Below, one piece after another: positions 1-43,132 of a stretch of 43,132 nucleotides of DNA. Position numbers and translations under genes: made by a program. Numbering within the stretch: position 1 is the stretch's first letter; each line of letters opens with the position of its first letter. The notes beneath the pieces were generated by a model. The model was not told the origin of the DNA and ran no database searches. It saw only the letters and a list, made by a program, of their open reading frames with translations. The stretch comes from an uncultured Pseudomonadota bacterium (GTDB lineage: Bacteria > BMS3Abin14). The stretch lies in assembly GCA_964454175.1 (NCBI GenBank), contig CAYVSA010000002.1, forward strand, positions 1-43,132, in the 5' to 3' direction.

Positions 1-101
1 CTGGATGAAAGTGAACTTTTATCCAGGGTGCAAGGACACCAGCTGATTTCAGAAAATCCCGCTCCGGCAAGGGAGCGGCCGGGTGAGGGTTTCTAGTCCA
101 G
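1..101. other. cluster of hairpins in intergenic DNA downstream of panD (may be cut by the window edge)
   Basis: 11-bp stem CTGGATGAAAG/CTTTTATCCAG (1-26); GGTG-CAAGGA-CACC (27-40); CCGCTCC/GGAGCGG (59-78). Confidence 0.45.
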
Positions 102-107
102 GCCCCT

Positions 108-186
108 ATCCCCTTAATCCCCTTTATCCCTGAAAAAACGATCTTGACCTATAGCCCATTGCCTATCGCCTCTAGCCTATTACCCC
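108..186. repeat. short degenerate tandem repeats (9-mer, then 7-mer)
   Basis: ATCCCCTTA-ATCCCCTTT-ATCCCTG (108-132); TGACCTA-TAGCCCA-TTGCCTA-TCGCCTC-TAGCCTA-TTACCCC (145-186). Confidence 0.6.
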
Positions 187-200
187 TTGTCATCGGCTGA

Positions 201-563
201 TCAGTCCTTCTTAACATCCTGAATGGCGTTGTCGCTATCCACGTACACCATGGCGGGCTTGTGCGAGTGCACGTCCTTGGACTGAACCGCGACATAACAG
301 GCAATAATGATAAGGTCTCCCTCGGAAGCCTTGTGGGCCGCAGCGCCGTTCAGGGCGATGATCCCTGACCCACGTTCCCCGGTAATGGCATAGGTCTCGA
401 ATCTCTCCCCGTTGGTGATATTATAGATCTGAACCTGTGCGAAGGGAGGTATCCGCGACGCATCCAGCAGATCTTTGTCGACCGTTATTGAACCTTCATA
501 GTCAAGGTGGGTTCCGGTTACCGTTGCCCGATGTATTTTCCCGGCAAGCATTGTGTATCTCAT
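201..563 (-). CDS. panD: aspartate 1-decarboxylase
   Basis: KIHRATVT, Y-EG|SIT self-cleavage site, GERFETY, NGAAA motifs; follows panC. Confidence 0.97.
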   Translation of the reverse strand: MRYTMLAGKIHRATVTGTHLDYEGSITVDKDLLDASRIPPFAQVQIYNITNGERFETYAITGERGSGIIALNGAAAHKASEGDLIIIACYVAVQSKDVHSHKPAMVYVDSDNAIQDVKKD

Positions 564-608
564 CTCCTGATATCCCTCCGTAAATGTATGAGCTGTGCTA
601 TCTGCAGT

Positions 609-1451
609 TCATCCGATTATAGCGTTGTCGATCAACCTCGCTTTGCCTATTTTTACCGCAAGAGCTACCAGGGCTCTTCCTTCCACCTTCGTGACGGGCA
701 GAAGTTCCTCCGTATCTACCACCTGGAGGTAATCGATGGATGTGTGGGGCTCGGCTTCGATTATCTCCCGCGCTGCCGCCACGAGTTTTTCAGGATCTCT
801 GACACCGTCCCGGGCCATTTTGTCGACCTCTGCTAAAGAGCGGTTTAAAGAAAGTGCGCTTGCCCTCTCTTCCCTGGAAAGGTAAGTATTCCTGCTGCTC
901 ATGGCAAGGCCGTCAGGCTCACGGACCGTAGGAAGGCCTGTAACCTCCACATCCATATTCAGGTCGCGAACCATCCTGGAAATTACTCTGTACTGCTGGT
1001 AATCCTTAAGGCCGAAATACGCCCTGTGGGGCTTTACGGCTGAAAACAGCTTCGCCACAACAGTACAGACCCCGTTGAAGTGTCCGGGCCTGGTAACCCC
1101 GCAAAGTACATCAGAAATTCCGGAGACTTCAACCGAAGTGGCAAAATTATCCGGATACATCTCGTCTGCTGAGGGCACGAACAACAGGTTTGTCCCCACC
1201 TCTTTACACAAATCTGAATCTCTTTCCAGATCACGGGGATAGGCCTCAAGGTCCTCCCCCGGTCCGAACTGGGTCGGGTTGACGAATATGCTGACTACCA
1301 GTGTGTGGTTCTCCTTCGATGCTGCCCGCATCAGGCTGAGGTGCCCCTCGTGGAGAAAGCCCATGGTCGGGACAAACCCTATTCTGTCGCCCTGGTCCCT
1401 CAGGCGGTCGGTGTGGGTTTGCATTTGTTTTATGGATGTTATTGTCTTCAT
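609..1451 (-). CDS. panC: pantoate--beta-alanine ligase
   Basis: FVPTMGFLHEGH, SIFVNPTQF, RPGHF, FGLKDYQQ, GLAMSSRN; start moved to ATG 1451 (MKTITS) because the ORF-track extension overlaps panB. Confidence 0.97.
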   Translation of the reverse strand: MKTITSIKQMQTHTDRLRDQGDRIGFVPTMGFLHEGHLSLMRAASKENHTLVVSIFVNPTQFGPGEDLEAYPRDLERDSDLCKEVGTNLLFVPSADEMYPDNFATSVEVSGISDVLCGVTRPGHFNGVCTVVAKLFSAVKPHRAYFGLKDYQQYRVISRMVRDLNMDVEVTGLPTVREPDGLAMSSRNTYLSREERASALSLNRSLAEVDKMARDGVRDPEKLVAAAREIIEAEPHTSIDYLQVVDTEELLPVTKVEGRALVALAVKIGKARLIDNAIIG

Positions 1452-1563
1452 TATCTTATGCGTCTGTGATAACAGGCAACCAGCTTTATTATCTCTCGCC
1501 TGAATTGCAGCTGTGTTTAATACTTCTCCCAAATCAACCAGAAACCAGAAATTAGAAACAATC

Positions 1564-2364
1564 TTAATCGTACGAATATTTCTTCGTCGGGAACTTGCCC
1601 TCTTTGACCTCTTTAATAAAGCTTCCCATGGCTTTTTCCATATCTTTTCCGATCTGAGCATACTGCTTGACAAATTTAGGAACGAATTTGTCGTAAATAC
1701 CGAGGAGGTCGTTTAAGACCAGGACCTGGCCGTCACAGCCAGAACCGGCTCCAATGCCAATGGTGACAATTGACAGCTCCTCGGTGATTGTGGCGGCTGC
1801 TGCAGAGGGTATCCCCTCCAGTACCACCGCATAGGCACCAGACTCCTGTACTGCTCTGGCATCGTTGACAAGCTTTCTGAGCCCTTCATCACCCCGGCCC
1901 TGGACCCTGTATCCACCCATCTGGTGAACTGACTGTGGAGTGAGTCCAACATGGCCCATAACGGGTATCCCACGCCTGACGAGGAACTCAATGGTCTCGG
2001 CAATGTGAACCCCGCCTTCTATCTTTACACTTTCGGCATCAGCTTCTTTCAGAAAGCGCGCCGCGTTTTCCATAGCCTGGACAGGGCCAGCCTGGAAAGA
2101 TCCAAAGGGCATGTCAGATACCAGCAGTGCCCGGCTTCTTCCCCTCGCAGCAGCCCGTGTGTGGTGCAGCATTTCTTCGACGGTTATGGGCACCGTTGAG
2201 TCGTATCCCAGGACAACCTGGGCCAGGGAGTCCCCGACCAGGATTATCTCTGCACCAGACCTGTCGCCGTAAAGGGCGGTCGGGTAGTCATAGGCGGTGA
2301 GCATGGCCACCTTTTCTCTGCCCTTCATGTTCTGGATCGTCCTGATAGTGATCTTGTCAGTCAT
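1564..2364 (-). CDS. panB: 3-methyl-2-oxobutanoate hydroxymethyltransferase
   Basis: MLTAYDY, ILVGDSL, SDMPF, VKIEGG, GHVGLTPQ, GIGAG, DGQVLV; start at ATG 2364 with GAGG upstream. Confidence 0.97.
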   Translation of the reverse strand: MTDKITIRTIQNMKGREKVAMLTAYDYPTALYGDRSGAEIILVGDSLAQVVLGYDSTVPITVEEMLHHTRAAARGRSRALLVSDMPFGSFQAGPVQAMENAARFLKEADAESVKIEGGVHIAETIEFLVRRGIPVMGHVGLTPQSVHQMGGYRVQGRGDEGLRKLVNDARAVQESGAYAVVLEGIPSAAAATITEELSIVTIGIGAGSGCDGQVLVLNDLLGIYDKFVPKFVKQYAQIGKDMEKAMGSFIKEVKEGKFPTKKYSYD

Positions 2365-2390
2365 GTTCCTCTTCCGTTGGAAAATATGGC

Positions 2391-2420
2391 AAAATAAAAC
2401 CCCCGCACAAAGACGGGGGC
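2391..2420 (-). terminator. intrinsic terminator (attenuator) upstream of panB
   Basis: minus strand CCCCCGT-CTTTGT-GCGGGGG followed by TTTTATTTT. Confidence 0.8.
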
Positions 2421-2449
2421 CGATAACCCGGAAGGTGATCAATTATTCC

Positions 2450-2482
2450 CCGTCCCGGTCCACCTCAGGCGGATCCAAGCGG
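2450..2482 (-). ncRNA. pan-RNA-motif-like cis-regulatory hairpin (stem with two bulged A)
   Basis: minus strand CCG-CTTGG-A-TCCGCC-[TGA]-GGTGGA-CCGGG-A-CGG; directly 5' of panBCD and of a terminator. Confidence 0.7.
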
Positions 2483-3106
2483 TATGTAGAACTGAACTCC
2501 TTTTTTCATCCGTCGGATCTCCCGGACAAGGTCCTGGAAGTCTTCAGGGCTCCTGACAAAGTCCACCTCAGCGGTGTTTATTATCAGGAGCGGTGTGTCA
2601 TTATAACCGAAAAAGAAATTATTGTAAGCTTCATTTATGGCTTCGATGTACTCCCTGCTAACTACTCTTTCATACCCCCGGCCCCTCTGTTTGATGCGCT
2701 GTTGCAGTACCTGTGTGGGCGCCTGGAGGTAGATGACGAGATCGGGTTTGGGAATGCGCTGGTCCAGGAGTTGGTAAATCTGCTGATAGAGGATCATTTC
2801 GTCCTCTTCAAGGTTTACCGAAGCAAAGATCCTGTCTTTAGCAAACAGGTAATCACAAACGGTGCTCTGGGAAAAAAGGTCCTGCTGGGTTAGTTCGCGC
2901 TGCTGCCTGTACCTGCTGAGCAGGAAAAACATCTGTGTCTGAAAGGCGTAACTGGAAGGATTCTGGTAGAACTTCGGAAGGAACGGGTTGTCGGAAACCC
3001 GTTCCAGGACGATCCGGGAGCTGAAGATGTCACCGATCATTTCGACGAGAGTCGTTTTACCGACCCCAATGGGCCCTTCGACTACGATGTATCTGTTGTC
3101 ACTCAT
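2465..3106 (-). CDS. deoxynucleoside kinase family protein (dCK/dGK-like)
   Basis: P-loop IVVEGPIGVGKTT, FQTQMFFLLSR, PDLVIYL, RIKQRGRGYE; folK-kinase-panB neighbourhood. Confidence 0.92.
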   Translation of the reverse strand: MSDNRYIVVEGPIGVGKTTLVEMIGDIFSSRIVLERVSDNPFLPKFYQNPSSYAFQTQMFFLLSRYRQQRELTQQDLFSQSTVCDYLFAKDRIFASVNLEEDEMILYQQIYQLLDQRIPKPDLVIYLQAPTQVLQQRIKQRGRGYERVVSREYIEAINEAYNNFFFGYNDTPLLIINTAEVDFVRSPEDFQDLVREIRRMKKGVQFYIPLGSA

Positions 3107-3153
3107 AGCATATGCTTCCAGTCATCAGATCCAGCAGCTGTTGTCAGTGTTCT

Positions 3154-3690
3154 CTATAATACCCTAAAACCAGTGATCCTCCAAAAAGAGCCCAGTAAAT
3201 TGACTTCCTGGTCACCTGGACATGCACTGGCAGTACGAAGCAGCGTCGACACGTTCATATCTCCAGGAGGGATCAGAAGGCCAGGCGCGAGATCCGCCAG
3301 AGGATAAAGGACGAAAAGCCTCTCACTGATGCGGGGGTGGGGAATTGTGAGCCTGTCTGTTAACATCACCTTATTTTCATAAACAAGAATGTCCAGGTCA
3401 ATCATTCTCGCCGCGCCCCGTTCGGTTGTCGCGGCGCGACCGATTTCTCTTTCGATGGACTGCAGAACGCCAAGAAGCTGCAGCGGCAGGAGAGAAGTGT
3501 TGATCGAGGCCGCTGCATTCAGGAAAAATGGTCCGCTGGCATCTACCGGGCTGGTTTCGTAAATGGGAGAGACAGCCGTTAAGTCGACCCCGCCCGCGGC
3601 GTTAATAAGATTTGCGGCAGCGGCCAATTGCTCTGCCCGGTCTCCCATATTAGAGCCGAGCCCCAGGTAAACCCTCGCGAGACCGTGCAC
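3154..3690 (-). CDS. folK: 2-amino-4-hydroxy-6-hydroxymethyldihydropteridine diphosphokinase
   Basis: YLGLGSN, SPIYET, FLNAA, R-IDLDIL, LTIPHPR, R-FVL-PL. Confidence 0.95.
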   Translation of the reverse strand: MHGLARVYLGLGSNMGDRAEQLAAAANLINAAGGVDLTAVSPIYETSPVDASGPFFLNAAASINTSLLPLQLLGVLQSIEREIGRAATTERGAARMIDLDILVYENKVMLTDRLTIPHPRISERLFVLYPLADLAPGLLIPPGDMNVSTLLRTASACPGDQEVNLLGSFWRITGFRVL

Positions 3691-3691
3691 G

Positions 3692-4858
3692 TTACCAGGA
3701 TATACTGCTCATGCGGCCAAGTGCCTCGGACAGGCGCTCTTCGTCTACGGTCAGGGAGATCCTGAAATAGCCCTCGCCAAAGTCTCCGAACCCGTTGCCG
3801 GGGGTTAGCACTACACCAGTCTCAGTCAGGACCCTGGACACGAAGTCGGCAGACCTGATCCCGTCAGGTACCGTTACCCAGATGTAAAAAGTTGCTTTCG
3901 GGATCTCAAAATCAAACCCCATGTTTTTCAGTGCGTCGCAGGCAAGGTCTCTCCGGGCCTCGTAAATTTTTCTCAGCTTTGCAACTGGTTCCTGGTCTGC
4001 TGTGATGGCCTCTATACCGGCTTCCTGAACTGCCTGAAAGATGCCGGAGTCGATGTTCGTTTTAATGCTGCCAAGTCCTGACACTACCTCCGGGTTGCCG
4101 CAGGCAAAGCCGATCCTCCATCCGGTCATGTTGTATGTTTTGGAGAGGGAATGGAACTCTATGCCGACTTCCTTCGCGCCGGGTACCTCCAGAAAACTCG
4201 ACGGGCAGTAATCGTTGTAATACAGTTCAGTATAGGCCGCATCGTGGCATACGATGATATTGTTTTTGAGGGCCAGGTCCACTACCTCGCTGAAAAATGC
4301 GCTGTCGGCACATGCGGCAGTTGGATTGTTAGGGTAATTTATGAAGATCATTTTTGCCCTTTTCAGGACATCGGCCGGTATGGCACCCAGGTCTGGTAAA
4401 AATCCGTTCTCCTCGAGGAGCGGCATCTGAACCGGTTCCCCACCAGCGAAAACAGCGCCGATCTTGTAGACGGGGTAGGCGGGGTCCGGACATAGCACAA
4501 CATCACCGGGATCAACGAAGGCCAGGGGTATGTGTGCTATGCCTTCCTTGGACCCTATCAGTGAGACGACTTCGGTCCCGGGCTCCAGATCAACTGCAAA
4601 CCTGCTCGAATACCAATCGGCCACAGACCTCCTGAGATCAAGCATACCCTCGTAACTGGGGTACTGGTGGTTTGCCGGGTTTTCTGAAGCATCTTTAAGA
4701 CGCTCAATAATGTGGCCAGGGGTAGGCAAGTCGGGATCACCCACACCAAGGCTGATGATGTCCATACCTTTTTCAGCCAGTTCAGCCTTTTTTTTATCGA
4801 TCTCGGCGAAAAGATATGGGGGTAGTACTTTAAGGCGGTTGGCCTGTTTTATTCTCAT
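3692..4858 (-). CDS. dapL: LL-diaminopimelate aminotransferase
   Basis: class I PLP aminotransferase (NYPNNPT, DAAY, SLSKTYNMTGWRIG, GSKEG); follows dapB. Confidence 0.88.
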   Translation of the reverse strand: MRIKQANRLKVLPPYLFAEIDKKKAELAEKGMDIISLGVGDPDLPTPGHIIERLKDASENPANHQYPSYEGMLDLRRSVADWYSSRFAVDLEPGTEVVSLIGSKEGIAHIPLAFVDPGDVVLCPDPAYPVYKIGAVFAGGEPVQMPLLEENGFLPDLGAIPADVLKRAKMIFINYPNNPTAACADSAFFSEVVDLALKNNIIVCHDAAYTELYYNDYCPSSFLEVPGAKEVGIEFHSLSKTYNMTGWRIGFACGNPEVVSGLGSIKTNIDSGIFQAVQEAGIEAITADQEPVAKLRKIYEARRDLACDALKNMGFDFEIPKATFYIWVTVPDGIRSADFVSRVLTETGVVLTPGNGFGDFGEGYFRISLTVDEERLSEALGRMSSISW

Positions 4859-4953
4859 TCGCTTTTCCCAGTACTTCCTGCATTAATAGTTAAAAGTTGA
4901 ATTCTGATTTACTACGTTGGACATTGGGCTGGTTCTCAACCGTGTTGAAAACA

Positions 4954-5754
4954 CTATAAACCAAGCACGTCGAACATGCTGTACAGGCCGGGCTCTTTGC
5001 CGCACACCCACAGAGCGGCCCTGACGGCACCCTGGGCGAAATTGTCACGGTTGTGGGCGCGGTGGGTCAGCTCCAGCCGCTCTCCAGGACCGGCCAGAAT
5101 GAGGGTGTGTTCACCAACAATATCGCCTGCCCTCACCGTCTGGATACCGATCTCGCCTGGAGTCCTCTCACCGATCATGCCGTGCCTTGAATAGACAGCG
5201 TGGTCTGAGAGCTTTTTACCCTGTGCTTCTGCCGCCGCTTCGGCGAGGCGGAGGGCTGTGCCGCTTGGAGCGTCCTTCTTCATTCGGTGATGGGCCTCGA
5301 CGATCTCCATGTCGTAATCGTTTCCCAGGGCCGAAGCGGCACTTTCCGCCAGCCGGAACAGGACATTTACACCCACACTCATGTTAGGCGAGAGCACAGT
5401 GGGGATCTGTCCGGCGTACATGAGAACAGCTTCACGCTGTTCCTCGGAAAACCCGGTTGTACCTACGACGACAGCAGCCTTCGCGGAAATACATGCCTCC
5501 ATGTTCCTGAGAGCGGCTTGAGGCGCGGTGAAATCGACAAGCACATCACTATTTTCAAGAACGACAGAGATATCGGACGTGACCAGCAACCCGCCTGCAC
5601 CGCAGCCGGCGATAATCCCGGGATCGCTGTCTATATCCGGGTGGCCTTTTCTCTCCAGTGCCCCGGACAAAACAATACCTGAAGTATCATGAATAGCGCG
5701 GATCACAGCTTTTCCCACTCTGCCGCATGCGCCGGAAACTGCTGCACGTATCAT
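4954..5754 (-). CDS. dapB: 4-hydroxy-tetrahydrodipicolinate reductase
   Basis: GACGRVG, VVGTTG, SPNMSVG, EAHHRMKKDAPSGTA, GDIVGEH. Confidence 0.97.
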   Translation of the reverse strand: MIRAAVSGACGRVGKAVIRAIHDTSGIVLSGALERKGHPDIDSDPGIIAGCGAGGLLVTSDISVVLENSDVLVDFTAPQAALRNMEACISAKAAVVVGTTGFSEEQREAVLMYAGQIPTVLSPNMSVGVNVLFRLAESAASALGNDYDMEIVEAHHRMKKDAPSGTALRLAEAAAEAQGKKLSDHAVYSRHGMIGERTPGEIGIQTVRAGDIVGEHTLILAGPGERLELTHRAHNRDNFAQGAVRAALWVCGKEPGLYSMFDVLGL

Positions 5755-5787
5755 CTCAAACTCCTCAAAATCAGCCTCGTGGAGACT

Positions 5788-6669
5788 TTACTCCTCGCTG
5801 ACAATTCCAAAATCCGCCATTGCCCTTCTCACTTGGGATATCCTGGATTCGGAGAGGGATACCAGTGGCAGTCTCAGTTCATTCTTGATCCTGTCCATCA
5901 TCGCAAGGGCTCCCTTGACCGGTATCGGGTTCGTTTCCACGAACATTGCATCGCTAAGGGGCAGCAGGCGGTAATGCAGGTCTCTTGCCGTTTTCATGTC
6001 CCCTGCCAGGAAAGCATGAACCATGTTTGTCATCTCGGCTGGCGCGACGTTGGAAACCACCGAAATTACCCCCCGGCCCCCGATACCCAGAAGTGAGTAG
6101 ACCAGCGCGTCCTCACCTGAAAGGATCACGAAATCGTCCGGGACCAGTTTGAGTGTGTAGCTTGCCTGCTTAAGGTCACCCGTAGCATCTTTCAAACCAA
6201 CTATGTTGGGGATCGCGGAAAGCCTTCCAACAGTATCCGGCAGCATGTTGACACCGGTCCTGCCGGGCACGTTGTAAAGGATGATAGGGAGTCCAGCCTC
6301 ACTGGCCACTTGTGCGTAGTGCCTGTAAAGTCCTTCCTGGGTGGGCTTGTTGTAGTAGGGGGTGATCATCAGACAGGCATCTGCACCTATTTTCATGACG
6401 CCCTTTGTAAGTGCTGCAGCCTCTGATGTGGAATTTGACCCAGATCCCGCTATTACCGGGATGCGGCCCTTTACCTCGTCCACAGTGATTCTCACGACCT
6501 CCAGGTGCTCTTCATGGCTGAGGGTTGAAGCCTCACCAGTGGTGCCGCAGGGTACAACCGCGTCGATCCCACCCTCTATCTGGAAATTTATATGTTTCCT
6601 CAGGGCCTCTTCGTCGATCTCTGATCCGGAAAATGGTGTTACCAGTGCGGTCATTGCTCCTGTAAACAT
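5788..6669 (-). CDS. dapA: 4-hydroxy-tetrahydrodipicolinate synthase
   Basis: ALVTPF, CGTTGE, TPYYNKP, LYNVPGRTG, GLKDATGD, ETNPIPVK. Confidence 0.97.
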   Translation of the reverse strand: MFTGAMTALVTPFSGSEIDEEALRKHINFQIEGGIDAVVPCGTTGEASTLSHEEHLEVVRITVDEVKGRIPVIAGSGSNSTSEAAALTKGVMKIGADACLMITPYYNKPTQEGLYRHYAQVASEAGLPIILYNVPGRTGVNMLPDTVGRLSAIPNIVGLKDATGDLKQASYTLKLVPDDFVILSGEDALVYSLLGIGGRGVISVVSNVAPAEMTNMVHAFLAGDMKTARDLHYRLLPLSDAMFVETNPIPVKGALAMMDRIKNELRLPLVSLSESRISQVRRAMADFGIVSEE

Positions 6670-6670
6670 C

Positions 6671-7516
6671 TTAGCCTCCCGTTACCGTCTCGTTGGTCAA
6701 TTGGCCCTCGTAGACAAGAAGGGCTGTGCCCTCCATATAAACTTCACTTCCCATCGGGTCGGATGGGTCAAAGGTGATCTCAAGCTTTTCGCTGCTCCTG
6801 GTGATGACGGTCACCGGGGGAGCCACGAGTCCGCGCTCTGCACAGATTATGGCTGAAGCCACTGCGCCTGTGCCGCATGCCAGCGTTTCCCCCTCGACAC
6901 CTCTTTCGTAGGTCCTGAGGCGGATGGTCTCAGCGTCCAGGACCTCAACGAAATTTGCATTGGTGCCAGCAGGTGCAAACCTGGGATGGTTTCGTATCTC
7001 GCTGCCCAGTTCTGCCACAGGTATACCATCCAGCTCACCCTTTTGCACAACTACCACCGCGTGAGGTACGCCTGTGTTAACGAACCCGGCAGACAGACTG
7101 TTCCCGCCGGTAAGATCCAGTGCGGTCTCCCCCTCGAGCCCAAAAGGCCTTGTCATCTGAACCCGTACCGACGATCCATTGACCTCGGCGCTTATAGGGC
7201 CTGCAAGGGTCCTGAATGTCGTGGATCGCCCAGTGATGCCCTTCATGAGAGTGAACCTTGCAGCGCATCTGGAACCGTTTCCACACATCTCACCGACGCT
7301 GCCGTCCGAATTGAAAAAATCCCAGGCGAAGTCGTACTCACTGTCATCCTTTATGAGAATGAGACCGTCCGCTCCGACTGATATGTTCCTTCTGCAGGCG
7401 GATACGGCCAGGCCAGCCATCTCATCTTTCCGGACAAGGGCCTTCCTGTTGTCGATAATTATGAAATCGTTTCCCGTGCCGCTCATCTTGGCGAAGGGAA
7501 GGGGGAACTCAATCAT
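6671..7516 (-). CDS. dapF: diaminopimelate epimerase
   Basis: KMSGTGNDF, EMCGNGSRC, NTGVPH, YERGVEGETLACGTG. Confidence 0.97.
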   Translation of the reverse strand: MIEFPLPFAKMSGTGNDFIIIDNRKALVRKDEMAGLAVSACRRNISVGADGLILIKDDSEYDFAWDFFNSDGSVGEMCGNGSRCAARFTLMKGITGRSTTFRTLAGPISAEVNGSSVRVQMTRPFGLEGETALDLTGGNSLSAGFVNTGVPHAVVVVQKGELDGIPVAELGSEIRNHPRFAPAGTNANFVEVLDAETIRLRTYERGVEGETLACGTGAVASAIICAERGLVAPPVTVITRSSEKLEITFDPSDPMGSEVYMEGTALLVYEGQLTNETVTGG

Positions 7517-8759
7517 CGAGAAACATTTCTCCTCTCACAAGATCATCGTAAGTTTCCCTGGACCTGACGACCTGAAACCTGTCGCCGATCACCAGAACCT
7601 CGGCACCCCTTGGCCTGGAGTTATACTGAGACGCCATCGGGAAGCCGTATGCTCCTGAACTCATTACGGCCAAAAGATCACCTTCAGCCACGGACTGCAT
7701 TCTGAAATCCCTGGCAAGGTAGTCTGTAGACTCACAAATAGGGCCCACCACATCTGCTACTATCTCAGTGTCGCCGGAAATCCTGATCGGCCTGATCTCC
7801 TGGTAAGCGTCGTACAGGGCTGGCCGTATCAGGTCGTTCATGGCGGCGTCTACAATAACAAAGTGCTTTAATGCCGTCTTCTTGTTGTAGATAACCTTTG
7901 TAACCAGGATACCGGCATTGCCTACAATTACCCTGCCCGGTTCCAGGATGAGGGTTTTGTCGGTGTCGCCAACTGCCTTGATTATGATTTCCGCGTAGTC
8001 CGAGGGCATCGGCGGCGCTTCCTCGCCGTATACGATCCCCAGACCGCCGCCCACGTCCACGTATTTTACGGGGATGCCTTCTTCCTCCAGGGTCCTGACC
8101 AGCTCCATCATTTTTGAGACGGCTTCACCGAAGGGAGCCGAAGAAGTGAGCTGTGATCCGATGTGACAGTCAGCGCCGACTACCTCGATGTTTTCCATAT
8201 TCCTGGCAGCCCTGTAGGTAGCCAGGGCATCCTCAAAGGGTATCCCGAATTTATTTTTCTTCATCCCGGTAGAGATGTATGGATGGGTCCCGGGGTCGAC
8301 ATCCGGGTTTACCCGCAGGGCCACCGGGGCAACCTTGCCCATCTGCCCGGCTACCCTGGATATGGCATTCAGCTCAGAACCGGATTCGACATTGAACATG
8401 AGGATTCCCGATTCAATGGCAAACCGGATCTCCTCCTCATGCTTGCCGACTCCGGAAAAGACGATCTTTTGCGGATCTATACCGGCTTTCAGGGCCCGAA
8501 AGAGTTCCCCGCCGGATACGATGTCCGCCCCTGCTCCCATATTGGCAAGAAGCCTGAGCACGGCCAGGTTCGAGTTGGCTTTTACGGAATAGCATACAAG
8601 GTGCTCCACACTGGCAAAAGCCTGTGAGAAAACAGTAAAGTGTCTGGCAATGGTGGATGCGCTGTAGAGGTAAAAAGGCGTACCAACCTCGGCGGCGATA
8701 TCATCGACGGAAACATCTTCGCAGTACATCCTGTCGTTTTTGTAGTCAAAGTGGTGCAT
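7509..8759 (-). CDS. lysA: diaminopimelate decarboxylase
   Basis: YSVKANSN, DIVSGGE, HIGSQ, GGGLG, LEPGR, GPICES, GAYG. Confidence 0.97.
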   Translation of the reverse strand: MHHFDYKNDRMYCEDVSVDDIAAEVGTPFYLYSASTIARHFTVFSQAFASVEHLVCYSVKANSNLAVLRLLANMGAGADIVSGGELFRALKAGIDPQKIVFSGVGKHEEEIRFAIESGILMFNVESGSELNAISRVAGQMGKVAPVALRVNPDVDPGTHPYISTGMKKNKFGIPFEDALATYRAARNMENIEVVGADCHIGSQLTSSAPFGEAVSKMMELVRTLEEEGIPVKYVDVGGGLGIVYGEEAPPMPSDYAEIIIKAVGDTDKTLILEPGRVIVGNAGILVTKVIYNKKTALKHFVIVDAAMNDLIRPALYDAYQEIRPIRISGDTEIVADVVGPICESTDYLARDFRMQSVAEGDLLAVMSSGAYGFPMASQYNSRPRGAEVLVIGDRFQVVRSRETYDDLVRGEMFLDD

Positions 8760-8861
8760 TGTTTTGCCTGCTGGTGGTCAGGTTATTCCCGTGCACAGCC
8801 TGCCGTATCGTTCGAGATATCCAGCTGCCAGTTCACGAGATTTAATACAGTTTGTCCGGTT

Positions 8862-9098
8862 TCAAACGCCCTGAAAAAAGAACGCACACTCTAGCAGAGG
8901 ATTTCCGGGTGTGTCAATTCGTTCAGCAGGTCTGGCCGCACTGACGGCGCTTTTCGACGGCGCAAGAATAATGGATGAGGCCGGACCCCACGCTCCTCCA
9001 TCAGGAGTTACCGGAGGTCCCTTTACACCGCAGCCCGCCAGGGCAGGCAGGAACAGGCTAATCAGAGTTATTGTCCTTAATATACCTGCGGCCCTCAT
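8862..9098 (-). CDS. small lipoprotein, LptM/YifL-like N-terminus
   Basis: signal peptide plus LAGC|GVKGPPVTP (CGxKGP motif); GGAGG RBS; upstream of lysA-dapF; overlaps argH 3' end by 41 nt. Confidence 0.7.
   Translation of the reverse strand: MRAAGILRTITLISLFLPALAGCGVKGPPVTPDGGAWGPASSIILAPSKSAVSAARPAERIDTPGNPLLECAFFFQGV
8888..8917 (-). promoter_or_regulatory. probable sigma70 promoter for lysA-dapF-dapA-dapB
   Basis: minus strand TTGACA-N18-TAGAGT with TG extended -10 (TGCTAGAGT). Confidence 0.55.
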
Positions 9099-10449
9099 TT
9101 ATCGCCTCCATTACGCGCTCGGGTGCTGTTCCTCCGGGGATGCTCCTTTTTGCAACTGAACTTTTTATGGAAATCGCATCAAAAACATCTTCGTCGATCT
9201 GTTCAGCAAAGGTCTTCATCTTCTCCAGGGACAGATCTTCAAATCCGCACCCTGTATCGTTGCAGTGTTTGACTATGCGGCCCGTTACCTCGTGTGATTT
9301 TCTGAAAGCAAGCCCCTTCGATACCAGGTAATCTGCAAGATCTGTGGCCGTAGTAAAACTTCCGGCCGCGGCCTCTGCCATAGTGTCTGTCTTGAACATT
9401 ATTCCGGATATGACAGCGGTCATTATTGCCAGAGAGCTCGAGAGGGTGTCAGCAGAGTCGAATACCGGTTCTTTATCCTCCTGGAGATCCCGGTTGTAGG
9501 TCATTGGCAGCCCTTTGAGGGTCACCAGGAGCGAAACAAGGTTACCAGTTACCCGGCCTGTTTTTCCCCGGACCAGTTCAGCCGGATCGGGATTTTTCTT
9601 CTGCGGCATCATACTGCTCCCGGTGCACAGGGAGTCGGGTAGATCCGCAAAGCCGAACTCCGCACTTGCCCACAGGATAATGTCCTCTGCTATCCTGCTG
9701 AGATGGACCTGGCAGAGGGCACACGCAAAAAGGAACTCGGCTGCGAAATCTCTGTCAGATACCGCATCCATGCTGTTGGAGGTTATTTCACCGAATCCGA
9801 GTTCAGCTGCAGTCATCTCCCTGTCGATGGCATGGGGTGTCCCGGCAAGGGCCCCTGAACCAAGGGGCGACTCTTCAAGGGACAGCATGACATTGTCGAA
9901 CCTGACGTTGTCTCTTCTCAGCATCTGGAAGTAGGCCATCAGGTGATGAGCCAGAAGTACAGGCTGGGCCCGCTGAAGGTGCGTGTAGCCCGGGATGGTT
10001 GTATCGAGATTTTCCTGTGCCTTGTCCAGCAGACACGCCATGAAGCCCAGCAGAAGTCCCTTTATGTCTCCTGAAACGTCACGCAGATAAAGCTTCAGAT
10101 CTGTTGCAACCTGGTCGTTTCTGCTCCGGGCAGTGTGGAGCCTGGCCCCGGCATCGCCTGTTTCATTTATCAGGAGAGCCTCGATGTTCATGTGAACGTC
10201 TTCTAATGATCGGTCCCACTGCAGTCTACCGCTCTCGATGTCCGCCTTGATCTTCTGGAGACCGCGGATTATGGCCTGCGCGTCCTTTTTGCTGATGATC
10301 CCCTTTTCTCCAAGCATCCTGGCATGAGCTATACTGCCCCGTATGTCCTGTGAGTACAGACGACTGTCAAAGGAGACGGACTGTGAAAAATCCTCCAGAA
10401 GATCCGAGGTCTCTTCCTTGAAACGACCTTTCCAGGGTTTGCTGGCCAT
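9058..10449 (-). CDS. argH: argininosuccinate lyase
   Basis: EDVHMNIE, HTARSRNDQ, PGYTHLQRAQP, TGSSMMPQKKNPD, YNRDLQEDK; ATG 10449 has AGGAG RBS. Confidence 0.97.
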   Translation of the reverse strand: MASKPWKGRFKEETSDLLEDFSQSVSFDSRLYSQDIRGSIAHARMLGEKGIISKKDAQAIIRGLQKIKADIESGRLQWDRSLEDVHMNIEALLINETGDAGARLHTARSRNDQVATDLKLYLRDVSGDIKGLLLGFMACLLDKAQENLDTTIPGYTHLQRAQPVLLAHHLMAYFQMLRRDNVRFDNVMLSLEESPLGSGALAGTPHAIDREMTAAELGFGEITSNSMDAVSDRDFAAEFLFACALCQVHLSRIAEDIILWASAEFGFADLPDSLCTGSSMMPQKKNPDPAELVRGKTGRVTGNLVSLLVTLKGLPMTYNRDLQEDKEPVFDSADTLSSSLAIMTAVISGIMFKTDTMAEAAAGSFTTATDLADYLVSKGLAFRKSHEVTGRIVKHCNDTGCGFEDLSLEKMKTFAEQIDEDVFDAISIKSSVAKRSIPGGTAPERVMEAINEGRRYIKDNNSD

Positions 10450-10458
10450 GACCACTCC

Positions 10459-11631
10459 TTAGTAAATATGTAAAGGATTGTTATCGTTTTCGCGAATGCC
10501 CATTACGAGTTCCTCGCCGCTGATCCTCTCCCAGCCGGCCTTCTTGCCGAGCCTGTGAACACCTGTTACCTTCACCATGGCTCTTGAAGAGCGCGGGTCT
10601 GTTTCGTGATGGGGAAACAGCCGGCACGAGTAAAGGCGTGTGGCCGACCCAAACCGCAGCCTGGACACCGGTGAACCGAAGAAATCGTCGGTGCGAAACT
10701 CAGAAAGTTTGATCCGGGGCAGTCGGTGCCTCATCCCGCACACAATGCTGCTGGAACCGAAGTTTGCTTCCCCTTGGATCCCCTCCAGCCGTGAACCCTC
10801 AGCGGAGTTAACGAATACGGTTATAGTATCTCTGACCCCCGGGGATTTGAAGAGATATTCACCGTAAAACCCGGTGGCTACGTCTCTGAATATCCTGTGC
10901 TCGGGCTTGGGATTGCACTGAATTACCACAAGCATATCAAGCTGCTGTCTCTGGTGAAAGTAGAGACGATTGGCCTCCTCCATGATGGCCATTATGTTGG
11001 AGTGATGACTGTCGCGGTACACGTAATCAAAACATATAAGGGGCATGAAATTATACGTAACAGGCGCGCACATGAACAGGAAGAGGGATCTTCCCCTGTA
11101 AAGATCGGTGATGTGGTCAACTGACTCTTCCCCTGCGAAGGGGTGCGTTTTTGCAGACAGATAACATCGCATGCCCCCTTTTCTTTCCTTTATCAGTGTA
11201 ACGCACGAGTTTACCGGTCTGGCCATGTCCTCCATTGACAGGTCCTGCCGGGTGAGGCTGACAAACTCGTGATCATCGTTCATGTAATTCTCCACCGACG
11301 TGATGAACTGGGAGAGCATGATGTGCTCCAGACCGAACATGACAACTGTGTTTTCGGCAAGCTTTTCATCCACCATATTTATCGTGTCGGCAAGGGATCC
11401 GTATGGAACGCTGCTTTCAGGAAGGATGATAAAGTTTACCTGGTCTGTATCATCCACGTCAGCAGCCAGTTCAATGATCGACTTGATGATCCTCGCCTGG
11501 TCGTCAGGCCTCTGAAGTTTGTAGAGACGTCCCTCAAGCTGCAGGTCGTTGGGTATCTGGGCAAGAAGTGTGTGAATGCCCCTGCTCAGAGGAAGGTCCA
11601 GGTCGATGATCTCTTCGAATATCCGAAGCAA
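10459..11631 (-). CDS. uncharacterised carbon-nitrogen hydrolase (nitrilase superfamily) protein
   Basis: LLAQ strand, FIILPE72, PVN141, AK161THPF, PLIC200FD, TVFVN give the E-K-C triad pattern; TTG start with purine-rich RBS. Confidence 0.7.
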   Translation of the reverse strand: MLRIFEEIIDLDLPLSRGIHTLLAQIPNDLQLEGRLYKLQRPDDQARIIKSIIELAADVDDTDQVNFIILPESSVPYGSLADTINMVDEKLAENTVVMFGLEHIMLSQFITSVENYMNDDHEFVSLTRQDLSMEDMARPVNSCVTLIKERKGGMRCYLSAKTHPFAGEESVDHITDLYRGRSLFLFMCAPVTYNFMPLICFDYVYRDSHHSNIMAIMEEANRLYFHQRQQLDMLVVIQCNPKPEHRIFRDVATGFYGEYLFKSPGVRDTITVFVNSAEGSRLEGIQGEANFGSSSIVCGMRHRLPRIKLSEFRTDDFFGSPVSRLRFGSATRLYSCRLFPHHETDPRSSRAMVKVTGVHRLGKKAGWERISGEELVMGIRENDNNPLHIY

Positions 11632-11665
11632 TTTATTTCCCCCCTGCGATCTTGAAGCTTTTGAT

Positions 11666-12082
11666 TTACGTAAACACCTTGGAGAGTATGTGCCGTGTAC
11701 CGTTGGAAATGTCGAGCTTGTGTGCAGCCTGCCGATCTGCCCAGAGTGCTTCGGATATCTCGTCCGGGTTTATCGCCAGTTCCTGGCTGCGGGGTGAGAC
11801 CAGATAGTAAAGGATGACATAGTGGTCGCTATGCTCGTTAGTGGGGGCTATCTCGTATATATCCACAAGTCCTTCCACGTGCACCTCCAGCCCCACCTCT
11901 TCGAGCACCTCTCTTTTTAAAGCTGAGGTTATCGGTTCACCCCTGTCTATCTTGCCCCCGGGCATAACCCATTTGCCCAGGTATGGAGGTACTGCCCGTT
12001 TTGTGAGCAGTACTCTACCGCCACCGTCACGAACCACTGCAACGACGGCAGTCCTCACCTTGTTCTTCCTGAACTTCATCAA
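11666..12082 (-). CDS. NUDIX hydrolase
   Basis: Nudix box [28 protein letters not shown] overlap with the argG stop. Confidence 0.93.
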
Positions 12083-13296
12083 CCCCTCTTTCGGCGGGCC
12101 ATGGCGTTTATGCGAAGCCTGAGAGCATTAACTTTGATAAACCCTGTGGAGTCGGACTGGTCGAAAACGGCTTCCTCCTCGAAGGTGGCAAAGTCGGGCA
12201 TGTAGAGTGATTCTGGAGCACGGCGCCCTGCAGTACTGCAGGATCCCTTGTAGAGCTTGAGCCTGGCCTCTCCGGTAACGCCCTTCTGGGTCTCGTCCAC
12301 GCACTTGTTCAACCACTCCATCTCTGGTGAGAACCAGAATCCATTGTAGATAAGCTCAGAATACCGCGGTATGAGGGAATCCCTCAGGTGCATGACCTCA
12401 CGGTCCATGGTCATTGACTCAACAGCCCGGTGGGCGTGATAGAGTATCGTCCCGCCCGGTGTCTCGTACACTCCCCTGGATTTCATTCCGATGTAGCGGT
12501 TCTCGACGATATCGACCCGGCCCACTGCGTTTCGCCCCCCGATCTCGTTGAGCCTGGTCAGGAGGTCCGCAGGGGAGAGCGGTGTGTCGTCAACAGATAC
12601 AGGGACACCATCCTCAAACCCCACAACAACGTATTCGGGTGTATCGGGCGCGTCCTCGGGGGCAACGGAGAGGGTGAACATGGACTCGTCAGGTTCTGCC
12701 CACGGGTCTTCGAGGATCCCCCCTTCGTAGCTGATATGAAGCATGTTCCTGTCGCTGCTGTACGGCTTTTCCTTTGTAACGGGAATGGGTATGCCGTGTT
12801 TATTGGCATAGTCCATGAGTGCTGTCCTGCTGTGCAGGTCCCACTCCCTCCAGGGAGCGATAACAGTCACGCCCGGCATGAGGGCATGGTAGGCTAGCTC
12901 GAAGCGTACCTGGTCGTTGCCCTTGCCGGTGGCTCCGTGGGAAACGGCGTCTGCTCCAGCCTTTCTGGCGACTTCGATCTGGGTCTTTGCTATCAGCGGC
13001 CTGGCGAGGGAGGTACCCAGGAGATAGTAGCCCTCATAGATAGCGTTGGCTTTCAGGGCCGGGAAGATGAAGTCCCTTGCAAATTCTTCCCTTACGTCCT
13101 CGATGTAGACTTCACTGGCACCGGTCTTCAGCGCCTTTTCCCTGATGCCGTCCAGTTCGTCTCCCTGGCCCAGGTCTGCCGCGAAGGCAACGACTTCACA
13201 CTTGTACTCCTCCCGGAGCCAGGTGAGGATCACGGACGTGTCCAGCCCCCCGGAATATGCCAGAACCACTTTATTGACTTGCGGCCTTTTACTCAT
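12079..13296 (-). CDS. argG: argininosuccinate synthase
   Basis: [41 protein letters not shown]. Confidence 0.98.
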
Positions 13297-13331
13297 AAGA
13301 TTCTCCTGTTAGCCTCTGGACCTTGGACCAG

Positions 13332-14252
13332 TTATTTAACGATCCATTCCATGAGCGCTTTCTGGGCGTGGAGTCTGTTTTCGGCCTGATCTATGATAAC
13401 GGACTGCTCGTGGTCCATCAGCTCACTGGTGATCTCTTCTCCCCTGTTGGCAGGAAGGCAGTGCATAAGCCTGGCCCCCGGTGAGGCCGCTGCAAGGATC
13501 TCCGAGTTGATCTGGTACGGGGTAAGATCCTTTCGTCTCTTATTGGCTTCTTTTTCCTGCCCCATGCTGACCCACACGTCGGTGTAAAGAAAATCGGCAC
13601 CGGAAGCTGCTTCCACAGGATCCCGTACCACCTTGACGCTGCTGCCCGCTTCCGCGGCAAACTGCGATCCCCTGGAAAGAAAGGCCGGGTCGGGTTCATA
13701 TCCGTCAGGACATCCCAGTTTAATATTCACGCCCAGCATTCCACAGCCCATTATCAGGCTGTTGGCCACGTTGTTGCCGTCACCCAGATAAGCGATAGTT
13801 GTCCCCAGCAGGCTGCCCCTGTGTTCGAGTATCGTAAGCATGTCTCCCAGGACCTGACAGGGGTGTGCTTTATCGGTCAGGGCGTTTATCACCGGTATTT
13901 CCGATTCTGCTGCCAGGATCTCGAGGGTCTTGTGAGAGTATGTCCTGGCAACCAGCGCAGACAGGTAGCGGGAAAGTACGTGAGCAGTGTCATGCAGGGT
14001 CTCCCCGCGGGAGAGCTGTACGTCTCCCGGACTGAGAAAAATAGCCTGCCCGCCCAGCTGATAAATCCCCACCTCGAAGGAGACCCTGGTCCTTGTGGAG
14101 GGTTTTTCAAACAGGAGACCGACACTTTTCCCGATGAGGGGGCACTCCGTTGAAACAGCTGAAGTGGATTTTTTCATCTCGCGTGCGCGGTGGATGAGGT
14201 CTGCTGCCTCCTGAGGACGGAGGTTGTCTAGAGTGATGAGGTCTCTTTTCAT
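13332..14252 (-). CDS. argF: ornithine carbamoyltransferase
   Basis: FEKPSTRTRVSF, HPCQ, GDGNNV, TDVWVSMG, HCLPA, QAENR. Confidence 0.97.
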   Translation of the reverse strand: MKRDLITLDNLRPQEAADLIHRAREMKKSTSAVSTECPLIGKSVGLLFEKPSTRTRVSFEVGIYQLGGQAIFLSPGDVQLSRGETLHDTAHVLSRYLSALVARTYSHKTLEILAAESEIPVINALTDKAHPCQVLGDMLTILEHRGSLLGTTIAYLGDGNNVANSLIMGCGMLGVNIKLGCPDGYEPDPAFLSRGSQFAAEAGSSVKVVRDPVEAASGADFLYTDVWVSMGQEKEANKRRKDLTPYQINSEILAAASPGARLMHCLPANRGEEITSELMDHEQSVIIDQAENRLHAQKALMEWIVK

Positions 14253-15451
14253 GTCGTGGAATCTCCAAGGTTTCCCAGGGTGTTGTCAAGAGCTGAGATC
14301 ATTCCCTTGATGTCCTCTTCTGAAATGGTAAGAGGAGGAGTGAATCTCACCGTTCGCTCCTGCACTACCGTAGTGAGGTATCCCTTCTCCATCATGTTTC
14401 CGACGCAGGATGCCGCCGGCCGGTCGAGTTCAAGGCCCAGGAGCAGGCCTGTCCCACGCACCTGGACCACGGTTGAGTGCTTTTCCGCCAGAGCTCCAAG
14501 GGCGTCGGCAAGTAACTTGCCTCTGCTGACTGCCTGCTCGGGCAGCTTTTCCTCCACCATAGTCGTGATGGTAGCAACAGCGGCTGCGCACGCCAGGGGA
14601 TTGCCCCCGAAGGTACTGCCGTGTGTGCCGGGCCCCATATGGGACGCGACACTTTCAGCAGCGAGGACGGCTCCAATGGGGACCCCGTTGCCCAGCCCCT
14701 TTGCGAGAGTGATGATATCAGGATCAATATCCAACTGGTCAGAGGCGAGGAGGGACCCGCACCTGCCCATGCCTGTCTGAACCTCGTCCATTATGAGCAG
14801 GACGCTGTGTTCACTGCAGAGCCTGCCAGCCTCCTTTGCAAATTCACTCCCAATGTCCCGCACACCACCCTCCCCCTGGACAGGCTCCATGAAAAGGGCA
14901 CATGCCCGGGGAAGAAGTTCTTGCAGCCGGTCCAGGTCCCCAGGCTCAATGTGGGCGAAACCATCCGGATAGGGCGAGAAGGCCTCATGATGATGTTTGG
15001 GATCTGTTGCGGTCAGCGCCTTCATCGTTCGACCGTGAAAGGCTCCGAAAAGGCTGATAACGAGCTCCTTTCCCTTGCCGAAAAGGTCGAAAGAGCGCTT
15101 CCGTGCCAGCTTGATGGCAGTCTCGTTCGCCTCTGCCCCGCTGTTGCAGAAAAAAACCCGCTCGGCCAGTGTGATGTCTGTCAGCAGTGCGGCGAGCTGG
15201 ACCTGAGGGGAGTTGAAATACCAGTTTGAAACATGGATCAAACTGTTTGCCTGGTCCGTGATGGCCTTAACTACACGCGGGTGACAGTGCCCGAGGTTAC
15301 AGGTGGCGATGCCGGCGACGAAGTCCACATATTCTTTCCCGTCGGCGTCCCAGACCCTGCAGTCGTCACCCCTCACTATTGCTATCGGGTACTGCCTGTA
15401 GTTCGGAAAGAGAAGACCTGCTCCTTTACTGGCCGTTTCATTGTTATTCAT
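14249..15451 (-). CDS. argD: acetylornithine aminotransferase
   Basis: NSGAEANE, FHGRT, EPVQGEGG, DEVQTG, LAKGLG, HGSTFGGNP. Confidence 0.93.
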   Translation of the reverse strand: MNNNETASKGAGLLFPNYRQYPIAIVRGDDCRVWDADGKEYVDFVAGIATCNLGHCHPRVVKAITDQANSLIHVSNWYFNSPQVQLAALLTDITLAERVFFCNSGAEANETAIKLARKRSFDLFGKGKELVISLFGAFHGRTMKALTATDPKHHHEAFSPYPDGFAHIEPGDLDRLQELLPRACALFMEPVQGEGGVRDIGSEFAKEAGRLCSEHSVLLIMDEVQTGMGRCGSLLASDQLDIDPDIITLAKGLGNGVPIGAVLAAESVASHMGPGTHGSTFGGNPLACAAAVATITTMVEEKLPEQAVSRGKLLADALGALAEKHSTVVQVRGTGLLLGLELDRPAASCVGNMMEKGYLTTVVQERTVRFTPPLTISEEDIKGMISALDNTLGNLGDSTT

Positions 15452-15463
15452 GGTGCATTTTCC

Positions 15464-16339
15464 TCACTTGATTATCTCTGTCCCGATGCCGGTTTCAGTG
15501 AATATCTCGAGGAGCACCGAGTGTTCGATCCTCCCGTCGATAATGTGAACCTTGGGAACTCCTTTTTCAAGGGCGTCCATGGCCGATTCTATCTTGGGTA
15601 TCATACCCCCGCTGATGATCCCGGAACTCAGCATTGCACATGCTTCCTCCTCACTCACGGAAGATACGAGGCCACCCTTTTCGTCCTTGACACCTTCGAT
15701 GTCTGTCATAAGTATGAGTTTTTCAGCTCCCAGGGCGCCGGCAAGCGCACCAGCTACCGAGTCAGCGTTTATATTCAGGGTGCTGCCCTCTTTGTCAACA
15801 CCAACTGGCGCTATGACCGGTATGAAATCGCCCTGATCCATCTGGCTAATTATCGATGGATCAACGCTGATTATCCTGCCAACCCTTCCAGGATCGATGA
15901 TCTCAGGGGGGCCCTCTCCCGGCTCTTCAAATAAAAGTTTTTCGGCCAGGAACAGCCCGCCATCCTTGCCAGTCAGACCCACCGCCTTTCCACCGTGCTG
16001 CTGGATCAGGGTCACGATCTCCTTGTTAACTTTGCCTCCGAGAACCATCTCCACAATGTCCATTGTTTCGTCGTCGGTGACCCGGTGCCCCTTTACGAAA
16101 CTGGTCTGCTTCCCCATTTTACTGAGGGTGTCGCCGATCTGGGGGCCGCCGCCATGAACGATGACCGGTTTCAGGCCGATGTATCTGAGCAGTATGATAT
16201 CCCGGGCAAAGTTTGAACGCAGCGACTTGCTCACCATTGCGTGACCGCCGTATTTGATCACTATGGTTTTTTTCCAGAAGGCCTTGATGTAGGGAAGGGC
16301 CTCCAGCAGAACATTGGCTTTGTTTATGAGTTCTTCCAT
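15464..16339 (-). CDS. argB: acetylglutamate kinase
   Basis: [40 protein letters not shown]. Confidence 0.97.
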
Positions 16340-16407
16340 TGCTGACCCCGCGTTGAAAAATTAGGATGATACTGGCTGAATTCGTTAAAGGAGCATCATT
16401 TGACGAT

Positions 16408-17949
16408 TCAGGACGATACTTTTTTCTTCAGACGGTCAAGTTCCATGATCTTGGCCTTGATATCCTTGTTGGCTACCTCAAGCTGCCTGTTTGTGGCAAC
16501 AACCTCATCAATGCTTTCGATAAGGTTCTGGTGAAGCCAGGCGTTCTTAAGGGCGATGGCTGCCAGTGGCGTAACCGCAGTGAGCAGTTCGATGTCCCAG
16601 TTGTCAAAGGGAAGGCCGTCGTCCTTGTTGTGGACCGAGAGAATACCTATCGTCTTTCCCCTTATTTTCAGAGGTGAGGCGGCTATGGACTCTTTCTTAA
16701 TGCCCTTGGGAAAGTCCTTGTCCAGGTCCACGTCTATATCGCTGCCGGGATCATTGCTGCCTGCCGAGACGCCCTCCCCGATCACTTTTCCAAGAATGCC
16801 TTTACCTGGTTTGAAGGGGGCGCCGGGTTCCTTGACGGGCGTATCGGAGCTGATCGCTTCGTATTTGAGCCCCTCACCGTGGAGATCAAGAGTAAGAACT
16901 CCACAGGAAACGGCCCTGAGCCCCAGCCTTGTCCTGTCGGCCAGGGACCTGTAGATCTCATCTGGATCCTGGCTGGCGATAAGTGCGTTGGCCACGTCGT
17001 TAACAAAACTGAGTTTCAGGTGTTCCCTCTGGATCTTCCTGTTCATGGACAGGTTTGCGATGGCCATGGACGCCTGGTGGGCAAAGGTGTTGAGTATGGT
17101 CAGCTCCCCTTCATTGAAAGTGTCGCCGTCTATCTTGTCATTCGCGCTTATTGTCCCGACAACCTTTTTTTTGAAAAACAGCGGGGTACAAATAAAGGAG
17201 GTCGAGTCATACTGGCGGGAATGACTGGCACCTTTCGTTCTCTTGTCAGTAGCGGCATCCTCAACCAGAATGGGTTTCCCATGGCTGGCCACCCACCCAG
17301 CCACTCCCTTGTTAGTTGGCTGTCTTATGGATGCCATCTTCTCGGGAGTCATCCAGTTAGACTGGGCCATGACAAGTTCATCCTTTGACCTGTCAAGAAG
17401 CATGAGGGACACTTTCTTGACCTCAAGGACCTCGGCTATGAGGTCGATAGTCTTGTGCAGGAATTCGTTTTCCCTTATCACGTCTTCGGGTGCCAGGTCC
17501 CCCATATCGATGGATGTCAGCTCACCGGCGCTCTTTTCCAGGATCTTCAGGCGCTGAAGCTGCCTGTCGACCTTGCTGGTGAGCTTTATTTTTTCCAGGG
17601 TGTTCCTGATAGCCAGAAGGAGCTCCGTTGTTTTTACCGGTTTATGAACAAAGTCAGATGCGCCCCGCCTGGTGGCGTGGAGCATGTTTTCCTTCTTGGT
17701 GTCCTCCATGAGCATGATAACCGGAACGTGGGGCCGGTATTTTCTGATCGCAATAAGCGTGTCGAGTCCTGAAAGTCCGGTCAGCTTGTCTGCGATACAC
17801 ACGGCCATGAACTCCTCAGATTCCCGGATCATACGTATCCCGTCCCTGCCGCTGTGCGTGGTCGACACGTTAAAGCCCTTTTTGGTGAGGATATCCAGCA
17901 CGGCCTTCCTGTTTACCTGCTCGCTTTCAATAACCAGTATGCGGTTCAT
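16408..17949 (-). CDS. atypical receiver + two GAF domains, no output domain
   Basis: N-terminal REC fold (ILVIE..., DFVHKP); two GAF repeats (GVAGWVA...FICTPL...GTISAND; GILGKV...IAASPL...GILSVHN); coiled-coil tail. Confidence 0.85.
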   Translation of the reverse strand: MNRILVIESEQVNRKAVLDILTKKGFNVSTTHSGRDGIRMIRESEEFMAVCIADKLTGLSGLDTLIAIRKYRPHVPVIMLMEDTKKENMLHATRRGASDFVHKPVKTTELLLAIRNTLEKIKLTSKVDRQLQRLKILEKSAGELTSIDMGDLAPEDVIRENEFLHKTIDLIAEVLEVKKVSLMLLDRSKDELVMAQSNWMTPEKMASIRQPTNKGVAGWVASHGKPILVEDAATDKRTKGASHSRQYDSTSFICTPLFFKKKVVGTISANDKIDGDTFNEGELTILNTFAHQASMAIANLSMNRKIQREHLKLSFVNDVANALIASQDPDEIYRSLADRTRLGLRAVSCGVLTLDLHGEGLKYEAISSDTPVKEPGAPFKPGKGILGKVIGEGVSAGSNDPGSDIDVDLDKDFPKGIKKESIAASPLKIRGKTIGILSVHNKDDGLPFDNWDIELLTAVTPLAAIALKNAWLHQNLIESIDEVVATNRQLEVANKDIKAKIMELDRLKKKVSS

Positions 17950-17977
17950 CTCAGGTACCCCCTAACACCACCAGCGG

Positions 17978-19321
17978 CTATAAAATATACCTGCTCAGGT
18001 CTTCGTCGGCGGCTACTTCGGCCAGCCTGTCCTGCACGTACTTCTCATTGATGCTGATGACCTTTTTTCTGACATCCGGTGCTGTAAAAGATATTTCTTC
18101 CAGTAATTTTTCCATCACCGTGTGAAGCCTCCGTGCCCCGATGTTTTCCGACCGCGTGTTTACTTCCTCAGCGATCTGGGCAATGGCCTCGATCGCGTCG
18201 GGCGAAAAATCGAGCTTTAAACCCTCTGTTTTGAGAAGCTCGGTGTACTGGAGGATCAATGCATTATCAGGCTCGGTAAGTATTCGGACGAAATCCTCCC
18301 GCGTCAGGGCGTCCAGTTCCACCCTGATCGGAAACCTGCCCTGGAGTTCGGGGAGCAGGTCCGAAGGTTTTGTTCCCGAAAAGGCTCCAGCAGCTATGAA
18401 AAGGATGTGGTCGGTCTTAACCATGCCGTGCTTGGTTGTCACCGTGGTACCTTCAATTATAGGCAGCAGGTCTCTTTGCACTCCCTCTCTGGAAACATCT
18501 GGTCCCTGAGACGTGTTCCTGCCTGCGATCTTGTCTATCTCGTCGAGGAACACTATGCCTGTCTGCTCCACACGCTGGAGAGCGTCTGATAATACTTCGT
18601 CCATATCTATAAGTTTTTGAGCCTCTTCCTGAGCCAGGACAGAAGCGGCTTCGGGTATCTTGAACTTTCGCACTTTCTTGCGCCCCGGGAACAGGTTCCC
18701 CATCATATCGCGCAGGTTGACATCCATTCCCTCCATGCCTGGACCACTGAATATCTCGATCATCGGTGCGGATTTTTCCTCTATATGGATCTCAACATCC
18801 CGTTCATCCAGTTTGCCCCTCCTTAATAATTGTCTGAGTTTTTCTCTGGTGTCTCTGTCAGGGACTTTGTCCGGGTCATCTTCGCCGGATGCGGGAGGAC
18901 TGCCCGGGAGAAGCAGGTCGAGTATCCTTTCTTCGGCCATCGAGTCGGCCCGCTCTCTGACTGAAACCATTTTTTCTTCACGAACCATCTTGACAGCGAG
19001 TTCTGTCAGGTCTCTGATCATGGACTCCACATCGCGTCCGACGTATCCGACCTCCGTGAACTTGGTAGCCTCGATCTTGATGAATGGTGAGTCGGCCAGA
19101 GCGGCAAGGCGCCTGGCTATCTCGGTCTTGCCAACGCCTGTGGGGCCCATCATAATTATATTCTTTGGTGCGATCTCATCCCTGAGTTCATCCGGTACCT
19201 GTCTTCGCCTCCAACGGTTCCTCAGGGCGACGGCCACGCTTCTTTTGGCCTTTTCCTGTCCGATAATAAATCTGTCCAGGCTGTCAACTACCTCTCTGGG
19301 CGTGAAGTTTTTTTCAGTCAT
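17978..19321 (-). CDS. hslU: ATP-dependent protease ATPase subunit HslU
   Basis: [51 protein letters not shown]; start moved to ATG 19321. Confidence 0.98.
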
Positions 19322-19844
19322 CGAGTTCTTCCACGTATATTTCGCTGTTGGTGTAGATGCATATTCCGGCTGCAATGTTCAACGATTCTTCTACGATTTC
19401 TCTGCTCCCCAGACTCGTATTGGCAAGCAGAGCCTCCGCGGCAGCACGGGCGTACTGCCCGCCGGAGCCGATCGCAAGGACTCCGCCCTCCGGTTCAAGA
19501 ACATCACCTGTACCGGAGATCAGAAATAGACTTTCTCCGTCACACACGGCCATCAGGGCCTCCAGGCGCCTCAAAACCCTGTCGGTCCTCCAGTCCTTGG
19601 CAAGCTCAACAGCTGCCCTGGAGAGGTTCCCTGAATACCGTTCGAGTTTTTTTTCAAATCTCTCGAACAGGGTAAATGCATCAGCAGTTGATCCTGCGAA
19701 CCCGGCAAGCACCTTGCCATTGTAAAGAGTTCTCACCTTTTTCGCAGAGTGTTTTATCACGGTCTCTCCCATTGTAACCTGGCCGTCGCTTCCCATGGCA
19801 ACTTTGTTGTCCTTCATGACCGCCAGCACAGTGGTGCCTTTCAT
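19314..19844 (-). CDS. hslV: ATP-dependent protease peptidase subunit HslV
   Basis: [39 protein letters not shown]. Confidence 0.98.
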
Positions 19845-20800
19845 TCCCTCTCTCCTTTCCGTGAAGCCCTGGGATGAGTGGAATCGTAAACCGAAAGAAG
19901 CTTGTCCAGGGTCACGTGGGTGTAGCGTTGTGTGGTCTCCAGGCTTTCGTGTCCCAGCATTTCCTGGATCGACCTGAGGTCCGCCCCACTATCGAGAAGG
20001 TGTGTCGCGAAAGTGTGTCTCAGAACATGGGGGCTGATGTCTTTTCCAAGACCGCATTTTTGCGTGCGCCGCTGGAGTCTTTTCTGAATGCTGCGCACAC
20101 TGAGGCGGCCTCCACGGTTGTTTAAGAACAGGGGGTCCTCATTTCTCCTGTGAGGCCATCTGGATGTGGCTTTCAAATATCCGGCAAGCCTCTCGGAGGC
20201 CTTGCGGCCCACCGGGACGATCCTTTCCTTGCTCCCTTTACCCCTGACCCTTATGCTGCCGGAATCCGGGTCCCAGTTCTGCCCGTCAAGTGCAGCGAGT
20301 TCGCTAACCCTGAGGCCAGAGGAGTAAAGGAGTTCGAACATGGCAAGATCCCTGAGGTCTGCAACACCGTTCTCGATGGGTGTGTCAAGGATCGACTGGA
20401 CCTCCTCGGTGCTGAGAAACCGCGGCGTCAGCCTTCCGGCCCGGGGAGTACGGATCCCCTCGCATGGATTTGTATCAAGGATCCCGTTCCGTACCAGGAA
20501 ACGGGACAGGGACCGAATAGCAGAGACCTTTCGTGCCATGGATGTCCTGGCAAGGCCTCTCCTGAAAAGATGACCCAGATATGCACGAATCACATCGGGA
20601 TCGCCGAACCAGTGCTCCCCTGATTTGAGAAAACCACCAAACTCGACAAGGTCTCTTCTGTAGGCCTGGACAGTGTGAGACGAAGCCCCCCGTACGCTCT
20701 CTAGATTTTGGAGAAACCTCTTGAGAAGTTCATCGAATTGACGGGTTTGTTCTTCGCGCATCCTGAATCTCAATGTAAGCGAAAAGTGTGATTTTCTCAT
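19841..20800 (-). CDS. xerC: tyrosine recombinase XerC (start may be ATG 20761)
   Basis: [36 protein letters not shown]; trmFO-xerC-hslVU synteny. Confidence 0.88.
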
Positions 20801-20899
20801 TTTTCCCGAATCAGCAGCTTGTAGTGCAGATCATTGATTCGGACGCCCCTCCAATACCGACAAAGCAAGGGTAATACGACAATATATTTCTTTTATTTA

Positions 20900-22219
20900 T
20901 CAAAGTCCAGACGGGATGTTTTCAAGAAAACCTGCCATGTCGGACAGAGCGCGGGATGAGAGGAGCTCTCTTCTTTTTTTTCTATTCTTTACGGGGGGGG
21001 AGGGAGGCTGCAGCAGGCCAAACTGCGCGTTGACGGGCTGAAACCCGGCATCGGACTGAATCGTGATGTGTTTCAGGAGGGCTCCGGTCATGGTAGTGGG
21101 CGGAGGCGGCTCCGGTTCGGCACCGAGAATAGCCATTGCAGCATAGATGCCCGCCATGAGTCCGCTTGCCATGGATTCGGTATAACCTTCCACACCGCAG
21201 AGCTGTCCGGCAAAATGGAGCCATTCGGCACTGCGGGCCCTCTGGAGCTCATCAAGCACCTCAGGTGAGTTGACATAGGTGTTCCTGTGTACGCTCCCGA
21301 GACGTTCGAATGAAACGTTTTCAAGGCCGGGGATCATTCTGAATATCCGTTCCTGTTCCGGATGGGTGAGCTTTGTCTGGAACCCCACCATCGAGAAAAG
21401 TGTGTTTTCAGCATTTTCAGGCCGAAGCTGAAGGACGGCAAATGGTCTTTTCCCCGTTGCCGGATCGGTCAGGCCTACAGGTCTCATGGGACCGAAGGCC
21501 AGGGACATGGTGCCCCTCGAGGCGATCACTTCGATGGGCATACAGGCCTCAAAGACCTTTTCATCCTCAAAGTGGCGAGGCGGGACGGTCTTACCCGCAC
21601 CCAGGGCCCCCAGAAAGTTCATGTAGTCACTTTCCTGGAAGGGGCAGTTGACATAGGCCCCGCTGCCGGGATCTCCGTAGCGGTCCTGCCTGAAGACCTT
21701 GCGCCAGTTAATGCCGGCACCATCAACCGTAGGAGCTATTGCATCGTAAAAAGCCAGAGAACCGGCTCCCAATGTGTACTCGACTTCGCGGGCGAGGGTA
21801 TCAGACATCAGCGGCCCTGCAGCAAGGACCGTCATCTCTCCGCCAGATAGTTCCCTCACCTCCTCGCGTACGATCTCGATGAGGGGATGTTTTTCGATCC
21901 GGGAAGTGACCGTTTCGGCAAAGGCTTCCCTGTTCACTACAAGTGCTGTCCCTCCGGGAAGAGAGCAGGACTCGGCTGCATCCAGAAGCAGGGACCCTGC
22001 AAGCCGCAGCTCGGCTTTCAGCAGGCCATGGGCTTTGTCCGTAAAAGTTGACTTCAGGGAGTTGCTGCAGATGAGTTCAGAAAGGCTGGCCGTCCGGTGG
22101 GCGGGGGTGGTCTTTCCCGGACGCATTTCGTAGATCGCGACCGGGATACCTCGGCGGGCTATCTGCCATGCGGCTTCACAGCCGGCAAGCCCCCCGCCGA
22201 TAACTTTAACCGGCTTCAT
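20900..22219 (-). CDS. trmFO: FADH2-dependent tRNA (uracil-5-)-methyltransferase TrmFO/Gid
   Basis: VIGGGLAGCEAA, ELICSNS, FYDAIAP, VGFQTKL, AGQLCGVEGY. Confidence 0.96.
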   Translation of the reverse strand: MKPVKVIGGGLAGCEAAWQIARRGIPVAIYEMRPGKTTPAHRTASLSELICSNSLKSTFTDKAHGLLKAELRLAGSLLLDAAESCSLPGGTALVVNREAFAETVTSRIEKHPLIEIVREEVRELSGGEMTVLAAGPLMSDTLAREVEYTLGAGSLAFYDAIAPTVDGAGINWRKVFRQDRYGDPGSGAYVNCPFQESDYMNFLGALGAGKTVPPRHFEDEKVFEACMPIEVIASRGTMSLAFGPMRPVGLTDPATGKRPFAVLQLRPENAENTLFSMVGFQTKLTHPEQERIFRMIPGLENVSFERLGSVHRNTYVNSPEVLDELQRARSAEWLHFAGQLCGVEGYTESMASGLMAGIYAAMAILGAEPEPPPPTTMTGALLKHITIQSDAGFQPVNAQFGLLQPPSPPVKNRKKRRELLSSRALSDMAGFLENIPSGL

Positions 22220-24446
22220 CCTCGTTTACGCGAAAGTCGCACTCCTTGAGGGGGCAGACCAGCACAGGCCCGGAACGAAGATCTTTCCGGGTCAATATAG
22301 GGTTACCGCACTGCGGACAGCTGGTCTCCACTGGATGGTCCCAGACGGCAAAACGGCAGTCGGGGAAACGGGAACAACCGAAAAATGTCCTGCCCTTTTT
22401 ACTCCTCTTGTGGATCAGTTCCCCGGAACAGTTCTCCTCCGGGCATGGCACTCCCGTAGACAAGGGAAGCGTCCCCTTACACTCCGGATAGCGGCTGCAC
22501 CCCAGGAAAGGGCCGCTTCTCCCATTTCTAAGCACCATGGGACTTTCGCACTCAGGACAGGTTTCCTCTCGCTCCTGCTCTTTAACCGGTTCCACAGAGC
22601 CGTCCTGGTTTCTCTGAAAATTTGACGTGTATTTGCAGTCAGGATATCCTGAACAGGCAAGAAATTCTCCTGTCTTTCCAGCCCGTATTAATATCTGGGC
22701 CGTATTGCACTGGGGGCATGTCAGCCCTGTTTCACCCCAGGTGAATCGATCAGGGTCATTTTCAGCTTCGTCAAGCTCCCTGGCAAATGGGCTGTAGAAC
22801 TGCTCCAGGGTACCACCGTAGGTTTTCTCCCCCAACTGGATACTGTCCAGTTCGTCCTCCATCTGGGCCGTGAACTCGTAATCGACCAGGCGGGGAAATT
22901 TGCTCAAAAGATAATCGCTCACTGCTGTTCCCAGGGCAGTTGGTACGAAACGCTTTTCCTCCTTGATGACGTAATTCCTCTTCTGGATAGTATCCAGGAT
23001 GGCCGCATAGGTGCTGGGCCTCCCTATGCCCCTTTGCTCCAGCTCCTTTACCAGGGTGGCTTCAGTGAAGCGGGGGGGAGGCTTGGTCGTTTTTTTCTCG
23101 ACCTCGACCTCTCGCAGCTTGAGGATCTGTCCCTTTTTCAACTCGGGCAGGGCTGCTTCGGTGCCGCCATCATCGTCCTTTCCTTCTTCGTAAAGGACGG
23201 TGAAGCCGGCAAAAAGCACCCTCTTCCCTGAGGCTGCGAGCTCAAAGGCGCCGGCCTCCACTTGCACCTGGGTCTTTTCAAGCTTTTCATCGGCCATTTG
23301 GGATGCCATGAATCGTTTGAATATCAGAGTGTAGAGGCGAAGCTGGTCTTTTTCCAGGTATGTAGCGACAGCCTCTGGCTCGAGGTCGGGACGTGAGGGA
23401 CGTATGGCCTCGTGAGCGTCCTGGGCCCCTTTGCGGTTTTTGTATACGCGGACCGAGGAGGAAACGTATTCTGACCCATACTGCTTGAGGATCTTGTCTC
23501 TTACTCCCGCCAAAGCTTCCTGAGAAACCCGGACTGAATCAGTTCGCATGTAAGTGATAAGACCGGTAGTACCCATCTTCCCCAGGCTCACACCTTCGTA
23601 AAGCTGCTGGGCGACCATCATTGTTCTTTTAGCCGTGAATCCGAGCTTTCGGGCTGCCTCCTGCTGGAGGGTGCTTGTAATGAATGGAGGCGCGGGGCTC
23701 CTCTGCGCTTTCCTGACCTTAACGTCCTTGACGGTGAAAGATTCGCCCGTGAGCTGGTCTCTGATGGCCTGCGCAATACTCTCCTGGGTGATCCTGATCT
23801 TCTTGCCGTCTTTTTTAGCCAGCCGCACCTTGAAAGGAGGCGGAATTTTTCCTTCCAGAAATGAAAAGATGAGCCAGTAATCTTCTGGTCGAAAGGCCTG
23901 GATCGCTCCCTCGCGTTCAGAGATGAGGCGGAGGGCCACGGACTGGACGCGCCCGGCAGAAAGCCCCCTTTTGATCTTCTTCCAGAGGAGGGGACTGAGC
24001 TTGTATCCGACCAGGCGATCGATGGCCCGGCGTGACTGCTGGGCTTCGAATTTAAGCGGATCGGGCTTGCCGGGATTCTCAAGGGCCTTGAGAATCCCGT
24101 TCTTTGTTATTTCGTGGAACAGGACCCTGAAAACTTTTTCCTCGGGAAGCTTCAGATGCCTCGCAAGAAGATAGGCTATGGCTTCGCCCTCTCTGTCGGG
24201 GTCCGTGGCCATCAGGACCCTGTCTGCGTTCTTTGCGGCTTTGGAGATCTCGCTGAGGACCTTTTTCTTGGACGGAATTACCATGTTTTTTAATTCGTAG
24301 CCGTTCTCAACATCTACGGCCAGCTCTTTTTGCGGAAGATCCAGGACGTGGCCGTTTGAGGACACAACTCCATATTCCCTGCCAAGTAGTTTTTCAATTG
24401 TTCGTGCTTTGGTAGGGGACTCAACTATGATTAAAGATTTTGACAT
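22206..24446 (-). CDS. topA: DNA topoisomerase I
   Basis: IVESPTKA, ATDPDREGE, SAGRVQS, LITYMRTDS, AHEAIRP; C-terminal Cys-rich zinc ribbons. Confidence 0.98.
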   Translation of the reverse strand: MSKSLIIVESPTKARTIEKLLGREYGVVSSNGHVLDLPQKELAVDVENGYELKNMVIPSKKKVLSEISKAAKNADRVLMATDPDREGEAIAYLLARHLKLPEEKVFRVLFHEITKNGILKALENPGKPDPLKFEAQQSRRAIDRLVGYKLSPLLWKKIKRGLSAGRVQSVALRLISEREGAIQAFRPEDYWLIFSFLEGKIPPPFKVRLAKKDGKKIRITQESIAQAIRDQLTGESFTVKDVKVRKAQRSPAPPFITSTLQQEAARKLGFTAKRTMMVAQQLYEGVSLGKMGTTGLITYMRTDSVRVSQEALAGVRDKILKQYGSEYVSSSVRVYKNRKGAQDAHEAIRPSRPDLEPEAVATYLEKDQLRLYTLIFKRFMASQMADEKLEKTQVQVEAGAFELAASGKRVLFAGFTVLYEEGKDDDGGTEAALPELKKGQILKLREVEVEKKTTKPPPRFTEATLVKELEQRGIGRPSTYAAILDTIQKRNYVIKEEKRFVPTALGTAVSDYLLSKFPRLVDYEFTAQMEDELDSIQLGEKTYGGTLEQFYSPFARELDEAENDPDRFTWGETGLTCPQCNTAQILIRAGKTGEFLACSGYPDCKYTSNFQRNQDGSVEPVKEQEREETCPECESPMVLRNGRSGPFLGCSRYPECKGTLPLSTGVPCPEENCSGELIHKRSKKGRTFFGCSRFPDCRFAVWDHPVETSCPQCGNPILTRKDLRSGPVLVCPLKECDFRVNEDEAG

Positions 24447-24671
24447 TTTGCTTCCCGTTTTTGCTGTTCTTGCATTAAGTGGGTTAAAAGCTGGATCTGA
24501 TGATCCATTTCCGGGGGGCCGACAATTTTATCGGACTTTCGAACTTAAACCCCAATGAAAAGAGCTTCTAAACAGATTACATGCCCGGTTGTCAAGGTTT
24601 TTACGTCAAAAAAACTGACTATCACCTGCTGACCAGGAGAGATCGAGGATTACTGGCCGGGTATTTTGGGC

Positions 24672-25541
24672 TTAAATTTCTTTCCCTGAAACACAGAAAA
24701 ACCCTCCCGGTCCTCTCACTACCTGCCCCAGAAGTTCGAGCCTGCTCAGCTGGGCTGACACGATCTCCACACTGATGCCGGTACTCCTTGCCAGCTCCTC
24801 AGCTCTCATGGAACAGTTTTTCAGCATGCGGACAAGCAGGTGCGGGTCGGGGGCAGCATCGCTCAGGTGGGGCCCGGATGCCTCGATCCCGAGTGCGTTA
24901 ATAATATCTTCTGCTCGAACAACAGGTAGAGCCCCGTCTCCTATCAGGGAGTTGGGGCCGTCGGATAAACGACTGTCGATGCGGCCCGGCACTGCCATGA
25001 CCTCTCTGCCCTGATCCAACGCCCACTTTGCCGTGATCAGCGAGCCGCTTCTCAGACTTGCCTCGACAACGACGACGGCAAGTGAAAGGCCGCTTATGAT
25101 CCTGTTTCTCTGGGGGAAATTCCGGCGCAGGGGCTGTGTGCCTTCTGAAAACTCCGTGATCACCGAGCCGCTAGCTGCAATTCTTTTTTTGAGGGCCTTA
25201 TTCTCCCTTGGATAGTCAACATCCAGGCCGCATCCCAAGACTGCTATTGTCCTTCCCCCCGCCTCCAGGGCAGCGACATGGGCTGCTGTATCGATCCCTC
25301 TGGCCATACCGCTGACGATAGTAACGCCAGCTGCGCAAAGCCCCGTGGAAAGCGCCCGAGCTGCCCATATCCCATAGGGAGTAGGGGATCTCGATCCCAC
25401 GATGGCGACCGAGAGGGCGTCTGCTTCATCGAAGGTTCCAAGCGTATACAGCAGGCTGGGGGGAAGCTGGATCTGGTCCAGGAGCTGTGGGTAGCCGATC
25501 TGTCCGATCCTTATCCGGTGTTCGTTTGATCTCGTTTCCAT
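24672..25541 (-). CDS. dprA: DNA-processing protein DprA (short form)
   Basis: AIVGSR, IVSGMARGID, FPQRNRIISGLS, SGSLITA, AVPG; C-terminal wHTH-like segment; start uncertain. Confidence 0.93.
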   Translation of the reverse strand: METRSNEHRIRIGQIGYPQLLDQIQLPPSLLYTLGTFDEADALSVAIVGSRSPTPYGIWAARALSTGLCAAGVTIVSGMARGIDTAAHVAALEAGGRTIAVLGCGLDVDYPRENKALKKRIAASGSVITEFSEGTQPLRRNFPQRNRIISGLSLAVVVVEASLRSGSLITAKWALDQGREVMAVPGRIDSRLSDGPNSLIGDGALPVVRAEDIINALGIEASGPHLSDAAPDPHLLVRMLKNCSMRAEELARSTGISVEIVSAQLSRLELLGQVVRGPGGFFCVSGKEI

Positions 25542-25614
25542 GAATATCAATGAAAAATTTCAGGTAAAGGCCCTGAGTCGGGGTTTCTTTTCGCCAGTGC
25601 AGGACTGTATGCTT

Positions 25615-27762
25615 TCATTCGTCCTTTACCAGCTCGAAATCGATGTGCCTTGCGCTCACTTCTACGCGTACCACCCTGACATCGACTCGGTCTCCGATCC
25701 TGAAGATCCTGCCGGTATTATCACCCACCAGCAGCAGGTCGCGTTCCTTGAAATGATAGAAATCATCGTAAAGGGATGACAGGCGCACGAGCCCTTCCAC
25801 AAAGTACTCGTCAAGCTCAACGAAAAAACCGAAGGATGTGATCCCAGAGATGGTGCCCGAAAACTCCTCTTCGATCTTGTCTGCCATGAGCATGGCTCTC
25901 ATCATTGCCAGGACGTCCCTTTGAGCATCCTCCGAGTTCTGTTCCGAAAAAGAGATGTGTTCGCATACATCTGTGAGGTTCTTGAGCTTCAGCGGCGCGT
26001 CGAGGCCAAGTAAACCCTTGAGGATCCTGTGAACAAGAAGGTCTGCATACCTGCGGATGGGTGAAGTGAAGTGGGTGTAGTCTTCCAGGGCAAGTGCAAA
26101 GTGCCCGTCAGGCTCCTCGGAATATACCGCCCTCTTCATCGACCTGAGGATGATGGTGTTCAGGAATCTCTCCATTGGTGTGCCCCTTGCTTCCTTCAAA
26201 ATGTTTCTAAAGGGCGCAGGGGAGCCCGACACGGACTGGGAAAGCCCGATACCAATTGCTGAAAGTGTGCCCTTTAAATCTTCGATCCGGTCATCGCCGG
26301 GTGGTTCATGCACTCTGAAGACTCCGTTAACTTCTGCCTCACGGATCCGGATGGCCACTATTTCGTTCGCAAGGAGCATGCACTCTTCCACCAATCGGTG
26401 CGAAGAATATCTCGGAGCCCTGTATACGTTCTCAATGTGTCCCCTGCTGTCCAGGGAAACCTGCGGTTCCGGGAAATCGAAGTCAAGGCTGTCTCTTTTC
26501 ATCCTGCGTTTCAGGAGTCTTTCGTAGACCCCGTTCAAGGTATCCAATATGCTCGAGATGGACTCGGTAACCTCCCGGGATTTGCCCTCCTTGAGGTACA
26601 CTTCAACACTCGCATAAGTCAGCCTTGCCCTGCTCCTGATGATACTGGTGTAGACTTTGCTGTCAATCGGGTTGCCCTCATGGTCCATCTTGACCTCACA
26701 AGTGAATGTGAGTCTGTCCACGTCGGGATTGAGGCTGCACAGATCGTTGCTAAGGCGCTCCGGCAGCATGGGGATGACCATGTCCGGGAAATAGACGGAG
26801 TTGCCGCGGCGCCTGGCTTCCGTGTCCAGGGGAGTTTCCGGACGCACGAAATAGGAAACGTCAGCAATGGAGACGTAAAGCATTATTGTGCCATCGGCGT
26901 TTTCTTTTGCGTAGATAGCGTCGTCAAAGTCCCTGGCTGAAGCTCCGTCGATAGTGATAAAGGGAAGGTCTCGAAGGTCCTGTCTGTCCCTGGAAGATCC
27001 TTCTGGTACTGCGCCGGTCATTTTCCGGGTCTGTTCCAGGGCTTCCTCGGGGAACCTGTGAGGAAGGCTGTGAGTGTGGATCACGGCCATGATCTCCGTC
27101 TGGAGGCTGTCTCCCGAGTCAAGGACCTCGATGACTTCGCCGACGGCAGGATTATTCCGGGTGGGATACTCTGTGATCTTCACTACCGTCATCTGTCCCG
27201 AAGAAGCCCCCATTTCAGACCCGGGCGGGATGATGACATCTCCACGGACGGCACTGTCATATGGGCGCGCAAACAGTACTGCTCTTTCTTTCAACAACCT
27301 TGCGACGATCTCGGTTCGGGAGCGTTCCACGATCCTCACAACTGTGCCGGACGGTTTGCCCCTGAAGAAGTGACCTTCCACCCGGACGACGACCTTGTCG
27401 CCATCCATGGCTCCCTTCATGCGTGAGGGATTTATCATAGCTCTCTGAGAGTCGTCATCGGGTGTAAATATTCCCAAACCCTCGGAATTTATCTTCATGG
27501 TGCCGGTGGCGAGCCTGATCTTCGCAGGGAGAGCATACCTCTTCCCCTTGATCCGAATGATCCTTCCCTTTCTGACCAGGGTGGACAGGGTCCTTGAGAA
27601 ACCGCGCCTGTCCTGGGGCGGTATGTTCAGAGCCCGAATGAGCTCGCCTGCAAGAAGAGGCCTTTTCGAGCTTTTGGCAAGGTAGTCCAGGATCAGCTTT
27701 CCATGATCTCTGGATGAAGAGGTTTTTTTTGATGAGCCTTTTTTCGAGTACCTACTTGACAA
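25615..27762 (-). CDS. rnr: ribonuclease R
   Basis: TIDGASARDFDDA, IADVS, RGNSVY, HFTSPIRRYADL, C-terminal S1 domain; TTG start with AGGGAG RBS. Confidence 0.96.
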   Translation of the reverse strand: MSSRYSKKGSSKKTSSSRDHGKLILDYLAKSSKRPLLAGELIRALNIPPQDRRGFSRTLSTLVRKGRIIRIKGKRYALPAKIRLATGTMKINSEGLGIFTPDDDSQRAMINPSRMKGAMDGDKVVVRVEGHFFRGKPSGTVVRIVERSRTEIVARLLKERAVLFARPYDSAVRGDVIIPPGSEMGASSGQMTVVKITEYPTRNNPAVGEVIEVLDSGDSLQTEIMAVIHTHSLPHRFPEEALEQTRKMTGAVPEGSSRDRQDLRDLPFITIDGASARDFDDAIYAKENADGTIMLYVSIADVSYFVRPETPLDTEARRRGNSVYFPDMVIPMLPERLSNDLCSLNPDVDRLTFTCEVKMDHEGNPIDSKVYTSIIRSRARLTYASVEVYLKEGKSREVTESISSILDTLNGVYERLLKRRMKRDSLDFDFPEPQVSLDSRGHIENVYRAPRYSSHRLVEECMLLANEIVAIRIREAEVNGVFRVHEPPGDDRIEDLKGTLSAIGIGLSQSVSGSPAPFRNILKEARGTPMERFLNTIILRSMKRAVYSEEPDGHFALALEDYTHFTSPIRRYADLLVHRILKGLLGLDAPLKLKNLTDVCEHISFSEQNSEDAQRDVLAMMRAMLMADKIEEEFSGTISGITSFGFFVELDEYFVEGLVRLSSLYDDFYHFKERDLLLVGDNTGRIFRIGDRVDVRVVRVEVSARHIDFELVKDE

Positions 27763-27865
27763 TGATTTTCTCCCTGTGTATTTGTCTTCTGTTCCCGTGC
27801 CGTACAGCTGTTACCCGGTTAAATAGCAAGAACAAGGCCAAACAGCGATGCGGTCCGGAAAAATT

Positions 27866-27952
27866 GCGAAAGTGGCGGAACAGGTAGACGCGCTGGGTTC
27901 AGGACTCAGTGGAGGAAACTCCGTGGGGGTTCGACTCCCCCCTTTCGCACCA
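27866..27952 (+). tRNA. tRNA-Leu (anticodon CAG)
   Basis: acceptor stem GCGAAAG/CTTTCGC, anticodon loop TT-CAG-GA, long variable arm, GGGGG-TTCGACT-CCCCC, encoded CCA. Confidence 0.96.
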
Positions 27953-27962
27953 TCAGCGACCG

Positions 27963-27993
27963 GAGGGTGCCCAGTGCACCCTCTTTTATTTTT
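27963..27993 (+). terminator. intrinsic terminator after tRNA-Leu
   Basis: GAGGGTGC-CCAGT-GCACCCTC followed by TTTTATTTTT. Confidence 0.85.
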
Positions 27994-28624
27994 CCTGGCT
28001 ATTTTCGCTTCCTGACCTTTCGTCGAACACTCCTGCAGACTCAAGTGATTCCAGAGCTGACAGGGCTCCCTCGAAAAGGAGCGCATTGAGCCCGAAATCT
28101 GAAGCACGCTGAACATTCTCTGGGTTGTCGTCAAAGAACACCCCTTCCTCCGGAAGAAGGCCGAATCGTTCACATGCTATCCTGAATATTTCAAGGTCCC
28201 TTTTGCTGAACCCCTCCTCAAAGGAGGAAATTACCTCATCGAATTCGCTGAAAAATCCGTCTCTCTCATCCAGGTCGTACAGCCAGTTGGTCTGGTCGGT
28301 AAGAAGGGCGACCGAGACCTTTTCACGCAGGCTTCTGACCAATTCATTCATACCCTCCATGGGTTTGAATGCAGTCAGGATCTCAAGACGGAAGTCAGCA
28401 GGGGAGCCCTCCAGACCTGAAATGTCTGCAAGCTGTTCCCAGTAGATTTTCTCGGGAACCCTTCCGTAAACGTATCCACTGGAAAATACAAGCTCCAGAG
28501 CATGATCGTAAAAACTGTTTTCATCGAGCCCGGCAGTCCTCGCAATGGAAAATAACCCCTCCCGGAACCCCTCGCTGTAGTAGACGCCGCCCAGGTCGAA
28601 AAATACTGCCTTTATGCTTTTCAT
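27986..28624 (-). CDS. HAD-superfamily hydrolase (YihX-like phosphatase)
   Basis: motif I VFFDLGGV, LLTD, GFSK, motif IV FFDDNPEN; start moved to ATG 28624 (GGGAGAG RBS). Confidence 0.9.
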   Translation of the reverse strand: MKSIKAVFFDLGGVYYSEGFREGLFSIARTAGLDENSFYDHALELVFSSGYVYGRVPEKIYWEQLADISGLEGSPADFRLEILTAFKPMEGMNELVRSLREKVSVALLTDQTNWLYDLDERDGFFSEFDEVISSFEEGFSKRDLEIFRIACERFGLLPEEGVFFDDNPENVQRASDFGLNALLFEGALSALESLESAGVFDERSGSENSQEK

Positions 28625-28865
28625 GGTTAATGCACTCTCCCGGGTCCCTGGCCCGATCCCCACTTTTTTCATCACCTCGGGCAAACTGGGAACATTTTTT
28701 ATTGACTATTTCCCGAATGCCTTAATACTTTGCACTGTGACGTCCGTACGAACCATGGAGCTTTAGAAAGTATGCACATACAGGACATATTTGTAAATGA
28801 CGGTGTGAAGAAGAAGGTCATAAGGGAGCTTTTGACCTCAGTGACTGCCATCCTTAACACAGGAC

Positions 28866-29732
28866 ATGCCTGCTGATATGCTGCTGGGCGCCCACGAATC
28901 CATAGCCGGCGGTGTGGATCTGGCGCCGCAAAGGGCTGCTGAAGACGGCTGCGAAGCGCTCCAGATCTTTACCGGGGCCCCGGGTCGATGGGAAACTGCG
29001 CCTGTCAGTAACGAAAAAGCGGCGGCCTTCATGGAAGAAGTCTTCAGGTGGAACATCGGTAGTGTAGTTGTCCACGGTTCGTATCTCATCAATCCGGCAT
29101 CACCCGACGCGCCACTGTGGAAAAAGTCTCTTGAAGCTCTCATCCAGGAGTATAAGCGATGCGCAGATCTGGATGTGGATTACCTGGTTATCCACCCGGG
29201 CTCCCACCGGGGAGAAGGTGCCGCCGAGGGTGTTTCCCGGGTGGCAGAACAGCTGAACCGCTTGCTGGACGCTGTGGGAGATGGCCCGCTCCTGTTGCTG
29301 GAGAATACTGCAGGGTCGGGAAATACTCTCGGGTCGAGTTTTGGTGAACTTAGCCGTATCAGGGACAGGGTCAGCAAAAAGACCAGGGTCGCATACTGTA
29401 TGGACACGGCCCACGCGTTTGCGGCAGGGTATGATCTGTCAGTGGAAAAGAAGTTCGCCAGGGATCTCGCCGGTATCGGGTCGGAAATTGACGTTGAACT
29501 GATCCAGGTCTTTCATCTCAATGACACCTTGAAGCCGCTGGGTTCCCGTGTAGACAGGCACGCTCGCGTGGGGGAGGGGATACTTGGCATTGAACTCTTC
29601 AGGTATCTTGTGAACTGCGGTGAGTTCAGTAATTGTCCGGGAATTCTGGAAACTCCTCCAGAACCTGGATTGCGTTATTCACCTCAGCTCAGAGTCCTGA
29701 AGAGCCTGCGGGACGAGGGGCTGCAGCCTTGA
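28866..29732 (+). CDS. nfo: endonuclease IV (start may be 28878)
   Basis: LGAHESIAGG, HGSYLIN, HPGS, LLENTAG, DTAHAF, HLND, DRHA, ILETP. Confidence 0.96.
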   Translation: MPADMLLGAHESIAGGVDLAPQRAAEDGCEALQIFTGAPGRWETAPVSNEKAAAFMEEVFRWNIGSVVVHGSYLINPASPDAPLWKKSLEALIQEYKRCADLDVDYLVIHPGSHRGEGAAEGVSRVAEQLNRLLDAVGDGPLLLLENTAGSGNTLGSSFGELSRIRDRVSKKTRVAYCMDTAHAFAAGYDLSVEKKFARDLAGIGSEIDVELIQVFHLNDTLKPLGSRVDRHARVGEGILGIELFRYLVNCGEFSNCPGILETPPEPGLRYSPQLRVLKSLRDEGLQP

Positions 29733-30388
29733 CTCTGACGACCCTGTTTGCAACTGCATTCGTAGTTGCACTTTCAGGAGCCCTCATGCCGGGGCCGCTT
29801 CTGGCGGTGACGCTGGGCCACTCTCCTGCCTACGGATGGAAATTCGGCCCCATGGCGATCGTAGGGCATGGACTTCTGGAACTGGGGCTCATTTCCCTTG
29901 TTTTCCTGGGCGCTGGGCCCGTGCTGAAGGCCGCCAGTGTTCAGGGCTGGGTCGGCCTGGCTGGAGGGCTGATCCTCCTGTGGATGGGAAAAGGCATGGT
30001 GAGAGTATTAAGAGCAGGCGGCCGGGCCGCTGAAACAGGAGTAATTACAGGCAGGGGCGACAGAGCTGTCTTTCTAGGGGTAATCATGAGCGTTTCCAAT
30101 CCCTACTGGACCCTCTGGTGGGCAACGGTGGGTCTGGCTTATCTTACCGTGGCAGCCAGGAGCGGACCCATCGGCATCGCGGTTTTTTTCGCTGGCCACA
30201 TATCCGGCGACCTGGCCTGGTACACCCTGGTCTCCTTCGCAGCATCAAGGGGTGTAAAAGTGTCAGGCTCCAGATCCTACATGGCCCTGATGGCGGTATG
30301 TGCCCTGATCCTCGTGATCCTCGGGCTGTGGTTCTCTTACTACGGGGCAAGCATTCTCTTCAAGCTGGGCAGTGGGCTGGCAACTTGA
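29729..30388 (+). CDS. LysE-family translocator
   Basis: SGALMPGPL, GHGLLE, SNPYWTLWWATVG, six hydrophobic segments; TTG start overlapping the nfo stop (TTGA). Confidence 0.88.
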   Translation: MTLTTLFATAFVVALSGALMPGPLLAVTLGHSPAYGWKFGPMAIVGHGLLELGLISLVFLGAGPVLKAASVQGWVGLAGGLILLWMGKGMVRVLRAGGRAAETGVITGRGDRAVFLGVIMSVSNPYWTLWWATVGLAYLTVAARSGPIGIAVFFAGHISGDLAWYTLVSFAASRGVKVSGSRSYMALMAVCALILVILGLWFSYYGASILFKLGSGLAT

Positions 30389-30410
30389 AACCTGGAACTG
30401 CAACCTGTGT

Positions 30411-30620
30411 CATTTTTTTATCTGAAAACAATTAAATCGAAAATAATTATTAATAATCTGTTTGAATTAATGTATAAATTAATTTTATTTTTTCCCTTTG
30501 TTTGCAGTGCATTGTGCCGCTCAAATAAAATTAATATATATTAAAATAATATTTAATTAATTACTGGATTTTATTTTTTTTAATGTATAATCATAATTGT
30601 TTTCTCAATTTATTTTTCTG
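30411..30620. promoter_or_regulatory. very AT-rich promoter region with inverted and direct repeats
   Basis: 36 G/C in 210 nt (~17% GC, hand count); 13-bp perfect inverted repeat 30478-30490/30523-30535; TTAATGTATAA twice (30467, 30580); TATAAT at 30586. Confidence 0.75.
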
Positions 30621-30633
30621 AAAGGAGAGTCCA

Positions 30634-31140
30634 GTGGAACGAGAAGAGATGGAGAAAATCAAAGCCGTTCTGGAAGATGCCAGGAAAAAACTGGTTGATG
30701 TTGTGAAAAAGGGCAAGGGGGAGGCTGACAGGGTAACAAAACTGGCGCAGCTCAAGATTGAGATCGGATCCATGAACAGACAGAAAAAAGACCTCTATGA
30801 GGATCTGGGCGAAATGTTCTACAAGAACTTCAAGAAGCCGACAGATAAAGGCCAGGCAGAGGTTGCCGAGATTGTAACGCATATCGGCGGACTTGAAACC
30901 CGGATCGGGTCTTTAAAACGCGAGTTAAAAGCAGCGGGCGAGCAGGCTAAAGAGCCAGGGAGCCGCAGGGGAAGACCCCCTAAGGCCAAGGCTGGCGGAG
31001 ACACTCCAAAGAGACGGGGCAGGCCGCCAAAGGCAAAGGCCGCCGGTACAGCTCCCAAAAAGCGGGGCAGGCCGCCAAAGGCAAAGGCCGCCGGTGCAGC
31101 TCCCAAGAGACGGGGCAGGCCGCCAAAGACAGCTGGTTAG
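30634..31140 (+). CDS. coiled-coil protein with four C-terminal AT-hooks (putative nucleoid-associated protein)
   Basis: GTG start with AGGAG RBS; helical N-terminal ~100 aa; [RK]RGRPPK x4 with 16-aa period. Confidence 0.85.
   Translation: MEREEMEKIKAVLEDARKKLVDVVKKGKGEADRVTKLAQLKIEIGSMNRQKKDLYEDLGEMFYKNFKKPTDKGQAEVAEIVTHIGGLETRIGSLKRELKAAGEQAKEPGSRRGRPPKAKAGGDTPKRRGRPPKAKAAGTAPKKRGRPPKAKAAGAAPKRRGRPPKTAG
30964..31128 (+). repeat. 48-bp coding tandem repeat (AT-hook units)
   Basis: hooks start at 30964, 31012, 31060 and 31108; CGGGGCAGGCCGCCAAAG is identical in the last three. Confidence 0.9.
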
Positions 31141-31199
31141 CAATCACTGAAATGTCCGTTTAATTCCGGAATGCGGGTGTGGTATCATCCCGTCGTCAG

Positions 31200-31274
31200 G
31201 GGCGATTAACTCAGCGGGAGAGTGCTGCCTTCACACGGCAGAAGTCACTGGTTCAAATCCAGTATCGCCCACCA
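31200..31274 (+). tRNA. tRNA-Val (anticodon CAC)
   Basis: GGGCGAT/ATCGCCC acceptor stem, CTGCC-TT-CAC-AC-GGCAG, ACTGG-TTCAAAT-CCAGT, encoded CCA; TGGTATCAT extended -10 at 31180. Confidence 0.96.
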
Positions 31275-31278
31275 TAAT

Positions 31279-31312
31279 AAAAAAAGGGCTGCCTGTGCAG
31301 CCCTTGTTGTTG
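31279..31312. terminator. probable bidirectional terminator after tRNA-Val
   Basis: A-tract, AAGGGCTGC-CTGT-GCAGCCCTT, then GTTGTTG. Confidence 0.75.
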
Positions 31313-31320
31313 TGTCAATA

Positions 31321-31445
31321 AAGTCGTAAAAAGTCCATCCGTGGCTTTTTACTCATCGGGAAGTGAAAAGCGTGGTTTTCTCTTTCCTCTCGGATCTCAA
31401 ACTTGCGCTGCAAGTTTCTGATTCGGGCGCCCCTTATGGGCGCGT
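31321..31445. repeat. multi-hairpin intergenic element (REP/MITE-like or ncRNA)
   Basis: four consecutive hairpins: 31326-31352, 31359-31387, 31391-31425, 31427-31443. Confidence 0.5.
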
Positions 31446-31484
31446 TAACCGGATCATAAAAGTCAATTATTAATCAACGGCAGG

Positions 31485-31880
31485 TCAGCTTTGCAGTTTG
31501 GGAGTTGGTATCTTGAAATATTCAACACCCTCTTCGTTAAGTTCGGATTCTTCCTCCGATGTCATGGAACCGTGGATGTTCCTCACGTCCGTTTCGCCAA
31601 AGTGCATTTTAACGGCCTCTTCAGCAAAATTGGGCCCAACGTTGTCAAAATTCTTTTCGAGGTAATCCGCCATCGTCTGGTAAAAGGAAGCGCGATTTTC
31701 AACGGGCGCCTTTCTGCCTTTGGAGTAGAAGCCTCCACTGGGCTGGATGACAATATCGCTGTCTGCGCAGAACGGGCACGCCAGACGGCCGGAAACCTTT
31801 TCCGATTCGAATTCGGACCTGTCCCCGAACCATCCCTCGAATGTGTGCCCGTTGGTGCATTTTAGGTCAAAAACTATCAT
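31485..31880 (-). CDS. DUF1178 family protein
   Basis: MIVFDLKC..GHTFEGWF, CPFC, NVGPNFAEEA.KMHFGE, RNIHG, L.EEG; start ATG 31880 with AGGAG. Confidence 0.88.
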   Translation of the reverse strand: MIVFDLKCTNGHTFEGWFGDRSEFESEKVSGRLACPFCADSDIVIQPSGGFYSKGRKAPVENRASFYQTMADYLEKNFDNVGPNFAEEAVKMHFGETDVRNIHGSMTSEEESELNEEGVEYFKIPTPKLQS

Positions 31881-32170
31881 GGCCTGTCTCCTGTATATCA
31901 AATTAAACAAATAATTACTCGTGTCAATCCCTTCTTCAAAAGTCTTCTGACTGGTCAAATCGTTTTTAACGTTTCGTGCTCTGGTCAGGGCTGTGACGCT
32001 GCCAGGTTAAAAGACGGGCTTGATGTTGCAGAAAACGGGCAGCAGTGTGAGAGCAGATAGCCGAAAAGAGGGGCACGCAGGCAAAACGTCTGAAGTAGGC
32101 ATTCGGGTTGTAAAGGTTCTCTGAATGGTTATTCTTATTGCGTAAGTTTAATGATACCGGAGGAAATGAT

Positions 32171-34765
32171 ATGGCGATAAATTTCGAAAAGTTGACTATA
32201 AAAGCTGCCGAGGCGCTTCAGGAGGCCCAGAGGGAGGCCGAGGTCAGGGGACACCAGCAGATCGAGCCCGAACACCTTTTATTTGCACTGACGGGGCAAA
32301 AAGACGGTGTTGTTACTCCCATAATGGATAAGGTTGGTGCTGCGCCTGAGGAGGTCCGCACCGAGCTTGAAGATGAACTGGATCGTCTGCCCAGGGTTAC
32401 CGGGCTTAAGCAGGCCTACCTGAGTCCTGACCTTAACGGACTCTTCAACACTGCCCTCATAGAGGCGGAGGGACTCAAAGATGAATTCATCAGTACGGAA
32501 CACTTATTCCTGGCGATCCTCTCGCTGGGTTCGGGCAAGGCGGCCGGTATTCTGAGCAGACATAATCTGACAAGGGAGAAGGTGCTGGAGGCCTTGAAAA
32601 GTATCCGCGGCAGCCACAGGGTCACAGACCAGAACCCGGAAGAGAAATACCAGGCCCTGATGAAGTACGGCAGGGACCTGACTGACCTGGCAGCTAAAGG
32701 TAAAGTGGATCCGGTGATCGGGCGAGACGATGAGATAAGGCGGGTGGTCCAGGTTCTTTCGAGGAGGACGAAGAACAACCCTGTTCTCATCGGTGAACCC
32801 GGCGTAGGCAAGACTGCCATAGCCGAGGGGCTGGCCCAGAGGATAGCGTCAGGGGATGTACCAGACGGATTACTGAAAAAAAAGATAATCGCGCTGGATA
32901 TGGGCGCACTGGTTGCTGGTGCCAAATTCAGAGGGCAATTCGAGGAGCGGCTGAGGGCCGTGCTCAGTGAGGTGCAGGAGGCGGCAGGGGAGATCATCCT
33001 GTTCATTGACGAGCTTCACAACCTGGTTGGCGCCGGCCGGGCGGAAGGTTCCATGGATGCATCAAACATGCTCAAGCCCGCCCTTGCGCGCGGTGAGCTC
33101 AAGTGCGTCGGGGCTACAACACTTGACGAGTACAGGATGCACATAGAAAAGGATGCCGCCCTGGAGCGGCGCTTCCAGCCCGTCATGGTGCTGGAGCCAT
33201 CCGTAGAGGACACTATAGCGATACTAAGAGGCTTAAAGGAACGTTACGAGGTTCACCATGGAGTACGGATCACTGATTCGGCCATTGTAGCGGCGGCCAC
33301 CCTGTCACACCGGTATATTTCCGACAGGTTCCTGCCGGATAAAGCCATCGATCTGGTCGACGAAGCTGCATCAAGGCTTCGCATTGAGATCGACAGCCTT
33401 CCACAGGAGATCGACGAGATCGAGAGAAGGATCATTCAGCTTCAGATCGAGAAAGAGGCTCTGAAGAAGGAAAGTGACAATGCTTCGCTTAAGAGACTTC
33501 AGAAAATAGATGCTGAACTTGGGGAACTCTCTGAAAAGAGCGGTGCCATGAAAGCCCATTGGCAGCAGGAAAAGGGTGCGATCCAGAGCCTGCGCGATTT
33601 CAAGGAGGAGTTGGAAATAGTTCGCTTCGAGACCAATAAGGCCGAAAAAGAAGGCAGACTGGAAGAAGCGGCTGAGCTCAGGTACGGGAAGCTTCCGGAA
33701 CTGGAACAGAAGATCGCCGATGCGAGCGGGAAGCTGGAAAGGCTGCAGTCTGACCAGCACATGCTCAGAGAAGAGGTGGAGGCAGAAGATATTGCCCTCA
33801 TTGTTTCCAAATGGACGGGCGTTCCCGTTAACAATCTCATGGAGGGCGAAGTTGAAAAACTCCTCAAGATGGAGGAGAGGATATCCGAAAGAATAATAGG
33901 TCAGGACATGGCAGTGCAGGCCGTTTCCAACGCTGTCAGGAGGGCAAGGGCTGGTCTCCAGGACCCTGACCGTCCCATTGGTTCATTTATATTTCTCGGC
34001 CCCACCGGCGTAGGCAAGACCGAGCTTGCCAAGGCTCTGGCCCATTTCCTCTTCGACGATGAAGAGGCGATGGTCAGGGTGGACATGTCCGAGTTTATGG
34101 AAAAACATGCGGTTGCCCGTCTGATCGGGGCCCCTCCCGGATATGTTGGGTACGAGGAGGGTGGAGTCCTTACCGAGGCGATCAGGCGCAGGCCCTACAG
34201 CGTGGTACTTTTCGATGAGATCGAGAAGGCCCATCCCGAGGTTTTCAACGTCCTGCTTCAGCTGCTCGATGACGGCAGGCTGACGGATGGCCATGGCAGA
34301 ACCGTTGATTTTAAAAATACAGTTGTGATCATGACCTCCAATGTGGGGTCAAGCCATATTGCCGAAATGAGCGGAGCGGGGGAAAAGGAAAGGCAGGACC
34401 TCGTCACCGAGGCGCTGAGGGCCAGTTTCCGCCCGGAATTCCTGAACAGGATCGACGACGTAATAATATTCAACTCCCTTAACCACGAGGAGATCAGGCA
34501 GATAGTGGAGATACAGCTCAAAAAACTGATTTTTCTCCTGCGCGAAAAGGGCATAAACCTCAGTACGACTGAGGCTGCCCTCGACCTGCTTGCGTCAGAG
34601 GGGTACGATCCTATCTACGGGGCGAGACCCCTGAAAAGGATCATTCAGAAACAGGTCCAGGACCCACTGGCCATGGAGGTACTATCGGGCAGTTACGGCG
34701 AGGGCGATACTGTACAGGCCGATGTGATAGATGGGAAGATCGTGTTCGAGAAAGCAGAGCATTAG
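32171..34765 (+). CDS. clpB: ATP-dependent chaperone ClpB
   Basis: two AAA+ domains ([16 protein letters not shown]), long M-domain coiled coil, GARPLKR; ATG 32171 with GGAGG. Confidence 0.97.
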
Positions 34766-34857
34766 ATATTGGAAAATAACGTATACACTAATAAGGGGAT
34801 ATATATCGAAGTATCATAATGCAAGATCTACCTGAAACCAGAAACCCGACCTAAACA

Positions 34858-36573
34858 CTAATCCTGTTTCATCGGGATAGTGAAGTGGAATGTCGAGCCT
34901 TTGCCGGGTAGGCTGTCGAGCCATATTTTACCCCCGTGCAGTTCCACCATGGATTTGGAAATAAACAAGCCCAGGCCGGCTCCATGGTAGGGCCTCGATG
35001 GACCCTGGTCCACCTGAAAAAACTGTTCGAAGATACGCTGATGTGCTTCCTCCGGAACACCGATCCCCTCGTCAGACACGCTCACCTGGAGCAGGTCACT
35101 GTGGTCAGTCTCCCGCCTGCCGGAAATTGGCTTGATCTCTATCCTCACCGGGGACCCGGGTTGGGAGAATTTTATCGCGTTTGAGACAATGTTGGTCATG
35201 ATCTGCAGAAGCTTGTCCCGGTCAGCCTCGATCTTCGGGAGGTTTTCTGGAAGGCTGATCTGTAAGTTGGGCTCGACGTTTGTAACATGCCTGGTGGAAA
35301 ACTTGACATCGTTAAGTATCTCTCTCATATCTATGGACTTGAACCTGAAGGCGATCTTCCCCTCTTCGAGCCTGCCGGTGTCCAATATGTCGTTTATCAG
35401 GTTGAGAAGGTCTTTGCCCTTCCGGTAGATCTGCAGCGCATACTCTTTCTGCTCGGCTGAAAGAGGGCCGACCTGTTCTTCAGCCATCAGCTCTGAAAAC
35501 CCGATAATGGAAGTCAGGGGCGTTCTCAGTTCATGGGACACTGTTGCAACAAAGTCGGATTTTATGTTGTTCATATACTGAAGCTCTTCATTGGCGCGCT
35601 GAAGCTGTTCATTCAACCTCATGTATTTGCTGGTCTTTTGCTCCAGCATCCTGTAGAGGGTAGCGTTTTTGATAGCGTTGGAACTGGCACCTGCTATCAC
35701 TCTTGCAATGGCGATCTCTTCTTCTGTAAAACTCTTGCCTGGCCGAGTGGATCTCATCAGCAGGGCACCCATTATTTCGCCGCGGAAGGTCAGCGGGACG
35801 GCGATGATAGACTTCAATCCAAGGTGCTCAAATTTTTCCCTGACGCCCTCCATGATGGGATCGGTGCGAATGTCCTCTACAAGGACCAGCTCCCCGGTAC
35901 GGAAGGACTTTATGATCTCGGGGTATTTGATCAGATCAAGAGGGATCTCCGCGAGGTTAGGATCGTCGTCGGAAACGAGAACCCGGCCTTTTAATATCTC
36001 CTTTTCTTCGCCCCATTTGCCCTCGATGGCGATAATGGAGCATCGCTCGGCCTTAAGGGATTTGGCGGTGCGGTCCACAAGGATGTAAAGCACCTGTTTA
36101 ATGTCAAGGGAGGAGGTCGTCGTCTCCAGGACTTCATAGGCCAGGCGGAACTTTTTGGACCGGTCTGTGAGCTTGTCAAGGAAGAATTTCTGTTCCAGGT
36201 TTACCCTTGCCCTTGCAAGAACCTCGATGGGTGAGAAGGGCTTTGTGATGTAATCCGTGGCTCCGGACTTGAGCCCTTTAATTACATCTTCTTTCTTGTC
36301 GAGGGATGTGATCATAAGGATGGGGATGGTTGCCAGTTCCGGGGTTTTTCGGGCGGTCTGGCAGACTTCATAGCCAGATAGGCGCGGGAGCACGACGTCC
36401 AGCAGGACGAGGTCCGGTTTCTCGGACAGCATCAACTCAAGGCCAACGTGTCCGTCTTCAGCCTGAACCGTCTTGTATCCTTCGTTGTCAAAGATGTTTG
36501 ACAGGATATTTTTGGAAATGGGGTCATCCTCAACAATGAGAACGACTCCCTTCCTGGAGGCAAATTTCGACAT
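34858..36573 (-). CDS. cytoplasmic hybrid sensor histidine kinase (REC-GAF-HisKA-HATPase)
   Basis: IVEDD/LLDVVLP/ITKP receiver; GAF; SHELRTPLTSI; NAIKF, DEGIG, GAGLGL, GKGSTF. Confidence 0.92.
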   Translation of the reverse strand: MSKFASRKGVVLIVEDDPISKNILSNIFDNEGYKTVQAEDGHVGLELMLSEKPDLVLLDVVLPRLSGYEVCQTARKTPELATIPILMITSLDKKEDVIKGLKSGATDYITKPFSPIEVLARARVNLEQKFFLDKLTDRSKKFRLAYEVLETTTSSLDIKQVLYILVDRTAKSLKAERCSIIAIEGKWGEEKEILKGRVLVSDDDPNLAEIPLDLIKYPEIIKSFRTGELVLVEDIRTDPIMEGVREKFEHLGLKSIIAVPLTFRGEIMGALLMRSTRPGKSFTEEEIAIARVIAGASSNAIKNATLYRMLEQKTSKYMRLNEQLQRANEELQYMNNIKSDFVATVSHELRTPLTSIIGFSELMAEEQVGPLSAEQKEYALQIYRKGKDLLNLINDILDTGRLEEGKIAFRFKSIDMREILNDVKFSTRHVTNVEPNLQISLPENLPKIEADRDKLLQIMTNIVSNAIKFSQPGSPVRIEIKPISGRRETDHSDLLQVSVSDEGIGVPEEAHQRIFEQFFQVDQGPSRPYHGAGLGLFISKSMVELHGGKIWLDSLPGKGSTFHFTIPMKQD

Positions 36574-36636
36574 CGGTTAGCTTCGCAACCCTCTGTGTAA
36601 AGTGAAAAGTGCCACTTATCGGTTTAGCTTATCAAG

Positions 36637-36665
36637 ATAGTATGAAATGGCAGGACACTTGTCAA
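36637..36665 (-). promoter_or_regulatory. sigma70 promoter of the hybrid kinase
   Basis: minus strand TTGACA-N17-TACTAT. Confidence 0.65.
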
Positions 36666-36692
36666 GATAAAGGGAATCAGGTTAAAAAGAGT

Positions 36693-36720
36693 TTGACTTG
36701 GAATTTCGGGTGTTTATAAT
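36693..36720 (+). promoter_or_regulatory. sigma70 promoter of gap-pgk
   Basis: TTGACT-N16-TATAAT, 55 nt upstream of the gap ATG. Confidence 0.7.
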
Positions 36721-36775
36721 CAACCCGTCGTCTGTGAACCAATCAAAAATCAGTTCTCTAAAAAGGAGGGTGGAC

Positions 36776-37780
36776 ATGGCCATCAGAGTGGGGATAAACG
36801 GATTCGGCAGAATTGGACGGCTGGTAGTAAGAAACGCGGTAGACGACCCGGCTGTTGAGTTTGTAGCTATTAACGACCTGACTGACGCAAAAACCCTCGC
36901 TTTTCTGCTGTGTCACGACTCGGTCCACGGATGCCTGAAAGTTGAGCCGGAGGTGACAGGTAAAGGTATAGTGCTGTCCGGCAGAGAGATAAAGGTTCTT
37001 TCTGAAAAGGACCCTTCCAGACTTCCCTGGAAGGAACTGGGGGTCGACGTAGTGCTTGAGTGCACCGGTCTCTTCAGGGCCAGGGATGATGCTGCCAGGC
37101 ATCTGGAAGCCGGCGCGAAGCACGTAATTATTTCAGCACCGGGGAAAAACCCGGATATTACAGTTGTGTACGGTGTCAATCACGAAGACCTCGATCCCGA
37201 AAAACACAAGATCATATCAAACGCCTCCTGCACGACAAATTGCCTGGCTCCCGTAGCCAGGGTCCTGGACGACGAGTTCGGTATCCTTCACGGTGTTATG
37301 ACGACTATCCACGCCTACACCAACGACCAGAGGATACTTGATCTGCCGCACTCTGACCTGAGGAGAGCAAGGGCAGCTGCACTTTCCATGATCCCCACAA
37401 CTACAGGTGCTGCGGCCGCCGTCGGGGAAGTTCTTCCCCAGCTCAAGGGAAAGCTGGACGGCATTGCGGTAAGGGTCCCGACACCCAATGTGTCCCTTGT
37501 CGACCTCACGGTTGAACTGGCTGCACAAAGTGATGCTGATTCTATCAACTCAGCGATGCAAAAGGCTGCATCACAAGGGCCCCTTGCCGGGGTTCTGGCA
37601 TATAGTGATGAGCCCCTTGTGTCGATAGATTTTAACGGGAACGTGAACTCATCCATATTTGATGCGCCCATGACGAAAATGGTAGACCATCGAATGGCCA
37701 AGGTACTGTCGTGGTACGATAACGAAACTGGCTATTCTTCCAGACTGCTGGATGTGGCGAAATATCTCTACGGAGCCTGA
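36776..37780 (+). CDS. gap: type I glyceraldehyde-3-phosphate dehydrogenase
   Basis: INGFGRIGR, SNASCTTNC, TTTGAA, RVPTPNVS, WYDNE; ATG 36776 with AAGGAGG. Confidence 0.98.
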   Translation: MAIRVGINGFGRIGRLVVRNAVDDPAVEFVAINDLTDAKTLAFLLCHDSVHGCLKVEPEVTGKGIVLSGREIKVLSEKDPSRLPWKELGVDVVLECTGLFRARDDAARHLEAGAKHVIISAPGKNPDITVVYGVNHEDLDPEKHKIISNASCTTNCLAPVARVLDDEFGILHGVMTTIHAYTNDQRILDLPHSDLRRARAAALSMIPTTTGAAAAVGEVLPQLKGKLDGIAVRVPTPNVSLVDLTVELAAQSDADSINSAMQKAASQGPLAGVLAYSDEPLVSIDFNGNVNSSIFDAPMTKMVDHRMAKVLSWYDNETGYSSRLLDVAKYLYGA

Positions 37781-37781
37781 C

Positions 37782-38972
37782 GTGCATCGCAAAAAGACCC
37801 TCGAAGAAGTTAGTTTTGCAGGTAAACTGGCCCTCGTCCGCGTGGATTTCAACGTTCCGCTGGACCCGGACTGCAATATAACCGACGACACCAGGATCAG
37901 GTCCGTTCTCCCCACGATTAACTACATACTGGATGAAGGTGGGAAAGTAATACTTATGAGCCACCTTGGCAGGCCCAAGGGCAAGCGAGTTGAAAAGCTG
38001 AGCCTCAAACCTGTTGCGAGGAGGCTGTCGAGGCTTCTCAGGCAGGACGTTGCAATAGCACCCGACTGTGTTGGCAAAGAGGTCAGGGCTTTGGTCGACA
38101 GTCTGTCCGAGGCCGGAGTCCTTCTCCTGGAGAACCTTCGCTTTAACCCCGGAGAGGAAGCTAACGACCCGGCTTTCGCCAAGGAGCTTGCCGGCTTGGC
38201 TGACGTTTACGTCGACGATGCCTTCGCCACTGCCCACAGGTGCCACGCCTCGGTCGTTGGCGTCCCTGATCACCTCAAACCCGCTGTTGCGGGGTTCCTC
38301 ATGAGGAACGAGCTGAATTACTTTGTGAAAGCTCTGCAAAAGCCGGAAAGACCCCTTGCCGCAGTTCTGGGCGGCGCGAAAGTCTCTGACAAGACCAAAG
38401 CGATAATGGAGCTGGTGAAAAAAGTTGACAAGATCCTTATCGGCGGGGGGATGGCCTTTACTTTCCTCAAGGCTTTAGGGTTCGACGTCGGCCGGTCGCT
38501 TGTTGAAGAGGAAATGCTCGGCCTCGCGGTGGAGATAGTGGAAAAGGCCAGGGAGGGCGGAGTCGCTCTTTATCTTCCGATAGACGCGGTGGCGGCAGAC
38601 CGCAGGGAGGAAACCGCTGATACGAAAGTGGTTACTCTCCACGAGTTCCCGCAGGACCTGATGGGACTCGACATTGGTCCCGCGACGATCGTTCTGTTCA
38701 GGGAAGCCCTGGCCGATTCGAAGACAATAGTATGGAACGGGCCAATGGGAGTATTTGAGCTCTCTCCTTTCAGCAAGGGCACCTTTTCCATGATCGACAT
38801 CCTTGTGCATTCCAGGGCGCTTACCATCCTGGGCGGGGGTGATACGGATACTGCAGTTCATACAACTGGCAAATCAGATCTCATAGATTATATCTCCACC
38901 GGGGGAGGCGCCTTCATCAAACTGCTCGAACAGGGCTGGCTTCCGGGCATCAACGCCCTGGAGGACCGATGA
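37782..38972 (+). CDS. pgk: phosphoglycerate kinase
   Basis: RVDFNVP, SHLGRP, LLENLRF, GGAKVSDK, WNGPMGVFE, GGGD, STGGGA; GTG 37782 with GGAG. Confidence 0.97.
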   Translation: MHRKKTLEEVSFAGKLALVRVDFNVPLDPDCNITDDTRIRSVLPTINYILDEGGKVILMSHLGRPKGKRVEKLSLKPVARRLSRLLRQDVAIAPDCVGKEVRALVDSLSEAGVLLLENLRFNPGEEANDPAFAKELAGLADVYVDDAFATAHRCHASVVGVPDHLKPAVAGFLMRNELNYFVKALQKPERPLAAVLGGAKVSDKTKAIMELVKKVDKILIGGGMAFTFLKALGFDVGRSLVEEEMLGLAVEIVEKAREGGVALYLPIDAVAADRREETADTKVVTLHEFPQDLMGLDIGPATIVLFREALADSKTIVWNGPMGVFELSPFSKGTFSMIDILVHSRALTILGGGDTDTAVHTTGKSDLIDYISTGGGAFIKLLEQGWLPGINALEDR

Positions 38973-38981
38973 GGGCTGACC

Positions 38982-39010
38982 TTGACATGACTCCCCGCGG
39001 ATGATATAGC
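38982..39010 (+). promoter_or_regulatory. internal sigma70 promoter for tpiA-secG
   Basis: TTGACA-N17-TATAGC with TG extended -10. Confidence 0.55.
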
Positions 39011-39041
39011 CGGCCTTCCATACAGAGGAGAGGTTCAAGGT

Positions 39042-39794
39042 ATGCGAACACCTCTTATAGTAGCCAACTGGAAAATGAATAAGACCATTTCGGGGTCCTC
39101 TGCGCTCATAGGGGATCTGCTGACACATCTTGCGGATCATTCAAGTGTCGAAGTAGCCGTTGCGCCGCCTTTTACCTCAATGGAAACGGTCTCGAGATTA
39201 ATCGAGGGGACAAGAGTGCAGCTTGCTGCCCAGAACATGTACTGGGAAAGAGAGGGCGCTTTTACAGGGGAGATCAGCCCGGGCATGCTCGCGGAGATGA
39301 ACTGCAGATTCGTCATCCTGGGACACTCGGAAAGACGGCAATACTTCGGGGACGGAGACGGTGAGGTGGCCAGAAAAATAGATGCGGCCCTCGAAGAAAG
39401 CCTTGTTCCTATCCTCTGCGTTGGGGAGACCCTCGGGGAACGTGAGTATGGAAAGACTTTCGAAGTCGTAGAATCGCAGATCGCCGGCGCCCTGTTAAAC
39501 GCTTCCTTTGGTTCTGGCAGCGAACTGGTCGTTGCATACGAACCTGTATGGGCTATTGGAACCGGAAGGACGTCCAGTCCGGAAGTGGCCCAGGAGGCCC
39601 ACGAACACATCCGTGGTGTTTTGTGCAGTATCTGCGGGGATGATCAGGGCGGCCGTACAAGGATCCTCTACGGCGGCTCGGTCAAGCCGGATAATGTTGA
39701 CGATCTCATGGCGATGAGTGATATAGATGGGGCGTTGGTGGGCGGCGCCAGCCTTGACGGTGAAAGTTTTGCCCGTATTGTGGACTTCAAATAG
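39042..39794 (+). CDS. tpiA: triosephosphate isomerase
   Basis: ANWKMN, GHSERR, AYEPVWAIGTG, YGGSV, LVGGASL. Confidence 0.98.
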   Translation: MRTPLIVANWKMNKTISGSSALIGDLLTHLADHSSVEVAVAPPFTSMETVSRLIEGTRVQLAAQNMYWEREGAFTGEISPGMLAEMNCRFVILGHSERRQYFGDGDGEVARKIDAALEESLVPILCVGETLGEREYGKTFEVVESQIAGALLNASFGSGSELVVAYEPVWAIGTGRTSSPEVAQEAHEHIRGVLCSICGDDQGGRTRILYGGSVKPDNVDDLMAMSDIDGALVGGASLDGESFARIVDFK

Positions 39795-39813
39795 ATCTGG
39801 AGGACGTTGAAAC

Positions 39814-40179
39814 ATGACCCTGTTACTTCTTAAAATTCTTCACATTGTTGTTGCTGTTTTTCTCATTCTGGTCGTTCTTCTTCAAACGGGGAAGGGTGCC
39901 GAGATGGGAGCTGCCTTCGGCGGCGCCAGCCAGACGGTCTTCGGGAGCGGGGGGCCTGCCGGTTTTATGGCCAAGCTGACCACTGCCGCAGCAGTAGTGT
40001 TCATGCTGACGTCGCTCAGCCTTGCCTACCTGTCTTCAAACCGTCATATTTCCTCGGGGAGCGTTGCCCCGACTCAGACCCAGGTGCCGGTTCAGCAGCA
40101 GCCTGTACAGGTTCCGCCTGCAGCTGGCGGCGGAACGGATGCCGGACAACCTGCTGCGTCTGAGGCAGGAACAAATTGA
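39814..40179 (+). CDS. secG: preprotein translocase subunit SecG
   Basis: LILVVLLQ.GKG, FGGASQTVFG, two TM helices; follows tpiA. Confidence 0.95.
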   Translation: MTLLLLKILHIVVAVFLILVVLLQTGKGAEMGAAFGGASQTVFGSGGPAGFMAKLTTAAAVVFMLTSLSLAYLSSNRHISSGSVAPTQTQVPVQQQPVQVPPAAGGGTDAGQPAASEAGTN

Positions 40180-40194
40180 TAATAAATCGAGCAT

Positions 40195-41301
40195 CTACCG
40201 GGCAGCGGAAACCACTCTTGCGCCCACAAAGATTTCCCTGTAGCTCTTGGTTATCCTGACGACTGAAGTTTTTTCCCTGGGCGCGACTACTTCCACCAGA
40301 CCTATGATCTCCTCGGGAGGCGTGAGCTTTTTACTCGTCCGAGGACTCTTGATCTTGTCCTTTTGCCTTACGACCTGAAGGACATCGCCGGGTTTCAGAC
40401 CCTGGTTCAGGCCCAGGTCAAGGAAGAATACATCACCCACACCCATCATGGTCTTACCCTCGGGATTGGCAAGCACTGTCCCCTCAAGACCAGCCTCAAC
40501 ACCTGAGACATCCTTGGGAACCCACGAAAGGTAGTCAACGTGCTCCATAACGCGGTCGCCGATCTCCGCTGACCTGTAAACCTCTCCCACTATTGAGGTC
40601 GCCAACTCATCCCTGACATCCACAACGGAAAGGTCGCCCAGAACCCTTGCCATAAATCCGACCTTGCGATCGGTTACAGGATTACGGACCTCTTCAAAGA
40701 CCTTGATGATGGAGTACTTCTCGCCGAATGTGAGTGGTTTCTTTTTAGGTGAAGTTACGAACACCTTATCTCTGGGAGCGATCAAAAGACGATTGTCTTC
40801 CGATGAAGTAATCGTTCCAATTCCGAAATCCCTGCTCTTAACAATAAAGCCGTAGGTCGCCATGGAGCGGATCAATTCCTGCTTCTTCTCGACCGGAAGA
40901 GGCTTTTCCACCACCTTCGGCTCAGGCGGCTCAGGTGGAGGCGGGACGGGTTTTTCCACGACTTTTGGCTCTGGCATCTCAGGCGGGGGAGGGAGTACCG
41001 GTTTGGCAGGCTCGGGTACTGGCGGCTGGACAGCGACCTTGAGAAGCTCGGCGGGAATAATTATCTCCTGACCCGGGTGGATCAGGTGGGGATTTTCAAT
41101 GTCCCGATTGCTGTTCCAGACCCTGGGCCACAGGAACGGATCATAAAGATAGGCAGAGGAAATATCCCAGAGAGTATCACCTTTGACAACCACGTGTACA
41201 CGCTGCCCTGTCTGAGCGAAACCAGGGGGAGCTGCGACCAGTACGGCAGCAGCACATACCAGAAGGGCGGCTGTTACAAGGGCGGTTCTGGATATTTTCA
41301 T
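40195..41301 (-). CDS. secreted LysM peptidoglycan-binding protein (TsaP-like)
   Basis: signal peptide; VVKGDTLWDIS..YLYDPFLWPRVW..N.DIENPHLIHPG; Pro-rich linker with duplicated PPPPExPEPKVVEKP; FlgT-C-like tail. Confidence 0.85.
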   Translation of the reverse strand: MKISRTALVTAALLVCAAAVLVAAPPGFAQTGQRVHVVVKGDTLWDISSAYLYDPFLWPRVWNSNRDIENPHLIHPGQEIIIPAELLKVAVQPPVPEPAKPVLPPPPEMPEPKVVEKPVPPPPEPPEPKVVEKPLPVEKKQELIRSMATYGFIVKSRDFGIGTITSSEDNRLLIAPRDKVFVTSPKKKPLTFGEKYSIIKVFEEVRNPVTDRKVGFMARVLGDLSVVDVRDELATSIVGEVYRSAEIGDRVMEHVDYLSWVPKDVSGVEAGLEGTVLANPEGKTMMGVGDVFFLDLGLNQGLKPGDVLQVVRQKDKIKSPRTSKKLTPPEEIIGLVEVVAPREKTSVVRITKSYREIFVGARVVSAAR

Positions 41302-41347
41302 GGCAATCTCCTCTCCCGGAGGTCGGTGAATTACGATTTATCCGCAG

Positions 41348-41376
41348 ATGATAGGCTCCCAGGCAAATCATGTCAA
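41348..41376 (-). promoter_or_regulatory. sigma70 promoter of the LysM gene
   Basis: minus strand TTGACA-N17-TATCAT. Confidence 0.65.
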
Positions 41377-41496
41377 GACAACATAACAATATCAACAATG
41401 CCAGATCTGACCCTTGAAAGGCTTATTCTCCAGGCAGCGCAGGCACGGTTATCATGGAGTCCGGAGGTCAGAGTGCTACAAAAAATCACCCTGATG

Positions 41497-42231
41497 CTAT
41501 GTCGACGTATTGTGGTTGACGAAACTCAGGTACATCTGTGCCTTGTTGTTACTCGGGCTGGTCTGGAGAACTTCCTCCCACTCTTCGGCAGCTCTGTCCA
41601 GAAAACCCTGGGAGAAAAAGGTGATCCCGAGCTGGATCCTGGCGTCGGCATAGTCCGGCCTGTTCTGGGCAGTGCTCGTAAAAAGTTCTAATGCATCATC
41701 CACAAAACCCATCTCTCTTAAAGTCACTCCCAGCTTGACCTGGATGTCAGCAAAACCAGGGGACAGGGAAAGGGCTTTTCTGTATTCTGAGGCAGCTTCT
41801 GTTAGCAGCGAAAACTCCCTGTATATATCTCCTAACTCCTTGTGCTTATTGGCGATCTTCCCGGCAACAAACGGGTCGACGGTTGTATCTCTCTCGCCAA
41901 CCCTGTTCTGGGCCGACTGAACGACTTTCTGAGCCTCGTTGTACTGGCCCATCTCGTTTAGAGTTACAGCCAGGTTCAGGGAAGCTTCAGTGTAATCAGG
42001 ATTCAGCTTGATAGCACGTTCCAGGAACGCTCTGGCGCGGACAAAATCCCCCATCTGGTGATACAGGTGCCCCAAACTGTTGCATATGTCGGCAAAGTCA
42101 GGAAAATTCCTGTGCAGCTCAAGAAGGACATCCTCGGCTTTTCCCAACTGGTTAACCTCCAGAAAGGCATCGGCTTCCGAGATCTTCTCGTCGATCCTGT
42201 GCAGCCTGTCCAGGTTGCTCAACTCATGCAT
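41497..42231 (-). CDS. tetratricopeptide repeat protein
   Basis: repeated P.[YF]AD...LG..Y...G...A TPR units; ATG 42231 has GGAG RBS (ORF track starts at 42252). Confidence 0.88.
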   Translation of the reverse strand: MHELSNLDRLHRIDEKISEADAFLEVNQLGKAEDVLLELHRNFPDFADICNSLGHLYHQMGDFVRARAFLERAIKLNPDYTEASLNLAVTLNEMGQYNEAQKVVQSAQNRVGERDTTVDPFVAGKIANKHKELGDIYREFSLLTEAASEYRKALSLSPGFADIQVKLGVTLREMGFVDDALELFTSTAQNRPDYADARIQLGITFFSQGFLDRAAEEWEEVLQTSPSNNKAQMYLSFVNHNTST

Positions 42232-42273
42232 TTCATCTCCCAACGCCTTCATCTAAGAAAAAAAGGAACCCTG

Positions 42274-42972
42274 TCAGGGACCCTTGCTCGATCTGGCCTG
42301 TTTCAGCAGTTTCACCGCTCTTTCTTTAATATCCTTCGGGTGGTCCTCCTCAATTATCCTTTCGACCCTCAGGATGGCAGCATCGGGGTTGTTTTTCCGC
42401 AGATAGTATGAAGCGATCTCCAGCTCATGTTCACCAACTTTACTGCGAAGTTCGGCTTCCCGGGCGGCTGCCTCTTCGATAAACTCCCCTTTGGGGTACT
42501 TACGCGTGTATAAAGAAAAAAGGTCTCTTGCCTCCCTTATGAAGGAAACATCTCTGTCAATGGGCAGCACTTTTCTGACGCTGAATAGACCAAGTACTGA
42601 TCGCTGCGACTGGCGGATCTTGGAACTCGCCTGATAATAGAGCGCCTCCTGAGCAAAACGACCGTCAGGGTACCCGGCCAGATACAGCCCGAATGCGGGG
42701 TCAGATTCGAGGAATTTGCCCTGCTTGAAATAGGTGAGGGCGGTGAGATATTTTATTTCCTCGTCCCTGATGTTGCCCGCGATGGTGAATTTGAGGCCGT
42801 TGAGTATCTCGATGGCTTCTTCGTAGCGGTGTTTTTTGAGGAGGGTGTGTATACTGTCTATCCTCTCATCGGGGTCTATCTGGGCTTTGGGTGTCGAGGA
42901 ACATGAGGCGAGTGCCAGGGTGAGACCGGCAGCCGCAATAATCGAAAGGATGTTTACCCTGACCTTCTTCAA
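42274..42972 (-). CDS. bamD: outer membrane protein assembly factor BamD-like lipoprotein
   Basis: lipobox LASC, TPR helices, YP motifs, DRD, HELEIASYYL, AAILR; probable TTG start 42972 (uncertain). Confidence 0.78.
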   Translation of the reverse strand: MKKVRVNILSIIAAAGLTLALASCSSTPKAQIDPDERIDSIHTLLKKHRYEEAIEILNGLKFTIAGNIRDEEIKYLTALTYFKQGKFLESDPAFGLYLAGYPDGRFAQEALYYQASSKIRQSQRSVLGLFSVRKVLPIDRDVSFIREARDLFSLYTRKYPKGEFIEEAAAREAELRSKVGEHELEIASYYLRKNNPDAAILRVERIIEEDHPKDIKERAVKLLKQARSSKGP

Positions 42973-43132
42973 AGTAGCCGACCTGCCTCCTGAAGGGAAA
43001 TGCCTGTATTTTAAAATTGCCCTGCTGAGGTCCTGCACCTGGCTCCTAGTATGGTGAGAAAAATGGTTAGGTGTCAAGTGCTGAGCCATCTGATGTGTAA
43101 AAAACCGCACAATTCCGAGGGAGAGTGAAATG

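Follow-up and report, generated by a model that had tools for sequence, protein, structure and literature searches.

A conserved AT-hook protein encoded behind an extreme AT-rich island suggests a self-regulating chromosome-organising protein in an uncultured bacterial phylum

The window, that is, the whole stretch of 43,132 nucleotides of DNA that was analysed, contains a gene for a small protein in which a helical N-terminal domain is followed by four HMGA-type AT-hooks, and this gene lies directly behind the most AT-rich 200-bp stretch of its genome assembly. Both the protein and the AT-rich upstream DNA are conserved in a small phylum of uncultured bacteria, and a paralogue with the same N-terminal domain and a histone-H1-like tail as a rule lacks the AT-rich block. 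The combination of helical domain, hooks and AT-rich promoter suggests a chromosome-organising protein controlling its own gene. With confidence and doubt in about equal parts, we interpret it as a lineage-specific architectural (nucleoid-associated) protein that would bind A/T tracts and feed back on its own promoter.

The AT-hook gene and its product

The features of the gene and of the encoded protein are the following:

30634..31140, + strand: gene of the AT-hook protein, an ORF of 168 aa with a GTG start, stop codon included
30634..30948, + strand: N-terminal helical domain, residues 1-105, defined by AlphaFold2 helices and conserved heptad-type spacing
30949..31137, + strand: disordered basic tail with four AT-hooks, residues 106-168, defined by Pfam AT_hook, composition and pLDDT below 50
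31006..31128, + strand: 48-bp tandem repeat encoding hooks 2-4, found with Tandem Repeats Finder

A previous sequence-only reading of this DNA had described a 168-aa ORF with a helical N-terminus and four AT-hooks spaced 16 aa apart, and the ORF, the Pfam search and the AlphaFold2 model agree with that description. The Pfam model AT_hook (PF02178) reached 21 bits, with the cut-off at 17.4, and matched four stretches of the protein. The hooks have the form [RK]RGRPPK, with basic residues flanking the GRP core, and their RGRP/GRP cores were located at residues 113, 129, 145 and 161, the spacing being exactly 16 aa. Over the tail (residues 106-168) the net charge is +21; D and E make up 2% each, and the chain ends in ...PPKTAG. 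Among the 35 frames of the genome that have any GRP core, this ORF is the single one with more than one. The 48-bp repeat in the hook region comprises 2.5 copies with 92% matches. In addition, a variant of 152 aa (P0001), 97% identical to the AT-hook protein, is 16 aa shorter, which is consistent with one 48-bp repeat unit fewer.

The AT-rich island and its promoter elements

The DNA between the AT-hook gene and its upstream neighbour contains these features:

29633..30388, + strand: LysE-type exporter gene, the upstream neighbour (Pfam LysE, E 4.9e-26)
30411..30620, no strand: extreme AT-rich island in the intergenic DNA that separates the LysE-type gene from the AT-hook gene, defined by GC and A/T-tract counts
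30467..30477, + strand: copy 1 of the 11-bp direct repeat TTAATGTATAA, found by repeat search
30523..30563, no strand: uninterrupted A/T run of 41 bp inside the island, the longest of the assembly
30584..30591, + strand: candidate extended -10 element TGTATAAT, identified by eye about 43 bp 5' of the start codon
30620..30627, + strand: ribosome-binding site GAAAGGAG, present in near-identical form before the start codon in orthologous loci

Positions 30412-30611 have a G+C content of 16.5%, the lowest of any 200-bp stretch of the 2.17-Mb assembly in a scan of the N-free sequence; 72 scaffold gaps of 100 N interrupt the assembly and could conceal further AT-rich DNA. The runner-up has 23.5%, and the mean of the genome is 53.3% (sd 4.7%). 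The island was also the minimum of the assembly at a window size of 150 bp, and only 10 blocks of 200 bp with 30% GC or less are present in the whole assembly. When the window was divided into 200-bp bins, the bin 30401-30600 showed 18.5% GC and the remaining ones from 40.5 to 64.5%. These values bear out the single extreme block that had been noticed from the sequence alone, but correct the statement that the window is otherwise above 50% GC, as other bins reach down to 40.5%. A/T runs of at least 6 bases cover 145 of the 210 bases of the island, which places it first in the genome, versus 4.5% genome-wide. There are 10 A/T tracts of at least 6 bp in the island, and the 41-bp run is followed in the assembly by a second longest one of 26 bp.

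Regarding the promoter, the -35 element of the candidate promoter of the AT-hook gene is poor in the source genome. In many orthologous loci, inspection by eye identified TTGAAT or TTGAAG, a 17-bp spacer and TGTAnAAT at the matching place inside the AT-rich block. The second copy of TTAATGTATAA, at 30580-30590, is 100% identical to the first, is spaced 113 bp from it and overlaps the -10-like element; such a repeat could be due to chance in DNA so rich in A and T. Phased A-tracts or curvature were not evident in the island of the window, where the observed 10-11-bp periodicity was reached by 678 of 1000 shuffles, and this periodicity is not conserved: among 11 further loci examined, it stood out in just two.

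Genomic setting

Downstream of the AT-hook gene the following features were found:

31200..31274, + strand: tRNA-Val(CAC), 59 bp downstream of the AT-hook gene (ARAGORN, Rfam)
31284-31305, strand not given: hairpin terminator after tRNA-Val (terminator scan)

Of 34 orthologous loci, 28 have the LysE-type gene upstream, and the tRNA was the only Rfam match at the AT-hook locus. Co-transcription with this tRNA was considered as the reason for the island and rejected, as only 6 of the 13 other genome loci have a tRNA-Val near the gene, 0.55-1 kb away and with its strand varying. The AT-hook gene itself is situated in core housekeeping DNA. AT-rich islands are few elsewhere in the source genome and lie in promoter-side intergenic regions; the nine runner-up islands flank genes for PriA, the PilM operon, redoxin/thioesterase, glutamate-synthase-like, TetR-family and methionine-synthase-like proteins, and others. 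A role in xenogeneic silencing, as had been proposed from the sequence alone, found no support in this setting, in which the gene and the remaining AT islands stand beside ordinary housekeeping genes and no link of the AT-hook protein to foreign DNA was seen.

Conservation of the protein and of the island

The search for homologues of the AT-hook protein gave 155 at E <= 0.001, and an orthologue was identified in 13 of the 16 genomes of a small uncultured phylum, all of them MAGs of uncultured bacteria whose related loci are kin and not independent samples. A single-protein scan of genome contigs for relatives yielded no match, and an alignment-based search of the genome contigs retrieved 9 loci, all within the same phylum. 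No relatives were found in viral contigs.

All 40 aligned family members carry GRP cores, from one to five in number; 27 of them have four and 3 have one hook only, and 30 matched the AT_hook model at E <= 0.01. The upstream DNA showed the same constancy. Of the usable loci, 17 of 18 from metagenomes and 11 of 13 from genomes have a block with 30% GC or less before the gene, and the upstream block is the GC minimum of the locus in 17/18 and 13/13, respectively, i.e., in 30 of the 31 usable loci. The 35 gene copies formed 30 clusters at 95% nucleotide identity, and after dropping four duplicates the minimum was still located upstream in 26 of 27 distinct usable loci. Among the exceptions, locus L014, from a genome of 65% GC, has a modest upstream dip (42.7% vs 66%), and the metagenome locus L066 shows no dip past its background. 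The sequence of the island is not itself conserved; what has been kept is its composition, together with a promoter-like motif and the ribosome-binding site. Homologues devoid of hooks or of AT-rich upstream DNA, which would speak against the pairing proposed from the window, were therefore practically not encountered (hooks in 40/40 members, upstream minimum in 30/31 loci).

The H1-like paralogue and other nucleoid proteins

The alignment of the N-terminal domain of the H1-like paralogue with that of the AT-hook protein using hhalign, restricted to the N-domains, gave a probability of 97.2% and an E of 4e-11 over 97 columns, and the paralogue profile matched 9 orthologues of the AT-hook protein with E values from 1e-9 to 1e-12. 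None of the 11 members of the paralogue family has AT-hooks. Their tails are rich in K, A and P and were matched by Pfam HC2 (3/11), NCBIfam hist_H1_lk_Burk (3/11) and NCBIfam histone_lik_HC2 (1/11). None of the 10 usable loci of the paralogue has an upstream block of 30% GC or less, and in one of them the locus minimum falls upstream. The upstream minima of the three HU/IHF genes of the source genome are 33, 40 and 52% GC, versus 16.7% at the AT-hook gene.

HU/IHF proteins are present in 15 of the 16 genomes of the phylum. The H-NS domain (Histone_HNS, PF00816) and the Lsr2 domain (PF11774) were found in none of the 16, and the AT-hook protein itself gave no match to the former, even at E <= 10, nor to the latter. 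An AT-binding architectural role is thus not filled by these two families in the phylum.

The island might also be explained by expression alone, as a very strong promoter made of UP-element-like A/T DNA plus an unstructured leader for an abundant protein that would not itself act on it, the pairing of the island with the hooks being a coincidence. A/T-rich UP elements sit upstream of strong promoters, many of the orthologous AT-rich blocks contain a sigma-70-like motif together with a strong GAAAGGAG ribosome-binding site, and the leader RNA of the AT-hook gene folds no better than its shuffles (z = 0.05). However, the block, of about 210 bp, far exceeds an UP element and is the most extreme of the genome, and nothing comparable precedes the three HU/IHF genes or the H1-like paralogue, all of them presumably well expressed too. 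In addition, a strict scan found no consensus promoter in the island of the window, and the codon adaptation of the AT-hook gene (0.706, with a median of 0.718 for ribosomal genes and a background of 0.699) gave no sign of exceptional expression, although the codon bias of this genome is weak and the test is a weak one. We consider this explanation unlikely, though deserving serious attention: as the island holds a sigma-70-like promoter and a leader, its AT-richness may partly serve expression and not protein binding.

The N-terminal domain

In the AlphaFold2 model of the AT-hook protein, three helices were predicted (residues 2-26, 28-66 and 71-103). The pLDDT exceeds 90 for approximately residues 31-100, and residues 105-168 appear disordered, with pLDDT below 50. 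Helices 2 and 3 would form a long antiparallel hairpin. Hydrophobic positions with heptad-type spacing are kept in all three helices, helix 2 being hydrophobic on more than one face, and residues G27, A38, E43, L54 and G59 are invariant, a conservation much tighter than that of a generic coiled coil. The prediction of a homodimer from two copies of residues 1-108 gave a score of 0.21 against a mark of 0.42, in a run made without controls, which by the rule of the tool speaks neither for nor against a dimer. According to the model, the three helices could close into a monomeric bundle.

No family matched this domain in the Pfam and NCBIfam scans, and the PDB sequence profile search gave no match below E 0.02. 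Foldseek gave none at E <= 0.001 and returned generic helical hairpins at most. The best VIA-align Z was 11.3 (designed hairpins, SMC arms, ESCRT-III), for a tool whose noise with helical models is about 13, and the best ESM Atlas score of the AT-hook protein, 0.85, is inside the stated noise of that tool. H-NS, Lsr2, MvaT, Rok, GapR and HU were not among the fold-search matches listed, which does not by itself exclude them. Taken with the Pfam, NCBIfam and PDB profile searches, these results agree with the first impression, in which the N-terminus was not recognised as that of H-NS, Lsr2, MvaT, Rok, CarD or HU, and point to no described family. As judged by these comparisons, the N-domain constitutes a new domain family that Pfam does not yet list, and no paper on the AT-hook protein family was found in the open-access literature searched.

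The conservation of this domain raises the question of an adaptor or tether function, in which the N-domain would bind a partner (a protein complex, a granule or a membrane site) and the tail would anchor the protein to the nucleoid. PhaF-type phasins, in which a phasin domain is joined to a histone-H1-like tail, have such a design. The occurrence of one N-domain with two unlike DNA-binding tails in the same genome would fit it, as would the tight conservation mentioned above and two borderline distant relatives (P0131 and P0133, E about 1e-4) that have a zinc ribbon or are tailless. Nevertheless, neither a phasin domain nor any other partner-binding family was found among the Pfam and NCBIfam matches of any member, the 11 paralogues included; the conserved neighbours are only the LysE-type exporter and an AP endonuclease, with no partner gene; and an adaptor leaves unexplained that the A/T island is confined to the hook-bearing paralogue. 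We hold this role to be doubtful.

Function of the AT-hook protein and of the island

A transcription factor of the CarD kind would place the hooks at A/T-rich DNA upstream of promoters and bring the helical domain into contact with RNA polymerase or a co-regulator, the own gene being part of the regulon. As described in excerpts of PMC2919716, Myxococcus CarD follows the same logic, with a protein-interaction N-domain, four AT-hooks and an analogue bearing an H1-like tail, and the promoter-side position of the other AT-rich islands of the genome would be in accordance with it. However, the AT-hook protein showed no match to CarD_CdnL_TRCF (PF02559) or another RNA-polymerase-binding family at E <= 10, nor did the 40 family members at E <= 0.01, and the acidic region of CarD is absent, the tail being as poor in D and E as indicated above. 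This possibility seems improbable to us.

A replication origin with the AT-rich block as its DNA-unwinding element is hardly credible. The cumulative GC-skew minimum at about 28.7 kb of the window, where gene strands turn from minus to plus, and three one-mismatch DnaA boxes within 80 bp (29116-29196) are in its favour, but these DnaA-box-like sites fall within coding sequence, and dnaA is on a different contig (C35) with a skew sign switch of its own. In the single-contig relatives, the orthologue lies 0.6-1 Mb away from dnaA; G008 and G003 have their skew switch at dnaA (G005 is ambiguous), and none of the three has one at the orthologue. Together, these findings largely rule out an origin at this place.

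The explanation that we favour remains that of an architectural protein acting on A/T tracts, including those of its own promoter. Each HMGA-type hook would enter the minor groove over some 5-6 bp consisting of A and T only, and a single tail could in this way read several adjacent A/T tracts. The three-helix N-domain would be a protein-protein module, probably self-associating, and by this self-association the protein could link or coat DNA segments; bridging of DNA would be one possible outcome. The promoter and leader of the gene, being the densest A/T-tract cluster of the genome and conserved as such, would offer the best available binding platform. The AT-hook protein would occupy this island and feed back on transcription, most likely negatively, as H-NS does. 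We infer this autorepression solely from the conserved pairing of the hook protein with the A/T island. With only the 10 blocks of 30% GC or less in the assembly, a genome-wide A/T-specific role would have few strongly AT-rich targets. The H1-like paralogue, with the same N-domain and a lysine-rich tail, would act as the sequence-unspecific counterpart.

A wider and speculative scheme, which as a whole we find rather unlikely, would give the phylum a two-part chromatin system in which one new self-associating helical module bears interchangeable tails, an HMGA-like one specific for A/T tracts and an unspecific H1-like one. Mixed oligomers would be possible, as for H-NS and StpA, the two proteins might partition or compete on the chromosome, and the island of the hook gene might act as a dedicated and conserved autoregulatory sink on which the hook protein would gauge how much of it is free. 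HMGA and H1 partition or compete in this manner on AT-rich scaffold regions of eukaryotes, and the bacterial proteins would be an independent HMGA/H1 pair.

To our knowledge, the bacterial chromatin proteins that recognise AT-rich DNA belong to a handful of families (H-NS, MvaT, Lsr2 and Rok), all from cultured groups, and full HMGA-type AT-hook arrays have been studied in bacteria essentially in myxobacterial CarD alone. An uncultured phylum without H-NS or Lsr2 domains that keeps together a hook protein, its H1-tailed sister and an A/T island at the hook promoter only bears on how feedback control may be built around AT-hook proteins. It is, in addition, an independent case of HMGA/H1 tail interchange and provides a new domain family for annotation.

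Comparison with known systems

Like H-NS, MvaT, Lsr2 and Rok, the AT-hook protein is small and joins a helical N-terminal domain through a flexible linker to a C-terminal element predicted to read the minor groove of AT-rich DNA. According to excerpts of PMC6936261, H-NS-like proteins consist of an N-terminal oligomerisation domain that dimerises or multimerises through two sites, a linker and an AT-binding C-terminus, H-NS and Lsr2 read the AT-rich minor groove by an 'AT-hook-like' Q/RGR motif, and H-NS and StpA are subject to negative autoregulation. The RGR core occurs four times in the AT-hook protein, for which minor-groove reading is predicted from the sequence. However, no sequence or detectable fold kinship with the H-NS-like bridgers was found, and where these have a folded domain with one hook-like loop, the AT-hook protein carries four full HMGA-type hooks along a disordered chain. 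It would be a new variation on the design of an oligomerisation domain plus an AT-binding motif.

With regard to lysine-rich proteins, the resemblance of the H1-like paralogue to Chlamydia Hc2, to Burkholderia H1-like proteins and to the PhaF/AlgP type is limited to low-complexity matches of the tail. Unlike in Hc2 and the Burkholderia H1-like proteins, its N-domain is the new family that it has in common with the AT-hook protein.

The closest bacterial parallel in design is CarD of Myxococcus xanthus, in which a structured N-domain is likewise followed by four canonical AT-hooks. In the excerpts of PMC2919716, the four-AT-hook domain of CarD and a histone-H1-like domain are functionally interchangeable, and, as with CarD and its Anaeromyxobacter analogue, an alternative version of the N-domain studied here bears an H1-like lysine-rich tail. 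The same excerpts describe no counterpart of the conserved A/T island for CarD. The N-domain is unrelated to that of CarD, there is no acidic region, and here a single genome encodes the two kinds of tail on paralogous proteins.

Finally, HMGA proteins are wholly disordered and lack a folded domain. [quoted passage not shown] The AT-hook protein resembles HMGA1 and HMGA2 in its several RGRP-core hooks, in the short basic linkers with Pro and Ala and in the intrinsically disordered chain that contains them, and differs from both by its helical domain of 100 residues and by having no acidic tail. An origin independent of HMGA is likely, since the DNA coding for the hooks is a 48-bp tandem repeat of recent date.

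The AT-hook gene and its protein

The AT-hook gene lies directly behind the AT-rich island (30411-30620) and its product consists of an N-terminal domain (residues 1-105, the N-domain) followed by a hook-bearing tail (residues 106-168). The features identified at this gene are:

30620-30627, + strand: ribosome-binding site GAAAGGAG before the AT-hook ORF
30634-31140, + strand: AT-hook ORF, 168 aa, GTG start
31006-31128: 48-bp tandem repeat coding for hooks 2-4

The Pfam AT_hook model matched the protein in four stretches with 21 bits (curated cut-off, 17.4). The GRP cores are located at residues 113, 129, 145 and 161, with a spacing of exactly 16 aa. No other open frame of the genome has two or more [RKG]RGRP cores, against four here; 34 further frames, mostly short, contain a single one. 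P0001, a database variant of 152 aa that is 97% identical to the AT-hook protein, is 16 aa shorter. The sequence-only reading had described a four-hook ORF behind an extreme AT-rich block, and this description is confirmed and strengthened.

The AlphaFold2 model, for which 40 family members were used as input, predicted helices at residues 2-26, 28-66 and 71-103, with pLDDT >90 at about residues 31-100 and a disordered tail from residue 105. The 40 aligned members share G27, A38, E43, L54 and G59 without exception. Conserved hydrophobic positions follow a 3-4 spacing in all three helices and helix 2 has more than one hydrophobic face, a pattern compatible with a closed three-helix bundle or else with intermolecular packing. 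The N-terminus had been left unrecognised by the sequence-only reading, and no family accounts for it: Pfam and NCBIfam scans gave sub-threshold coiled-coil noise only, no family except AT_hook was matched by more than three of the 40 members scanned, the profile search of PDB sequences yielded nothing below E 0.02 and Foldseek found no match at E <= 0.001. The best Z in an all-against-all structural search was 11.3, the noise of this tool for helical models being about 13, and matches at that level were designed helical hairpins, SMC/Rad50 arms, ESCRT-III and similar structures. The helical hairpin/zinc-ribbon proteins HP0958 and CT398 were also among the weak fold matches.

Distribution of the family

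A word-indexed comparison of the AT-hook protein with 5.8 billion proteins gave 155 matches at E <= 0.001. Among the 120 listed, 99 had E <= 1.5e-28, and the matches listed came from metagenomes or MAGs throughout. They were named 'hypothetical' or bore inconsistent automatic labels ('chromosome segregation ATPase', 'histone H1/5', 'Zn-ribbon protein'). One is named after 'bacterium BMS3Abin14', a label that published papers apply to a candidate phylum. When residues 1-105 were compared by phmmer with 1.84 billion representatives, only 17 proteins were found at E <= 0.001, several of which are long coiled-coil proteins.

The phylum of the window comprises just 16 species genomes, all of one family. 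Thirteen of them carry a full-length orthologue (E <= 3.6e-40), at 14 loci in all because G012 has two copies; G004 has an orthologue fragment only, at a contig end, and no orthologue was found with the AT-hook protein query in G006 and G013 (80% and 78% complete). When 185,579 species genomes were scanned with the alignment as query, nine loci were returned, all in the same MAGs of this phylum (titled 'bacterium' or 'Proteobacteria bacterium'), and no relative was found in the viral contigs searched. A literature search limited to open-access papers found no description of the family.

The sequence-only reading had named loss of the hooks in homologues as an argument against itself, and at least one GRP core is present in 40 of 40 members. 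Four cores were found in 27 members, three in six, two in two, five in two and a single one in three; their spacing is 12-27 aa except for two values, 6 and 32 aa.

The two G012 copies (L003 and L017) are 72-74% identical to the query; each is preceded by a separate AT-rich block and has a tRNA-Val close by. G012 is a MAG 71% complete with 3% contamination, and the copies could be a real duplication or two strains in one bin. Two borderline N-domain relatives (E about 1e-4) have different ends, P0131 showing a CPxCG...CPxCG zinc ribbon at its C-terminus and P0133 being the domain alone; some family members bear the automatic JGI name 'predicted nucleic acid-binding Zn-ribbon protein'. Additionally, the metagenomic proteins P0101 and P0106 contain arrays of PKRRGRPPKA-type AT-hooks (about seven and five GRP cores, counted by eye) attached to N- or C-terminal parts unrelated to the window's family. 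Several prokaryotic scaffolds therefore bear canonical AT-hook arrays.

The AT-rich island and its conservation

The 200-bp bin 30401-30600 has 18.5% GC, and every other bin of the window 40.5%-64.5%. The GC scan covered the whole assembly (2.17 Mb, 135 contigs, 98.5% complete) with N excluded; leaving N in produced 114 low-GC blocks, a spurious figure caused by 72 scaffold gaps, each exactly 100 N long. In 200-bp windows the assembly has a mean GC of 53.3% (sd 4.7%) and only 10 blocks at or below 30%. Its lowest 200-bp window is 30412-30611 (16.5%; runner-up, 23.5%) and its lowest 150-bp window 30440-30589 (16.0%). The island also ranks first in A/T tracts of at least 6 bp, with 10 tracts over 145 of its 210 bases (genome-wide share, 4.5%). 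Further features are:

30523-30563: 41 bp of unbroken A/T, the longest such run in the assembly (next longest, 26 bp)
30473-30490 / 30523-30540: 18-nt inverted repeat, 94% complementary, flanking the sole GC-richer core of the island (about 30494-30522)

This inverted repeat may be a site or may have arisen by chance in AT-rich DNA. The window end (43132) adjoins one of the 100-N gaps (G000:C2:43133-43232), of which the assembly has 71 more; a naive GC scan mistakes such gaps for extreme AT-rich blocks, and they could conceal further real AT-rich DNA.

In 13 of the 14 genome loci the 150-bp window with the lowest GC is found 110-220 bp ahead of the gene, at 17-27% GC in loci of 44-60% GC; the single exception belongs to a 65% GC genome. 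After adding 21 metagenome loci, the minimum 150-bp GC within 350 bp upstream was compared with the rest of each locus. Three metagenome, one genome and one paralogue locus were dropped for having less than 200 bp of upstream DNA.

Upstream GC minima of AT-hook orthologues and H1-like paralogues
Group; usable loci; upstream minimum <= 30% GC; upstream = locus minimum
Metagenome orthologues; 18; 17; 17
Genome orthologues; 13; 11; 13
Paralogues; 10; 0; 1

Homologues lacking AT-rich upstream DNA would have spoken against the sequence-only reading, and the upstream DNA is the locus minimum in 17/18 metagenome and 13/13 genome loci. At 95% nucleotide identity the 35 gene copies group into 30 clusters; with four duplicate pairs subtracted by arithmetic, the minimum is upstream in 26 of 27 distinct usable loci. 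Orthologous loci are kin, and these counts therefore overstate independence. By eye, the block sequence itself is not conserved between loci; its composition recurs.

The LysE-type exporter gene is directly upstream of the AT-hook gene in 28 of 34 loci, and the AP-endonuclease gene precedes it in 20 of 34, both counts being limited by flank length. In the window the LysE-type ORF, read from a TTG at 29633, shares its first 100 bp (29633-29732) with the end of the AP-endonuclease ORF; the true LysE-type start is probably further downstream because the Pfam match begins at residue 47.

The H1-like paralogue and other control genes

Most genomes of the phylum gave a second, weak match to the AT-hook protein query. 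In the window's genome it is:

L002:1426-2001 (contig C69, outside the window): paralogue, 192 aa

Comparison of N-domain columns only by hhalign related both families with 97.2% probability (E 4e-11, 97 ungapped columns). Pairwise BLASTP gave E 2e-6, and the paralogue profile cross-matched nine AT-hook orthologues at E 1e-9 to 1e-12. Its tail is K/A/P-rich, with a GRP core in 0/11 members and matches to Pfam HC2 (3/11), NCBIfam Burkholderia H1-like (3/11) and NCBIfam Hc2 (1/11). True paralogues (E <= 2.5e-51) are present in 13 of 16 genomes, the remaining three being 71-81% complete. The less confident paralogue model (mean pLDDT 62) again predicted long helices, with a disordered tail behind them.

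Upstream of the three HU/IHF genes in the window's genome, the GC minima are 33%, 40% and 52%, the 52% one adjoining a scaffold gap. The upstream DNA of the paralogue is ordinary. The island is thus tied specifically to the hook-bearing member and is not a trait of the N-domain family or of DNA-binding-protein genes in general.

Interpretation of the island

These proteins constitute a new family in which both the hooks and the A/T island are conserved, and the sequence-only interpretation is partly supported. As for its bridging and autoregulation, we infer that the AT-hook protein would bind DNA with A/T preference, self-associate, bridge DNA and regulate its own gene. That it is an architectural, self-targeting protein is, in our judgement, an even chance.

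A live rival is that the island is a strong promoter and nothing else. A sigma-70-like TTGAAT/TTGAAG, a 17-bp spacer and TGTAnAAT recur by eye at orthologous loci, as does the ribosome-binding site. A strict consensus scan found no promoter in the window's island, where the counterpart is:

30584-30591: TGTATAAT only, with a poor -35

A replication origin at the island would agree with the cumulative GC-skew minimum and gene-strand switch of the window near 28.7 kb, and with three one-mismatch DnaA boxes at 29116-29196. However, dnaA is on contig C35 with its own skew switch, the single-contig relatives G008 and G003 switch skew at dnaA (G005 is ambiguous), and in none of the three is there a switch at the orthologue, located 0.6-1 Mb from dnaA. 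The likely origin is at dnaA on another contig, despite the polarity switch of the window. This switch is sharp and local, genes and GC skew being minus to the left and plus to the right. The DnaA-box-like 9-mers lie within 80 bp inside the AP-endonuclease CDS (Pfam AP_endonuc_2), and the whole window has 12 one-mismatch sites (6.3 expected).

Silencing of foreign DNA, also proposed from sequence alone, found no support: the window consists of core housekeeping DNA (pantothenate, lysine and arginine synthesis, HslUV, topoisomerase I, DprA, RNase R, ClpB, glycolysis, BamD) and the nine runner-up AT islands flank housekeeping genes. A tRNA operon was discarded: tRNA-Val(CAC) is 59 bp downstream here, but of the 13 other loci only 6 have it nearby, 0.55-1 kb away and with varying strand. 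As for curved DNA, no 10-11-bp phasing is conserved.

Comparison with known systems

HU/IHF was found in 15 of the 16 genomes of the phylum, with about three genes each; H-NS and Lsr2 domains were each found in 0/16. According to PMC6936261, H-NS-like bridgers begin with an oligomerisation domain that has two dimerisation sites, and a linker joins it to an AT-binding domain at the C-terminus. The motif used by H-NS and Lsr2 is an 'AT-hook-like' Q/RGR, and both H-NS and StpA are negatively autoregulated. On that description the AT-hook protein has the same plan on paper, but is no member of those families.

PMC2919716 describes Myxococcus xanthus CarD as having four AT-hooks and an acidic region, and in 2010 called CarD and its Stigmatella orthologue the only known prokaryotic proteins with HMGA-like domains; the arrays of P0101 and P0106 indicate that AT-hook arrays are less rare than that statement implies. 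In the Anaeromyxobacter CarD analogue, a histone-H1-like tail can substitute for the hook domain with function kept (PMC2919716). Set against that account, the interchange of hook and H1-like tails is repeated here on an unrelated N-domain, as paralogues in one genome.
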